A stretch of 64,000 nt of DNA, from NCBI RefSeq assembly GCF_055900595.2, contig NZ_CM148325.1, one strand, 5' to 3'. The position numbers and the translations under genes were made by a program. The notes below the pieces were generated by a model. It saw nothing but the letters and a program-made list of their open reading frames with translations. It was not told the origin of the DNA and ran no database searches. Below, in pieces: positions 1-64,000 of the stretch (its first letter is position 1; each line of letters begins with the position of its first letter).

Positions 1-38
1 TCCACACCCACAGGAAAATGTTGTCGAAAAGCGTGTAA
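1..38 (+). CDS. mrdB: 3' end of rod-shape peptidoglycan glycosyltransferase RodA (partial, 5' end off-window)
   Basis: Frame 3 reads ...HTHRKMLSKSV then TAA at 36-38, matching the RodA C-terminus as I recall it; the expected neighbour upstream of rlpA. Only ~11 codons visible. Confidence 0.5.
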   Translation, partial: HTHRKMLSKSV

Positions 39-48
39 GAGGTGCGCA

Positions 49-1137
49 ATGCGTAAGCAGTGGCTCGGGATCTGCATCGCGGCAGGAATGCTCGCGGCAT
101 GTACAAGCGATGATGGTCAGCAACAGACGGTAAGTGTACCGCAGCCTGCGGTATGTAACGGCCCCATAGTTGAAATTAGCGGGGCGGACCCGCGTTTCGA
201 ACCACTGAACGCGACGGCAAATCAGGATTACCAGCGCGACGGTAAAAGCTACAAAATCGTGCAGGATCCGTCTCGATTTAGCCAGGCGGGACTGGCGGCA
301 ATCTATGATGCCGAACCCGGCAGTAACCTGACGGCCTCTGGCGAAGCATTCGATCCGACACAGCTGACAGCGGCCCATCCAACGCTTCCGATCCCCAGCT
401 ACGCCAGAATCACTAACCTGGCTAACGGGCGAATGATCGTGGTGCGCATTAATGATCGCGGTCCTTACGGCAACGACCGCGTTATTTCGCTTTCTCGCGC
501 GGCAGCTGACCGTCTTAACACGTCAAACAACACCAAAGTTCGTATCGATCCGATTATTGTCGCCCAGGATGGTTCGCTTTCTGGTCCTGGTATGGCCTGT
601 ACCACAGTTGCCAAACAGACTTACGCCCTGCCTGCACCTCCCGATTTAAGCGGTGGCGCGGGAACAAGTTCAGTGTCTGGCCCGCAGGGTGACATTCTTC
701 CGGTCAGTAATTCGACGCTAAAAAGCGAAGATCCGACCGGCGCGCCGGTAACCAGCAGCGGTTTCCTCGGTGCACCAACGACGTTAGCGCCTGGTGTGCT
801 GGAAGGCAGCGAACCAACACCTGCGCCACAGCCCGTTGTTACAGCTCCCTCGACAACGCCTGCAACCTCGCCTGCAATGGTGACACCGCAAGCCGCCTCG
901 CAAAGCACTAGCGGCAACTTTATGGTGCAAGTTGGGGCCGTAAGCGATCAGGCGCGTGCGCAACAGTACCAACAGCAACTGGGACAGAAGTTCGGCGTCC
1001 CCGGTCGCGTAACTCAAAATGGCGCGGTCTGGCGGATCCAGCTTGGCCCATTCGCCAGCAAAGCCGAAGCCAGTACCTTGCAGCAACGTTTGCAAACCGA
1101 AGCCCAATTACAGTCATTTATTACCACCGCGCAGTAG
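49..1137 (+). CDS. rlpA: Septal ring lytic transglycosylase / rare lipoprotein A, with C-terminal SPOR domain
   Basis: 362-aa ORF; lipoprotein signal with lipobox LAAC; Pro/Thr/Ser-rich linker; recognised RlpA sequence. Confidence 0.93.
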   Translation: MRKQWLGICIAAGMLAACTSDDGQQQTVSVPQPAVCNGPIVEISGADPRFEPLNATANQDYQRDGKSYKIVQDPSRFSQAGLAAIYDAEPGSNLTASGEAFDPTQLTAAHPTLPIPSYARITNLANGRMIVVRINDRGPYGNDRVISLSRAAADRLNTSNNTKVRIDPIIVAQDGSLSGPGMACTTVAKQTYALPAPPDLSGGAGTSSVSGPQGDILPVSNSTLKSEDPTGAPVTSSGFLGAPTTLAPGVLEGSEPTPAPQPVVTAPSTTPATSPAMVTPQAASQSTSGNFMVQVGAVSDQARAQQYQQQLGQKFGVPGRVTQNGAVWRIQLGPFASKAEASTLQQRLQTEAQLQSFITTAQ

Positions 1138-1276
1138 CGTAAAGCAGGCATCTGATGTGTCAATTTCTGTAAATGACGTTAACAAAGTCACGCGGAAAGT
1201 CAGATGCCTGCCGGTAGTGCATTTGCTATAGTAGGGCACTTTTTTTAATTCCATCACGGATGTCGTAGTTCAGACC

Positions 1277-2488
1277 ATGAATACCATTTTTTCCGCTCGT
1301 ATCATGAAGCGCCTGGCGCTCACCACGGCTCTTTGCACAGCCTTTATCTCTGCTGCACATGCCGATGACCTGAATATCAAAACTATGATCCCGGGTGTAC
1401 CGCAGATCGATGCGGAGTCCTACATCCTGATTGACTATAACTCGGGCAAAGTGCTCGCCGAACAGAACGCAGATGTCCGCCGCGATCCTGCCAGCCTGAC
1501 CAAAATGATGACCAGTTACGTTATCGGCCAGGCAATGAAAGCCGGTAAATTTAAAGAAACTGATTTAGTCACCATCGGCAACGACGCATGGGCCACCGGT
1601 AACCCGGTATTTAAAGGTTCTTCGCTGATGTTCCTCAAACCGGGCATGCAGGTTCCGGTTTCTCAGCTGATCCGCGGTATTAACCTGCAATCGGGTAACG
1701 ATGCTTGCGTCGCCATGGCCGATTTTGCCGCTGGTAGCCAGGACGCTTTTGTTGGCTTGATGAACAGCTACGTTAACGCACTGGGCCTGAAAAACACTCA
1801 CTTCCAGACCGTGCACGGTCTCGACGCTGACGGTCAGTACAGCTCCGCGCGAGATATGGCGCTGATCGGCCAGGCGTTGATCCGTGACGTACCGAATGAA
1901 TACTCGATCTATAAAGAAAAAGAATTTACGTTTAACGGTATTCGCCAGCTGAACCGTAACGGCCTGTTATGGGATAACAGCCTGAATGTCGACGGCATCA
2001 AAACCGGACACACTGACAAAGCAGGTTACAACCTTGTTGCTTCTGCGACTGAAGGCCAGATGCGCTTGATCTCTGCGGTGATGGGCGGACGTACTTTTAA
2101 AGGCCGTGAAGCCGAAAGTAAAAAACTGCTAACCTGGGGCTTCCGTTTCTTCGAAACCGTTAACCCACTGAAAGTAGGTAAAGAGTTCGCCTCTGAACCG
2201 GTTTGGTTTGGTGATTCTGATCGCGCTTCGTTAGGTGTTGATAAAGACGTGTACCTGACCATTCCGCGTGGCCGCATGAAAGATCTGAAAGCCAGCTATG
2301 TGCTGAACAGCAGTGAATTGCATGCGCCGCTGCAAAAGAATCAGGTCGTCGGTACTATCAACTTCCAGCTTGATGGCAAAACGATTGAACAACGCCCGCT
2401 GGTTGTGCTGCAAGAAATCCCGGAAGGCAACTTCTTCGGCAAAATCATTGATTACATTAAGTTAATGTTCCATCACTGGTTTGGTTAA
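1277..2488 (+). CDS. dacA: D-alanyl-D-alanine carboxypeptidase PBP5
   Basis: 403-aa ORF, signal peptide, SLTK (SxxK) active-site motif, recognised DacA sequence. Confidence 0.95.
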
Positions 2489-2597
2489 AAATCGAACACT
2501 TGAAAGTGTGATTTCCGCCCCCATATACTAAGCATCAGTAAAAAACTCCCGCCTTCTGGCGGGAGTTGCTATTTAATTACGTTACGCCGGAGCTGAC

Positions 2598-2861
2598 ATG
2601 AAAACCAAACTTAACGAACTGCTTGAATTCCCTACTCCTTTTACTTACAAAGTTATGGGGCAGGCGTTACCTGAGCTGGTTGATCAGGTGGTTGAAGTGG
2701 TACAGCGCCATGCGCCAGGTGACTACACCCCAACGGTAAAACCAAGCAGCAAAGGCAACTACCACTCGGTATCTATCACTATCAACGCCACTCATATTGA
2801 GCAGGTTGAAACACTGTATGAAGAACTGGGCAAAATCGATATTGTCCGCATGGTTCTGTAA
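2598..2861 (+). CDS. ybeD: UPF0250 protein YbeD
   Basis: 87-aa ORF matching YbeD; conserved position upstream of lipB. Confidence 0.9.
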
Positions 2862-2961
2862 CTCGCGTATTCTTTACCCGGCCCCTGGTCGGGTAACTCC
2901 CCTCTCCTCGCTGTGATATACTTTTCCCCCACTTTTACTCATTCTCCACGGAGATGCCGTT

Positions 2962-3603
2962 TTGTATCAGGATAAAATTCTTGTCCGCCAGCTCGGTCTT
3001 CAGCCTTACGAGCCAATCTCCCAGGCTATGCATGAATTCACCGATACCCGCGATGAAAGTACTCTTGATGAAATCTGGCTGGTCGAGCACTATCCGGTAT
3101 TCACCCAAGGGCAGGCAGGAAAAGCGGAGCACATTTTAATGCCGGGCGATATTCCGGTGATCCAAAGCGATCGCGGTGGGCAGGTGACTTATCACGGGCC
3201 GGGGCAACAGGTGATGTATGTGTTGCTTAACCTGAAACGCCGTAAACTCGGTGTGCGTGAACTGGTGACCTTGCTCGAGCAAACAGTGGTGAATACCCTG
3301 GCTGAACTGGGTATAGAAGCACATCCTCGGGCTGACGCGCCTGGTGTCTATGTCGGGGAAAAGAAAATTTGCTCACTTGGCTTACGTATTCGGCGCGGTT
3401 GTTCATTCCACGGTCTGGCATTAAACGTCAATATGGATCTTTCGCCATTTTTACGTATTAATCCTTGTGGGTATGCCGGAATGGAAATGGCTAAAATATC
3501 ACAATGGAAACCCGAAGCGACAACTAATAATATTGCACCGCGTTTGCTAGAAAATATTTTAGTGCTACTAAACAATCCCGACTTCGAATATATTACCGCT
3601 TAA
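2962..3603 (+). CDS. lipB: Octanoyltransferase (lipoyl(octanoyl) transferase)
   Basis: 213-aa ORF beginning at TTG ([12 protein letters not shown]...), matches LipB, which is known to use a TTG start. Confidence 0.92.
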
Positions 3604-3862
3604 TTACATACATCAATGGCCCAATTTACACTGGGTCATTACTCATAATACCTGCTAATGCTTTACTTCTCCTTCGCGTTTGTATATTTTCTTTATCACT
3701 TGCAGAAATGCGATGCAATGCTTCGCTCCGTAACTCACCCCATTGATTAACTTATTGAAATAGTTGACTATGGTGAGCAAAAGCGTTCCATTCAAATTAG
3801 ATATAAGATTATTGTAATTTTTTTAAATATTATTTTTCCATGAATAAAATTGGAGTAAGTGC

Positions 3863-4816
3863 GTGGATAGTAATAATCAAATTGAACCCTGTTTAAGCAG
3901 AAAGTCGTCAGAAGGTAAACCACAAATATTTACAACCTTACGAAATATTGATCTTAACCTTCTGACTATTTTTGAAGCTGTGTATGTGCATAAAGGGATC
4001 GTTAATGCAGCGAAAGTGCTTAATCTGACACCCTCGGCAATCAGTCAGTCTATTCAGAAACTGCGCGTTATATTCCCTGACCCATTGTTTATTCGCAAAG
4101 GCCAGGGCGTCACTCCTACTGCATTTGCAATGCATTTGCATGAGTATATCAGTCAGGGCCTTGAATCCATTCTCGGCGCGCTGGATATCGAAGGAACCTA
4201 TGATAAGCAACGAACGATAACTATCGCGACCACCCCCTCGGTCGGAGCCCTGGTCCTTCCTGTCATCTATCGGGCGATTAAATCTCACTATCCGCAGCTT
4301 TTACTGCGCACCCCCCCCATCAGCGACGCGGAAAACCAACTCAGTCAGTTTCAAACCGATCTCATCATCGATAACATGTTTTGCACCAATCGTACGGTGC
4401 AACATCATGTTCTGTTCACCGACAATATGGTGTTAATTTGCCGCGAGGGAAATCCGCTACTCTCTTTAGAAGATGACAGAGAGACTATTGACAACGCTGC
4501 GCATATACTCCTGTTACCGGAAGGGCAAAATTTCAGCGGTCTGCGGCAGAGAGTTCAAGAGATGTTTCCGGACCGGCAAATCAGTTTCACCAGCTACAAC
4601 ATTTTGACAATCGCTGCACTGGTTGCCAACAGTGACATGTTAGCGATTATTCCCAGCCGTTTTTATAACCTGTTTAGCCGTTGCTGGCCGCTGGAAAAAC
4701 TGCCTTTTCCGTCCTTAAATGAGGAGCAAGTAGATTTCTCTATCCACTACAACAAATTCAGCCTGCGTGATCCCATCCTGCACGGGGTAATAGATGTTAT
4801 CCGTAATGCATTTTGA
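3863..4816 (+). CDS. ybeF: LysR-family transcriptional regulator YbeF
   Basis: 317-aa ORF with GTG start; N-terminal HTH (LTPSAISQSIQKLR); paralogous to YbdO later in the window. Confidence 0.85.
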   Translation: MDSNNQIEPCLSRKSSEGKPQIFTTLRNIDLNLLTIFEAVYVHKGIVNAAKVLNLTPSAISQSIQKLRVIFPDPLFIRKGQGVTPTAFAMHLHEYISQGLESILGALDIEGTYDKQRTITIATTPSVGALVLPVIYRAIKSHYPQLLLRTPPISDAENQLSQFQTDLIIDNMFCTNRTVQHHVLFTDNMVLICREGNPLLSLEDDRETIDNAAHILLLPEGQNFSGLRQRVQEMFPDRQISFTSYNILTIAALVANSDMLAIIPSRFYNLFSRCWPLEKLPFPSLNEEQVDFSIHYNKFSLRDPILHGVIDVIRNAF

Positions 4817-5024
4817 AAAAGTATTGTTACAGCCAGATCACAGCGAAGAACGAAAAAATGGCACAATCCAACAACAATTTTACATTTTCGCGACCGCTTT
4901 GGCTGCTTTCAGGTCCGTTTCAATGATATACTGCCAGTCGTTAATTCAAAAATAGTTGATAATTACAACAATCTATTGAATTGAAACGCTTTCCTTCGTA
5001 ATTCGCAACTGGAACACGCACGCT

Positions 5025-5990
5025 ATGAGTAAACCCATTGTGATGGAACGCGGTGTTAAATACCGCGATGCCGATAAGATGGCCCTTATCCCGGTTAAAA
5101 ACGTGGCAACAGAGCGCGAAGCCCTGCTGCGCAAGCCGGAATGGATGAAAATCAAGCTTCCAGCGGACTCTACACGTATCCAGGGCATCAAAGCCGCAAT
5201 GCGCAAAAATGGCCTGCATTCTGTCTGCGAGGAAGCCTCCTGCCCTAACCTGGCGGAATGCTTCAACCACGGCACAGCAACGTTTATGATCCTCGGCGCT
5301 ATTTGTACCCGCCGTTGTCCGTTCTGTGACGTTGCCCACGGTCGCCCGGTAGCTCCGGATGCCAATGAACCAGTGAAACTGGCGCAGACCATTGCCGATA
5401 TGGCGCTGCGTTATGTGGTTATCACCTCCGTTGACCGTGATGACCTGCGCGATGGCGGTGCCCAGCACTTTGCGGATTGCATTACTGCCATTCGGGAAAA
5501 AAGCCCGCAAATCAAAATTGAAACTCTGGTGCCGGATTTCCGCGGTCGTATGGATCGTGCTCTGGATATTCTGACCGCCACACCACCAGATGTGTTCAAC
5601 CATAACCTGGAAAACGTACCGCGTATTTACCGTCAGGTACGGCCTGGTGCAGATTACAACTGGTCGCTGAAGCTGCTGGAACGCTTTAAAGAAGCGCATC
5701 CGGAAATCCCGACCAAGTCTGGGCTGATGGTGGGTCTGGGTGAAACCAATGAAGAAATTATTGAGGTAATGCGCGACCTGCGCCGTCATGGTGTGACGAT
5801 GCTAACGCTGGGGCAATATTTGCAGCCAAGCCGCCATCACCTGCCGGTTCAACGTTACGTTAGCCCGGATGAGTTCGACGAAATGAAAGCCGAAGCGCTG
5901 GCGATGGGCTTTACCCATGCTGCATGCGGTCCGTTTGTCCGCTCGTCTTACCACGCCGATTTGCAGGCGAAAGGGATGGAAGTTAAGTAA
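5025..5990 (+). CDS. lipA: Lipoyl synthase (radical SAM)
   Basis: 321-aa ORF; CxxxCxxC radical-SAM motif (CTRRCPFC) and second Cys cluster ([12 protein letters not shown]). Confidence 0.96.
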
Positions 5991-6020
5991 TCCTGTAATA
6001 ATTACTTACATCTGTCTGAT

Positions 6021-6051
6021 AAAAAACCCGCTTTTTGAAGCGGGTTTTTTG
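6021..6051. terminator. Bidirectional rho-independent terminator between convergent lipA and tatE
   Basis: aaaaaacccgctttttgaagcgggtttttt: GC stem flanked by A-run and T-run. Confidence 0.75.
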
Positions 6052-6090
6052 TATCGAACAAGATATTGAGGGAGCGTCCTGCTCGCCACG

Positions 6091-6294
6091 TCACTCTTTA
6101 TGAGAGAGCTTTTCAGCCTGAAGATCAACGTCTGCGCCTTTTTTCGCCGCAGCATCGTCATCATTCATCGCCTTCTTGAACCCTTTAATGGCCGCTCCAA
6201 GGTCTCCGCCCAGCGTACGTAACTTCTTAGTCCCAAACAGCAGAACGACCAGCGCCGCAACCACCAGCAGTTTGGTAATACTAATCTCACCCAT
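6091..6294 (-). CDS. tatE: Sec-independent protein translocase component TatE
   Basis: 67-aa [36 protein letters not shown]..., TatA/E family. Confidence 0.93.
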
Positions 6295-6422
6295 AGATAC
6301 CTTCTTGACATATAACCGGCAACAGAACGCGCCTTAAAAACCAGAGAATATTAACGGTCATTCGACGCGCGCACACAATAGCAATCTGTAACAAGGTGAA
6401 TCAAGCGCCGAGTAAAAAAACA

Positions 6423-7211
6423 TCATAATAATTGCGGCGGCGCAAAGCGACGGTTGTTTAAGACGGGCAGTTGCGCGCGCACCTGACGCACACGTTCGGG
6501 CGTCACTTCCGCCATAATGAGTGCAGGCATTTCTGACGCTGCCGCAATGGTGACGCCAAAGGGATCTATAATCCGGCTTTGCCCGATATTTTTGTTCCCG
6601 CACTCCCCCGCCGCCACCATATAACAGGTGGTATCCAGCGCACGAGCGGCAAGCAACGTTGACCAGTGATGCTCTTTGAGCGGCCCGCGAACCCAGGCGG
6701 CAGGAAGTACCAGAATTTCAGCTCCCTGTAATGCCTGTGCCAGCGCCAGCTCTGGAAAGCGTAAGTCATAACAGGTCATCAGACCGACCTTCATCCCTTC
6801 CACCTCCAGTAACGGAGCTATTTCATTACCAGCATCAACATGGCGTGATTCCTGAATGGCAAATGCATCATAGAGATGCAGTTTGGCATAACGGGCGACG
6901 ATGTTTCCTGCCTGTAGCGCCACCAGCATATTCCATGCGCGCCCCGGCGTTGAAGGAACATGAATCGTCAGAATTGTCGTCATCATGTTACGTTTACTTT
7001 CTCGCCGTAAACGTCCGAGAAATTCGCCTTCCAGCAGCTGTGCTGATTTAACCGATAGATCTGCATCATGATCATCACGCGCCAACAATGCTTCCGGCAG
7101 GACAAACAGCGAAACGTCGTTTTCCGCCGCCTGCGCCATCAACGAGGCACAAATCTCAGCGTTCTTTTCCCACACAGATGTAACAGCAAACTGTCCTGCG
7201 GCAACCAGCAT
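6423..7211 (-). CDS. ybeM: Carbon-nitrogen hydrolase (nitrilase superfamily; deaminated glutathione amidase-like), apparently intact
   Basis: ORF 6423..7217 starts at GTG; preferred start is the ATG at 7209-7211, preceded by GGAGGAG with a 6-nt spacer (262 aa). Nitrilase-like catalytic Cys context ([10 protein letters not shown]). Confidence 0.8.
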
Positions 7212-7306
7212 TGCCACCTCCTCCTGTCAGAGTCGTAAAATTCGCCAACGGCGATTATTCGGCGTTACACTTATCACTCATACAAATCAAATAGCAGGAT
7301 TTTGCA

Positions 7307-7690
7307 GTGTTACAACTTCTTTTAGCAGTTTTTATTGGCGGTGGTACGGGAAGCGTGGCGAGATGGCTGTTAAGTATGCGATTTAACCCGCTGCATCAGG
7401 CGATTCCGTTGGGGACGCTGGCTGCAAACCTGATTGGGGCATTCATCATAGGAATGGGATTCGCCTGGTTTAGCAGGATGACGAACATTGATCCAGTGTG
7501 GAAAGTATTAATCACCACCGGATTTTGTGGCGGTCTAACAACCTTCTCAACATTTTCGGCAGAAGTGGTGTTTTTGTTACAAGAGGGCCGCTTTGGCTGG
7601 GCATTACTGAACGTTTTCGTCAACCTTCTGGGGTCTTTTGCCATGACCGCACTGGCTTTCTGGCTGTTTTCGGCCTCAACCGCACACTAA
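7307..7690 (+). CDS. crcB: Fluoride-specific ion channel CrcB/FluC
   Basis: 127-aa hydrophobic ORF with GTG start, matches CrcB. Confidence 0.9.
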
Positions 7691-7695
7691 AGACC

Positions 7696-7724
7696 AAAAA
7701 AAACCCGCTGATTAAGCGGGTTTT
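7696..7724. terminator. Bidirectional rho-independent terminator between convergent crcB and cspE
   Basis: aaaaaaacccgctgattaagcgggtttt hairpin with flanking A-run and T-run. Confidence 0.75.
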
Positions 7725-7743
7725 GAATTCTTGCTGACGTATC

Positions 7744-7953
7744 TTACAGAGCGATTACGTTTGCAGCAGAAGGGCCTTTGGCACCGTTAGTGATTTCGAA
7801 CTCTACGCGCTGACCTTCAGCAAGAGTTTTAAAACCATTAGTCTGGATTGCAGAGAAGTGTACGAACACGTCTTTGCTGCCGTCTTCCGGAGTAATGAAA
7901 CCGAATCCTTTGGACTCATTAAACCACTTAACGTTACCTTTAATCTTAGACAT
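7744..7953 (-). CDS. cspE: Cold-shock-domain protein CspE
   Basis: Supplied ORF is 97 aa from TTG; the internal ATG at 7951-7953 gives the 69-aa [33 protein letters not shown]... CspE sequence with RNP1 motif KGFGFI. Confidence 0.95.
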
Positions 7954-8127
7954 CAAAATTACCTTTACATGAAAAATAGACACAAATGCTGTGTCGGTTA
8001 CCAGTACACCAATTGTGGTACGCTTTGTCCAGTGCAACTTTACTAAAAAGTGATAAAAGTCGCGTTATTTTTGATGTTAATTATTTTAGTCATTGATTTT
8101 AAAGAAGTTACTAAAATTTCATTTGTC

Positions 8128-8688
8128 TCAAAACTGAAAGCGCATCCAGGCAAAGTACACATTGCCATTGTTATAGGTACCCGGAATGTAGGTCATCTGA
8201 AAAGTCACTGGACCATAACCCACAGAGGCCAATGGCAGTAGAACCGGGAGAGGGATGTAATTCCAGTTATCGCGTGCCGTTACGCCAGCGGTGAATCCCA
8301 GTCCTAAATGAAAATTTTCATCCGCCAGCGGTCGCCAGGTACTTTCCCATCCGTATCCGGCAATCGGTTCCCATTTGTTCCACGAGTCCTTAAATGCCAT
8401 GGCATACAGGCCATGCCAGTTTCCTTTTTCATCCCAACGCGACTGACCAAAACCGCCCCCCCACGGTCGCTCGTTATAGCGATCGGTTTTTTCTTTGTCG
8501 TAAGCGAAACGAGCATGCCAGGTGATGGCAGGAATATATAAATCATAATGTTCAGGCTGTTGCCAGGTTTGTGTAATATTTTCTCCAAACGTTGTCATCC
8601 ACTCATCTGCGTTAGCTAAAACTTTACCAACGCTGATTAACTGAATAAAAACAAAGGAAAATATAGCGACATATTTACTCACGTTCAT
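8128..8688 (-). CDS. pagP: Lipid A palmitoyltransferase PagP (outer-membrane beta-barrel)
   Basis: ORF trimmed to the internal ATG at 8686-8688 ([12 protein letters not shown]..., 186 aa), matching PagP/CrcA. Confidence 0.92.
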
Positions 8689-9173
8689 TTGTGACCATAA
8701 AACATTTATCAAAAATCTACTACTAGCATAGCAAAACTACAATTAACATAACCTTAATAGACCCAACATGAAGAATAATCTGAATAGCTGCTCTATTTAT
8801 TTCCGCTTGTTCAAGTTAAATATTTCCGCGCATCGATTAAAGATGATGCGTCGTTTTCTGCGATGGGAATAGTCAAAAAAGAAAAACCAAGTCTTTTTTG
8901 ATGACAAAATGCAATCAAAGAAAAATTATTTTATTTTTTAACTAGATACAACAATCATCTTAACGAAGTATATAATATATATCGTCAACCCATGCTCATG
9001 GTAGATTATTTTATGAGCACACAACCGCAGCTAACACCATTGCAATTAACAAATTTGCATCAATCCACCATCAATTTACACACATTATTATGTGATAATT
9101 GCCAACCGCTAAATATGCGTTTTGTTATCTATGTATAAAAACAGCAACTTCAATGTCTTAATGGCAGTTTTTC

Positions 9174-9187
9174 TTGATTTTAATCAG
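9174..9187. promoter_or_regulatory. Putative FNR box upstream of dcuC
   Basis: TTGATtttaATCAg matches 9 of 10 positions of the FNR consensus TTGAT-N4-ATCAA, centred ~96 bp upstream of the dcuC ATG; dcuC is known to be anaerobically induced. Confidence 0.5.
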
Positions 9188-9276
9188 CATTCACCGCCAA
9201 TTTATTGGGCATATTTTTTCCTTAAGCTTTAGGAATTTTTTATTATTTACCTTGGGGCCTGGAGACAGGAAAAATT

Positions 9277-10662
9277 ATGCTGACATTCATTGAACTCCTT
9301 ATTGGGGTTGTGGTTATTGTGGGTGTAGCTCGCTACATCATTAAAGGGTATTCCGCCACCGGCGTGTTATTTGTCGGTGGCCTGTTATTGCTGATTATCA
9401 GTGCCATTATGGGGCACAAAGTGTTACCGTCCAGCCAGGCTTCAACAGGCTACAGCGCCACGGATATCGTTGAATACGTTAAAATATTGCTAATGAGCCG
9501 CGGCGGCGACCTCGGCATGATGATTATGATGCTGTGTGGCTTTGCCGCTTACATGACCCATATCGGCGCGAATGATATGGTGGTCAAGCTGGCGTCAAAA
9601 CCATTGCAGTATATTAACTCCCCTTACCTGCTGATGATTGCCGCCTATTTTGTCGCCTGTCTGATGTCTCTGGCCGTCTCTTCCGCAACCGGTCTGGGTG
9701 TTTTGCTGATGGCAACCCTGTTTCCGGTGATGGTAAACGTTGGTATCAGTCGTGGCGCAGCAGCTGCAATTTGTGCCTCTCCAGCGGCGATTATTCTTGC
9801 ACCGACTTCAGGGGATGTGGTGCTGGCGGCGCAGGCTTCCGAAATGTCGCTGATTGATTTCGCCTTCAAAACGACGCTGCCTATCTCGATTGCTGCGATT
9901 ATCGGCATGGCGATCGCCCACTTCTTCTGGCAACGTTATCTGGATAAAAAAGAGCACATCTCTCATGAAATGTTAGATGTCAGTGAAATCACCACCACTG
10001 CCCCTGCGTTTTACGCCATTCTGCCGTTCACGCCGATCATCGGAGTACTGATTTTTGACGGCAAATGGGGTCCGCAATTACACATCATCACAATTCTGGT
10101 GATCTGTATGCTGATTGCCTCCATTCTGGAGTTCATTCGCAGCTTTAATACTCAGAAAGTGTTCTCGGGCCTGGAAGTGGCTTATCGCGGGATGGCAGAT
10201 GCGTTTGCTAACGTGGTGATGCTGCTGGTTGCCGCTGGGGTATTCGCTCAGGGGCTTAGCACCATCGGCTTTATTCAAAGTCTGATTTCTATCGCCACTT
10301 CGTTTGGTTCGGCGAGTATCATCCTGATGCTGGTATTGGTGATCCTGACAATGCTGGCAGCAGTCACGACCGGTTCAGGCAATGCGCCGTTTTATGCGTT
10401 TGTTGAGATGATCCCGAAACTGGCGCACTCTTCCGGCATTAACCCGGCGTATTTGACTATCCCAATGCTGCAGGCGTCAAACCTCGGTCGTACCCTGTCA
10501 CCCGTTTCTGGCGTAGTCGTTGCGGTTGCCGGGATGGCGAAAATCTCACCATTTGAAGTCGTAAAACGCACCTCGGTGCCGGTGCTTGTTGGGCTGGTGA
10601 TTGTTATCGTTGCTACAGAGCTGATGGTGCCAGGAACGGCAGCCGCGGTAACAGGCAAGTAA
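9277..10662 (+). CDS. dcuC: Anaerobic C4-dicarboxylate transporter DcuC
   Basis: 461-aa polytopic membrane ORF matching DcuC; intact. Confidence 0.93.
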   Translation: MLTFIELLIGVVVIVGVARYIIKGYSATGVLFVGGLLLLIISAIMGHKVLPSSQASTGYSATDIVEYVKILLMSRGGDLGMMIMMLCGFAAYMTHIGANDMVVKLASKPLQYINSPYLLMIAAYFVACLMSLAVSSATGLGVLLMATLFPVMVNVGISRGAAAAICASPAAIILAPTSGDVVLAAQASEMSLIDFAFKTTLPISIAAIIGMAIAHFFWQRYLDKKEHISHEMLDVSEITTTAPAFYAILPFTPIIGVLIFDGKWGPQLHIITILVICMLIASILEFIRSFNTQKVFSGLEVAYRGMADAFANVVMLLVAAGVFAQGLSTIGFIQSLISIATSFGSASIILMLVLVILTMLAAVTTGSGNAPFYAFVEMIPKLAHSSGINPAYLTIPMLQASNLGRTLSPVSGVVVAVAGMAKISPFEVVKRTSVPVLVGLVIVIVATELMVPGTAAAVTGK

Positions 10663-10702
10663 ATAGTCATGCCGGAGGCAAGCTTCCTCCGGCTTTATCA
10701 TG

Positions 10703-11383
10703 TCACCCACTGTGGTATATGCGTTGCGGTCTGCCAACTTTGCCGTGAACAATTTCAGCAATAATCAGATGGCGGCTGGCGCAATATTCAAGATAACGTC
10801 TGGCAGTGGTGCGGCTGATAGTCAGTGCCTGCGCCACCGTTTCTGCCGTATGTTGCACACCAGGCTCTTTAAACAGTTTTCGCACCGCGTTTAGCGTCAA
10901 GGGGTCAATGCCGGTCGGCAGTTCGTCTTTGGGTTCACCGCGAGCATAGGCATTAAACATCTCATCGATTTGCTTCTGGCTGGCGCTATCAATACTTTCC
11001 AGCATATGTTTACGCTGGCGGAAACGGGTTAGCGTTTGCCCCAGCCGTTCATAGGCAATTGGCTTAATGAGATAATCAAATACACCACAACGTACGGCTT
11101 CAGACACCGTTTCCATATCACTGGCTGCAGTGGTAAACACCACGTCGCCGGGATAATGCGCCTGCACCAGTTCATGCAGTAAATTAATCCCTCTACCGTC
11201 AGGAAGATAGTTATCGAGCAAGATTAGCCCCGGCTTAAAACGCTCGATCATCATTCGGGCCTGCGCCAGGTTTCCCGCCAGTAATATCTGACTGAATCCG
11301 GGAATGTGACGAATATATTCCGCATGCATCTCTGCCAGCGGCGTTTCGTCCTCAACGATCAATAGGGTTAATGGAGCTGTCAT
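10703..11383 (-). CDS. dpiA: Two-component response regulator DpiA (CitB)
   Basis: 226-aa ORF with receiver domain (LLIVEDE..., LILLDNYLPDG) and C-terminal HTH; overlaps the dpiB 3' end by 32 nt. Confidence 0.93.
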   Translation of the reverse strand: MTAPLTLLIVEDETPLAEMHAEYIRHIPGFSQILLAGNLAQARMMIERFKPGLILLDNYLPDGRGINLLHELVQAHYPGDVVFTTAASDMETVSEAVRCGVFDYLIKPIAYERLGQTLTRFRQRKHMLESIDSASQKQIDEMFNAYARGEPKDELPTGIDPLTLNAVRKLFKEPGVQHTAETVAQALTISRTTARRYLEYCASRHLIIAEIVHGKVGRPQRIYHSG

Positions 11384-13010
11384 TAGGTTTCACTTTCGGA
11401 ATATAGATTGAAAATAAGGTACCGCAGGGATCATTATCTTCGAGAGTGATAACACCACCGCAGCGCGTTACGTAGCTGGCAATCAAGTACAACCCAATGC
11501 CATGTTCGCCGGGCTCGTCAGCACGCGTACTGACACCCTGCTCAAATATTTTGTCTCGTAGAGACTCTGGAACGCCGCAGCCCTGATCGGCGACTTCAAT
11601 CACCACATCATCGCCTTCATCGCTGAGGAATAATTCAACGATCTTGTTTCCTTCATCGCTACGCAGGCTGGCTTCGAAGGCGTTATCAAGTAAATTGCCA
11701 ACAATGGCTGCAAACTCGGTGCTGTCCAGTCCTGGCGGCAGTTGCGAAAGATGACTTCCGGGGACGATGACCATTTTTAGCCCCAGTTCGCGGGCGCGCT
11801 GCACTTTACCAAAAAGCAGCCCCGCCACCTGGCGATCGGCAAACGCCTCGCGCAGGCTATCAATAAGCTGTTGCTGGGCCTGAGACTCCCCCTGCACCAT
11901 CGCCAACACGCGATCATACTCTTTCATCTGCAACAGACCATTGAGCGTCGACATCCAATTGAGATGCTCGTGTCGCAATGTGCGCAGGCTCTCGACGTAT
12001 TGTTTAATTTGCGTCAGTTGTGCATTGAGGGTGGATATTTCGTCTTTACTACGAAAGCTGATAATGGCCCCCAGCAAATCATCACCAGAACGAATAGCTT
12101 CCCGGTTGGCAATAACGCTCAGACCGTTAAAGTTCGCCACCACATCCTGACGTTTTTCATCAATCTGTTCGGTAAAGAAATCGGCGGGCCTGACCACTTC
12201 AGCAATGGGTTTACCCAACCATTGCCGTCCGGGGGAACTCAGCCCCAGCATCTTTCTTGCGTTACGATTGATGGCGGTAATGTAACCGTGCGGATCCACC
12301 GCAATCAGCCCTTCATAAACCGAACTAAACAGCGCCTCTTGCTGACGGACCACGCGTGCGATTTGCTTTGGCTCCATGCCCATCATTTGCCGACGGATAT
12401 GCGCGGCCAGGAACCACGACAGCAACATCAGAATCCCTAACAGCACGACAAACACGCCAGCCATCGGTAATAAAAACTCAGCCCGCCAGCTATCGATTTT
12501 ACTCACCAGGTAGCCAATCGACACCACGCCGATGACTTTTCCATCGTCATCAAAGATTGGCGTTTTGGCACGCATCGCCATGCCAATTGACCCTTTCCCG
12601 GTGATAAAGTAGCTCTCCCCTTTCTCCAGCGCGCCCGGTTTGGTGAACTGCATAGGATAACCAATTTTCTCCGGATTAGGATGGTAAAGACGAATCGAGT
12701 GCCGATCGCCAATCACCACATAATCGAAATCAGTATCTCTTTGTAATTTGTCAGCGATGGTCGCCAGCCTCTTGTAGTCACGCGTTTTCACTGCGCTGAT
12801 GATACTGTCATTAGAAGCAATAATTTTTGCCTGATTCATTGCCATGTCGCGCACATGAAGCGTTAAATAGTCCTCAAAACTGGCCGTAAAATATTGCGCC
12901 AGGGCTGCAATGACAAATATTGAGAACACCAGAATCAGCAAAAAGATACGCAGCGGAAATGCCAGTCTTTGGAAAAATGCAAACTGTTTATTCTCGTTAA
13001 GCTGCAACAT
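11352..13010 (-). CDS. dpiB: Sensor histidine kinase DpiB (CitA), citrate-responsive
   Basis: ORF trimmed to the ATG at 13008-13010 (MLQLNENKQF..., 552 aa); two TM segments, H-box and ATPase motifs. Confidence 0.92.
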   Translation of the reverse strand: MLQLNENKQFAFFQRLAFPLRIFLLILVFSIFVIAALAQYFTASFEDYLTLHVRDMAMNQAKIIASNDSIISAVKTRDYKRLATIADKLQRDTDFDYVVIGDRHSIRLYHPNPEKIGYPMQFTKPGALEKGESYFITGKGSIGMAMRAKTPIFDDDGKVIGVVSIGYLVSKIDSWRAEFLLPMAGVFVVLLGILMLLSWFLAAHIRRQMMGMEPKQIARVVRQQEALFSSVYEGLIAVDPHGYITAINRNARKMLGLSSPGRQWLGKPIAEVVRPADFFTEQIDEKRQDVVANFNGLSVIANREAIRSGDDLLGAIISFRSKDEISTLNAQLTQIKQYVESLRTLRHEHLNWMSTLNGLLQMKEYDRVLAMVQGESQAQQQLIDSLREAFADRQVAGLLFGKVQRARELGLKMVIVPGSHLSQLPPGLDSTEFAAIVGNLLDNAFEASLRSDEGNKIVELFLSDEGDDVVIEVADQGCGVPESLRDKIFEQGVSTRADEPGEHGIGLYLIASYVTRCGGVITLEDNDPCGTLFSIYIPKVKPNDSSINPIDR

Positions 13011-13389
13011 TGTTTTCCTTGCGGGTTGTCCCGAGCCTCTTTGACGGATGTAATTAAAATGTTGAATCAAAATACATAGATATTAAATATAATCGTGGCA
13101 AATTTTATTCATTAAATCAATTAAATCACTTAAACCTGCGGGTCATTTCGTAATTACATTAATTAAAAAACTTAAAACCATTAAATAAATAAAAAACCAC
13201 TAACTCTATGTGAAATAAATCAAAATTTCACGCTGCAATACTCCTTAGGATGTATAGCGAAAGGAGAAAAAGATATACCTCGATCGCCCCCCTTTCTCCC
13301 AAGTGAAAATAAAAGGTTATCAGTTTGCAACATCGAACAACATTCGTTGCAAATCGATAACAACATGCACCTTCAGGATACTATTTATT

Positions 13390-14448
13390 ATGTTCGGCAA
13401 TGATATTTTCACCCGTGTAAAACGTTCAGAAAATAAAAAAATGGCGGAAATCGCCCAATTCCTGCATGAAAATGATTTGAGCGTTGACACCACAGTCGAA
13501 GTATTTATTACCGTAACCCGCGATGAAAAGCTTATCGCGTGCGGTGGAATTGCCGGAAATATTATTAAATGCGTTGCTATCAGTGAATCCGTTCGCGGTG
13601 AAGGACTGGCGCTGACATTAGCCACTGAATTGATAAACCTCGCCTATGAGCGGCACAGCACGCATCTGTTTATTTATACCAAAACCGAATACGAGGCGCT
13701 GTTCCGCCAGTGCGGTTTTTCCACGCTGACCAGTGTACCCGGCGTGATGGTGCTGATGGAAAACAGCGCCACGCGACTGAAACGCTATGCCGAATCGCTG
13801 AAAAAATTTCGTCATCCAGGGAACAAGATTGGCTGCATTGTGATGAACGCCAATCCCTTTACGAATGGTCACCGTTATCTGATTCAACAGGCTGCAGCAC
13901 AGTGCGACTGGTTGCATCTGTTTTTAGTTAAAGAAGATTCTTCACGCTTTCCCTATGAAGACCGGCTGGATCTGGTGTTAAAAGGCACCGCCGATATTCC
14001 ACGCCTGACTGTGCATCGCGGCTCCGAATACATCATCTCCCGCGCTACGTTCCCTTGCTACTTCATTAAAGAACAGAGCGTCATTAACCATTGTTACACC
14101 GAAATTGATCTGAAGATTTTCCGTCAGTACCTCGCTCCCGCGCTGGGTGTAACTCACCGCTTTGTCGGTACTGAACCCTTTTGTCGCGTTACCGCCCAGT
14201 ACAACCAGGATATGCGCTACTGGCTGGAAACGCCGACTATCTCCGCACCGCCCATCGAACTGGTTGAAATTGAGCGGCTGCGTTACCAGGAGATGCCGAT
14301 ATCCGCTTCCCGGGTACGTCAACTGCTGGCGAAAAACGATCTCACGGCTATCGCGCCGCTGGTCCCTGCAGTCACGCTGCATTATTTGCAGAACCTGCTT
14401 GAGCACTCCCGCCAGGACGCGGCAGCTCGTCAAAAGACCCCCGCATGA
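13390..14448 (+). CDS. citC: [Citrate (pro-3S)-lyase] ligase
   Basis: ORF trimmed to MFGNDIFTRV... (352 aa); first gene of citCDEFXG, divergent from dpiB. Confidence 0.9.
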   Translation: MFGNDIFTRVKRSENKKMAEIAQFLHENDLSVDTTVEVFITVTRDEKLIACGGIAGNIIKCVAISESVRGEGLALTLATELINLAYERHSTHLFIYTKTEYEALFRQCGFSTLTSVPGVMVLMENSATRLKRYAESLKKFRHPGNKIGCIVMNANPFTNGHRYLIQQAAAQCDWLHLFLVKEDSSRFPYEDRLDLVLKGTADIPRLTVHRGSEYIISRATFPCYFIKEQSVINHCYTEIDLKIFRQYLAPALGVTHRFVGTEPFCRVTAQYNQDMRYWLETPTISAPPIELVEIERLRYQEMPISASRVRQLLAKNDLTAIAPLVPAVTLHYLQNLLEHSRQDAAARQKTPA

Positions 14449-14462
14449 GAAACAGGTGAAAA

Positions 14463-14759
14463 ATGAAAATAAACCAGCCCGCCGTTGCAGGCACCCTTGA
14501 GTCTGGGGATGTGATGATACGCATCGCCCCACTCGATACGCAGGATATCGACCTGCAAATCAACAGCAGCGTTGAAAAACAGTTTGGTGATGCCATTCGC
14601 ACCACCATTCTGGACGTTCTCGCCCGCTACAACGTGCGCGGCGTACAGCTGAATGTCGATGACAAAGGCGCACTGGACTGCATTTTACGTGCACGACTGG
14701 AAGCCCTGCTGGCACGCGCCAGCGGTATCCCGGCTCTGCCATGGGAGGATTGCCAATGA
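14463..14759 (+). CDS. citD: Citrate lyase acyl carrier protein (gamma subunit)
   Basis: 98-aa [26 protein letters not shown]... matches CitD. Confidence 0.93.
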
Positions 14760-15664
14760 TTTCCGCTTCGCTGCAACAACGTAAAACTCGCACCCGCCGC
14801 AGCATGTTGTTTGTGCCTGGTGCCAATGCCGCGATGGTCAGCAACTCATTCATCTACCCGGCTGATGCCCTGATGTTTGACCTCGAAGACTCCGTAGCAT
14901 TACGTGAAAAAGACACCGCCCGCCGCATGGTTTACCACGCGCTGCAACATCCGCTGTATCGCGATATTGAAACCATTGTGCGTGTAAACGCGCTGGATTC
15001 CGAATGGGGTGTCAACGACCTGGAAGCCGTCGTTCGCGGTGGTGCGGACGTTGTGCGTCTGCCGAAAACCGATACCGCTCAGGATGTTCTGGATATCGAA
15101 AAAGAGATCCTGCGTATCGAAAAAGCCTGTGGTCGTGAACCCGGCAGTACCGGCTTGCTGGCGGCGATTGAATCTCCACTGGGCATTACCCGCGCAGTGG
15201 AAATCGCTCACGCTTCCGAGCGTTTGATCGGTATCGCCCTCGGTGCAGAAGACTATGTGCGCAACCTGCGTACAGAACGCTCCCCGGAAGGAACTGAACT
15301 GCTGTTCGCTCGCTGCTCCATTTTGCAGGCCGCGCGATCTGCGGGTATTCAGGCGTTCGATACCGTCTATTCTGACGCAAACAACGAAGCCGGATTCCTG
15401 CAAGAAGCCGCCCATATCAAACAGCTGGGCTTTGACGGCAAATCGCTGATCAACCCGCGTCAGATTGATCTGCTGCACAACCTCTACGCACCGACCCAGA
15501 AAGAAGTGGATCACGCCCGCCGCGTCGTAGAAGCCGCTGAAGCCGCCGCTCGCGAAGGCCTCGGCGTGGTTTCCCTGAACGGCAAGATGGTGGACGGTCC
15601 GGTTATCGATCGCGCCCGTCTGGTGCTCTCCCGTGCAGAACTTTCCGGCATCCGCGAAGAATAA
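14756..15664 (+). CDS. citE: Citrate lyase beta subunit (citryl-CoA lyase)
   Basis: Start [10 protein letters not shown]... overlaps the citD stop (ATGA); 302 aa. Confidence 0.92.
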
Positions 15665-15674
15665 GGCAATCAAA

Positions 15675-17207
15675 ATGACGCAGAAAATTGAACAATCTCA
15701 ACGACAAGAACGGGTAGCGGCCTGGAATCGTCGCGCTGAATGCGATCTTGCCGCTTTCCAGAACTCGCCAAAGCAAACCTACCAGGCTGAAAAAGCGCGC
15801 GATCGCAAACTGTGCGCCAACCTGGAAGAAGCGATTCGTCGCTCGGGTTTACAGGACGGCATGACGGTTTCCTTCCATCACGCTTTCCGTGGCGGTGACC
15901 TGACCGTCAATATGGTGATGGACGTCATCGCGAAGATGGGCTTTAAAAACCTGACTCTGGCCTCCAGCTCCCTGAGTGATTGCCATGCGCCGCTGGTAGA
16001 ACACATTCGCCAGGGCGTGGTTACCCGCATTTATACCTCTGGCCTGCGCGGTCCACTGGCGGAAGAAATCTCCCGTGGTCTGCTGGCGGAACCGGTGCAA
16101 ATCCACTCTCACGGCGGACGTGTGCATCTGGTACAGAGCGGCGAACTGAATATCGATGTGGCTTTCCTCGGCGTCCCGTCCTGTGATGAATTCGGTAATG
16201 CCAACGGCTACACCGGTAAAGCCTGCTGCGGCTCCCTCGGCTATGCAATGGTTGATGCCGACAACGCAAAACAGGTCGTGATGCTTACCGAAGAACTGCT
16301 GCCTTATCCGCATAATCCGGCAAGCATTGAGCAAGATCAGGTTGATCTGATCGTCAAAGTTGATCGCGTTGGCGATGCTGCAAAAATCGGCGCTGGTGCT
16401 ACCCGTATGACCACTAACCCGCGCGAACTGCTTATTGCCCGTAGCGCTGCGGATGTGATTGTTAACTCTGGCTACTTCAAAGAAGGTTTCTCCATGCAGA
16501 CCGGCACCGGCGGCGCATCGCTGGCGGTAACCCGTTTCCTGGAAGACAAAATGCGTAGCCGCGATATTCGCGCTGACTTCGCCCTCGGTGGTATTACCGC
16601 AACGATGGTTGATCTGCACGAAAAAGGTCTGATCCGCAAACTGCTGGATGTGCAGAGCTTTGACAGCCACGCTGCACAATCGCTGGCCCGTAACCCCAAT
16701 CACATCGAAATCAGCGCCAACCAGTACGCTAACTGGGGTTCAAAAGGTGCATCGGTTGATCGTCTCGACGTGGTGGTACTGAGCGCGCTGGAAATTGACA
16801 CCCAGTTCAACGTTAACGTGCTGACCGGCTCTGACGGCGTACTGCGTGGCGCTTCCGGTGGTCACTGCGATACCGCGATTGCCTCTGCACTTTCCATCAT
16901 CGTCGCACCGCTGGTACGCGGTCGTATTCCGACTCTGGTGGATAACGTGCTGACCTGCATCACCCCGGGCTCCAGTGTCGATATTCTGGTCACAGACCAC
17001 GGTATCGCAGTTAACCCGGCACGTCCGGAACTGGCAGAACGTCTGCAGGAAGCGGGGATCAAAGTGGTTTCTATTGAGTGGCTGCGTGAACGTGCGCGTC
17101 TGCTGACCGGTGAACCACAGCCGATTGAATTCACCGACCGCGTCGTTGCCGTTGTGCGTTACCGCGATGGCTCGGTGATCGATGTTGTGCATCAGGTGAA
17201 GGAATAA
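15675..17207 (+). CDS. citF: Citrate lyase alpha subunit (citrate CoA-transferase)
   Basis: Start MTQKIEQSQRQ... (510 aa), upstream in-frame extension rejected. Confidence 0.92.
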   Translation: MTQKIEQSQRQERVAAWNRRAECDLAAFQNSPKQTYQAEKARDRKLCANLEEAIRRSGLQDGMTVSFHHAFRGGDLTVNMVMDVIAKMGFKNLTLASSSLSDCHAPLVEHIRQGVVTRIYTSGLRGPLAEEISRGLLAEPVQIHSHGGRVHLVQSGELNIDVAFLGVPSCDEFGNANGYTGKACCGSLGYAMVDADNAKQVVMLTEELLPYPHNPASIEQDQVDLIVKVDRVGDAAKIGAGATRMTTNPRELLIARSAADVIVNSGYFKEGFSMQTGTGGASLAVTRFLEDKMRSRDIRADFALGGITATMVDLHEKGLIRKLLDVQSFDSHAAQSLARNPNHIEISANQYANWGSKGASVDRLDVVVLSALEIDTQFNVNVLTGSDGVLRGASGGHCDTAIASALSIIVAPLVRGRIPTLVDNVLTCITPGSSVDILVTDHGIAVNPARPELAERLQEAGIKVVSIEWLRERARLLTGEPQPIEFTDRVVAVVRYRDGSVIDVVHQVKE

Positions 17208-17210
17208 GCC

Positions 17211-18615
<1,405 letters not shown>

Positions 18616-18665
18616 TTATTTAAGCACTTGATAAATTTGGAAATATTAATTTTCGGAGAACCCGT

Positions 18666-20129
18666 ATGTCTTTAGCAAAAGATAATATATGGAAACTATT
18701 GGCCCCACTGGTGGTGATGGGCGTCATGTTTCTTATCCCTGTCCCCGACGGTATGCCACCGCAGGCATGGCATTACTTCGCTGTGTTTGTGGCAATGATT
18801 GTCGGCATGATCCTCGAGCCAATTCCGGCAACAGCGATCAGTTTTATTGCGGTTACTATTTGCGTTATTGGCAGTAATTACCTTCTCTTTGATGCCAAAG
18901 AATTAGCTGACCCAGCGTTTAATGCGCAAAAACAGGCGCTGAAATGGGGTCTGGCTGGTTTTTCCAGCACCACGGTATGGCTGGTATTTGGTGCATTTAT
19001 TTTTGCATTAGGGTATGAAGTTTCCGGGTTAGGTCGTCGCATTGCCCTTTTCCTGGTGAAATTCATGGGCAAACGCACGCTGACGTTAGGTTATGCGATA
19101 GTCATTATCGACATTCTGCTGGCACCGTTTACACCTTCCAACACCGCGCGTACCGGGGGTACGGTTTTTCCGGTCATTAAAAACCTGCCGCCGCTGTTTA
19201 AATCATTCCCGAACGATCCGTCCGCGCGTCGTATTGGCGGCTATTTGATGTGGATGATGGTCATTAGTACCAGTCTGAGTTCGTCCATGTTTGTCACCGG
19301 TGCGGCACCAAACGTGCTGGGTCTGGAGTTCGTCAGCAAAATTGCCGGCATCCAGATTAGCTGGTTGCAGTGGTTCCTCTGCTTCCTGCCGGTTGGCGTT
19401 ATCTTACTTATCATTGCGCCGTGGCTTTCCTACGTGCTTTACAAACCGGAAATCACACACAGTGAAGAAGTAGCAACCTGGGCGGGTGATGAACTAAAAA
19501 CCATGGGTGCGCTGACACGCAGAGAGTGGACGCTGATTGGCCTTGTATTGCTCAGCTTAGGTTTGTGGGTATTTGGCAGTGAAGTCATTAATGCTACTGC
19601 GGTAGGTCTGCTGGCAGTTTCGCTAATGCTGGCCCTGCACGTTGTGCCGTGGAAAGACATTACCCGCTATAACAGCGCATGGAACACGCTGGTCAACCTG
19701 GCAACTTTGGTTGTGATGGCTAATGGCCTGACTCGTTCTGGCTTTATTGACTGGTTCGCCGGTACCATGAGTACGCACCTGGAAGGATTCTCACCAAACG
19801 CAACGGTGATTGTACTGGTTCTGGTGTTCTACTTTGCGCACTACCTGTTTGCCAGCCTGTCTGCGCACACCGCAACCATGCTGCCGGTTATTCTGGCCGT
19901 CGGTAAAGGTATTCCGGGCGTACCAATGGAACAACTGTGTATCCTGCTGGTGCTGTCTATCGGTATCATGGGCTGTCTGACGCCGTATGCAACCGGTCCT
20001 GGGGTGATTATTTATGGCTGCGGCTATGTGAAATCAAAAGATTACTGGCGACTTGGTGCAATCTTCGGGGTGATTTACATCTCTATGTTGCTGTTGGTTG
20101 GCTGGCCGATTCTCGCCATGTGGAACTAA
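18666..20129 (+). CDS. citT: Citrate:succinate antiporter
   Basis: 487-aa polytopic membrane ORF matching CitT. Confidence 0.93.
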   Translation: MSLAKDNIWKLLAPLVVMGVMFLIPVPDGMPPQAWHYFAVFVAMIVGMILEPIPATAISFIAVTICVIGSNYLLFDAKELADPAFNAQKQALKWGLAGFSSTTVWLVFGAFIFALGYEVSGLGRRIALFLVKFMGKRTLTLGYAIVIIDILLAPFTPSNTARTGGTVFPVIKNLPPLFKSFPNDPSARRIGGYLMWMMVISTSLSSSMFVTGAAPNVLGLEFVSKIAGIQISWLQWFLCFLPVGVILLIIAPWLSYVLYKPEITHSEEVATWAGDELKTMGALTRREWTLIGLVLLSLGLWVFGSEVINATAVGLLAVSLMLALHVVPWKDITRYNSAWNTLVNLATLVVMANGLTRSGFIDWFAGTMSTHLEGFSPNATVIVLVLVFYFAHYLFASLSAHTATMLPVILAVGKGIPGVPMEQLCILLVLSIGIMGCLTPYATGPGVIIYGCGYVKSKDYWRLGAIFGVIYISMLLLVGWPILAMWN

Positions 20130-20159
20130 TACGTTCGCCAAACGCTGAATAAATCATCA

Positions 20160-20196
20160 CGCCCGCCAGGTAAGCCCACCTGGCGGGCTTTTTTAT
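20160..20196 (+). terminator. Rho-independent terminator downstream of citT
   Basis: gcccgccaggtaagcccacctggcgggc stem followed by TTTTTT. Confidence 0.8.
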
Positions 20197-20242
20197 GATT
20201 TAATAGATAGTATTCAGTGTATGTATGAGTTCCACACCCATT

Positions 20243-21049
20243 ATGAAAGCATTCTGGCGTAACGCCGCGTTGCTCGCGGTTTCTCTGCTTCCCTTCTCTT
20301 TTGCCAACGCCGTGGCGTTGCAGGCAAAACAGTATGGCGATTTTGATCGCTATGTCCTGGCCCTCTCCTGGCAAACCGGATTTTGCCAGAGTCAACACGA
20401 TCGAAATCGTAACGAACGAGATGAATGTCGCCTGCAAACCGAAACGACCAACAAAGCTGATTTTCTGACCGTACATGGTCTATGGCCAGGATTGCCTAAA
20501 TCGGTTGCTGCCCGTGGTGTTGATGAACGCCGCTGGATGCGCTTCGGTTGCGCTACTCGCCCAATCCCGAATCTACCAGAGGCGCGCGCCAGCCGGATGT
20601 GTTCATCGCCGGAAACTGGGTTATCACTGGAAACGGCAGCTAAACTAAATGAAGTCATGCCGGGAGCTGGCGGTCGTTCCTGCCTGGAACGTTACGAATA
20701 TGCCAAACACGGCGTCTGCTTTGGTTTTGATCCGGACGCTTACTTCAGCACGATGGTACGTCTGAATCAAGAAATTAAAGAGAGCGAAACCGGAAAATTT
20801 CTTGCGGATAACTACGGTAAAACAGTGAGCCGCCGTGATTTTGATGCCGCCTTTGCCAAAAGCTGGGGAAAAGAGAACGTGAAAGCCGTTAAGCTAACGT
20901 GCCAGGGTAACCCTGCGTATTTGACTGAAATTCAGATTTCAATCAAAGCTGACGCCATCAACGCTCCGCTTTCTGCAAACTCATTCTTGCCACAACCACA
21001 CCCAGGCAACTGTGGCAAAACCTTTGTGATTGATAAAGCAGGTTATTAA
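20243..21049 (+). CDS. rna: Periplasmic ribonuclease I (RNase T2 family)
   Basis: ORF trimmed to MKAFWRNAALLAVSLLPFSFA (signal peptide), 268 aa; T2-family HGLWP motif present. Confidence 0.93.
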   Translation: MKAFWRNAALLAVSLLPFSFANAVALQAKQYGDFDRYVLALSWQTGFCQSQHDRNRNERDECRLQTETTNKADFLTVHGLWPGLPKSVAARGVDERRWMRFGCATRPIPNLPEARASRMCSSPETGLSLETAAKLNEVMPGAGGRSCLERYEYAKHGVCFGFDPDAYFSTMVRLNQEIKESETGKFLADNYGKTVSRRDFDAAFAKSWGKENVKAVKLTCQGNPAYLTEIQISIKADAINAPLSANSFLPQPHPGNCGKTFVIDKAGY

Positions 21050-21196
21050 TCCTCTGATTTACAAAAGACGCTAATTCGTCTTCCATAAACTATGACGATT
21101 AAGATTTATACATAATGCGCTGCATTGAGGAATTCCCTGAATGTGACGCAAATCACTTCAAAGAGTGAGCAACAGTCAGTATCATCATGTGAGTTA

Positions 21197-21230
21197 AACC
21201 CTCGCCGCCTGACGGTGAGGGTTTTCTTTT
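21197..21230 (+). terminator. Putative rho-independent terminator between rna and rnk
   Basis: aaccctcgccgcctgacggtgagggtt hairpin followed by a T-rich run. Confidence 0.55.
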
Positions 21231-21278
21231 GGGTATGTTTATCTGCGACACTCGCAGTACCGACGACATGGAGTAAAA

Positions 21279-21689
21279 ATGTCCAGACCAACTATCATCA
21301 TTAACGACCTGGATGCCGAACGCATCGATATTCTGCTGGAGCAACCCGCCTATGCTGGTTTGCCAATCGCCGACGCGTTAAACGCAGAGTTGGATCGCGC
21401 CCAAATGTGTTCGCCAGAAGAGATGCCACACGACGTGGTGACAATGAACAGCCGGGTTAAATTCCGCAATCTTAGCGATGGCGAAGTGCGTGTGCGCACG
21501 CTGGTGTATCCGGCAAAAATGACCGATAGCAATACTCAGCTTTCCGTTATGGCTCCGGTAGGTGCCGCACTGCTGGGGCTGCGCGTTGGCGATTCCATTC
21601 ACTGGGAACTTCCGGGCGGCGTTGCAACCCACCTTGAAGTGCTGGAACTCGAATACCAGCCAGAAGCTGCTGGCGACTACCTGCTTTAA
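21279..21689 (+). CDS. rnk: Regulator of nucleoside diphosphate kinase (GreA/GreB-like)
   Basis: 136-aa [25 protein letters not shown]... matches Rnk. Confidence 0.93.
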
Positions 21690-22044
21690 TCCCATCTGCA
21701 CAAGCGACAACTCGCTTTGCCCAGAGGATGCACTCGCATCCTCTTTCCGCTCAAATATCAACCAGATTTATCATTTTGCTCTTAAGCACAGCATTCTAAT
21801 CTGAACTGGTTATTCATCTGCGGAACCCCATATGAGCGAAGCTCTCAGTATCACTGCGTTTTATATATTCATAGCAGCTATTATTGTTGCTGCAGTGCTA
21901 TACCTTGAACAACGCTGGTAGTACCTGGTTTTATTTATTTTCCAGATCAATCGCAAATTCAGATCGAATCAGCCTCGCAAATCATAGATTCATAATCAAT
22001 AATGTGCTGTTATGTATACATGCAAAAACAAGGAGAGAATGCTT

Positions 22045-22473
22045 ATGTACAAAACAATCATCATGCCAGTGGATGTTTTCGAAATGGAATTGAGCGACAA
22101 AGCTGTTCGCCACGCTGAATTCCTCGCCCAGGATGACGGAGTTATTCATCTACTTCACGTACTACCGGGGTCAGCCAGCCTGAGCCTGCACCGTTTTGCC
22201 GCTGATGTACGTCGTTTTGAAGAGCATCTGCAACATGAAGCAGAAGAACGTCTGCAAACGATGGTCAGCCACTTCACCATCGATCCTTCCCGCATTAAAC
22301 AACATGTCCGTTTTGGTAGCGTGCGGGATGAAGTCAATGAGTTGGCAGAAGAACTGGGGGCTGATGTTGTCGTTATCGGTTCGCGCAACCCATCGATTTC
22401 GACCCATCTGTTAGGTTCTAACGCCTCAAGCGTTATCCGCCACGCCAATCTGCCGGTGCTGGTCGTTCGCTAA
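22045..22473 (+). CDS. uspG: Universal stress protein G
   Basis: ORF trimmed to [21 protein letters not shown]... (142 aa), with AGGAGA 8 nt upstream. Confidence 0.92.
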
Positions 22474-22482
22474 TAGATAAAA

Positions 22483-22557
22483 GTATTTATGTCGCCCTGC
22501 CCGGAGCCATCCCGGCGGGGCTTTTTATTGCAATAAAAAAGCCGCCAGGTTTGACCC
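22483..22557. terminator. Back-to-back terminators between convergent uspG and ahpF
   Basis: Hairpin ...gccctgcccggagccatcccggcggggc + TTTTT serves uspG on the plus strand; gccgccaggtttgaccccggcggc with an A-run on plus (T-run on minus) serves ahpF. Confidence 0.7.
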
Positions 22558-22594
22558 CGGCGGCTAAGCAATTGCAGGTGAATCTTACTTCTTC

Positions 22595-24160
22595 TTATGC
22601 TGTTTTGGTGCGAATCAGGTAGTCAAAAGCACTCAGAGAGGCTTTGGCACCTTCGCCAGTGGCGATGATGATCTGCTTGTACGGAACCGTTGTACAGTCA
22701 CCCGCAGCGAACACGCCTTTGACGTTGGTTTCGCATTTCGCATCAATGATAATCTCGCCCATGCGGTTACGTTCGACTGCGCCTTCGAGCCAGTTGGTGT
22801 TCGGCAGCAGACCAATCTGGACGAAAATACCGGCCAGTTCGATGTTGTGAATATCGCCGCTGACACGATCGCGATATTCCAGACCAACAACTTTGCTGCC
22901 GTCGCCTTTCACTTCCGTGGTTTGCGCATTCAGAATAATGTCGACGTTTTTCAGGCTGCGCAGTTTGTCCTGCAGAACCTGGTCGGCTTTCATTTCTGGC
23001 GCAAATTCCAGCAGAGTTACGTGCTCAACGATACCCGCCAGGTCGATTGCCGCTTCCACGCCGGAGTTACCGCCGCCGATGACCGCTACGCGTTTGCCTT
23101 TAAACAGCGGGCCGTCGCAGTGCGGGCAGTAGGTCACGCCTTTGGTGCGATATTGATCTTCGCCCGGAACGTTCATGTTACGCCATTTTGCACCGGTCGC
23201 CACGATAATACTGCGTGCTTTCAGTACCGCGCCAGAAGCTGTTTCAATCTGATGCAGGCCGCCTTCAACCGCTGCCGGGATCAGTTTGCTGGCGCTCTGG
23301 CTGTCGATCACATCAACGTCGTATTCATCAACGTGAACTTTCAGCGCACCTGCCAGCTTCTGCCCTTCGGTCTTCGGTACAGAAATGTAGTTTTCGATAT
23401 CAACGGTATCGAGGATCTGACCACCAAAACGTTCGCCCATCAGACCAGTACGAATACCTTTACGTGCGGAGTAAATTGCTGCCGCTGCACCCGCAGGGCC
23501 GGAACCAACGATTAATACGTCATAAGCATCACGCTTGTTCAGCTCTTCTGCCGCACGTTTTTCCGCGCCAGTATCGATTTTGGCGACGATTTCGGAAATA
23601 GTCATGCGGCCCTGACCAAACTCTTTCCCGTTTACGAACACTGCCGGAACGCCCATCACGTTGCGATCGGTGATTTCGTTCTGGAAGGTGCCGCCGTCAA
23701 TTGCCGTATGCTTGATGCGCGGGTTCAGTACGCTCATCAGGTTCAGCGCCTGCACCACGTCCGGGCAGTTGTGGCAAGAGAGCGAGTAATAGGTTTCGAA
23801 TTCAAAATCACCGTCAATATGGCGAATCTGCTCCAGCAGAGACTGCGCTTCTTTCGACGGATGACCACCGGTCCACAACAACGCCAGTACCAGCGAGGTG
23901 AACTCGTGGCCCAGCGGGGAACCTGCAAAACGTGGCCCCTGGTTGGAACCTGGGTTAGTGATCAGGAAAGACGGCTTACGCACCGGCAAGCTGTTATCTT
24001 CTTTAAAGGTGACTTTGTCTGACAGTTCTGCGATTTCAGCCAACAGTTCCTTGATTTCTGCCGATTTAGCGCTGTCATCCAGCGTGGCAATTAACTCAAC
24101 AGGCTTGGTCAATTTCTCAAGGTAAGCCTTGAGTTGAGTTTTCATATTTGTGTCGAGCAT
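22595..24160 (-). CDS. ahpF: Alkyl hydroperoxide reductase subunit F (flavoprotein disulfide reductase)
   Basis: ORF trimmed to [13 protein letters not shown]... (521 aa), AGGAG RBS; CxxC motifs (CHNC, CPHC) and FAD/NAD folds. Confidence 0.95.
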
Positions 24161-24330
24161 GTTTATCTCCTGGGCTTTAAACATCATCATGCAAGCGGCC
24201 TCTGCGGCTACCTGGATGCAGCTTGCATCATGGTGCGGGGAAGAAAATCGGGTGCCGCAGCACCCGAAGAATTAGGTGAATTTCCGAAGTATTTCGCGCC
24301 GGAGTTGGTAGCGCGAAAGACGAAGGAAAT

Positions 24331-24894
24331 TTAGATTTTACCAACCAGGTCCAGAGACGGAGCCAGAGTTGCTTCACCTTCTTTCCATTTAGCCGGGCAA
24401 ACTTCACCTGGGTGAGAAGCTACGTACTGTGCTGCTTTGATTTTACGCAGCAGGTCAGACGCGTCACGGCCAATGCCTTCAGCGGTAACTTCGATTGCCT
24501 GGATGATACCCTGCGGGTCAACAACGAAGGTCGCACGGTCAGCCAGACCTTCATCTTCACGCATGTTGTCGAAGTTACGGGTCAGGGCGCCAGTCGGGTC
24601 GCCGATCATCGCATATTTGATTTTAGCGATAGTTTCAGAGCTGCTGTGCCATGCTTTGTGGGTGAAGTGAGTATCGGTAGATACTGCGTATACATCTACG
24701 CCCAGTTTCTGCAGTTCTTCGTAGTGGTCAGCAACGTCACCCAGTTCGGTCGGGCATACGAAAGTAAAGTCAGCCGGGTAGAAGAAGAAGACGCTCCAGC
24801 GGCCTTCGGTATCTTTTTCGGTGATTTCGATGAATTCGCCGTTTTTGAATGCCTGGTTTTTAAAAGGTTTAATTTTGGTGTTAATCAAGGACAT
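24331..24894 (-). CDS. ahpC: Alkyl hydroperoxide reductase subunit C (2-Cys peroxiredoxin)
   Basis: 187-aa [24 protein letters not shown]... with peroxidatic FTFVCPTE and resolving VCP motifs. Confidence 0.97.
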
Positions 24895-25266
24895 CTATAC
24901 TTCCTCCGTGTTTTCGATGAGATGTAAGGTAACCAATTTTTGCCGATTCGGCTAATGCGTTTCCATTATCAAATCGATAAGTTTTACCTTACAACCGTCG
25001 TAAGACAACTTTGTGAACTTTGCACCGCCAGTGGCGATAAAAAGTAAAATGGGCCCTCTTTCCAGGTGACCGTGTAATCTGAACTACCCTTTGGTATCTT
25101 CAGCGCCTGCCTGCAGGCTGTGGTGTTGCCCTTACAAATGCAACAACGACATGGATTACAACACCCTCATAAACAAAGGGCAATCACCTGATCTAAGCTC
25201 TTACCTATGACAGTGATAGGTTATGCCTTTTACTCCATTTTTGCACTGACTGAAAAGGACAAATTA
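24895..25266. promoter_or_regulatory. Divergent ahpC / dsbG promoter region (expected OxyR-controlled)
   Basis: 372-bp spacer between divergent starts; OxyR control of ahpCF and dsbG is established knowledge. Exact operator not resolved from sequence. Confidence 0.5.
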
Positions 25267-26013
25267 ATGTTAAAAAAGATACTTTTACTGGCTCTGCTTC
25301 CTACAATCGCCTTTGCAGAGGAACTTCCTGCTCCGGTAAAAGCGATTGAAAAACAGGGCATTAAGATCATCAAAACGTTCGATGCCCCCGGCGGAATGAA
25401 AGGTTATCTCGGCAAGTATCAGGATATGGGCGTCACCATCTACCTGACTCCAGATGGTAAGCACGCTATCTCTGGTTACATGTACAACGAGAAAGGTGAA
25501 AACCTGAGTAACATGCTTATCGAAAAAGAAATTTATGCGCCAGCCGGACGCGAAATGTGGCAACGGATGGAACAATCGCACTGGCTCCTCGACGGTAAAA
25601 AAGACGCGCCAGTCATAGTCTACGTTTTCGCCGATCCGTTCTGCCCATATTGTAAACAGTTCTGGCAGCAGGCGCGCCCGTGGGTTGATTCTGGCAAAGT
25701 ACAGTTGAGAACATTGTTGGTTGGGGTTATCAAACCAGAAAGTCCGGCGACAGCCGCGGCAATTCTGGCCTCTAAAGATCCCGCAAAAACCTGGCAAGAA
25801 TATGAAGCCTCTGGCGGCAAACTTAAGCTAAATGTGCCTACAAACGTAAGTGCAGAGCAAATGAAAGTGTTAAGCGACAACGAGAAACTCATGGACGATC
25901 TGGGGGCAAATGTCACACCGGCTATCTATTACATGAGTAAGGAAAATACGCTGCAACAGGCCGTGGGGTTGCCCGATCAGAAAACGCTTAATATCATCAT
26001 GAGAAATAAATAG
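25267..26013 (+). CDS. dsbG: Periplasmic thiol:disulfide interchange protein DsbG
   Basis: ORF trimmed to [17 protein letters not shown]... (248 aa); thioredoxin CPYC active site. Confidence 0.93.
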
Positions 26014-26220
26014 AAGGTAATTCATGGGTGGTTGAAATACATTCTTGCTTTTCAACCATTCTAAAAACGCATGAATTGCTTCTTCCCCTCCTGACAACTG
26101 TGTTACTTTAGAAAAACTTAATCCAGAGTTAAGTAATAAAACATAACAAATATAAATAAAACAGTAGAATCATTGATTACAAGAATGATTTATGGAAAAG
26201 ATAATATAACGGAGTATGTT

Positions 26221-27123
26221 ATGGCTAATCTTTATGATTTAAAAAAATTCGACCTCAATTTACTGGTCATATTTGAGTGCATTTATCAACACCTCAGCAT
26301 TAGCAAAGCAGCAGAATCATTATATATAACGCCATCTGCCGTTAGTCAGTCGTTACAACGTTTACGCGCGCAATTTAATGACCCGTTATTCATCCGCTCA
26401 GGGAAAGGTATCGCGCCGACTACAACAGGGTTAAATCTGCATCACCATCTTGAGAAAAATCTCCGAGGCCTTGAACAAACGATCAATATCGTTAATAAGT
26501 CTGAGCTGAAGAAAAATTTTATTATCTACGGTCCTCAGCTTATTTCTTGTAGTAATAACAACATGCTAATCCGCTGTCTAAGACAAGATACTTCAATCGA
26601 TATAGAATGCCATGACATACTGCTTTCAGCTGAAAACGCTGAAGAATTGTTAGTTCAACGCAAAGCTGACCTGGCAATTACACTGCAACCAGTAATTAGC
26701 CGCTCTGTCATCTGCATGCCGGTACATACTATTCGCAATTCTCTTATATGTAGCAACAAACATCCTCGTATTACCGATACCAGTAACTATGAACAAATTA
26801 TCGCCGAAGAATTCACCTTGTTGATATCTAAATCAGCAGGGATTGACGAAATTCAAATGGACATAGATGAACGTTTTATGAACCGTAAAGTTTCATTTCG
26901 CAGTTCTTCTTTGTTGACGATAATTAATAGTATTTCTGTTACTGACTTATTGGGCATTGTGCCCACCGAACTGTACGATTTACATCGTGATTTTTTGAAG
27001 TTACAAGAGATAAAACTGGAACGACCACTTCCTACGGTTAAACTTTATATTTCCTATAACAAGGCTTCGTTGAACAACCTTGTCTTCTCACGATTCATAG
27101 ATCGTTTAAATGATAGCTTCTGA
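26221..27123 (+). CDS. ybdO: LysR-family transcriptional regulator YbdO
   Basis: Start taken at MANLYDLKKFDLNLL... (300 aa, GGAG RBS); N-terminal HTH; strongly AT-rich coding sequence. Confidence 0.85.
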   Translation: MANLYDLKKFDLNLLVIFECIYQHLSISKAAESLYITPSAVSQSLQRLRAQFNDPLFIRSGKGIAPTTTGLNLHHHLEKNLRGLEQTINIVNKSELKKNFIIYGPQLISCSNNNMLIRCLRQDTSIDIECHDILLSAENAEELLVQRKADLAITLQPVISRSVICMPVHTIRNSLICSNKHPRITDTSNYEQIIAEEFTLLISKSAGIDEIQMDIDERFMNRKVSFRSSSLLTIINSISVTDLLGIVPTELYDLHRDFLKLQEIKLERPLPTVKLYISYNKASLNNLVFSRFIDRLNDSF

Positions 27124-27269
27124 TTTATTACCACGGATAAATGTTATATTACGCATCAATTGATTCATTGTGTGAATATAAAATAATGTGCTCTATCTTG
27201 CTTCGTTTACCCTATAATTAGCGGATTCATCTCACAAGTCACCCAGTAACGTTCAGAGAGCGTTTTCAG

Positions 27270-28490
27270 ATGTCTATTTATAAAATCCCTCTTCCGCTGA
27301 ATATTTTAGAAGCTGCACAGGAACGTATTACCTGGACACTTAACACATTGCCCCGTGTTTGCGTTTCTTTTTCGAGGGGTAAAGATTCCGGATTAATGCT
27401 GCATCTTACCGCCGAACTTGCCAGAAAATTGGGAAAAAAAATCTGCGTTTTGTTTATCGACTGGGAAGCACAGTTCTCTTGTACCATCGACTATGTACAG
27501 TCGTTACGCGAGTTGTATACCGACGTTATTGAAGAGTTTTACTGGGTAGCACTCCCACTCAAGACGCAAAATTCCCTTTCACAATACCAACCAGAATGGC
27601 AGTGCTGGGAATCTGATGTCGAATGGGTGCGTCAGCCCCCGCAAGAAGCGATAACCGATCCTGACTTTTTCTCCTTTTACCAGCCAGGCATGACCTTCGA
27701 ACAATTTGTACGTGAGTTTGCCGAATGGTTTTCACAAAAACGTCCGGCGGCGATGATGATCGGCATCCGTGCGGATGAGTCCTACAACCGTTTTGTCGCC
27801 ATCGCCAGTTTAAGTAAACAACGTTTTGCCGATGATAAGCCCTGGACCACAGCCGCACCAGGCGGTCACAGCTGGTACATTTACCCCATCTACGACTGGA
27901 AAGTAGCTGATATCTGGACCTGGTATGCTAATCATAAATCCCTATGTAACCCATTGTATAATATCATGTATCAGGCAGGCGTTCCCCTGCGTCATATGCG
28001 AATTTGCGAACCTTTTGGCCCGGAGCAACGGCAAGGATTATGGCTCTATCACGTTATCGAACCGGATCGCTGGGCTGCTATGTGCGCACGAGTTAGCGGG
28101 GTAAAAAGTGGCGGCATTTACGCCGGACATGACAATCATTTTTATGGTCATCGGAAAATCCTCAAACCAGAGCATTTAGACTGGCAAGAGTATGCATTAT
28201 TGCTGCTTGATAGCATGCCGGAGAAAACGGCTGAGCATTACCGCAACAAAATTGCCATTTACTTGCATTGGTATCAGAAAAAAGGTGTCGAGGTGCCACA
28301 GACCCAGCACGGGGACATTGGCGCGAAAGATATCCCCTCCTGGCGGCGAATTTGCAAGGTGTTACTGAATAACGATTACTGGTGTCGGGCATTATCATTT
28401 AGCCCAACCAAAGCGAAGAATTATCAGCGTTATAACGAACGGATAAAAGTAAAACGTCAGGAGTGGGGAATACTATGCAACAACAATTAA
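27270..28490 (+). CDS. ybdN: PAPS-reductase-like / PP-loop ATP-pyrophosphatase superfamily protein YbdN (function unknown)
   Basis: 406-aa ORF; N-terminal PP-loop-like motif VSFSRGKDSG; recognised as YbdN. Confidence 0.88.
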   Translation: MSIYKIPLPLNILEAAQERITWTLNTLPRVCVSFSRGKDSGLMLHLTAELARKLGKKICVLFIDWEAQFSCTIDYVQSLRELYTDVIEEFYWVALPLKTQNSLSQYQPEWQCWESDVEWVRQPPQEAITDPDFFSFYQPGMTFEQFVREFAEWFSQKRPAAMMIGIRADESYNRFVAIASLSKQRFADDKPWTTAAPGGHSWYIYPIYDWKVADIWTWYANHKSLCNPLYNIMYQAGVPLRHMRICEPFGPEQRQGLWLYHVIEPDRWAAMCARVSGVKSGGIYAGHDNHFYGHRKILKPEHLDWQEYALLLLDSMPEKTAEHYRNKIAIYLHWYQKKGVEVPQTQHGDIGAKDIPSWRRICKVLLNNDYWCRALSFSPTKAKNYQRYNERIKVKRQEWGILCNNN

Positions 28491-29092
28491 CGCAGGATTT
28501 AACCCAATTTCTCGCCAGCTTGCCGGAAGACGATCGCATCAAAGCGATTAACGAAATCCGCCTGGCGATCCATCAGGTTAGCCCCTTTCGTGAAGAGCCA
28601 GTAGATTGTGTTCTGTGGGTTAAAAACAGCCAACTTATGCCAAATGATTACAACCCAAACAATGTGGCACCGCCCGAGAAAAAACTGTTACAAAAATCCA
28701 TTGAGATAGATGGTTTTACCCAACCTATTGTGGTCACGCACACAGATAAAAATGCTCTGGAAATCGTGGATGGCTTTCACCGTCATGAAATTGGTAAAGG
28801 CTCTAACACGTTAAAAATGCGATTAAAAGGATATTTACCGGTCACCTGTCTGGAAGGAACACGTAACGAACGCATCGCCGCGACTATTCGTCATAACCGC
28901 GCTCGTGGACGCCACCAAATTACAGCCATGTCAGAAATCGTTCGTGAACTCAGCCAGTTAGGATGGGACGACAATAAAATCGGCAAAGAGCTGGGTATGG
29001 ACAGCGACGAAGTGTTGCGCCTGAAACAAATTAACGGCCTGCAAGAGTTATTTGCTGACCGTCAATATTCCCGCGCCTGGACAGTAAAATAA
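28463..29092 (+). CDS. ybdM: ParB/sulfiredoxin-fold (ParB-like nuclease domain) protein YbdM (function unknown)
   Basis: 209-aa ORF from GTG 28463, overlapping ybdN by 28 nt (alternative ATG at 28475); DGFHRH motif resembling the GxHR signature of ParB/Srx/DndB-like proteins. Confidence 0.82.
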   Translation: MGNTMQQQLTQDLTQFLASLPEDDRIKAINEIRLAIHQVSPFREEPVDCVLWVKNSQLMPNDYNPNNVAPPEKKLLQKSIEIDGFTQPIVVTHTDKNALEIVDGFHRHEIGKGSNTLKMRLKGYLPVTCLEGTRNERIAATIRHNRARGRHQITAMSEIVRELSQLGWDDNKIGKELGMDSDEVLRLKQINGLQELFADRQYSRAWTVK

Positions 29093-30253
29093 TTACAGCT
29101 GGCGCAGGCGTTCAGCTGCCGCCAGCAACGTCGATTCCTTCTTGGCAAAACAGAGACGAATGAGCTTATGGGGGAAGGGATCGGCGCAAAATACCGACAG
29201 CGGGATCGCCGCCACGCCATGCTCCCGCGTCAGCCACTGGCAAAACTCAACGTCATCCAGCGAAGAAACCGCGCTGTAATCCACCAGCAAAAAGTAAGTG
29301 CCTTCGCACGGTAAAATCTCCAGCCGACTCTCACTTAAGGCGTTCACCAGAATATCGCGCTTCTGGCGATAAAAGTCCGGTAACGCAAGGTAGTGTTCAG
29401 GTTCTGCTCGCAGCATATCGGCAAGGGCCAGCTGCGCCGGGGTATTCACCGAAAAAGTCAGATACTGATGCACTTTGCGGATCTCGGCGCTGATGGGCGC
29501 AGGCGCAACGCAATAGCCCACTTTCCAGCCGGTCATATGATAGGTCTTGCCAAACGATGACACCGCCACCGCCCGCTCACGCAGTTGCGGATGCGCCAGC
29601 ACACTGGCATGGCCCTGCTGTGAAAAGTTGATATGCTCGTAAACTTCATCGCTAATGACAAAAATCTCGTGCCCGGCAATTGCCTGCCACAAAGCGGAAA
29701 AATCAGTCTGCTGCCAGACAGTAGCACTGGGGTTATGCGGGGTGTTAAGGATCACCAGTCGGGTGCGCTCGCTTAACAATGCGGCAAATTCCTGCCAGTC
29801 CACGCGAAAATGCGGTGGTTGCAGTGCAATACGTTTCACTATTCCACCCGCAAGCGTGATGGCGGGGGCGTAACTGTCATAGCTGGGATCAAAGCAAATC
29901 ACTTCATCGCCATTGCGCACCAATGCAGTAATCGCTGCGTACAGCGCTTCCGTCGCCCCTGCTGTTACGGTGATATCGCTGTCGGCATCTGGTTGATAGC
30001 CATACAGCCGTTCCGTTTTCTGAACAATCGCCTCGCGCAAGGCCTGCACGCCGGTCATGGGTGCGTATTGGTTTGCTCCGTGGGCAACGTGGTACGCCAG
30101 CCGTTCCTGCAAATAGCGCGGACCATCAAAATCAGGAAAGCCTTGCGACAGGTTAATCGCCTGGTGTTGCTGCGCCAGTGCGCTCATCTGGGTGAAAATA
30201 GTGGTGCCAAGTTGTGGAAGTTTGCTTTGTGGAATCAGAGGGTTATTTGTCAT
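29093..30253 (-). CDS. ybdL: Methionine aminotransferase (PLP-dependent)
   Basis: ORF trimmed to MTNNPLIPQSKLPQLG... (386 aa); PLP-lysine context SFGKTY. Confidence 0.92.
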   Translation of the reverse strand: MTNNPLIPQSKLPQLGTTIFTQMSALAQQHQAINLSQGFPDFDGPRYLQERLAYHVAHGANQYAPMTGVQALREAIVQKTERLYGYQPDADSDITVTAGATEALYAAITALVRNGDEVICFDPSYDSYAPAITLAGGIVKRIALQPPHFRVDWQEFAALLSERTRLVILNTPHNPSATVWQQTDFSALWQAIAGHEIFVISDEVYEHINFSQQGHASVLAHPQLRERAVAVSSFGKTYHMTGWKVGYCVAPAPISAEIRKVHQYLTFSVNTPAQLALADMLRAEPEHYLALPDFYRQKRDILVNALSESRLEILPCEGTYFLLVDYSAVSSLDDVEFCQWLTREHGVAAIPLSVFCADPFPHKLIRLCFAKKESTLLAAAERLRQL

Positions 30254-30361
30254 TTTTATTGTGCCTGACAAAGTTGCGTGTTGAAGCCACTATAACACGA
30301 TGCTAGTATTTGGCAATCAAGACGTTTAGATGTCTAAATAAAACAATAAGGACAACACAAC

Positions 30362-31450
30362 ATGCCTCACAATCCTATCCGCGTCGTCGTTGGCCCTGCT
30401 AACTACTTTTCTCATCCCGGCAGTCTCAATCACCTGCATGATTTTTTCACTGATGAACAACTTTCTCGCGCAGTGTGGATCTACGGTGAACGTGCACTTG
30501 CCGCGGCGCAAACCAAACTTCCATCGGCGTTTGAACTGCCAGGAGCAAAGCATATTTTGTTTCGCGGTCATTGCAGTGAAAGCAATGTGCAACAACTGGC
30601 GGCTGAGTCCGGTGACGATCGCAGCGTGGTGATTGGCGTCGGCGGCGGCGCACTGCTCGACACCGCGAAAGCCCTCGCCCGCCGTCTCGGTCTGCCGTTT
30701 GTTGCCGTTCCAACGATTGCCGCTACCTGCGCTGCCTGGACACCACTCTCTGTCTGGTACAACGATGCCGGACAGGCGCTACATTATGAGATTTTTGACG
30801 ACGCCAATTTTATGGTGCTGGTGGAACCGGAGATAATCCTCAATGCGCCGCAAGAATATCTGCTGGCAGGAATCGGTGACACGCTGGCGAAATGGTATGA
30901 AGCGGTGGTGCTGGCTCCTCAGCCAGAAACGCTGCCGCTAACCGTGCGGCTGGGAATCAATAATGCGCAGGTCATTCGCGACGCCTTGTTAAACAGTAGC
31001 GAACAGGCGCTTGCCGATCAGCAAAATCAGCAGTTAACGCAATCATTTTGCGATGTGGTCGATGCGATTATCGCCGGAGGCGGAATGGTCGGTGGTCTGG
31101 GCGATCGTTTTACGCGTGTGGCGGCGGCCCATGCCGTGCATAACGGTCTGACCGTTTTGCCGCAAACCGAGAAGTTTCTCCACGGCACCAAAGTCGCCTA
31201 CGGAATTCTGGTGCAAAGCGCCTTGCTGGGTCAGGATGATGTGCTGGCGCAATTAACCGGGGCGCATCAGCGTTTTCATCTGCCGACCACGCTGGCGGAG
31301 CTGGAAGTGGATATCAATAATCAGGCAGAGATCGACAAAGTGATTGCGCACACCTTGCGTCCGGCGGAATCCATTCATTACCTGCCGGTCACGCTGACAC
31401 CAGATACGTTGCGTGCAGCGTTCGAAAAAGTGGAATCGTTTAAAGTCTGA
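30362..31450 (+). CDS. ybdH: Hydroxycarboxylate dehydrogenase (iron-containing alcohol dehydrogenase family)
   Basis: 362-aa ORF MPHNPIRVVVGPANYFSHPGSL... matches YbdH; GGGxxxD NAD motif. Confidence 0.9.
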   Translation: MPHNPIRVVVGPANYFSHPGSLNHLHDFFTDEQLSRAVWIYGERALAAAQTKLPSAFELPGAKHILFRGHCSESNVQQLAAESGDDRSVVIGVGGGALLDTAKALARRLGLPFVAVPTIAATCAAWTPLSVWYNDAGQALHYEIFDDANFMVLVEPEIILNAPQEYLLAGIGDTLAKWYEAVVLAPQPETLPLTVRLGINNAQVIRDALLNSSEQALADQQNQQLTQSFCDVVDAIIAGGGMVGGLGDRFTRVAAAHAVHNGLTVLPQTEKFLHGTKVAYGILVQSALLGQDDVLAQLTGAHQRFHLPTTLAELEVDINNQAEIDKVIAHTLRPAESIHYLPVTLTPDTLRAAFEKVESFKV

Positions 31451-31459
31451 CGTACAGAT

Positions 31460-31657
31460 TTAGCAGCAGCGCGCGCCACCTTTTCCACCGTAGCGCGCGT
31501 CCTGCCGCTCACGGAAAAACTCCTCGTAGGTCATCGGCGTTTGATCGGGATGGTTAACCCGCATATGTTCGACATAGTTGTCGTAATCGGGCATACCAAT
31601 CATCAGCTTCGCTGCCTGACCTAAATATTTTCCGGCTTTTGCCAGTGAATCAAACAT
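31460..31657 (-). CDS. ybdD: Small DUF466-family protein YbdD, encoded with cstA
   Basis: 65-aa [33 protein letters not shown]...; GGAGG 5 nt upstream of the ATG. Confidence 0.85.
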
Positions 31658-31721
31658 CAATACCTCCGGTAATCAGATTGCTGAGAGAGTGCATTAATAG
31701 CTATCAACGCGCTCGGTCAGT

Positions 31722-31793
31722 CCCCTCGCCCCACCGGGGAGAGGGTTAGGGTGAGGGGGAACCCTAGGCACTACGCCAACATCCCCCTCACTC
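31722..31793. repeat. GC-rich imperfect-palindromic intergenic element between cstA and ybdD
   Basis: cccctcgccccaccggggagagggttagggtgaggggg...ccccctcactc: repeated CCCCTC/GAGGGG units able to form alternative hairpins. Confidence 0.55.
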
Positions 31794-31798
31794 TGACT

Positions 31799-33904
31799 TT
31801 AGTGCGCGCCTTTCGCCTGCGCCACGATCTCCTCGACATTTTCCGGCATTGGCTCATACGGCGTTTCTTTCGCCGTTGGCTTCGGCTCTTTCAATGCCGC
31901 CAGTGCCGTCTTAATCGAGAACAGCGCCAGAACCACCACGACCACCATAAAGAAGATGGTTAACCCGGCATCCAGACGGTTGTTGAACACCAGTTGCGCC
32001 AGTTGTGACTCAGTATACTGCGACGGAATATTGCCGCTGTCGATCATTGCCTGGAACTTGTTAGCAATCGCCAGGAAACCGACTTTCGCATCCGGGCTAA
32101 ACGCTTTCTGCCAGCCTGCGGTCAGGGTACAAATCAGCAGCCAGGCCGTTGGTACCAGCGCCACCCAGGCGTAACGTTGACGTTTCATTTTGAACAACAC
32201 CACGGCACAGAGCATCAGCGCCATCCCTGCCAGCATCTGGTTGGCAATACCAAACAGCGGCCACAGAGTGTTAATACCGCCCAGCGGATCGACCACGCCC
32301 TGATGCAGGAAGTAGCCCCACGCCAGCACGCACAGCGCCGTTGCCAGCAGGTTAGCAGGCAGTGAATCGGTCCGTTTCAGACCCGGAGAAACCACGCCCA
32401 GCAGATCCTGCAACATAAAGCGCGCAGCACGCGTACCTGCATCCACCGCCGTCAGAATAAACAGTGCTTCAAACAGAATGGCGAAGTGATACCAGAACGC
32501 CACATCCATCATGCCGCCCAGCGCACCGTGCAGAATGTAGGCCATCCCCACCGCCAGCGTCGGCGCACCGCCCGCACGGGAAATGATCGACTGTTCACCC
32601 ACTTCGCTGGCAATCTGATTTAACGTATCTGGCGTAATGCTAAAGCCCCAGCTACTCACTACCTGCGCAGCAGATGCCACTACATCCGCCGTCCCCGCCG
32701 GAGCCAGCACCGCCATCGGGCTGTTCATCGCGAAGTACACGCCCGGATCGATGATACAGGCAGAAACCAGTGCCATAATCGCCACGAAGGATTCCATCAA
32801 CATCCCGCCGTAGCCGATAAAGCACGCCTGACCTTCGTTCGCCAGCATCTTCGGTGTGGTGCCGGAAGAGATCAGCGCATGGAAGCCAGACACCGCGCCA
32901 CAGGCGATAGTAATAAACAGGAACGGGAACAGATTACCGGTCCATACCGGGCCAGTGCCATCTACAAACTTGGTCAGCGCAGGCATGGTCAGCGTCGGAC
33001 GCATAATCAAAATGCCTACCGCCAGACCGACGATAGTCCCGATTTTCAGGAAGGTAGAGAGGTAGTCACGCGGAGCCAGCAGCAACCACACCGGCAGAAC
33101 CGCCGCCACAAAACCGTAACCCACCAGCATCCAGGTCAGCTGCACGCCGGTAAAGTCAAAGTACGGTGCCCAGGTCGGGCTTTCTGCCACCCAGCCGCCA
33201 GAGATAATGGCGAAAATAAGGAATACCAGGCCAATCACCGACACTTCCCCAATGCGGCCTGGACGCAGATAGCGCAGGTAAATCCCCATGAACAGCGCCA
33301 GCGGAATGGTGAACGCAACGGTATACGTTCCCCACGGGCTATGAGTCAGGGCTTTCACCACGATCATCGCCAGTACTGCAAGAATAATGACCATGATCAT
33401 AAAGCAGGCCACCAGCGCAATCACCCCGGCGGTTGGCCCCATCTCTTCTTTAACCAGCTCGCCCAGCGAGCGACCGTCACGGCGCGTGGAAACAAACAGC
33501 ACCATAAAATCCTGCACCGCACCGGCGAGAACCACCCCGGCAAGTAGCCAGATCATCCCCGGTAGGTAGCCCATTTGCGCCGCCAGTACCGGCCCCACCA
33601 ACGGGCCTGCTCCGGCAATGGCCGCAAAATGGTGACCGAACAGCACTTTCTTGTCCGTCGGCACATAGTCCAGCCCGTCGTTATGGCGCACCGCTGGCGT
33701 CATACGCGTCGGGTCAACCGCCAATACATTTTTGGCAATATAAAGACCATAAAAACGGTAAGCGATCAGATAGATACAGACCGACGCTACCACAATCCAC
33801 AGCGCGTTGATCTGTTCCCCACGATTTAAAGCAATGTATCCCAGAGCAAATGCTCCCATTACAGAGAGCACTGTCCAGACGAGGTATTTCCCTGATTTGT
33901 TCAT
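31799..33904 (-). CDS. cstA: Carbon starvation protein A (pyruvate/peptide transporter family)
   Basis: 701-aa polytopic membrane ORF matching CstA. Confidence 0.94.
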   Translation of the reverse strand: MNKSGKYLVWTVLSVMGAFALGYIALNRGEQINALWIVVASVCIYLIAYRFYGLYIAKNVLAVDPTRMTPAVRHNDGLDYVPTDKKVLFGHHFAAIAGAGPLVGPVLAAQMGYLPGMIWLLAGVVLAGAVQDFMVLFVSTRRDGRSLGELVKEEMGPTAGVIALVACFMIMVIILAVLAMIVVKALTHSPWGTYTVAFTIPLALFMGIYLRYLRPGRIGEVSVIGLVFLIFAIISGGWVAESPTWAPYFDFTGVQLTWMLVGYGFVAAVLPVWLLLAPRDYLSTFLKIGTIVGLAVGILIMRPTLTMPALTKFVDGTGPVWTGNLFPFLFITIACGAVSGFHALISSGTTPKMLANEGQACFIGYGGMLMESFVAIMALVSACIIDPGVYFAMNSPMAVLAPAGTADVVASAAQVVSSWGFSITPDTLNQIASEVGEQSIISRAGGAPTLAVGMAYILHGALGGMMDVAFWYHFAILFEALFILTAVDAGTRAARFMLQDLLGVVSPGLKRTDSLPANLLATALCVLAWGYFLHQGVVDPLGGINTLWPLFGIANQMLAGMALMLCAVVLFKMKRQRYAWVALVPTAWLLICTLTAGWQKAFSPDAKVGFLAIANKFQAMIDSGNIPSQYTESQLAQLVFNNRLDAGLTIFFMVVVVVLALFSIKTALAALKEPKPTAKETPYEPMPENVEEIVAQAKGAH

Positions 33905-34084
33905 AGTTGTTATCCGTGTGCGTGTCCATAGAGATGTTACATTTTGTTTCTATAACATCTTTGTGCAATTTAACAACACGGCAACTATGTAAATCGGAGT
34001 TGAAACCAATATTTAACTTAACAATGTTAACTTGATCACTTCGTTAACTGAGTTTTCCTGCAATCTCATTTAATTCTGTCGGGT
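33905..34084 (-). promoter_or_regulatory. cstA promoter/leader region
   Basis: 180-bp spacer upstream of cstA containing an 8-bp inverted repeat agatgtta-N13-taacatct (33931..33960); CRP and CsrA control of cstA is established knowledge, sites not resolved. Confidence 0.4.
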
Positions 34085-35246
<1,162 letters not shown>

Positions 35247-35247
<1 letters not shown>

Positions 35248-36104
35248 CATTTCACCTCGCGGGAGAGTAGCTTCCACCAGGCATCGATGGTCGGATTTTT
35301 CGCCAGCATGACAAAATCGATATCGCCATGCACTTTGCGCCAGCGCGCCGCCAGCGCCATCATGCGCACCGAATCCAGACCGTAATCAATTAGGTTGTCG
35401 TCATCGAACGGCTCATCGGACTCGTCCAGCAACGGCAAGATCACCTCACGCAGCGCCGATTTGCTGGCGGGGATAGGTACTGGCAGCAATTCTTCGGTCA
35501 TCACCACCCGGCCAGAACGTCCGGCCACATATTTCAGCGACATCAAATGCTCGTCACGGCTGAAATCGGCCAGCGCATCTGCCACCATAAACGGTTTAAT
35601 ATCGCGCATAAATGCGTCGGTTGCGGTGGTCATACAGCCAATGTGGGCGTACACCCCGGTTATAATCAGTTGGTTACGTCCACTCTCTTTGAGCATTTGT
35701 TCCAGCGGAGAACGATGAAACGCGCTGTAGCGCCACTTCACCAACACCGTGTCGTCGGCATCTGGCGTCAGGCGATCCACCACCTTTTGCTGTTCCGGTG
35801 AACGGGTCAGGCCCGGCCCCCACATATCATTCAACAGCGCCCGATCTTCATCGCTCTGCTCTTTCGGCTGGGCGGTGTAATAAACCGGGATATTGTGCTG
35901 TTTGCAGTAGTCGCGTAGTGCCGCAATATTCGCGATCACCTGCTCCATCATCGGGCAGTTCTCGCCCCAGAAGCTAACAAAATAGTCCTGCATATCATGG
36001 ATTAACAACGCGGCACGTTGCGGCTCAAAGGCCCAGTTGACTTTATTGTGCGGAATATCGTGAGACTCCGGCAGTGCGTAAGCCTGTAATTTTGGAATAG
36101 CCAT
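35247..36104 (-). CDS. entB: Isochorismatase / aryl carrier protein
   Basis: 285-aa ORF MAIPKLQAYALPESHDIP...; C-terminal ArCP with LGLDSV phosphopantetheine site. Confidence 0.95.
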
Positions 36105-36117
36105 CGTGTTCTCTCCT

Positions 36118-37728
36118 TCAGGCTGATGCGCGTGACGCCAGCCACTGACGTAATTGTTTTTTATCGACTTTCCCGACCGCCGTCAGCGGAAGTGAATCTA
36201 CACACTCCACGCGATCCGGTAATTTAAATTCGGCAATACCCTGTTCACGCAGGAAACGACGCACCTGTACCGCACGCAGTGGTTCTTTTACCACCAGATA
36301 AGCACAGCTTTTTTCGCCCATCAGCTCATCTTCCATGCTCACCAGTGCGGCGTAGATCACTGCCGGATGGCGCAGTAACAGGTTTTCGATCTCTTCGGCA
36401 GCGATCTTCTCGCCGCCACGGTTGATCTGATCTTTCTCGCGCCCCTGCACGGTGATGTACCCCTCTGGATCAATAGAGATCAGATCGCCGGAACAGTAAA
36501 AACCGTTGGCATCAAAGGCGCTGGCATTGTGCTGTGGACTTTTGTAATAGCCGCGGAAGGTGTACGGCCCGCGCGTCATCAGGCGTCCAACCTCCCCTTG
36601 CGGCAGTGGATTTCCGTCAGCATCGGCAACCCACACTTCATCATCCGGACACATTGGATAGCCCTGGGTATGGATAATTTTTTCCGCGCTATCATCAAGA
36701 CGGGTGTAGTTCACCAGCCCTTCCGCCATGCCGAATACCTGCTGTAACTGGCAGCCAATCTCTGCGGGAATACGCGCCGCAAGCGTGGCAGAAAGACGTG
36801 CGCCACCGACCTGTAACAGTTTCAGCGAGGCAAGCTGCGCCCGGCTTTCGCCTTCAGCCAGTGCCTGCAACCACAGGCTGACTGCTGGCGGCACCAGCGC
36901 GGTGACGTTCACCTGATGTTTTTCAATCAATGGGAAACAAAGCGTGGCGCTGGGGTCGGCAGCCAGAACGACAGTGCCGCCAGCGAGAAATACCCCCAAC
37001 GATCCCGGCGAACTCATGGCGTAGTTATGAGCCGCCGGGATCGCGCACAGGTAGCGCGTTTGTTGCGTGAACTGACAAATCTCGACGCTACGACGCACGC
37101 TGTAGTAGTAGTCGTTATGAGTGCGCGGGATCAGTTTCGGTGTGCCGGTGGTGCCGCCGGAAAGCTGGAAATAGGCCACTTCATCGGCAGGTGACGGTGT
37201 GGCAGTAAAATCCTCTGCCGGATGGTTAATCGCATCCTGCAAGTTATGCTCACCGCTGTCGTTCAGCAGCTGCACCACGCGAATGGAGGAGTGCTCTGCA
37301 ACAAATGTATTGAGGAAATCATCCCCGCTAAACAGCGCATGTTGGCGATCGGCAATCAGTAACACCGGTTTAATCTGGCTGGCGTATGCGTTCATTTCAC
37401 TACGCTGATGACTGAACAGCGCCAGTACCGGTGCAACGCCCAGTTTTAACAGCGCAAAAAAGGTAATATACAATTCAGCGACGTTACCCAGTTGTACCAG
37501 TGCGGTTTCACCGGGTTTAATGCCCTGACGACGCAAGCTACAGGCGAGATTATCCGCCGCCTGATTCAGTTCCCGGTAACTCAACTGACGCTCGCCGTCG
37601 ATGACCGCGATGCTGTCGCTTGCGGCATGACGGGTCAGAATGTCGGTCAGCGGCAAATCCTGCCAGTAGCCTTTTTCCCGATAGCGACGGGCAAACTCTT
37701 CCGGCCAGCGGGTGAATGGAATGCTCAT
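36118..37728 (-). CDS. entE: 2,3-dihydroxybenzoate-AMP ligase
   Basis: 536-aa adenylation enzyme (SGGTTGTPK motif). Confidence 0.95.
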
Positions 37729-37737
37729 CCTCGCTCC

Positions 37738-38913
<1,176 letters not shown>

Positions 38914-38927
38914 ATCATCCTCCACAA

Positions 38928-38962
38928 AATGATAAAGGCTTTAATAATGATTATCATTTATA
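38928..38962. promoter_or_regulatory. Fur box in the divergent entC / fepB promoter region
   Basis: aaTAATGATtATCATTtaT closely matches the Fur consensus GATAATGATAATCATTATC. Confidence 0.8.
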
Positions 38963-39101
38963 TTTTCGGTCGCTAACCTAAAAGCAAACGAGCACTATGT
39001 CAACTCTTGAGGTAATGCAATCTGCAAGTCGGGGTTGCATCTGCTTGTGGTTACAATGAAAATGAGAAGCATTAACTTCATTAATAACAGGAAGCTGATT
39101 T

Positions 39102-40058
39102 GTGAGACTCGCCCCGCTCTACCGCAACGCCCTTCTTTTAACTGGAATTTTGCTTTCAGGAATATCCGCAGTTCAGGCTGCCGACTGGCCGCGTCAGATT
39201 ACTGACAGTCGTGGTACTCATACCCTGGAAAGCCAGCCGCAACGTATTGTTTCCACCAGCGTCACCCTGACCGGCTCACTGCTGGCGATTGATGCACCAG
39301 TGATCGCCAGCGGCGCGACCACGCCGAATAACCGCGTAGCGGATGACCAGGGTTTTTTACGCCAGTGGAGTAAGGTAGCGAAAGAACGCAAACTGCAACG
39401 TCTCTATATCGGCGAACCGAACGCCGAAGCAGTAGCGGCACAAATGCCAGATCTGATTTTAATTAGCGCGACCGGCGGCGATTCAGCGCTGGCGCTATAC
39501 GATCAGCTTTCCACTATCGCACCAACGTTAATCATCAATTACGACGATAAAAGCTGGCAGTCGCTGTTAACGCAACTTGGCGAAATTACCGGGCATGAGA
39601 AACAAGCGGCAGAGCGGATTGCACAGTTTGATAAGCAACTGGTGGCGGCGAAAGAGGAAATCAAATTACCGCCGCAGCCGGTCACTGCCATTGTCTATAC
39701 CGCCGCTGCACACAGTGCCAATCTCTGGACGCCTGAATCAGCACAAGGCCAGATGCTGGAACAACTCGGCTTTACGCTGGCCAGGTTGCCCGCAGGCTTA
39801 AACGCCAGCCAAAGCCAGGGCAAACGCCATGACATCATTCAGCTTGGTGGGGAAAATCTGGCGGCAGGGTTAAATGGCGAGTCGCTATTCCTGTTCGCCG
39901 GTGATCAGAAAGACGCCGATGCGATTTATGCCAATCCACTGCTCGCGCACCTGCCTGCAGTACAAAACAAGCAGGTTTATGCGCTGGGAACCGAGACGTT
40001 CCGACTGGATTACTACAGCGCCATGCAAGTGCTGGATCGGCTTAAGGCGCTGTTCTAA
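39102..40058 (+). CDS. fepB: Ferric enterobactin periplasmic binding protein
   Basis: 318-aa ORF with GTG start and signal peptide; matches FepB. Confidence 0.93.
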
Positions 40059-40061
40059 GCA

Positions 40062-41312
40062 TTAACTGTCAGACGCTGTCACCTGCGGCGGCGTCTGGCG
40101 AAAACGACGCAACTCTACCAGTACCAGCAACAACAACACGCCGATAATCAACAAACCAAAACCACTCGCGCTTGCGGAGGCCACCGGCGTCATCATCGCT
40201 CCCAGACCGCCCAACAGCGCTGCGCCTATAGCATCGCCCGTCACGTTTTGTGCCGTCCACAAACCGTTAATCCGCCCTAACATCGCTTCCGGGGTTTGCG
40301 TTTGCAGCATTGTGTATTGCAGCAACGAACTAACCGCGCTCAACCAGCCGAACAGCGCCAGACAAACCACGCCTAAAATCCACATCGGCATCAGGCCAAA
40401 CAAACCAATGGCGAGGAACGATCCCAGCGTGGAGAGCAGCATCAATAACCCTGGTCGCGCACTATGTGCCAGCTTCCCGCTGGTTAACGCGCCAATAGCT
40501 GCACCGAGCGGGATCGCCGCATAGAGAAAACCAATCTGTGCCGCCGACATCTGCCAGTTGTCAGCCAGCGCCGGATACAGTACCCGTACCGCGCTCGCCA
40601 TCGTCAATAAACCCCCCAGCAGCGCAATCCCTCCCACCAGCGGGCTGGCAAGCAGAAAACGAAATCCTGCCAGTAATGATTTCAACGGATGCTCACGCGG
40701 TTGCGGTGGCGGAGGTAGCGCCGGAAGGCTTAACAACGGTAGCAAGGTAATAAACGTGCCCGCCGCCGCCAGCCCGTAGTTCCAGGCTACGCCGCCAGTC
40801 GCCAGCAGTAAGCCGCCAATCATGGGCGAAATTACCGATCCCAGCCGCACGGTCAACATGGTGATTGCCCCGGCCTGCATTAAATTTTCACGCCCAACTA
40901 ATGCCGGAGTCGCCGCCAGAAGCGCCGTAACGCCAAGTGACGCGAAAAAGCCATCCCATAATCCGAGTAAATAGATTGCCAGCAAAGACGGCTCCGGCAG
41001 CAACGCGTTCAGGCACAGACCAATGAAGCCAATGCCACAGGTGCCGCGCGCCAGCAAAATCACTTTTTTGCGCTCATAGCGATCCGCCAGCACACCGCCG
41101 ACCATCAAGCCGACAAACATCGCCCCGCCGGTCAGCGTCACCGAAAGACCCACCTGCCAGGTAGAATGCGTCATCATCTGGATCTGCACTGGCACCGCGA
41201 CGCCGAGCAAACCCAGAGAAACAATAGAGATAAAACGAGCGAGGAATACTGCGCGAAACGCCGGGTGCGTTTTCAACAGGCTGAGGTTAAGCAGCCAGGA
41301 TTGTTTATTCAT
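40062..41312 (-). CDS. entS: Enterobactin exporter (MFS)
   Basis: 416-aa MFS membrane ORF matching EntS/YbdA. Confidence 0.93.
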
Positions 41313-41379
41313 TACAATGCCTTGCCATCAAATATTTTAAATACCTATTCTTAGGCTGCACATGCTAACATATCCAAAT

Positions 41380-41410
41380 AAGATCGATAACGATAATTAA
41401 TTTCATTATC
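41380..41410. promoter_or_regulatory. Fur box(es) in the divergent entS / fepD promoter region
   Basis: gataacgataattaatttcattatc contains overlapping GATAAT-type Fur hexamers directly before fepD. Confidence 0.75.
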
Positions 41411-41422
41411 ATGGAAGTTCGT

Positions 41423-42427
41423 ATGTCTGGTTCTGTTGCCGTGACACGCGCCATTGCCGTGCCCGGATTGCTGTTATTACTGATTATCGCGACGGCATTA
41501 AGCCTGCTCATTGGAGCAAAATCACTCCCCGCTTCCGTAGTGCTGGAGGCCCTCTCCGGCACCTGCCAGAGCGCCGACTGCACCATCGTGCTCGACGCGC
41601 GACTGCCGCGTACCCTTGCCGGTTTACTGGCAGGCGGCGCGCTTGGCCTTGCCGGGGCGTTAATGCAAACCCTCACCCGAAACCCACTTGCCGACCCCGG
41701 CTTGCTTGGCGTGAACGCCGGGGCCAGCTTTGCCATTGTGCTGGGCGCGGCGCTGTTTGGTTACTCATCCGCGCAGGAACAACTGGCGATGGCCTTCGCC
41801 GGGGCGCTGGTGGCCTCGTTGATTGTTGCCTTTACTGGCAGCCAGGGCGGTGGGCAGTTAAGTCCGGTGCGTTTAACTCTGGCGGGCGTGGCGCTGGCGG
41901 CAGTGCTGGAAGGGCTGACCAGCGGCATCGCCCTGCTTAATCCCGACGTCTACGATCAACTGCGTTTCTGGCAAGCCGGTTCGCTGGATATTCGTAATTT
42001 ACACACCTTAAAAGTGGTGCTGATCCCTGTGCTGATCGCCGGAGCAACTGCGCTATTACTGAGCCGCGCACTGAACAGTTTAAGCCTCGGCAGTGACACC
42101 GCGACGGCGCTGGGCAGTCGCGTAGCACGCACGCAGTTGATTGGGCTGCTGGCGATTACCGTGCTTTGTGGTAGTGCGACGGCGGTAGTTGGCCCGATTG
42201 CCTTTATTGGCCTGATGATGCCGCATATGGCGCGCTGGCTGGTAGGTGCCGATCATCGCTGGTCGCTGCCCGTCACGCTGCTTGCCACACCTGCCCTGCT
42301 GCTGTTTGCCGATATTATCGGGCGGGTGATTGTTCCCGGCGAACTGCGCGTTTCTGTAGTCAGTGCCTTTATTGGCGCACCAGTGCTGATCTTCCTTGTA
42401 CGACGTAAAACGCGAGGTGGCGCATGA
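41423..42427 (+). CDS. fepD: Ferric enterobactin ABC transporter permease
   Basis: Start taken at MSGSVAVTRAIAVPGLL... (334 aa); the ORF allows a start 4 codons upstream at 41411. Confidence 0.9.
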   Translation: MSGSVAVTRAIAVPGLLLLLIIATALSLLIGAKSLPASVVLEALSGTCQSADCTIVLDARLPRTLAGLLAGGALGLAGALMQTLTRNPLADPGLLGVNAGASFAIVLGAALFGYSSAQEQLAMAFAGALVASLIVAFTGSQGGGQLSPVRLTLAGVALAAVLEGLTSGIALLNPDVYDQLRFWQAGSLDIRNLHTLKVVLIPVLIAGATALLLSRALNSLSLGSDTATALGSRVARTQLIGLLAITVLCGSATAVVGPIAFIGLMMPHMARWLVGADHRWSLPVTLLATPALLLFADIIGRVIVPGELRVSVVSAFIGAPVLIFLVRRKTRGGA

Positions 42428-43416
42428 TTTACGTCTCTCGTCGATTAATTATCACCTGTCTGCTGTTGCTAATAGCTTGTGTGATGGCAAGCGTGTGGGG
42501 ATTACGCAGCGGTGCCGTCACGCTGGAAACCTCTCAGGTATTTGCCGCGCTGATGGGTGACGCACCGCGCAGTATGACAATGGTGGTCACCGAATGGCGT
42601 TTACCGCGGGTACTAATGGCACTGTTGATTGGTGCGGCACTGGGCGTCAGCGGCGCGATTTTTCAGTCGTTGATGCGTAACCCACTCGGCAGCCCTGACG
42701 TAATGGGCTTTAACACCGGAGCGTGGAGCGGCGTGCTGGTGGCGATGGTGCTGTTTGGTCAGGACCTGACGGCTATCGCGCTGGCAGCAATGGCGGGCGG
42801 CATTATCACTTCGCTGCTGGTCTGGCTGCTTGCCTGGCGTAACGGTATCGACACCTTTCGGTTGATTATTATCGGCATCGGTGTTCGCGCCATGCTGGTG
42901 GCCTTTAATACCTGGCTGTTGCTGAAAGCGTCATTAGAAACGGCGCTAACAGCGGGTTTGTGGAATGCCGGATCGCTCAATGGCCTGACGTGGGCAAAAA
43001 CCTCGCCCTCCGCGCCCATCATTATATTGATGCTAATTGCCGCCGCCTTGCTGGTAAGGCGGATGCGCTTGCTGGAGATGGGCGATGACACCGCGTGTGC
43101 GTTAGGCGTCAGCGTCGAACGTTCGCGGCTGTTAATGATGCTGGTCGCCGTAGTACTTACCGCAGCTGCCACTGCCCTGGCGGGGCCGATTTCCTTTATT
43201 GCTTTAGTTGCGCCACACATTGCCCGCCGCATCAGCGGCACCGCTCGCTGGGGTCTAACCCAGGCAGCGCTGTGCGGTGCGCTGTTACTGCTGGCAGCCG
43301 ATCTCTGTGCTCAACAACTGTTTATGCCGTATCAACTTCCGGTTGGCGTCGTTACCGTCAGCCTCGGCGGTATTTACCTTATCGTCTTGTTAATTCAGGA
43401 GTCTCGCAAAAAATGA
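42424..43416 (+). CDS. fepG: Ferric enterobactin ABC transporter permease
   Basis: 330-aa ORF MIYVSRRL...; start overlaps the fepD stop. Confidence 0.93.
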   Translation: MIYVSRRLIITCLLLLIACVMASVWGLRSGAVTLETSQVFAALMGDAPRSMTMVVTEWRLPRVLMALLIGAALGVSGAIFQSLMRNPLGSPDVMGFNTGAWSGVLVAMVLFGQDLTAIALAAMAGGIITSLLVWLLAWRNGIDTFRLIIIGIGVRAMLVAFNTWLLLKASLETALTAGLWNAGSLNGLTWAKTSPSAPIIILMLIAAALLVRRMRLLEMGDDTACALGVSVERSRLLMMLVAVVLTAAATALAGPISFIALVAPHIARRISGTARWGLTQAALCGALLLLAADLCAQQLFMPYQLPVGVVTVSLGGIYLIVLLIQESRKK

Positions 43417-44228
43417 CCGAATCAGTAGCCCGTTTGCGTGGCGAACAGTTAACCCTAGGATATGGCAAATATACCGTTGCGGAAAATCTGACTGTAGAAA
43501 TTCCTGATGGTCACTTCACGGCAATTATCGGGCCAAATGGCTGCGGTAAATCCACGTTGCTGCGTACCTTAAGCCGCCTGATGACGCCTGCTCACGGGCA
43601 TGTCTGGCTGGATGGCGAGCACATTCAACATTACGCCAGTAAAGAGGTCGCACGCCGGATTGGTTTACTGGCGCAAAACGCCACCACGCCGGGAGATATC
43701 ACCGTGCAGGAGCTGGTGGCGCGTGGGCGATACCCGCATCAACCGCTGTTTACCCGCTGGCGCAAAGAAGATGAAGAAGCGGTAACGAAAGCGATGCAGG
43801 CCACGGGAATAACTCATCTGGCAGATCAAAGCGTGGATACCCTTTCTGGCGGACAACGCCAGCGAGCGTGGATCGCGATGGTGCTGGCCCAGGAAACGGC
43901 AATTATGCTACTCGACGAACCCACCACCTGGCTGGATATCAGTCATCAGATTGATTTGCTGGAATTGTTAAGCGAACTGAACCGCGAGAAAGGCTATACC
44001 CTGGCGGCGGTACTGCACGATCTTAATCAGGCCTGTCGGTACGCTAGCCATTTGATTGCATTACGTGAAGGGAAAATTGTCGCTCAAGGAGCACCAAAAG
44101 AGATAGTCACTGCTGAACTGATTGAGCGTATTTATGGTTTGCGTTGCATGATCATTGACGATCCGGTAGCCGGAACTCCGCTTGTGGTGCCGCTCGGACG
44201 AACGGCACCTTCAACCGCGAAGATTTAA
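43413..44228 (+). CDS. fepC: Ferric enterobactin ABC transporter ATP-binding protein
   Basis: Trimmed from a 377-aa ORF to MTESVARLRGEQLTLGY... (271 aa); Walker A GPNGCGKST, signature LSGGQRQR; start overlaps the fepG stop (ATGA). Confidence 0.94.
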   Translation: MTESVARLRGEQLTLGYGKYTVAENLTVEIPDGHFTAIIGPNGCGKSTLLRTLSRLMTPAHGHVWLDGEHIQHYASKEVARRIGLLAQNATTPGDITVQELVARGRYPHQPLFTRWRKEDEEAVTKAMQATGITHLADQSVDTLSGGQRQRAWIAMVLAQETAIMLLDEPTTWLDISHQIDLLELLSELNREKGYTLAAVLHDLNQACRYASHLIALREGKIVAQGAPKEIVTAELIERIYGLRCMIIDDPVAGTPLVVPLGRTAPSTAKI

Positions 44229-45358
44229 ACTAAGTGGTCTGCCATCATGGCATCCTGTTTTCTGGATGCCATGGCATGGCGCAACAGCACGCTACCACAA
44301 GCCACCATACCGCCGATCAACGCAGAAAGGATCACGATAATCGCCTTACCCGGCCCGTCTTTTTTCACTGGCAATGACGGGCTTAACTGATATTTAAACG
44401 GCGTAAAATTCACATCGTTGATATTTGCTTTTGTTAGCTGCTCAACAAGATACTGACGATTACGTAATTCACCGTTCAGTTCCGCAACGTCAGTAACCGC
44501 TTTTTCAATTTCCAGTTTGCGTTCAATACCGTCTGCGCCGAGAGAAATAGAGAAATCGGGGTCATCTTTAACGGCCTGACCATTACTGTAAACGGGCTTT
44601 TTAATTCCTGCCGCGTTGGCAATGTCGAGTGAATAATTGAGGCGCTGAATGTTTGCATCAAGTTGATTTTTCGTTTTAATGCGATCCTGAGCCAGTTTTT
44701 CTTTTTCAAACTGGGTTTTGATCTCCAGTTTATTACGGACGTTTTCTATCGACTCTTTCACCACCAATGCAGAGATATAATCGATATACCCGCTCAAAAC
44801 GGTCTGCGCCTCTTCACTGGTTGGCGCGGTAAAACTTAGCGTCCAGGAGGCATACAGTGACGGTTCATCTTTTTTCTTACTGGCATTGTCATCAACCGCT
44901 TTCATTTTTTCGCTCAATGCGACGATAGCGCGATGCAAATCCAGTTCGTCGATTTTCGCCTCTTTTAATTGGTCCATCACATAAGGTGATGAGCGCAGGT
45001 ACTCTTCCAGTAAGCTAACAGACTGAAACTTCTTGATAAACAGGTTAAATGCTTCTGTACGATCAATTTTGATATCCAGATCCAGCACACGAAGCTTAGT
45101 GAATGTTTTCTCAAGCGCCTGCCACTGAACAGGTTCTGGAGGCGTGACAACCGCCGCGCTGGTCCATTTTTGCGGCAGGATGAAAGAGATCAGTAAACCT
45201 GCGCAGACAAACGCAAAAACGACCGCCATGACCGTTTTTTTGGCCCGCCATAAAACTTCAATTAGATTAAGTAAATCAATTTCATTATTACTGGGCGACG
45301 CCAGAGGATACTCGGGAAAATGAGCGTCACTTCCCTGTTTAATATTCAGTGATGACAT
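44225..45358 (-). CDS. fepE: Polysaccharide co-polymerase (Wzz-family O-antigen chain-length regulator) FepE
   Basis: 377-aa ORF with N- and C-terminal TM segments; 3' end overlaps the fepC 3' end by 4 nt (convergent). Confidence 0.92.
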   Translation of the reverse strand: MSSLNIKQGSDAHFPEYPLASPSNNEIDLLNLIEVLWRAKKTVMAVVFAFVCAGLLISFILPQKWTSAAVVTPPEPVQWQALEKTFTKLRVLDLDIKIDRTEAFNLFIKKFQSVSLLEEYLRSSPYVMDQLKEAKIDELDLHRAIVALSEKMKAVDDNASKKKDEPSLYASWTLSFTAPTSEEAQTVLSGYIDYISALVVKESIENVRNKLEIKTQFEKEKLAQDRIKTKNQLDANIQRLNYSLDIANAAGIKKPVYSNGQAVKDDPDFSISLGADGIERKLEIEKAVTDVAELNGELRNRQYLVEQLTKANINDVNFTPFKYQLSPSLPVKKDGPGKAIIVILSALIGGMVACGSVLLRHAMASRKQDAMMADHLV

Positions 45359-45573
45359 GGGGTATAACCTGAAAATGAGTCCAATAGGGGGAAATCTCCA
45401 CGGCGCTCACTTTACCAGTTGGTGAGAATTATCCGAAGCTGAAGTTTGTAAATTCCTCCCACTGAATGCAACATTCACTCTATTTCAGAGAAATATCCGT
45501 TAAATTGATAAATTAAATAAATAATAAACCCATAATCATTTATTGTAATTATGGGTTTATAGATAATATAAAT

Positions 45574-48500
45574 TTACTTATTTAGCGTCGCACGAATAAT
45601 TGGCCCTATTTTTTCAAACGCCATCGGCGAGATAATATCCACATGCGCGCAATCATGACGATAGATATCCAGCTCCGCAATCCATGGTGCCCAGGCCCGT
45701 TCGGGAGTCATCCCCTCCTGAAGCGTGCGTTCGGCAACAAACAGCGTCGCTTTTCCATCAAACGGAACACTATGGGCAGTGGTCAACAAGCGCACTGCAT
45801 CAGCGTAGTTGCCTTCAATGGTGGTAAACAGCTCCGTTGAAGTATTTCCCTGCTGTGCCGCCAAGAAAGCTTCACGTTCGCGGTTAATCTCCGCCAACAC
45901 TTCCGGGTCCAGACCATTAGCTTCTTTTTCCTGCCAGTTCTGCGTTTCTGGCGGCCAGGTATCCAGCAAGCCAAGAAATGCCACCTGTTCGCCACGGGCA
46001 CGCAGCCGTGCCGCAATCCCCTGCGCCAGCGTACCGCCCAGCGAATACCCCAGCAGGTAATAAGGGCCGTGCGGTTGTTGTTCAAGTAACGTTGCCAGAT
46101 GTGCTTCGCAGACTTCATCCAGGTTTGCCGCCGTCTGCATGGGGCCATGAGGGCGCGGAGACTGGATGCCAATAATCGACCATTGAGGATCGAGATAACG
46201 CGAGAGCACGCTAAACTGCCAGGCAAAACCAGATGCTGGATGGAAACAAAACAGCGTCGGGCCATTACCTTCACGCAACGGCAGGATGGTTTCAAATCCC
46301 ATGCGCTGGGTGCTGTCTTCTTCACCATCAATAACCGTTGCCAGTTTGGCGACGGTTGACGCGACCATCACCTGCCCCGGCGTCACCTGACGGGCAAACT
46401 GTCGACTAAGTTGTGCTGCCAGTTTCATTGCCAGTAGCGAATGACCGCCAAGCGCGAAGAAATCAGCGTCAGCATCCTGCACGTCACAACCCAGCAATGA
46501 CGAGAACGCCGTGGCGATAATCGTTTCACTGCCCGCTTTCGGCGCACGCCCCGACGCTTGTGCCTTCAGTTCCGGCAACGGTAAGGCTTTGCGATCCAGC
46601 TTACCGTTGGCGCTAAGTGGTAACTGCGGCAGTTGCAGCAGAACCACGGGCACCATATGCGGTGGCAATTTTTCGCGAAGCTGCGCCTGCAATGCGCTGG
46701 TATCCAGCGGCAGGCCCGATTGCGACACCAGATAGCCCACCAGTTGACGCGCATCCCCCCCGGTGGCTGCCGCCTGATTAATCACACAAGCGTGGGTAAC
46801 TGCTTGCTCGACATCCGGCAGAGCCTGCATCACGCGATCGATTTCGCCCAGTTCAATCCGCTGACCACGAATTTTTAGCTGATCATCACTACGCCCGAGA
46901 TACTCCACCGCGCCGTTATCCAGCCAGCGGGCAACATCTCCGGTACGGTACATGCGTTCACCTGGCGCGAAAGGATCGGCAATAAAGCGGCTGGCTGTCA
47001 GATCGGGTCGTCCAAGATACCCCTGCGCCAGTTGAATACCGGTGAGATAGAGATCGCCTGCCACACCCGGCGGCACCGGATGCATCATCGCATCGAGAAT
47101 GCGCAGGCCCGTGTTCCACACCGGGTAGCCAATCGGCACACTGCTGCCGCGTACCGCTGCAAGTTCAGCACCAAAGGCTGGATACCAGCTCACATCCACC
47201 GCCGCTTCCGTCGGGCCATAAAGATTATGTAACGGCGCGCCAGTTAACTGCTGCCATTCGCGACATAAATCGGCTGGTAAGGCTTCTCCACTACAGAAAA
47301 CCTGTTTCAACGTCGCGCAACTCTGGCGAGCGGTTTCCGGCGTCAACGAAGCAACAAACGCCGCCAGCATCGACGGTACAAAATGCGTGGTCGTTACGCC
47401 ATATTCAGCAAAGAATTGCTGCATAGCGAACGGATCGCGGTGCGCTTCCGGTTCAGCCATCACCAGTTTCGCCCCTGCAATAAACGGCCAGAAAAACTCC
47501 CACACCGAGACATCAAAACTGCACGGCGTTTTTTGGGCAACAACATCTTCGCCTGTGAGCGGGTAGTGGTTTTGCATCCATAACAGGCGGTTAACGATAG
47601 CCGTCTGCCCGACCATCACCCCTTTCGGCCTGCCGGTGGAACCGGAGGTAAAGATGATATAAGCCGTGTGGTGCGGTTGTGAAAGTTGCAGCGGCGCACT
47701 GCCCTGCGGTGTAAGCGGGGCGTTATAGCAAAGACTGGTTAAATTGGGGATATCGCTAAAGCGCGGCAGTTGATCATCGGTGGTGATTAACAGTGACGGA
47801 CGCGCATCTTCCAGCATCATTTTCAGGCGATCGTCCGGATAGCCCGTATCCAGCGGTAGCCAGGCCGCACCTGCTTCAACTATCGCATGTAGCGCCATAG
47901 TCAAAAAGACCGAGCGCGGTAGTGCCACCGCTACGCTGTCGCCAGGTTTAACGCCGCGCTCACGCAGCAGATTCGCCAGCGCCACCACCTGCTCGCGCAT
48001 TTCCCGATAACTGAACTGGTAACGCACATCTGCCAGTGCCGGAGCATCCGGCGTTTTTGCCGCCTGTTCTGCCACCAGCGCGCTCAGTGTGGTTTCTGGA
48101 ATCTCAACCTGAGTGGCGTTGATCTGCGCCAGCTGTGCATACTCTTCTGGCAGCAGAATATCGACATCGCCGCACAACCGCGCCGGATCCGCGGCAAACT
48201 GCGCCGTCAGCATTTTCAGCCGTTCAGCATGCTTGATTAACGTTGGCTCATCGTAACGCTGTTTATTGGCGAGGATCTCAATACTCAAATCACCGTTTTC
48301 ATCCGGGAAAAGGGCCAGTTCAAGGTCATTAACCGGACCGGTTGCCAGGGTATGGGTTTGCGCCTGTACCCCCGGAATATCTAACTGATAATCAAATACT
48401 TTAATATTGAGCACCGGACCGAACAGCGGTTCCTCTCCCGCCGCGCGCCCGCTGTCACGGACAATTTGTTCGGCATCGTAACGTTGATGACGACGCATTT

Positions 48501-49455
48501 TTTTCAGTTGTGCCGCTAGTCGTGCTGCCAGTTGCGGCAATGTTTCTTGTGCCTCAATGTGAATACCCAACGGCAACACGTTGAGCACGGGTCCGGTAGC
48601 CGTCAGCGCCGCTGAGCCCAGTCGACGCATAAAGATAAATCCGGCGGCGTAGTCCATGCGGCTGCACAATCGCCCCAGCCACAAAGCCGCCAGCGCAAGG
48701 GCTATATCGGTACGTTGTACACCTGAAAGTTGCGTAGCCAACTGGCGGAATTCCCCGCCGTTAAATTCCAGTTTCAGACGCAAAATATCTGCCGAGGCGC
48801 TGCGCCCCGGTAAAGGGGCTGGAGAAAGTGACGCGGGCGGTGGTAGTTGACGACGCTGTTCCGCCCAGAATGCCGCATCACGCTGCCAGGCTTCGCTTTC
48901 GCGGTACTGCTGGTACTCTTCCACGACATCAGCGAAAGGCGTAAACGGCGAAGCAGGCGTTGGTTCGCCACACCCCCATGCACAGTAAATGTTGGCGATC
49001 TGGCGGGTAATGACCGGGAAACTGAAGCCATCGACCAGCAAATGGTGGTAACGCTGATACCAGTACCAGCGGTTATCTGCCACCTGTATCAGTTGATGAA
49101 AAACCAGAGGTTTACCGCTATCGACGCGCAGATCTTGTTGCAAATCCGCCTGCATTAATGCCTGCGCAGTACCGTGCGGATCAATGTTGGTTCGCAGGTC
49201 GATAATTTCTGGCAGTTCGAACGTCAGCGCATCATCGACCCATTGCCAGACTTCGCCGTTATCTTCCGTAAAACGCATCCGCAGCGTATCTGCTTGCGCT
49301 AATCCGGCAACCACCGCGCGAGCCAGTAATGGCGCATCAACATCTCCGGTTAACTCAACGTAATGCGCCACGCTCCAGGCGGAGGGTAAATCCGACAGTT
49401 TTTCTGCCATCCAGATGCCGGGCTGTGCGGCAACTAAAGGTAAATGCTGGCTCAT
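45574..49455 (-). CDS. entF: Enterobactin synthase component F (NRPS: C-A-PCP-TE, serine-activating)
   Basis: Trimmed from a 1339-aa ORF to MSQHLPLVAAQPGIWMAEKL... (1293 aa); NRPS motifs HHLLVDG, SGSTGRPKG, LGGHSLLA, thioesterase GYSLGG. Confidence 0.95.
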   Translation of the reverse strand: MSQHLPLVAAQPGIWMAEKLSDLPSAWSVAHYVELTGDVDAPLLARAVVAGLAQADTLRMRFTEDNGEVWQWVDDALTFELPEIIDLRTNIDPHGTAQALMQADLQQDLRVDSGKPLVFHQLIQVADNRWYWYQRYHHLLVDGFSFPVITRQIANIYCAWGCGEPTPASPFTPFADVVEEYQQYRESEAWQRDAAFWAEQRRQLPPPASLSPAPLPGRSASADILRLKLEFNGGEFRQLATQLSGVQRTDIALALAALWLGRLCSRMDYAAGFIFMRRLGSAALTATGPVLNVLPLGIHIEAQETLPQLAARLAAQLKKMRRHQRYDAEQIVRDSGRAAGEEPLFGPVLNIKVFDYQLDIPGVQAQTHTLATGPVNDLELALFPDENGDLSIEILANKQRYDEPTLIKHAERLKMLTAQFAADPARLCGDVDILLPEEYAQLAQINATQVEIPETTLSALVAEQAAKTPDAPALADVRYQFSYREMREQVVALANLLRERGVKPGDSVAVALPRSVFLTMALHAIVEAGAAWLPLDTGYPDDRLKMMLEDARPSLLITTDDQLPRFSDIPNLTSLCYNAPLTPQGSAPLQLSQPHHTAYIIFTSGSTGRPKGVMVGQTAIVNRLLWMQNHYPLTGEDVVAQKTPCSFDVSVWEFFWPFIAGAKLVMAEPEAHRDPFAMQQFFAEYGVTTTHFVPSMLAAFVASLTPETARQSCATLKQVFCSGEALPADLCREWQQLTGAPLHNLYGPTEAAVDVSWYPAFGAELAAVRGSSVPIGYPVWNTGLRILDAMMHPVPPGVAGDLYLTGIQLAQGYLGRPDLTASRFIADPFAPGERMYRTGDVARWLDNGAVEYLGRSDDQLKIRGQRIELGEIDRVMQALPDVEQAVTHACVINQAAATGGDARQLVGYLVSQSGLPLDTSALQAQLREKLPPHMVPVVLLQLPQLPLSANGKLDRKALPLPELKAQASGRAPKAGSETIIATAFSSLLGCDVQDADADFFALGGHSLLAMKLAAQLSRQFARQVTPGQVMVASTVAKLATVIDGEEDSTQRMGFETILPLREGNGPTLFCFHPASGFAWQFSVLSRYLDPQWSIIGIQSPRPHGPMQTAANLDEVCEAHLATLLEQQPHGPYYLLGYSLGGTLAQGIAARLRARGEQVAFLGLLDTWPPETQNWQEKEANGLDPEVLAEINREREAFLAAQQGNTSTELFTTIEGNYADAVRLLTTAHSVPFDGKATLFVAERTLQEGMTPERAWAPWIAELDIYRHDCAHVDIISPMAFEKIGPIIRATLNK

Positions 49456-49670
49456 TGCGCCTCCTGCTGCTGGATGAAATTCGCCGGTGTCAGAGTACGC
49501 CAGTGGGCGTCCAGCCACTGCTGGCAGGACGCCTGTGACTGCGGCTGACACACAACATCCCAGCCTGCCGGTAAGGCGCACTGTTGCGGCCACAGACTGA
49601 ATTGCCCCTGCGCATTGCGTAAAATGTAAAACACGCCCTGCGGATCATCGAAGGGATTACTGAATGCCAT
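49452..49670 (-). CDS. ybdZ: MbtH-like protein (enterobactin biosynthesis accessory)
   Basis: 72-aa MAFSNPFDDPQGVFYILRNAQGQFSLWP...; stop overlaps the entF start (ATGA). Confidence 0.9.
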   Translation of the reverse strand: MAFSNPFDDPQGVFYILRNAQGQFSLWPQQCALPAGWDVVCQPQSQASCQQWLDAHWRTLTPANFIQQQEAQ

Positions 49671-49672
49671 AT

Positions 49673-50875
49673 TCAACTCCTGTCATGGAAAAGTGGTTGC
49701 CAGAGGTCGATTAGCCCCTGCATCAAGCCACCGCGCCAACAAAGCGCATCATGTCCGCCGTCAACCTGACGCCAGAAAATGGATTCTTTTAGGGGGGGTA
49801 ATTGCGCATACAGCGCCTGATTGGCCCGCATAATCATCGGCTCGCGAAGACCCGCTTCCAGCACAATGCGCAGACCTTCGGCGCTAACTTCACCAGCTTT
49901 GAGCTGTTCAAGTAACATGCCCTCTTGCTGACCGCTCCGGTGCGGCCACCAGTACGATCCCGACTGGCTTAATACACAGCCAAAGCGTTCAGGCCAGTGC
50001 AGTCCGGCATACAGCGCGGAAAGCCCACCAAAACTCTGCCCGGCGACCACAGTACGATCGGCGCGATCGCTAAAGGGGGCGATAGTTTTCACCTGGGGTA
50101 ATAACTCTTGCTGTACTGCCAGCCAGAAATCCGCATTACATGGCAGTTCGTGGGCACGTTGCGTGGTGTCGATAGCGTCGATCAACACGTACACGGCGGG
50201 AGGAAGTTGCTGACGATGGGTCAACGAAGTCAGCGCAGGCCAGACGGGCATACTCTGCGCCCAAAATTCGCCATCAAGTAAAACTGCCAGCGGACGTTCT
50301 TCTGCTGTTGCATCGCCGGTGGTAAAAATCCATACACGGCGTGAATTTTTCAACCGTTCACTTTTCCAGATAATTTCTTTGGCAGGCGTTTCTGGCGCTT
50401 GCGGACAATCCCATCCTGGTTGCAGGGGCGCTTGCGGCATTTCGAGTGCAGAAACAGCGTGCCCTCGCCCGCCTTTCCAGCTTTGTGGATTCAGCGGATC
50501 GGCTATCGCCAGGGGTAATAGTTTTCGCCAGCCTTCGCGCAATTCGAGGCGATCAGGTGATGGAGCAGAAAAAATGTCATCACGTTCGGTAGGAATAAAA
50601 CAGTAGCTGCCGCGCCAGTTGGCATTGAGTTGTGTCGTCCACTGCCAGACATCGGTCCCTGCAATTCGCTGCATCGACTGGGGCTGGCTGTTCTGATGGT
50701 GATCGGTCACGCCAGTGATATAGACCCATACGCGCTTTATCGTCGAGTGGTCTTCAGAACCTTGTGGATCACGCCACCAGAAAGTGACCTGATACATTTC
50801 GTCATTCAGACGCTGACATTCCGGGCCATGTTTCGACTGCCACCAGCTCTCACTTCCTACTTTTAACGCCGTCAC
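49673..50875 (-). CDS. fes: Enterochelin (ferric enterobactin) esterase
   Basis: 400-aa ORF from GTG (MTALKVGSESWW...); an alternative ATG 26 codons in would give a 374-aa product; esterase GQSFGG motif. Confidence 0.9.
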   Translation of the reverse strand: MTALKVGSESWWQSKHGPECQRLNDEMYQVTFWWRDPQGSEDHSTIKRVWVYITGVTDHHQNSQPQSMQRIAGTDVWQWTTQLNANWRGSYCFIPTERDDIFSAPSPDRLELREGWRKLLPLAIADPLNPQSWKGGRGHAVSALEMPQAPLQPGWDCPQAPETPAKEIIWKSERLKNSRRVWIFTTGDATAEERPLAVLLDGEFWAQSMPVWPALTSLTHRQQLPPAVYVLIDAIDTTQRAHELPCNADFWLAVQQELLPQVKTIAPFSDRADRTVVAGQSFGGLSALYAGLHWPERFGCVLSQSGSYWWPHRSGQQEGMLLEQLKAGEVSAEGLRIVLEAGLREPMIMRANQALYAQLPPLKESIFWRQVDGGHDALCWRGGLMQGLIDLWQPLFHDRS

Positions 50876-50919
50876 ACCATAACCCCATGTTTACTGTGCA
50901 ATTTTTCATTGATTGCAGA

Positions 50920-50965
50920 AATATATTGATAATATTATTGATAACTATTTGCATTTGCAATAGCG
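50920..50965. promoter_or_regulatory. Fur boxes in the bidirectional fes / fepA promoter region
   Basis: tattgataatattattgataactatttgcatttgcaat contains tandem Fur-type GATAAT repeats. Confidence 0.8.
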
Positions 50966-51117
50966 TAATGGCGCGCCGTGGGAAGCGCGGACATTAATTA
51001 ACCAACTGCACTGCGTGTCTTTCAGGATCAAAGGTTTTCGCGGTAGCGGGATACGTCGTATTGATGACGACTACGCCCGACAGTTGCAATTCGTGGCAAA
51101 AATGCAGGAATAAAACA

Positions 51118-53358
51118 ATGAACAAGAAGATTCATTCCCTGGCCTTGTTGGTCAATCTGGGGATTTATGGGGTAGCGCAGGCACAAGAGCCAACCGATAC
51201 TCCTGTTTCACATGACGATACTATTGTCGTTACCGCCGCCGAGCAGAACTTGCAGGCGCCAGGCGTTTCGACCATCACCGCAGATGAAATCCGCAAAAAC
51301 CCGGTTGCCCGCGATGTATCGGAGATCATTCGTACCATGCCTGGCGTTAACCTGACAGGTAACTCCACTAGTGGTCAGCGTGGTAATAACCGCCAGATTG
51401 ATATTCGCGGCATGGGTCCGGAAAACACGCTGATTTTGATTGACGGTAAGCCTGTCAGCAGCCGTAACTCGGTGCGTCAGGGCTGGCGTGGCGAGCGTGA
51501 TACCCGTGGTGATACCTCCTGGGTGCCGCCTGAAATGATTGAACGTATTGAAGTTCTGCGTGGTCCGGCAGCTGCGCGTTATGGCAACGGCGCGGCGGGC
51601 GGCGTGGTTAACATCATTACCAAAAAAGGCAGCGGCGAGTGGCACGGCTCCTGGGATGCTTATTTCAATGCGCCAGAGCATAAAGAGGAAGGTGCCACCA
51701 AACGCACCAATTTCAGCTTGACCGGTCCGCTGGGCGACCAATTCAGCTTCCGTTTATATGGCAACCTCGACAAAACTCAGGCTGATGCGTGGGATATTAA
51801 CCAGGGCCATCAGTCAGCGCGTGCCGGAACGTATGCCACGACGTTACCAGCCGGGCGCGAAGGGGTGATCAACAAAGATATCAATGGCGTGGTGCGTTGG
51901 GACTTCGCCCCTATGCAATCACTCGAACTTGAAGCGGGCTACAGCCGCCAGGGTAACCTGTATGCGGGTGACACCCAGAACACCAACTCTGACGCTTACA
52001 CTCGCTCTAAATATGGCGATGAAACCAACCGCCTGTATCGCCAGAACTACTCGCTGACCTGGAACGGTGGCTGGGATAACGGCGTGACCACCAGCAATTG
52101 GGTGCAGTACGAACACACCCGTAACTCGCGTATACCGGAAGGTTTGGCGGGCGGCACCGAAGGGAAATTTAACGAAAAAGCGACACAAGATTTCGTCGAT
52201 ATCGATCTTGATGACGTGATGTTGCACAGCGAAGTTAACCTGCCGATTGATTTCCTCGTTAACCAGACGCTGACGCTGGGGACTGAGTGGAATCAGCAGC
52301 GGATGAAGGACTTAAGTTCCAACACCCAGGCGCTGACCGGAACGAATACCGGCGGTGCTATTGATGGTGTAAGTGCCACTGACCGTAGCCCATATTCAAA
52401 GGCAGAAATTTTCTCGCTATTTGCCGAAAACAACATGGAGCTGACTGACAGCACCATCGTAACGCCGGGGCTGCGTTTCGATCATCACAGCATTGTCGGC
52501 AATAACTGGAGTCCGGCGCTGAATATATCGCAAGGTTTAGGCGATGACTTCACGCTGAAAATGGGCATCGCCCGTGCTTATAAAGCGCCGAGCCTGTACC
52601 AGACTAACCCGAACTACATTCTCTACAGTAAAGGTCAGGGCTGCTATGCCAGCGCGGGCGGCTGCTATTTGCAAGGTAATGATGACCTGAAAGCGGAAAC
52701 CAGCATCAACAAAGAGATTGGTCTGGAGTTCAAACGCGACGGCTGGCTGGCGGGCGTCACCTGGTTCCGTAACGATTATCGCAATAAGATTGAAGCGGGC
52801 TATGTGGCTGTAGGGCAAAACGCAGTCGGCACCGATCTCTATCAGTGGGATAACGTGCCGAAAGCGGTGGTTGAAGGTCTGGAAGGATCGTTAAACGTAC
52901 CGGTTAGCGAAACGGTGATGTGGACCAACAACATCACTTATATGCTGAAGAGTGAAAACAAAACCACGGGCGACCGTTTGTCGATCATCCCGGAATATAC
53001 GTTGAACTCAACGCTGAGCTGGCAGGCACGGGAAGATTTGTCGATGCAAACGACCTTCACCTGGTACGGCAAGCAGCAGCCGAAGAAGTACAACTATAAA
53101 GGTCAGCCAGCGGTTGGACCGGAAACCAAAGAAATTAGCCCTTACAGCATTGTTGGCCTGAGCGCGACCTGGGATGTGACGAAGAATGTCAGTCTGACCG
53201 GCGGCGTGGACAACCTGTTCGACAAGCGTTTGTGGCGTGCGGGTAATGCCCAGACCACGGGCGATTTGGCAGGAGCCAACTATATCGCGGGTGCCGGCGC
53301 GTATACCTATAACGAGCCGGGACGTACGTGGTATATGAGCGTAAACACTCACTTCTGA
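51118..53358 (+). CDS. fepA: TonB-dependent ferric enterobactin outer-membrane receptor
   Basis: Trimmed to MNKKIHSLALLVNLGIYGVAQA (signal peptide), 746 aa; TonB box DTIVVTA; terminal aromatic F. Confidence 0.95.
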   Translation: MNKKIHSLALLVNLGIYGVAQAQEPTDTPVSHDDTIVVTAAEQNLQAPGVSTITADEIRKNPVARDVSEIIRTMPGVNLTGNSTSGQRGNNRQIDIRGMGPENTLILIDGKPVSSRNSVRQGWRGERDTRGDTSWVPPEMIERIEVLRGPAAARYGNGAAGGVVNIITKKGSGEWHGSWDAYFNAPEHKEEGATKRTNFSLTGPLGDQFSFRLYGNLDKTQADAWDINQGHQSARAGTYATTLPAGREGVINKDINGVVRWDFAPMQSLELEAGYSRQGNLYAGDTQNTNSDAYTRSKYGDETNRLYRQNYSLTWNGGWDNGVTTSNWVQYEHTRNSRIPEGLAGGTEGKFNEKATQDFVDIDLDDVMLHSEVNLPIDFLVNQTLTLGTEWNQQRMKDLSSNTQALTGTNTGGAIDGVSATDRSPYSKAEIFSLFAENNMELTDSTIVTPGLRFDHHSIVGNNWSPALNISQGLGDDFTLKMGIARAYKAPSLYQTNPNYILYSKGQGCYASAGGCYLQGNDDLKAETSINKEIGLEFKRDGWLAGVTWFRNDYRNKIEAGYVAVGQNAVGTDLYQWDNVPKAVVEGLEGSLNVPVSETVMWTNNITYMLKSENKTTGDRLSIIPEYTLNSTLSWQAREDLSMQTTFTWYGKQQPKKYNYKGQPAVGPETKEISPYSIVGLSATWDVTKNVSLTGGVDNLFDKRLWRAGNAQTTGDLAGANYIAGAGAYTYNEPGRTWYMSVNTHF

Positions 53359-53397
53359 TGCTAACGTCAGATTGTTGACAAAGTGCGCGTCGTTCAT

Positions 53398-53496
53398 GCC
53401 GGATGCGGCGTGAACGCCTTATCCGGCCTACAAAAATCTTGCCAATTCAATATATTGCAGGATAGTGTAGGCCTGATAAGCGTAGCGCATCAGGCA
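53398..53496. repeat. REP/BIME pair (inverted REP units) between fepA and entD
   Basis: gccggatgcggcgtgaacgccttatccggcctac ... gtaggcctgataagcgtagcgcatcaggca: canonical enterobacterial REP sequence. Confidence 0.85.
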
Positions 53497-53523
53497 GTTT
53501 TGCGTTTGTCATCAGTCTCTAAT

Positions 53524-54153
53524 ATGGTCGACATGAAAACTACGCATACCTCCCTCCCCTTTGCAGGACATACGCTGCATTTTGTTGAGTTCGATCCAGT
53601 GAGTTTTCGCGAGCAGGATTTACTCTGGCTGCCACACTACGCACAACTGCAACACGCTGGACGTAAACGTAAAACAGAGCATTTAGCCGGACGGATCGCT
53701 GCTGTTTACGCCTTGCGGGAATATGGCTATAAATGTGTGCCCGCAATCGGCGAGCTACGCCAACCTGTGTGGCCTGCGGAGGTATACGGCAGTATTAGCC
53801 ACTGCGGGACTACGGCATTAGCCGTGGTATCTCGTCAACCGATTGGCATTGATATCGAAGAGATTTTCTCTGTACAAACCGCAAGAGAATTGACAGACAA
53901 CATTATTACACCAGCAGAACACGAGCGACTCGCAGAATGCGGTTTAACCTTTTCTCTGGCGCTGACACTGGCATTTTCCGCCAAAGAGAGCGCATTTAAG
54001 GCAAGCAAGATACAGGCCGCTCAAGGTTTTCTGGATTATCAGATAATTAGCTGGAATAAACAGCAGATCATCATTCGACTAGAGGATGAGCAGTTTGCTG
54101 TGCACTGGCAGATAAAAGAAAAAATAGTCATAACGCTGTGCCAACACGATTAA
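53524..54153 (+). CDS. entD: 4'-phosphopantetheinyl transferase for EntB/EntF
   Basis: Trimmed to MVDMKTTHTSLPFAGHTLHF... (209 aa); the supplied ORF extends upstream across the REP. Confidence 0.9.
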   Translation: MVDMKTTHTSLPFAGHTLHFVEFDPVSFREQDLLWLPHYAQLQHAGRKRKTEHLAGRIAAVYALREYGYKCVPAIGELRQPVWPAEVYGSISHCGTTALAVVSRQPIGIDIEEIFSVQTARELTDNIITPAEHERLAECGLTFSLALTLAFSAKESAFKASKIQAAQGFLDYQIISWNKQQIIIRLEDEQFAVHWQIKEKIVITLCQHD

Positions 54154-54274
54154 TTGACAACATCTGGTACGATTCGCCCGCAGCCATCACTGACCACGGG
54201 CGAAAGTGTAAAGCAGGTGCCTTACCATCCTGACCTGACAACCGGATATGCGGGGATTGCTCCCCGCACAACGG

Positions 54275-54427
54275 CTACTTCTTCGGTTCGTAAGCGAGAA
54301 CAGCCTTAAACTCAATATTACGTTCCTTTACGGTAAACTCACACAGCGAGTCGCCGACCAGAAGCGTAAATCCCAGCACTGTCAAACATAGCACTATGAC
54401 CGCCACAAGGGCATATTTCGTCAGCAT
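54275..54427 (-). CDS. hokE: Hok/Gef-family type I toxin (50 aa), copy 1
   Basis: [50 protein letters not shown]: single TM helix, conserved Hok C-terminus; the in-frame upstream extension (to 54571) is treated as leader, not Hok. Confidence 0.88.
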
Positions 54428-54776
54428 GTTTATATTGCCTCCATGCGAAGAAGGGACTACCATCCAAATTGTCTGGTTTGGAGTGGCGGCCCCAGGGTTG
54501 ATAGAAATATCTCCTGGGGCTTCATCTTTCCAGACCTCAGAGTAAACCTGAAACCGGAAAGCTTCAGGCACCCGCCGTTATCTTACCCTTCCTTAGCAAA
54601 ATAGCTGTTTATTTATACAGTAAATCCTGTTCCGGACTTTTCATTGGTATTATCGCCCATGCCAGTTAAACGAAATCGCCCGCAGCCATTGCTGACCGCG
54701 GGCGAAAATGTAAAGCAGGTGCCTTACCATCCTGACCTGACAACCGGATATGCGGGGATTACTCCCCGCACAGCGG

Positions 54777-54929
54777 CTACTTCTTCGGTTCGTAAGCGAG
54801 AACAGCCTTAAACTCAATATTACGTTCCTTCACCGTAAACTCACACAGCGAGTCTCCGACCAGAAGCGTAAATCCCAGCACCGTCAAACACTGCACTATG
54901 ACTGCCACAAGGGCATATTTCGTCAGCAT
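54777..54929 (-). CDS. Hok/Gef-family type I toxin (50 aa), copy 2 (paralogue from the tandem duplication)
   Basis: [50 protein letters not shown]: differs from copy 1 by L13Q plus synonymous changes. Confidence 0.85.
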
Positions 54930-55371
54930 GTTTATATTGCCTCCATGCGAAGAAGGGACTACCATCCAAATTGTTCGGGTTTGGAGTGGCAGCCCCAGGG
55001 TTGATAGAAATATCTCCTGGGGCTTCATCTTTCCAGACCTCAGAGTAAACCTGAAACCGGAAAGCTTCAGGCACCCGCAGTCATCTTACCCTTCCTTAGC
55101 AAAATAGCTGTTTATTTATACAGTTGGTCTTATTTCGGACTTCTCACTACGCATTAGATCAACCGAAACTAAGCCAGTTTTTCCTTCGCCCCTCAATCAT
55201 CAAAATTCTCCGCCGCCAGCCAGCTCTGCCATAACTTGGCACATTGCAAAAGTAGCCAAACTTCTTCAGTCACAATCAGTTCACCATCACCAAAAAAAAG
55301 AAACATTCCAGAACTTCCGCATCTCCCCCGGCCGCTCCCACTTCTATACTGAAATGAAAACGCCAACATAA

Positions 55372-56499
<1,128 letters not shown>

Positions 56500-56564
56500 G
56501 TCGGGAATTGCCTTACAGAAGAATATCCCTGACAATGGTGTTTTAACTTACATTTAACAATGTT

Positions 56565-56813
56565 ATGAAACACCCTTTAGAAACCTTAACCACCGCAGCA
56601 GGCATTTTGCTGATGGCTTTCCTTTCTTGCCTGCTGCTGCCCGCCCCCGCACTGGGACTGACGCTGGCACAAAAACTGGTGACCACGTTCCATCTGATGG
56701 ATCTTAGCCAGCTTTACACTTTATTGTTTTGCCTGTGGTTTTTAGTGCTGGGCGCAATTGAGTATTTTGTTCTGCGCTTTATCTGGCGACGCTGGTTCTC
56801 GCTGGCGGATTAA
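56565..56813 (+). CDS. ybdJ: Small inner-membrane protein YbdJ (DUF1158)
   Basis: 82-aa hydrophobic ORF matching YbdJ. Confidence 0.8.
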
Positions 56814-56877
56814 ACGTCGATTATCGCCGTACTTCACGGCATACTTTGCTTATTCTCCTTCGCCTAAAGGAACGTTT

Positions 56878-57246
56878 ATGGATAAGCAATCACTGCACGA
56901 AACGGCGAAACGCCTGGCCCTTGAGTTACCCTTTGTCGAGCTTTGCTGGCCTTTTGGCCCGGAGTTCGATGTTTTTAAAATTGGCGGCAAGATTTTTATG
57001 CTATCGTCGGAGCTGCGCGGCGTCCCCTTTATCAATTTGAAGTCCGATCCACAAAAATCCCTGTTAAATCAGCAGATATACCCGAGCATTAAGCCAGGAT
57101 ATCACATGAATAAAAAGCACTGGATTTCAGTGTATCCCGGCGAGGAAATCTCCGAAGCGTTACTTAGCGATCTGATCAACGATTCGTGGAATCTGGTGGT
57201 TGATGGCTTATCTAAACGCGATCAAAAAAGAGTGCGCCCAGAGTAA
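56878..57246 (+). CDS. ybdF: Uncharacterised YjbR/MmcQ-family protein YbdF
   Basis: Trimmed to [21 protein letters not shown]... (122 aa), RBS AAAGGA. Confidence 0.85.
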
Positions 57247-57340
57247 AAGCGAAAATCTATAGCGCATTTTTCTCGCTTACCATTTCTCGTTGAACCTTGT
57301 AATCTGCTGGCACGCAAAATTACTTACACATGGAGTCTTT

Positions 57341-57994
57341 ATGGATATCATTTCTGTCGCCTTAAAGCGTCATTCCACTAAGGCATTTGATGCCAGCAAA
57401 AAACTTACCCCGGAACAGGCCGAGCAGATCAAAACGCTGCTGCAGTACAGCCCATCCAGCACCAACTCCCAGCCGTGGCATTTTATTGTTGCCAGCACGG
57501 AAGAAGGCAAAGCGCGTGTTGCCAAATCCGCTGCCGATAATTACGTGTTCAACGAGCGCAAAATGCTTGATGCCTCGCACGTCGTGGTGTTCTGCGCGAA
57601 AACCGCGATGGACGATGCCTGGCTGAAACAGGTTGTTGACCAGGAAGATGCCGATGGCCGCTTTGCCACGCAGGAAGCGAAAGCCGCGAACGATAAAGGT
57701 CGCAAATTCTTCGCCGATATGCACCGTAAAGATCTGCATGATGATGCTGAGTGGATGGCAAAACAGGTTTACCTCAATGTCGGTAACTTCCTGCTGGGCG
57801 TTGCGGCGCTGGGTCTGGACGCGGTGCCAATCGAAGGTTTTGACGCCGCAATCCTCGATGAAGAATTCGGTTTGAAAGAGAAAGGCTACACCAGCCTGGT
57901 GGTTGTTCCGGTAGGTCATCACAGCGTCGAAGATTTCAACGCTACACTGCCGAAATCCCGTCTGCCGCAAAACATCACCATAACTGAAGTGTAA
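57341..57994 (+). CDS. nfsB: Oxygen-insensitive NAD(P)H nitroreductase B
   Basis: Trimmed to [22 protein letters not shown]... (217 aa), FMN nitroreductase family. Confidence 0.95.
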
Positions 57995-58053
57995 TTCTCC
58001 TTTGCCGGGCATCCGCCCGGCTATTTCCCCTCAGATTATCCTGATTTGCATAA

Positions 58054-59349
<1,296 letters not shown>

Positions 59350-59352
59350 TTA

Positions 59353-59390
59353 AAAAATCCGCTCTCATCGAATGGATGAGAGCGGATTCA
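59353..59390. terminator. Hairpin terminator in the ybdG / pheP convergent spacer
   Basis: aaaaaatccgctctcatcgaatggatgagagcggattc: 13-bp stem; the A-run on plus gives a T-run after the hairpin on the minus (pheP) strand. Confidence 0.65.
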
Positions 59391-59405
59391 GATGGTTGAC
59401 TTCGT

Positions 59406-59487
<82 letters not shown>

Positions 59488-59505
59488 AATCAGCCTCACA
59501 TCAGC

Positions 59506-60888
59506 TTAATTCGCTTTTCTACGCAATGTTTTAAACGCCACAAACAGGAATACAATCCACACCGGCAGCAAAATTGCCGACAAGCGCATATCATCCATCG
59601 TGCACATCAGCAGCAAAATCATGCCGAGGAAGGCAATGCAGAGATAGTTGCCGAATGGATAGAGCAGCGCCTTAAACTGTGTTTCACGCCCCTGACGTCG
59701 CATCGCCGCGCGAAAACGCAGATGCGCCAGACAGATCATAATCCAGTTCAACAGCAACGTTGCCACCACCAGCGCCATCAGCAGACCAAATGCTTTTTGC
59801 GGCAGCAGATAGTTGATCAACACCACCAGCGAAGTGATAGCCCCGGAAAGCATCAGCGAGTTAATCGGCACGCCGCGACGGCTGACGCGAGTCAAAAACT
59901 TCGGTGCATTACCCTGCACAGAAAGACCAAACAGCATCCGGCTGTTGGAGTAAACCCCGCTGTTGTATACCGATAATGATGCTACCAGAATGACGAAGTT
60001 CAGCGCAGAAGCCACCACGTTGCTGTCGAGATTATGGAAAATCATCACAAACGGGCTACTGTTGGATTTCACTTCCACCCACGGATAGAGTGCCAGTAAA
60101 ACCACCAGTGAACCGATATAAAACAGCAGGATGCGATAAACCACCTGATTTACCGCTTTTGGAATACTTTTTTCCGGATCGCGCGCTTCAGCGGCAGTAA
60201 TCCCAATCAGCTCCAGCCCGCCGAAGGAGAACATAATCACCGCCAGGGACAAAATCAGCCCATTCCAGCCCGTGGCAAAGAAACCACCGTAGCGCCAGAG
60301 GTTGTCGATACTGGCTTTCTCACCGCCGTGACCAGAAAACAGCAGCCACAGGCCAAAGCCGATCATACCGATGATCGCCAGCACTTTAATCAGCGCAAAC
60401 CAGAACTCAGTTTCGCCATATAAGCGCACATTCACCAGGTTAACAGCATTGATGATAATAAAGAAGGCGGCAGCCCAGATCCAGGTGGGAACATCCGGGA
60501 ACCAGTACTGCATATAGATGCCCGCAGCGGTGAGTTCAGCCATCCCTACCAGTACGAACATCACCCAGTAGTTCCAGCCTGAGAGGAAGCCCGCAAACGG
60601 TCCCCAGTATTTATAGGCAAAGTGGGCAAACGAACCGGATACCGGCTCCTCAACCACCATCTCGCCAAGCTGGCGCATAATCAGGAAAGCAATGATCCCG
60701 GCGACGCCGTAGCCCAACAATACAGCCGGACCTGCCATCTGAATCGCCGGGCCAATGCCAAGAAACAGACCAGTACCAATAGCGCCACCCAGCGCAATCA
60801 GTTGAATATGACGGTTATGTAATCCGCGATGAAGCGTCGGCTCTTTATTCGACGCAGTATCTTCCGATACGGTTGACGCGTTTTTCAC
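59506..60888 (-). CDS. pheP: Phenylalanine-specific permease (APC family)
   Basis: ORF matches PheP; start taken at GTG 60886-60888 (VKNASTVSEDT...) preceded by GGGGAAAGG; the ORF would allow 12 more codons upstream. Confidence 0.88.
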   Translation of the reverse strand: MKNASTVSEDTASNKEPTLHRGLHNRHIQLIALGGAIGTGLFLGIGPAIQMAGPAVLLGYGVAGIIAFLIMRQLGEMVVEEPVSGSFAHFAYKYWGPFAGFLSGWNYWVMFVLVGMAELTAAGIYMQYWFPDVPTWIWAAAFFIIINAVNLVNVRLYGETEFWFALIKVLAIIGMIGFGLWLLFSGHGGEKASIDNLWRYGGFFATGWNGLILSLAVIMFSFGGLELIGITAAEARDPEKSIPKAVNQVVYRILLFYIGSLVVLLALYPWVEVKSNSSPFVMIFHNLDSNVVASALNFVILVASLSVYNSGVYSNSRMLFGLSVQGNAPKFLTRVSRRGVPINSLMLSGAITSLVVLINYLLPQKAFGLLMALVVATLLLNWIMICLAHLRFRAAMRRQGRETQFKALLYPFGNYLCIAFLGMILLLMCTMDDMRLSAILLPVWIVFLFVAFKTLRRKAN

Positions 60889-60989
60889 GCCTTTCCCCTG
60901 TGTGTCTTTTTTGTTGAGGGGCACCTTTTAACATTTAGTGCCCATCGTCGCAAGACACAATCCACACGGTTAAACCGGGTATCTTGCTT

Positions 60990-63900
60990 TTATTTCCGTA
61001 CCCGGTGTCGGTGCAGCCACATCAGCTTATACGCCGCCGGAATAATAAACAGCGACAGCAAAGGTGCGGTAATCATGCCGCCAATCATCGGCGCGGCAAT
61101 CCGGCTCATCACCTCTGAACCTGCCCCCGTTCCCCACAAAATCGGCAGCAGACCCGCGATAATCACCGCCACCGTCATCGCTTTCGGGCGCACGCGCAGT
61201 ACCGCGCCGTGATATAACGCTTCATCCAGCTTCTGCTCGCTGAATGTTTGCGGATTATCCAGGGATGGATCTGCCTCTATGGCGTGACGTAAATACATCA
61301 ACATCACCACGCCAAATTCGGCGGCGACCCCGGCGAGGGCGATAAAGCCAGTGCCCGTCGCCACGGAAAGATGAAAGCCCATCCACCACAGCAACCAGAT
61401 GCCGCCCACCAGCGCAAACGGTACGCTGCTGATAATCAGCAACGCTTCGCCCACGCGACGGAACGCCAGATACAACAGCACGAAGATGATCATCAACGTC
61501 ATCGGCACCATGAGTTTCAGCTTATGGTTGGCGCGCTCCAGTAGCTCGAACTGCCCGGAGAATGCCACGCTGGTGCCCGGTTTTAACTGCACTTTCTCGG
61601 CAATCGCTTTTTGCAAATCGTGAACCACCGACACCATGTCACGATCGCGGGCATCGATATAAATCCAGCTTGTCGGGCGCGCATTCTCGGTTTTCAGCAT
61701 CGACGGTCCGGTAGAGACTTTAACGTCGGCCACATCCGCCAGGGTGATTTGCTGCTTCATCGGCGTCAGGATCGGTAGCTGGCGCAGCGCCTGTGGGCTA
61801 TCGCGCCAGCTTTGCGGATAACGCAGATTAATTGGATAACGGGCAATCCCTTCCACCGTTTCACCAACCATCGCACCGCCCACCGCAGAAGTCACAAACA
61901 ACTGCACATCCGCCACCGTCATACCGTAACGCGCGGCTTTTTCACGGTTGATCTCAACGTTGATATAGCGCCCACCTTCCAGACGCTCGGCAAGGGCAGA
62001 AGCCACGCCTGGCACCGTTCGCGCCACTTCTTCAATTAGCTCCGCCATCGCGTCGATATCCGCCAGCACAGTGCCGGAAACTTTAATGCCGATGGGGCTT
62101 TTAATGCCAGTCGAGAGCATATCGATACGGTTACGGATTGGCGGCACCCACAGATTCGCCAGCCCCGGCAGACGCACGGTGTTGTCCAGTTCCTCAATGA
62201 TTTTGTCCATCGTCATGCCTGGCCGCCACTGATCCTGTGGCTTAAGCTGGATGGTCGTTTCTACCATCTCCAGCGGTGCGGAGTCGGTGGCGGTTTCCGC
62301 TTTCCCGGTTTTGCCAAACACCCGCGCCACTTCAGCTACGCTCATAATCAGCTTGTCGGTTTTTTGCAGCATACTCGCCGCCTCCGCTGCGGAAATCCCC
62401 GGCAGTGTCGATGGCATATACAACAAGTCGCCTTCATTGATCTGCGGTAAAAATTCTCCGCCAACTTTATTGAGCGGCCAGAGAACCGTCAGCACCGAAA
62501 GCGCCGCCACCAACAGCGTGGTTTTAGGCCAGTGCAGTACTTTCAGCAACAGCGGATGATAAACACGAATCAAAAAGCGATTGAGCGGATTACTGCTTTC
62601 TGGTGGAATTTTGCCACGGATCCAGTAGCCCATCAGGATCGGGATCACTACGATCGCCAGCAGCGCCGCGCCCGCCATCGCATACGTTTTGGTGAACGCC
62701 AGCGGGCCAAACAGACGCCCTTCCTGCCCTTCCAGGGTGAAGATCGGGATAAACGACAGCGTGATAATCAGTAGACTGATAAACAGCGCTGGCCCCACTT
62801 CAACAGATGCATCGGTGATCACCTGCCAGCGCGTTTTATTATCCAGCGTGGCGTCAGGATGCTGGTGCTGCCACTCTTCCAGCCGTTTATGCGCATTCTC
62901 GATCATGACGATAGCGGCATCGACCATCGCCCCGACGGCAATCGCAATACCGCCCAGCGACATAATATTGGCATTCAGCCCCTGGAAGTGCATGATAATA
63001 AAAGCAATACACAACCCCAGCGGCAACGAAATAATCGCCACCAGCGCCGAGCGCACATGCCAGAGAAACAGCGCGCAGACTACCGCCACCACAATAAACT
63101 CTTCCAGCAGCTTGCCGCTGAGGTTGTCGATGGCGCGGTCAATAAGCTGGCTGCGATCGTATGTTGTAACTATCTCCACGCCTTCCGGCAGACTGCTTTT
63201 CAGCGTTTCCAGTTTGTCCTTCACGGCGGCGATCACTTCACGGGCGTTTTTGCCGGAACGCAGGATCACCACCCCACCTGCCACTTCGCCTTCGCCGTTC
63301 AGTTCGGCAATACCCCGGCGCATTTCCGGGCCAACCTGGACCTTCGCAACATCACGCAGATAGACGGGCACGCCATTTTCACTGGCTTTTAAAACGATGT
63401 GATTAAAGTCGTCGAGCGTTTGCAGATAGCCGCTGGCGCGCACCATATATTCCGCTTCCGCCAGTTCGATCGACGAACCGCCCGCTTCCTGGTTTGAAGC
63501 ATCCAGCGCGCTTTTTACTTCGGCGAGACTGATGCCATATTGCGCCAGGCGCTGTGGATCGATAACCACCTGATACTCTTTCACCACACCGCCCACCGAC
63601 GCCACTTCCGCAACGTCAGGGATGGTTTTTAGCTCATATTTGAGAAACCAGTCCTGCAATGAGCGTAAATCGGCCAGATCGTGCTTACCGCTGCGATCCA
63701 CCAGTGCATATTCATAGATCCAGCCAACACCCGTGGCATCTGGCCCCAACTCGGCGCTGACTCCCGCAGGCAGTTTACCCTGTACCTGGTTGAGGTACTC
63801 CAGTACCCGCGAGCGCGCCCAGTACGGATCGGTGCCATCTTCGAAAATGACATACACATAAGAGTCGCCAAACTGCGAGAAACCGCGCACAGTCTTCGCG

Positions 63901-64000
63901 CCAGGTACTGACAACATGGTGGTGGTTAGCGGATAAGTCACCTGATTTTCAACGATTTGCGGTGCCTGACCGGGATAGCTGGTTTTAATAATCACCTGCA
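60990..64000 (-). CDS. cusA: Copper/silver efflux RND transporter CusA (partial; N-terminal ~45 codons lie beyond the window end)
   Basis: ORF to the window edge matches CusA from ...[18 protein letters not shown] through the C-terminus ...HRHRVRK; true start is off-window. Confidence 0.93.

Follow-up and report, generated by a model that had tools for sequence, protein, structure and literature searches.

Two tandem, insertion sequence-free copies of a probable hokE/sokE toxin-antitoxin locus between entD and ybdK of Escherichia coli

The stretch of DNA analyzed here (hereafter the window; 64,000 nucleotides of contig NZ_CM148325.1) carries two short hok reading frames, one behind the other on the minus strand. 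This arrangement raises the question of whether each copy retains the RNA elements of a hok/sok locus and, if so, where those elements lie: a full leader on the hok mRNA, an antisense Sok RNA on the opposite strand, and an upstream frame equivalent to mok. An earlier reading, made from the sequence only, had answered that each copy keeps its leader together with a Sok region and a mok-like frame, the latter taken to be the open frame that extends hok upstream. We find that the stretch very probably consists of two tandem copies, both free of insertion sequences (IS), of the known E. coli hokE/sokE type I toxin-antitoxin locus, a reading based on sequence homology, predicted folds, and conservation; each copy has a full leader and an antisense RNA gene, although neither the antisense RNAs nor the mok frame match the positions given in the earlier reading. 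The features discussed are collected in Table 1.

Identity and setting of the duplicated locus

The two hok genes are flanked by entD and ybdK, the same neighbors that surround hokE/sokE in strain K-12. They are carried by direct repeats of ∼470 bp each (period 502–503), which are 94–95% identical, contain one hok apiece, and are separated by ∼32 unrelated bases. The 3 kb flanks are 100% identical to those of several E. coli isolates, which identifies the window as E. coli DNA.

By sequence, both ORFs belong to the Hok/Gef family of small hydrophobic toxins, the Pfam model HOK_GEF (PF01848, cutoff 22) matching copy 1 with 34.0 bits and copy 2 with 31.6 bits; the NCBIfam Hok and HokA models also matched the Hok proteins of the window, but with scores under their cutoffs. 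The copy 1 protein is identical to HokE of E. coli O157 (HOKE_ECO57), and the copy 2 protein is a HokE variant with an L13Q change within the membrane helix. Neither is confined to this genome: under the name HokE, the exact copy 1 protein is found on at least 1000 public contigs and the exact copy 2 protein on 179. The pattern CTGT-N8-ACAG of a LexA (SOS) box occurs at only two sites in the 64-kb window (chance mean 0.85), both of them upstream of the hok promoters, and hokE/sokE has been listed among LexA-regulated toxin-antitoxin systems (PMC9040746, PMC11951105). Judged from these sequence matches, each of the two loci thus combines the ybdK-entD context with a LexA box at its hok promoter, the pair of traits that marks the hokE subgroup.

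The tandem arrangement is not unusual either. We sampled the matching E. coli complete genomes at even spacing, and in about half of them (14 of 30 rows) the entD-ybdK site carried two or three hokE genes, as in the PGAP label "hokE (x2)". This frequency was taken from feature annotations in place of a query with the repeat junction, whose count of tandem genomes we discarded because non-collinear pieces were joined and single-copy genomes also reached 80% coverage. Among Hok genes at large, 10% are reported to lie in islets of 2–6 homologs, less than 2 kb apart, that stem from local duplication (bioRxiv 10.1101/2025.08.07.668861). The duplicated hokE/sokE of the window is an ordinary, already known system in a common tandem configuration.

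Table 1. Coordinates (positions in the window) and strands of the two hok units, their predicted RNA elements, and the flanking genes
Feature	Position	Strand	Remarks
entD	53383–54153	+	Flanks the hok pair
ybdK	55381–56499	+	Flanks the hok pair
hok CDS, copy 1 (entD-proximal)	54275–54427	−	50 aa; within ORF 54275–54571; Pfam HOK_GEF
hok CDS, copy 2 (ybdK-proximal)	54777–54929	−	50 aa; Pfam HOK_GEF
hok leader, copy 1	54419–54573	−	Rfam RF01794, 83.9 bits, model positions 1–157 of 157
hok leader, copy 2	54921–55076	−	Rfam RF01794 over full model length, 84.4 bits
hok mRNA, copy 1, predicted full length	54174–54573	−	5′ end from Rfam model start; both ends predicted
hok mRNA, copy 2, predicted full length	54676–55076	−	5′ end 55076; from Rfam, terminator-like site, and fold
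LexA (SOS) box, copy 1	54605–54620	−	CTGTATAAATAAACAG; CTGT-N8-ACAG; −47 to −32 from predicted hok mRNA start
LexA box, copy 2	55108–55123	−	CTGTATAAATAAACAG; CTGT-N8-ACAG; upstream of hok copy 2, −47 to −32 from predicted hok mRNA start
Putative hok −10, copy 1	54580–54585	−	TAAGAT, read from sequence; 6 nt before predicted +1
Putative hok −10, copy 2 equivalent	55083–55088	−	TAAGAT, read from sequence
Sok, copy 1, predicted antisense RNA	54471–54529	+	59 nt; homology to K-12 sokE, fold
Sok, copy 2, predicted antisense RNA	54973–55032	+	60 nt; 60/60 identical to sokE b4835, fold
Sok promoter, copy 1	54435–54463	+	−35 TTGCCT 54435–54440; −10 TACCAT 54458–54463
Sok promoter, copy 2	54937–54965	+	−35 54937–54942; −10 54960–54965
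Conserved leader AUG, copy 1	54461–54463	−	36 nt upstream of hok AUG, in frame, inside Sok −10 box
Conserved leader AUG, copy 2	54963–54965	−	−36, in frame with hok

Strand and extent of the antisense RNA

That both hok copies keep a full leader was borne out. The two leaders are near-identical, and a covariance-model search matched the Rfam family RF01794 over its full length in both (E about 1e-17), with scores well clear of the gathering score of 59. In a permissive Rfam scan of the locus (E up to 10), we found only these two matches besides chance-level hits to miRNA and caiA models; neither the hok mRNA nor the antisense strand has a model of its own there.

The family RF01794 is, however, named "sok antitoxin", and in both copies it falls on the sense strand of hok. 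Taken literally, this full-length minus-strand match would make the antitoxin a 157-nt minus-strand RNA coextensive with each leader. We consider this extremely unlikely. The model consensus runs from the 5′-terminal hok mRNA sequence to the hok AUG; at an R1-type plasmid locus, which served as a control, the model again matched the strand that encodes the annotated hok and ended at the hok ATG. The known antitoxins, moreover, are of another size and strand, as K-12 sokE is 60 nt long and opposite hokE, and R1 Sok is a 64-nt antisense RNA with a single-stranded 5′ tail and a stem-loop (PMC1635323). Because the control places the model on the hok strand, RF01794 certifies a conserved hok leader and not the strand or extent of the antitoxin. 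For annotation this means that what the "sok" family locates is the hok leader, on the sense strand; the true Sok is a ∼60-nt subsegment on the opposite strand, and reading the strand and coordinates of RF01794 as those of the antitoxin gene is an error.

The position of Sok is better taken from the curated sokE of K-12 (b4835; NC_000913 607733–607792), which is encoded on the strand opposite hokE with its 5′ end 44 nt upstream of the hokE AUG. Its counterpart in copy 2 is identical, and that in copy 1 lacks one base and carries three substitutions, these changes all lying in the first 18 nt. Both RNAs are predicted to fold into a single-stranded 5′ tail, a terminator hairpin (in copy 1, GCCCCAGGG...CCUGGGGC), and then CUUCAUCUUU, with energies of −26.5 kcal/mol (z −2.9) for copy 1 and −27.3 kcal/mol (z −3.2) for copy 2. 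A YUNR U-turn motif was absent, by eye, from the Sok target loops of both copies (ACCCGAACAA, ACCAGACAA).

Each predicted Sok is preceded by the promoter TTGCCT-17-TACCAT, with the predicted starts (54471 in copy 1) lying 7 nt downstream of the −10 box. These hexamers share RF01794 model columns with GCGCAA and AGGAUA of the R1-type leader, which we take to be the complements of the −35 and −10 of R1 Sok. The same promoter, TTGCCT-17-TACCAT, has been listed for the sigma-70 holoenzyme site in the K-12 ybdK/sokE spacer by genomic SELEX (PMC3946193). A generic scan for sigma-70 promoters and intrinsic terminators (54000–55500, threshold 9/12) nevertheless returned no promoter and no Sok terminator, finding only the terminator of hok copy 2. 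The Sok promoter was missed because it matches 8 of 12 consensus positions, below the threshold, and its support is thus homology rather than hexamer match. We did not count this null result against Sok, because the K-12 promoter itself reaches only 8/12 and the Sok tail has only 4 U in 8 nt. The sequence-only reading had named the lack of a plus-strand promoter as grounds for giving up Sok; we set this test aside, since the generic scan would return such a negative falsely where the homologous sokE promoter is present in both copies.

The same reading had placed Sok at 54520–54600 and 55020–55100. It was right that both copies have a Sok region on the plus strand, but these intervals are ∼50–70 nt off, away from hok, and cover the 5′ end of the hok mRNA and its promoter. 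They overlap the 3′ ends of the predicted Sok RNAs by ∼10 nt. Their folds are no better than those of shuffled sequence (z −1.05 and +0.18), the 9/12 scan found no promoter for them, and the curated sokE maps to the copy 2 interval of Table 1 and not to the one proposed.

Support for the strand also comes from related loci. A HokE scan of one genome per species gave 54 loci, and we kept the 50 whose upstream sequence was long enough, drawn from Escherichia, Citrobacter, Klebsiella, Kluyvera, Enterobacter, and related genera. The region of the Sok 5′ tail is hypervariable among their leaders, and the hairpin and the tail that follows it are conserved. In all 46 unique leaders of the family, the Sok hairpin had greater stability on the antisense strand than on the mRNA strand (means −17.6 vs. 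−12.7 kcal/mol), a count that is not an independent-sample statistic, as the family sequences are related. Most members have U.G wobbles in the Sok hairpin, where the mRNA strand would have C.A mismatches instead, and one hairpin pair is UG in 25 of 34 sequences and CG in the other 9. The direction of this bias is the one that a functional antisense terminator would predict. We conclude that, at the sequence level, each hok copy keeps a cis-encoded antisense Sok gene whose transcription is predicted.

Translation upstream of hok

In both copies the hok frame is open far upstream of the hok start, to a GTG at 54571 in copy 1 (98 aa) and to an ATG at 55028 in copy 2 (83 aa), and the sequence-only reading had taken these extensions for mok. 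The extensions do exist and are in frame with hok, but they are not equivalent to one another. A 1-nt indel in the Sok-target loop (CAAA-CCAGAC in copy 1, CAAACCCGAAC in copy 2) swaps the frames, and the extensions of copy 1 and copy 2 are therefore different reading frames upstream of it. In copy 1, the counterpart of the ATG at 55028 opens a dead-end ORF of 22 aa (54525–54457), and in copy 2, the counterpart of the GTG at 54571 opens an ORF of 77 aa (55074–54841) that is out of the hok frame. Across the 50 related loci of the HokE family, the upstream openness of the hok frame ranges from −15 to −198 nt, and long extensions are not conserved. Nor does an in-frame extension resemble the mok of R1, which starts at A116, 58 nt from the hok start at A174 and out of frame with it, and whose translation is needed only up to the hok initiation region (PMC9841398). 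That the extensions are mok, with Sok in the two displaced intervals, is accordingly a highly improbable reading. The name mok should be withheld from long open frames upstream of hok; single-base indels shift such frames in the HokE subfamily.

A frame of the R1 type, recognized by a GAGG sequence, a start ∼7 nt further on inside the Sok target, and a long out-of-frame overlap with hok, was not found here. By RF01794 columns, hokE carries AAA at the leader position homologous to the AUG that starts R1 mok, and GGGG in place of the GAGG Shine-Dalgarno sequence of R1. In the stretch matching the R1 mok start, no Escherichia hokE has a start codon, and 9 of 52 family leaders have an ATG. The sole start common to both copies in the frame that overlaps hok out of frame is a UUG at −40, and this frame is closed in most other genera. 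Neither the candidate mok translations (77, 42, and 33 aa) nor an antisense ORF of 84 aa matched an NCBIfam or Pfam family, and a literature search for "mokE" gave nothing relevant. In these loci the mok function is probably not carried by a long overlapping frame.

The best candidate for a mok-equivalent start, as far as the conservation of the leaders goes, is an AUG at −36, at which ribosome entry would more likely fill the role of mok. An ATG is present at −32 to −36 in 45 of 52 HokE-family leaders, the remaining 7 having ATA. In 27 loci, which represents the state of most genera, the ORF that it opens is 12 codons long and stops at the UGA of AUGCUGA, overlapping the hok start; in 17 loci, both window copies included, 1-nt or 4-nt insertions bring it into frame with hok. 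The predicted Sok duplex ends 8 nt upstream of this AUG, inside the ribosome footprint. The AUG has no recognizable Shine-Dalgarno sequence, and its conservation could be partly due to the Sok −10 box that overlaps it.

Predicted working of the two units and likeness to known systems

Each hok unit was folded from its Rfam-defined 5′ end through its terminal hairpin. In the minimum free energy structure of the copy 1 mRNA (−165.9 kcal/mol, z −6.4), the 5′ and 3′ ends are paired, the 5′ end GGGUGCCU (54566–54573) with an fbi-like AGGCACCU (54215–54222), and a terminal stem-loop lies at 54174–54203. The copy 2 mRNA (z −5.75) has the same end pairing, with its fbi-like AAGGCACCU at 54717–54725 and a terminator hairpin at 54676–54705, then UUUCGUUU. 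In both predictions the paired end elements are ∼350 nt apart and the terminal stem-loop comes after them, and a long-range closure of the tac/fbi type is thus predicted for the full-length mRNA of both copies. The GGGUGC and GCACC(C/U) cores of this fold-back are conserved across genera, with flanking pairs that differ by lineage (CCU/AGG in Escherichia, GAGG/CCUC in other genera).

By homology to R1 and K-12, both units would be expected to be transcribed, processed at the 3′ end, translationally coupled, and toxic. Each would give rise to a hok mRNA of ∼400 nt on the minus strand, from a promoter that is overlapped by the LexA box and would therefore be SOS-inducible; the −35 that pairs with the putative TAAGAT is poor. 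The pairing of the 5′ end with the fbi-like element near the 3′ end would hold this mRNA translationally closed. On the plus strand, each unit would produce a Sok of ∼60 nt from a promoter situated between the hok Shine-Dalgarno sequence and the leader. On the model of R1, the single-stranded 5′ tail of Sok would pair with the leader hairpin of the 3′-processed mRNA, and the resulting duplex would block ribosome entry upstream of hok and be marked for RNase III.

Besides scattered substitutions, the differences between the two copies cluster in the Sok 5′ tail and the target loop, and we compared the predicted duplexes of each Sok with both mRNAs. The full duplexes reach −113 and −116 kcal/mol in trans, as against −127 to −128 kcal/mol in cis, and the first 20 nt of Sok give −29 and −33 kcal/mol in trans, as compared with −41 and −44 kcal/mol in cis. 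Because the trans duplexes stay very stable, cross-protection between the two copies is likely, and by these predictions any insulation would be partial at most. A broader proposal, which we put forward tentatively and would not ourselves bet on, is that the HokE subfamily has exchanged the classical long mok for a minimal start inside the Sok −10 box, and that diverged Sok tails and loops could partly insulate each toxin from the antitoxin of the other copy. If so, the 4-nt insertion of Escherichia, which puts the leader AUG in the hok frame, would yield a 62-aa, N-terminally extended Hok isoform.

These loci might also be rightly named and yet be relics, one or both being no longer working modules and their conservation reflecting recent duplication. 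Chromosomal hok loci are reported to give no post-segregational killing and have been suggested to be inactive, according to the summary of earlier work in bioRxiv 10.1101/2025.08.07.668861, and IS186/IS421 repeatedly disrupts the hokE locus in other strains; in the strain closest to ours by its flanks, an IS421 (IS186 family) follows each hok copy, in the GGGGAGTAATCCC/C hairpin, as in K-12. Within the window itself, L13Q might weaken the copy 2 toxin, and the copy 1 terminator hairpin is without a U-tract. However, the hairpins that host IS elsewhere are intact here (54250–54267 and 54752–54769), as are the ORFs, promoters, and fold-back elements of both units. At least one other two-copy strain, RMDEC465, has the same pair of copy types, one with the 1-nt indel and one without it, so the hokE duplication is not brand new, yet every element has been kept. 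The conservation of the leader and the Sok hairpin across genera, with its strand-specific wobble pairs, also argues against decay, and so does the toxicity on overexpression of 42 of 45 Hok homologs, a survey in which HokE served as a control earlier shown to be toxic (bioRxiv 10.1101/2025.08.07.668861). Loss of function at one or both loci is thus unlikely in our estimation, and we favor two complete hokE/sokE units. With two IS-free units, this strain would be a better substrate than K-12 for testing the activity of chromosomal hokE. For biology the analysis adds little that is new, hokE/sokE being a catalogued SOS-regulated locus and a large fraction of E. coli genomes having annotated tandem hokE copies; its main practical value is for annotation.

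The closest known system is hokE/sokE of K-12 (b4415/b4835), which occupies the same chromosomal site between ybdK and entD, has the same LexA box sequence, and is identical or nearly so to copy 2 in its leader, Sok promoter, and Sok RNA. It differs from the window in having a single hokE copy with an IS186 18 nt past the stop codon, by which the fbi element and the terminator are lost, whereas the window has two complete units. Relative to K-12, the Sok 5′ tail and the target loop are altered in copy 1, and Hok carries the L13Q change in copy 2.

The hok/sok (parB) locus of plasmid R1 shares with the window copies a Hok/Gef toxin, the RF01794 leader, a Sok promoter at the homologous position with a 17-nt spacer, and an antisense RNA of ∼60 nt with a 5′ tail and hairpin like those predicted here. 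Its tac/fbi-type 5′–3′ fold-back, followed by a terminal hairpin, is likewise predicted for the window mRNAs. Unlike R1 hok/sok, the hokE loci of the window are chromosomal, have a LexA box upstream, and have a role other than plasmid maintenance; their leaders are ∼26 nt shorter. Finally, with a period of ∼502 bp the window fits the description of a two-member Hok islet (bioRxiv 10.1101/2025.08.07.668861); the survey of such islets covered coding sequences, and the present analysis adds the regulatory RNA elements of both members.

Strand of the Rfam match and antisense reading frames

In both hok copies the match to Rfam RF01794, named 'sok antitoxin (CssrC)', lies on the hok sense strand and ends at the hok AUG, and the same strand and end point were found at the R1-type plasmid control locus (L057; see table). 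For an annotation pipeline that takes this family literally, the antitoxin would come out on the opposite strand from the real one and at 2.5 times its proper length. The open reading frames antisense to hok are probably spurious calls that arise because hok and sok overlap. Their equivalents in a record from another strain (L001) lie at 1797-2058 and 2299-2557, and in other strains PGAP calls such equivalents frameshifted 'hypothetical protein' pseudogenes; the one product searched, the 84-aa translation of 54750-55004, matched no NCBIfam family.

Features of the two hok units and the plasmid control locus
Feature	Coordinates	Strand	Source or state
RF01794 match, hok leader copy 1	54419-54573	-	Rfam
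RF01794 match, hok leader copy 2	54921-55076	-	Rfam
RF01794 match, R1-type plasmid locus	L057 332-503	+	Rfam
ORFs antisense to hok	54248-54391, 54396-54545, 54750-55004, 54898-55107	+	window
GC-rich hairpin after hok copy 1	54250-54267	-	uninterrupted
GC-rich hairpin after hok copy 2	54752-54769	-	uninterrupted

Other Rfam matches were an ES036 (CssrF) sRNA at 53433-53474 (+), which at 44.4 bits exceeds its gathering score of 37.6 and sits in the 5' part of a mechanically called 256-aa entD ORF (53383-54153; entD is annotated shorter in other records), and, from the whole-window scan, two ordinary E. coli features: an rnk leader (124.9 bits, 21125-21233, +) and, at 123 bits, a cspA-type thermoregulator/cold-shock gene region (7696-8054, -).

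The hok coding sequence and its 3' hairpin

Codon 13 of hok copy 2 (54891-54893, -) reads CAG rather than CTG, replacing Leu with Gln within the predicted membrane helix, and this variant protein is present on 179 public contigs. Both copies keep the GCUUACGAACC context of the Tyr46 codon, UAC (54285-54295 and 54787-54797, -); according to a preprint, hokE mRNA, like that of hokB, undergoes A-to-I editing by TadA that recodes this Tyr to Cys (bioRxiv 10.1101/2025.08.07.668861). Directly past each stop codon is a GC-rich hairpin, GCGGGGAG(C/T)AATCCCCGC. IS186/IS421 is inserted in this hairpin in K-12 (L002, about 4007) and, in strain E200086, after both hokE copies (L058, about 1130-1170 and 3000). 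The hairpin appears to be a recurrent hot spot for IS insertion, which decapitates the hok 3' UTR.

Leader frames in other genera

Most HokE-family loci outside Escherichia (L008-L055) carry, at -32 relative to hok, a 12-codon leader ORF such as MLVSSLQGGKTC; its UGA and the start of hok overlap in the sequence AUGCUGA. Such an arrangement would couple the two frames compactly, unlike the R1 mok with its 70 codons.
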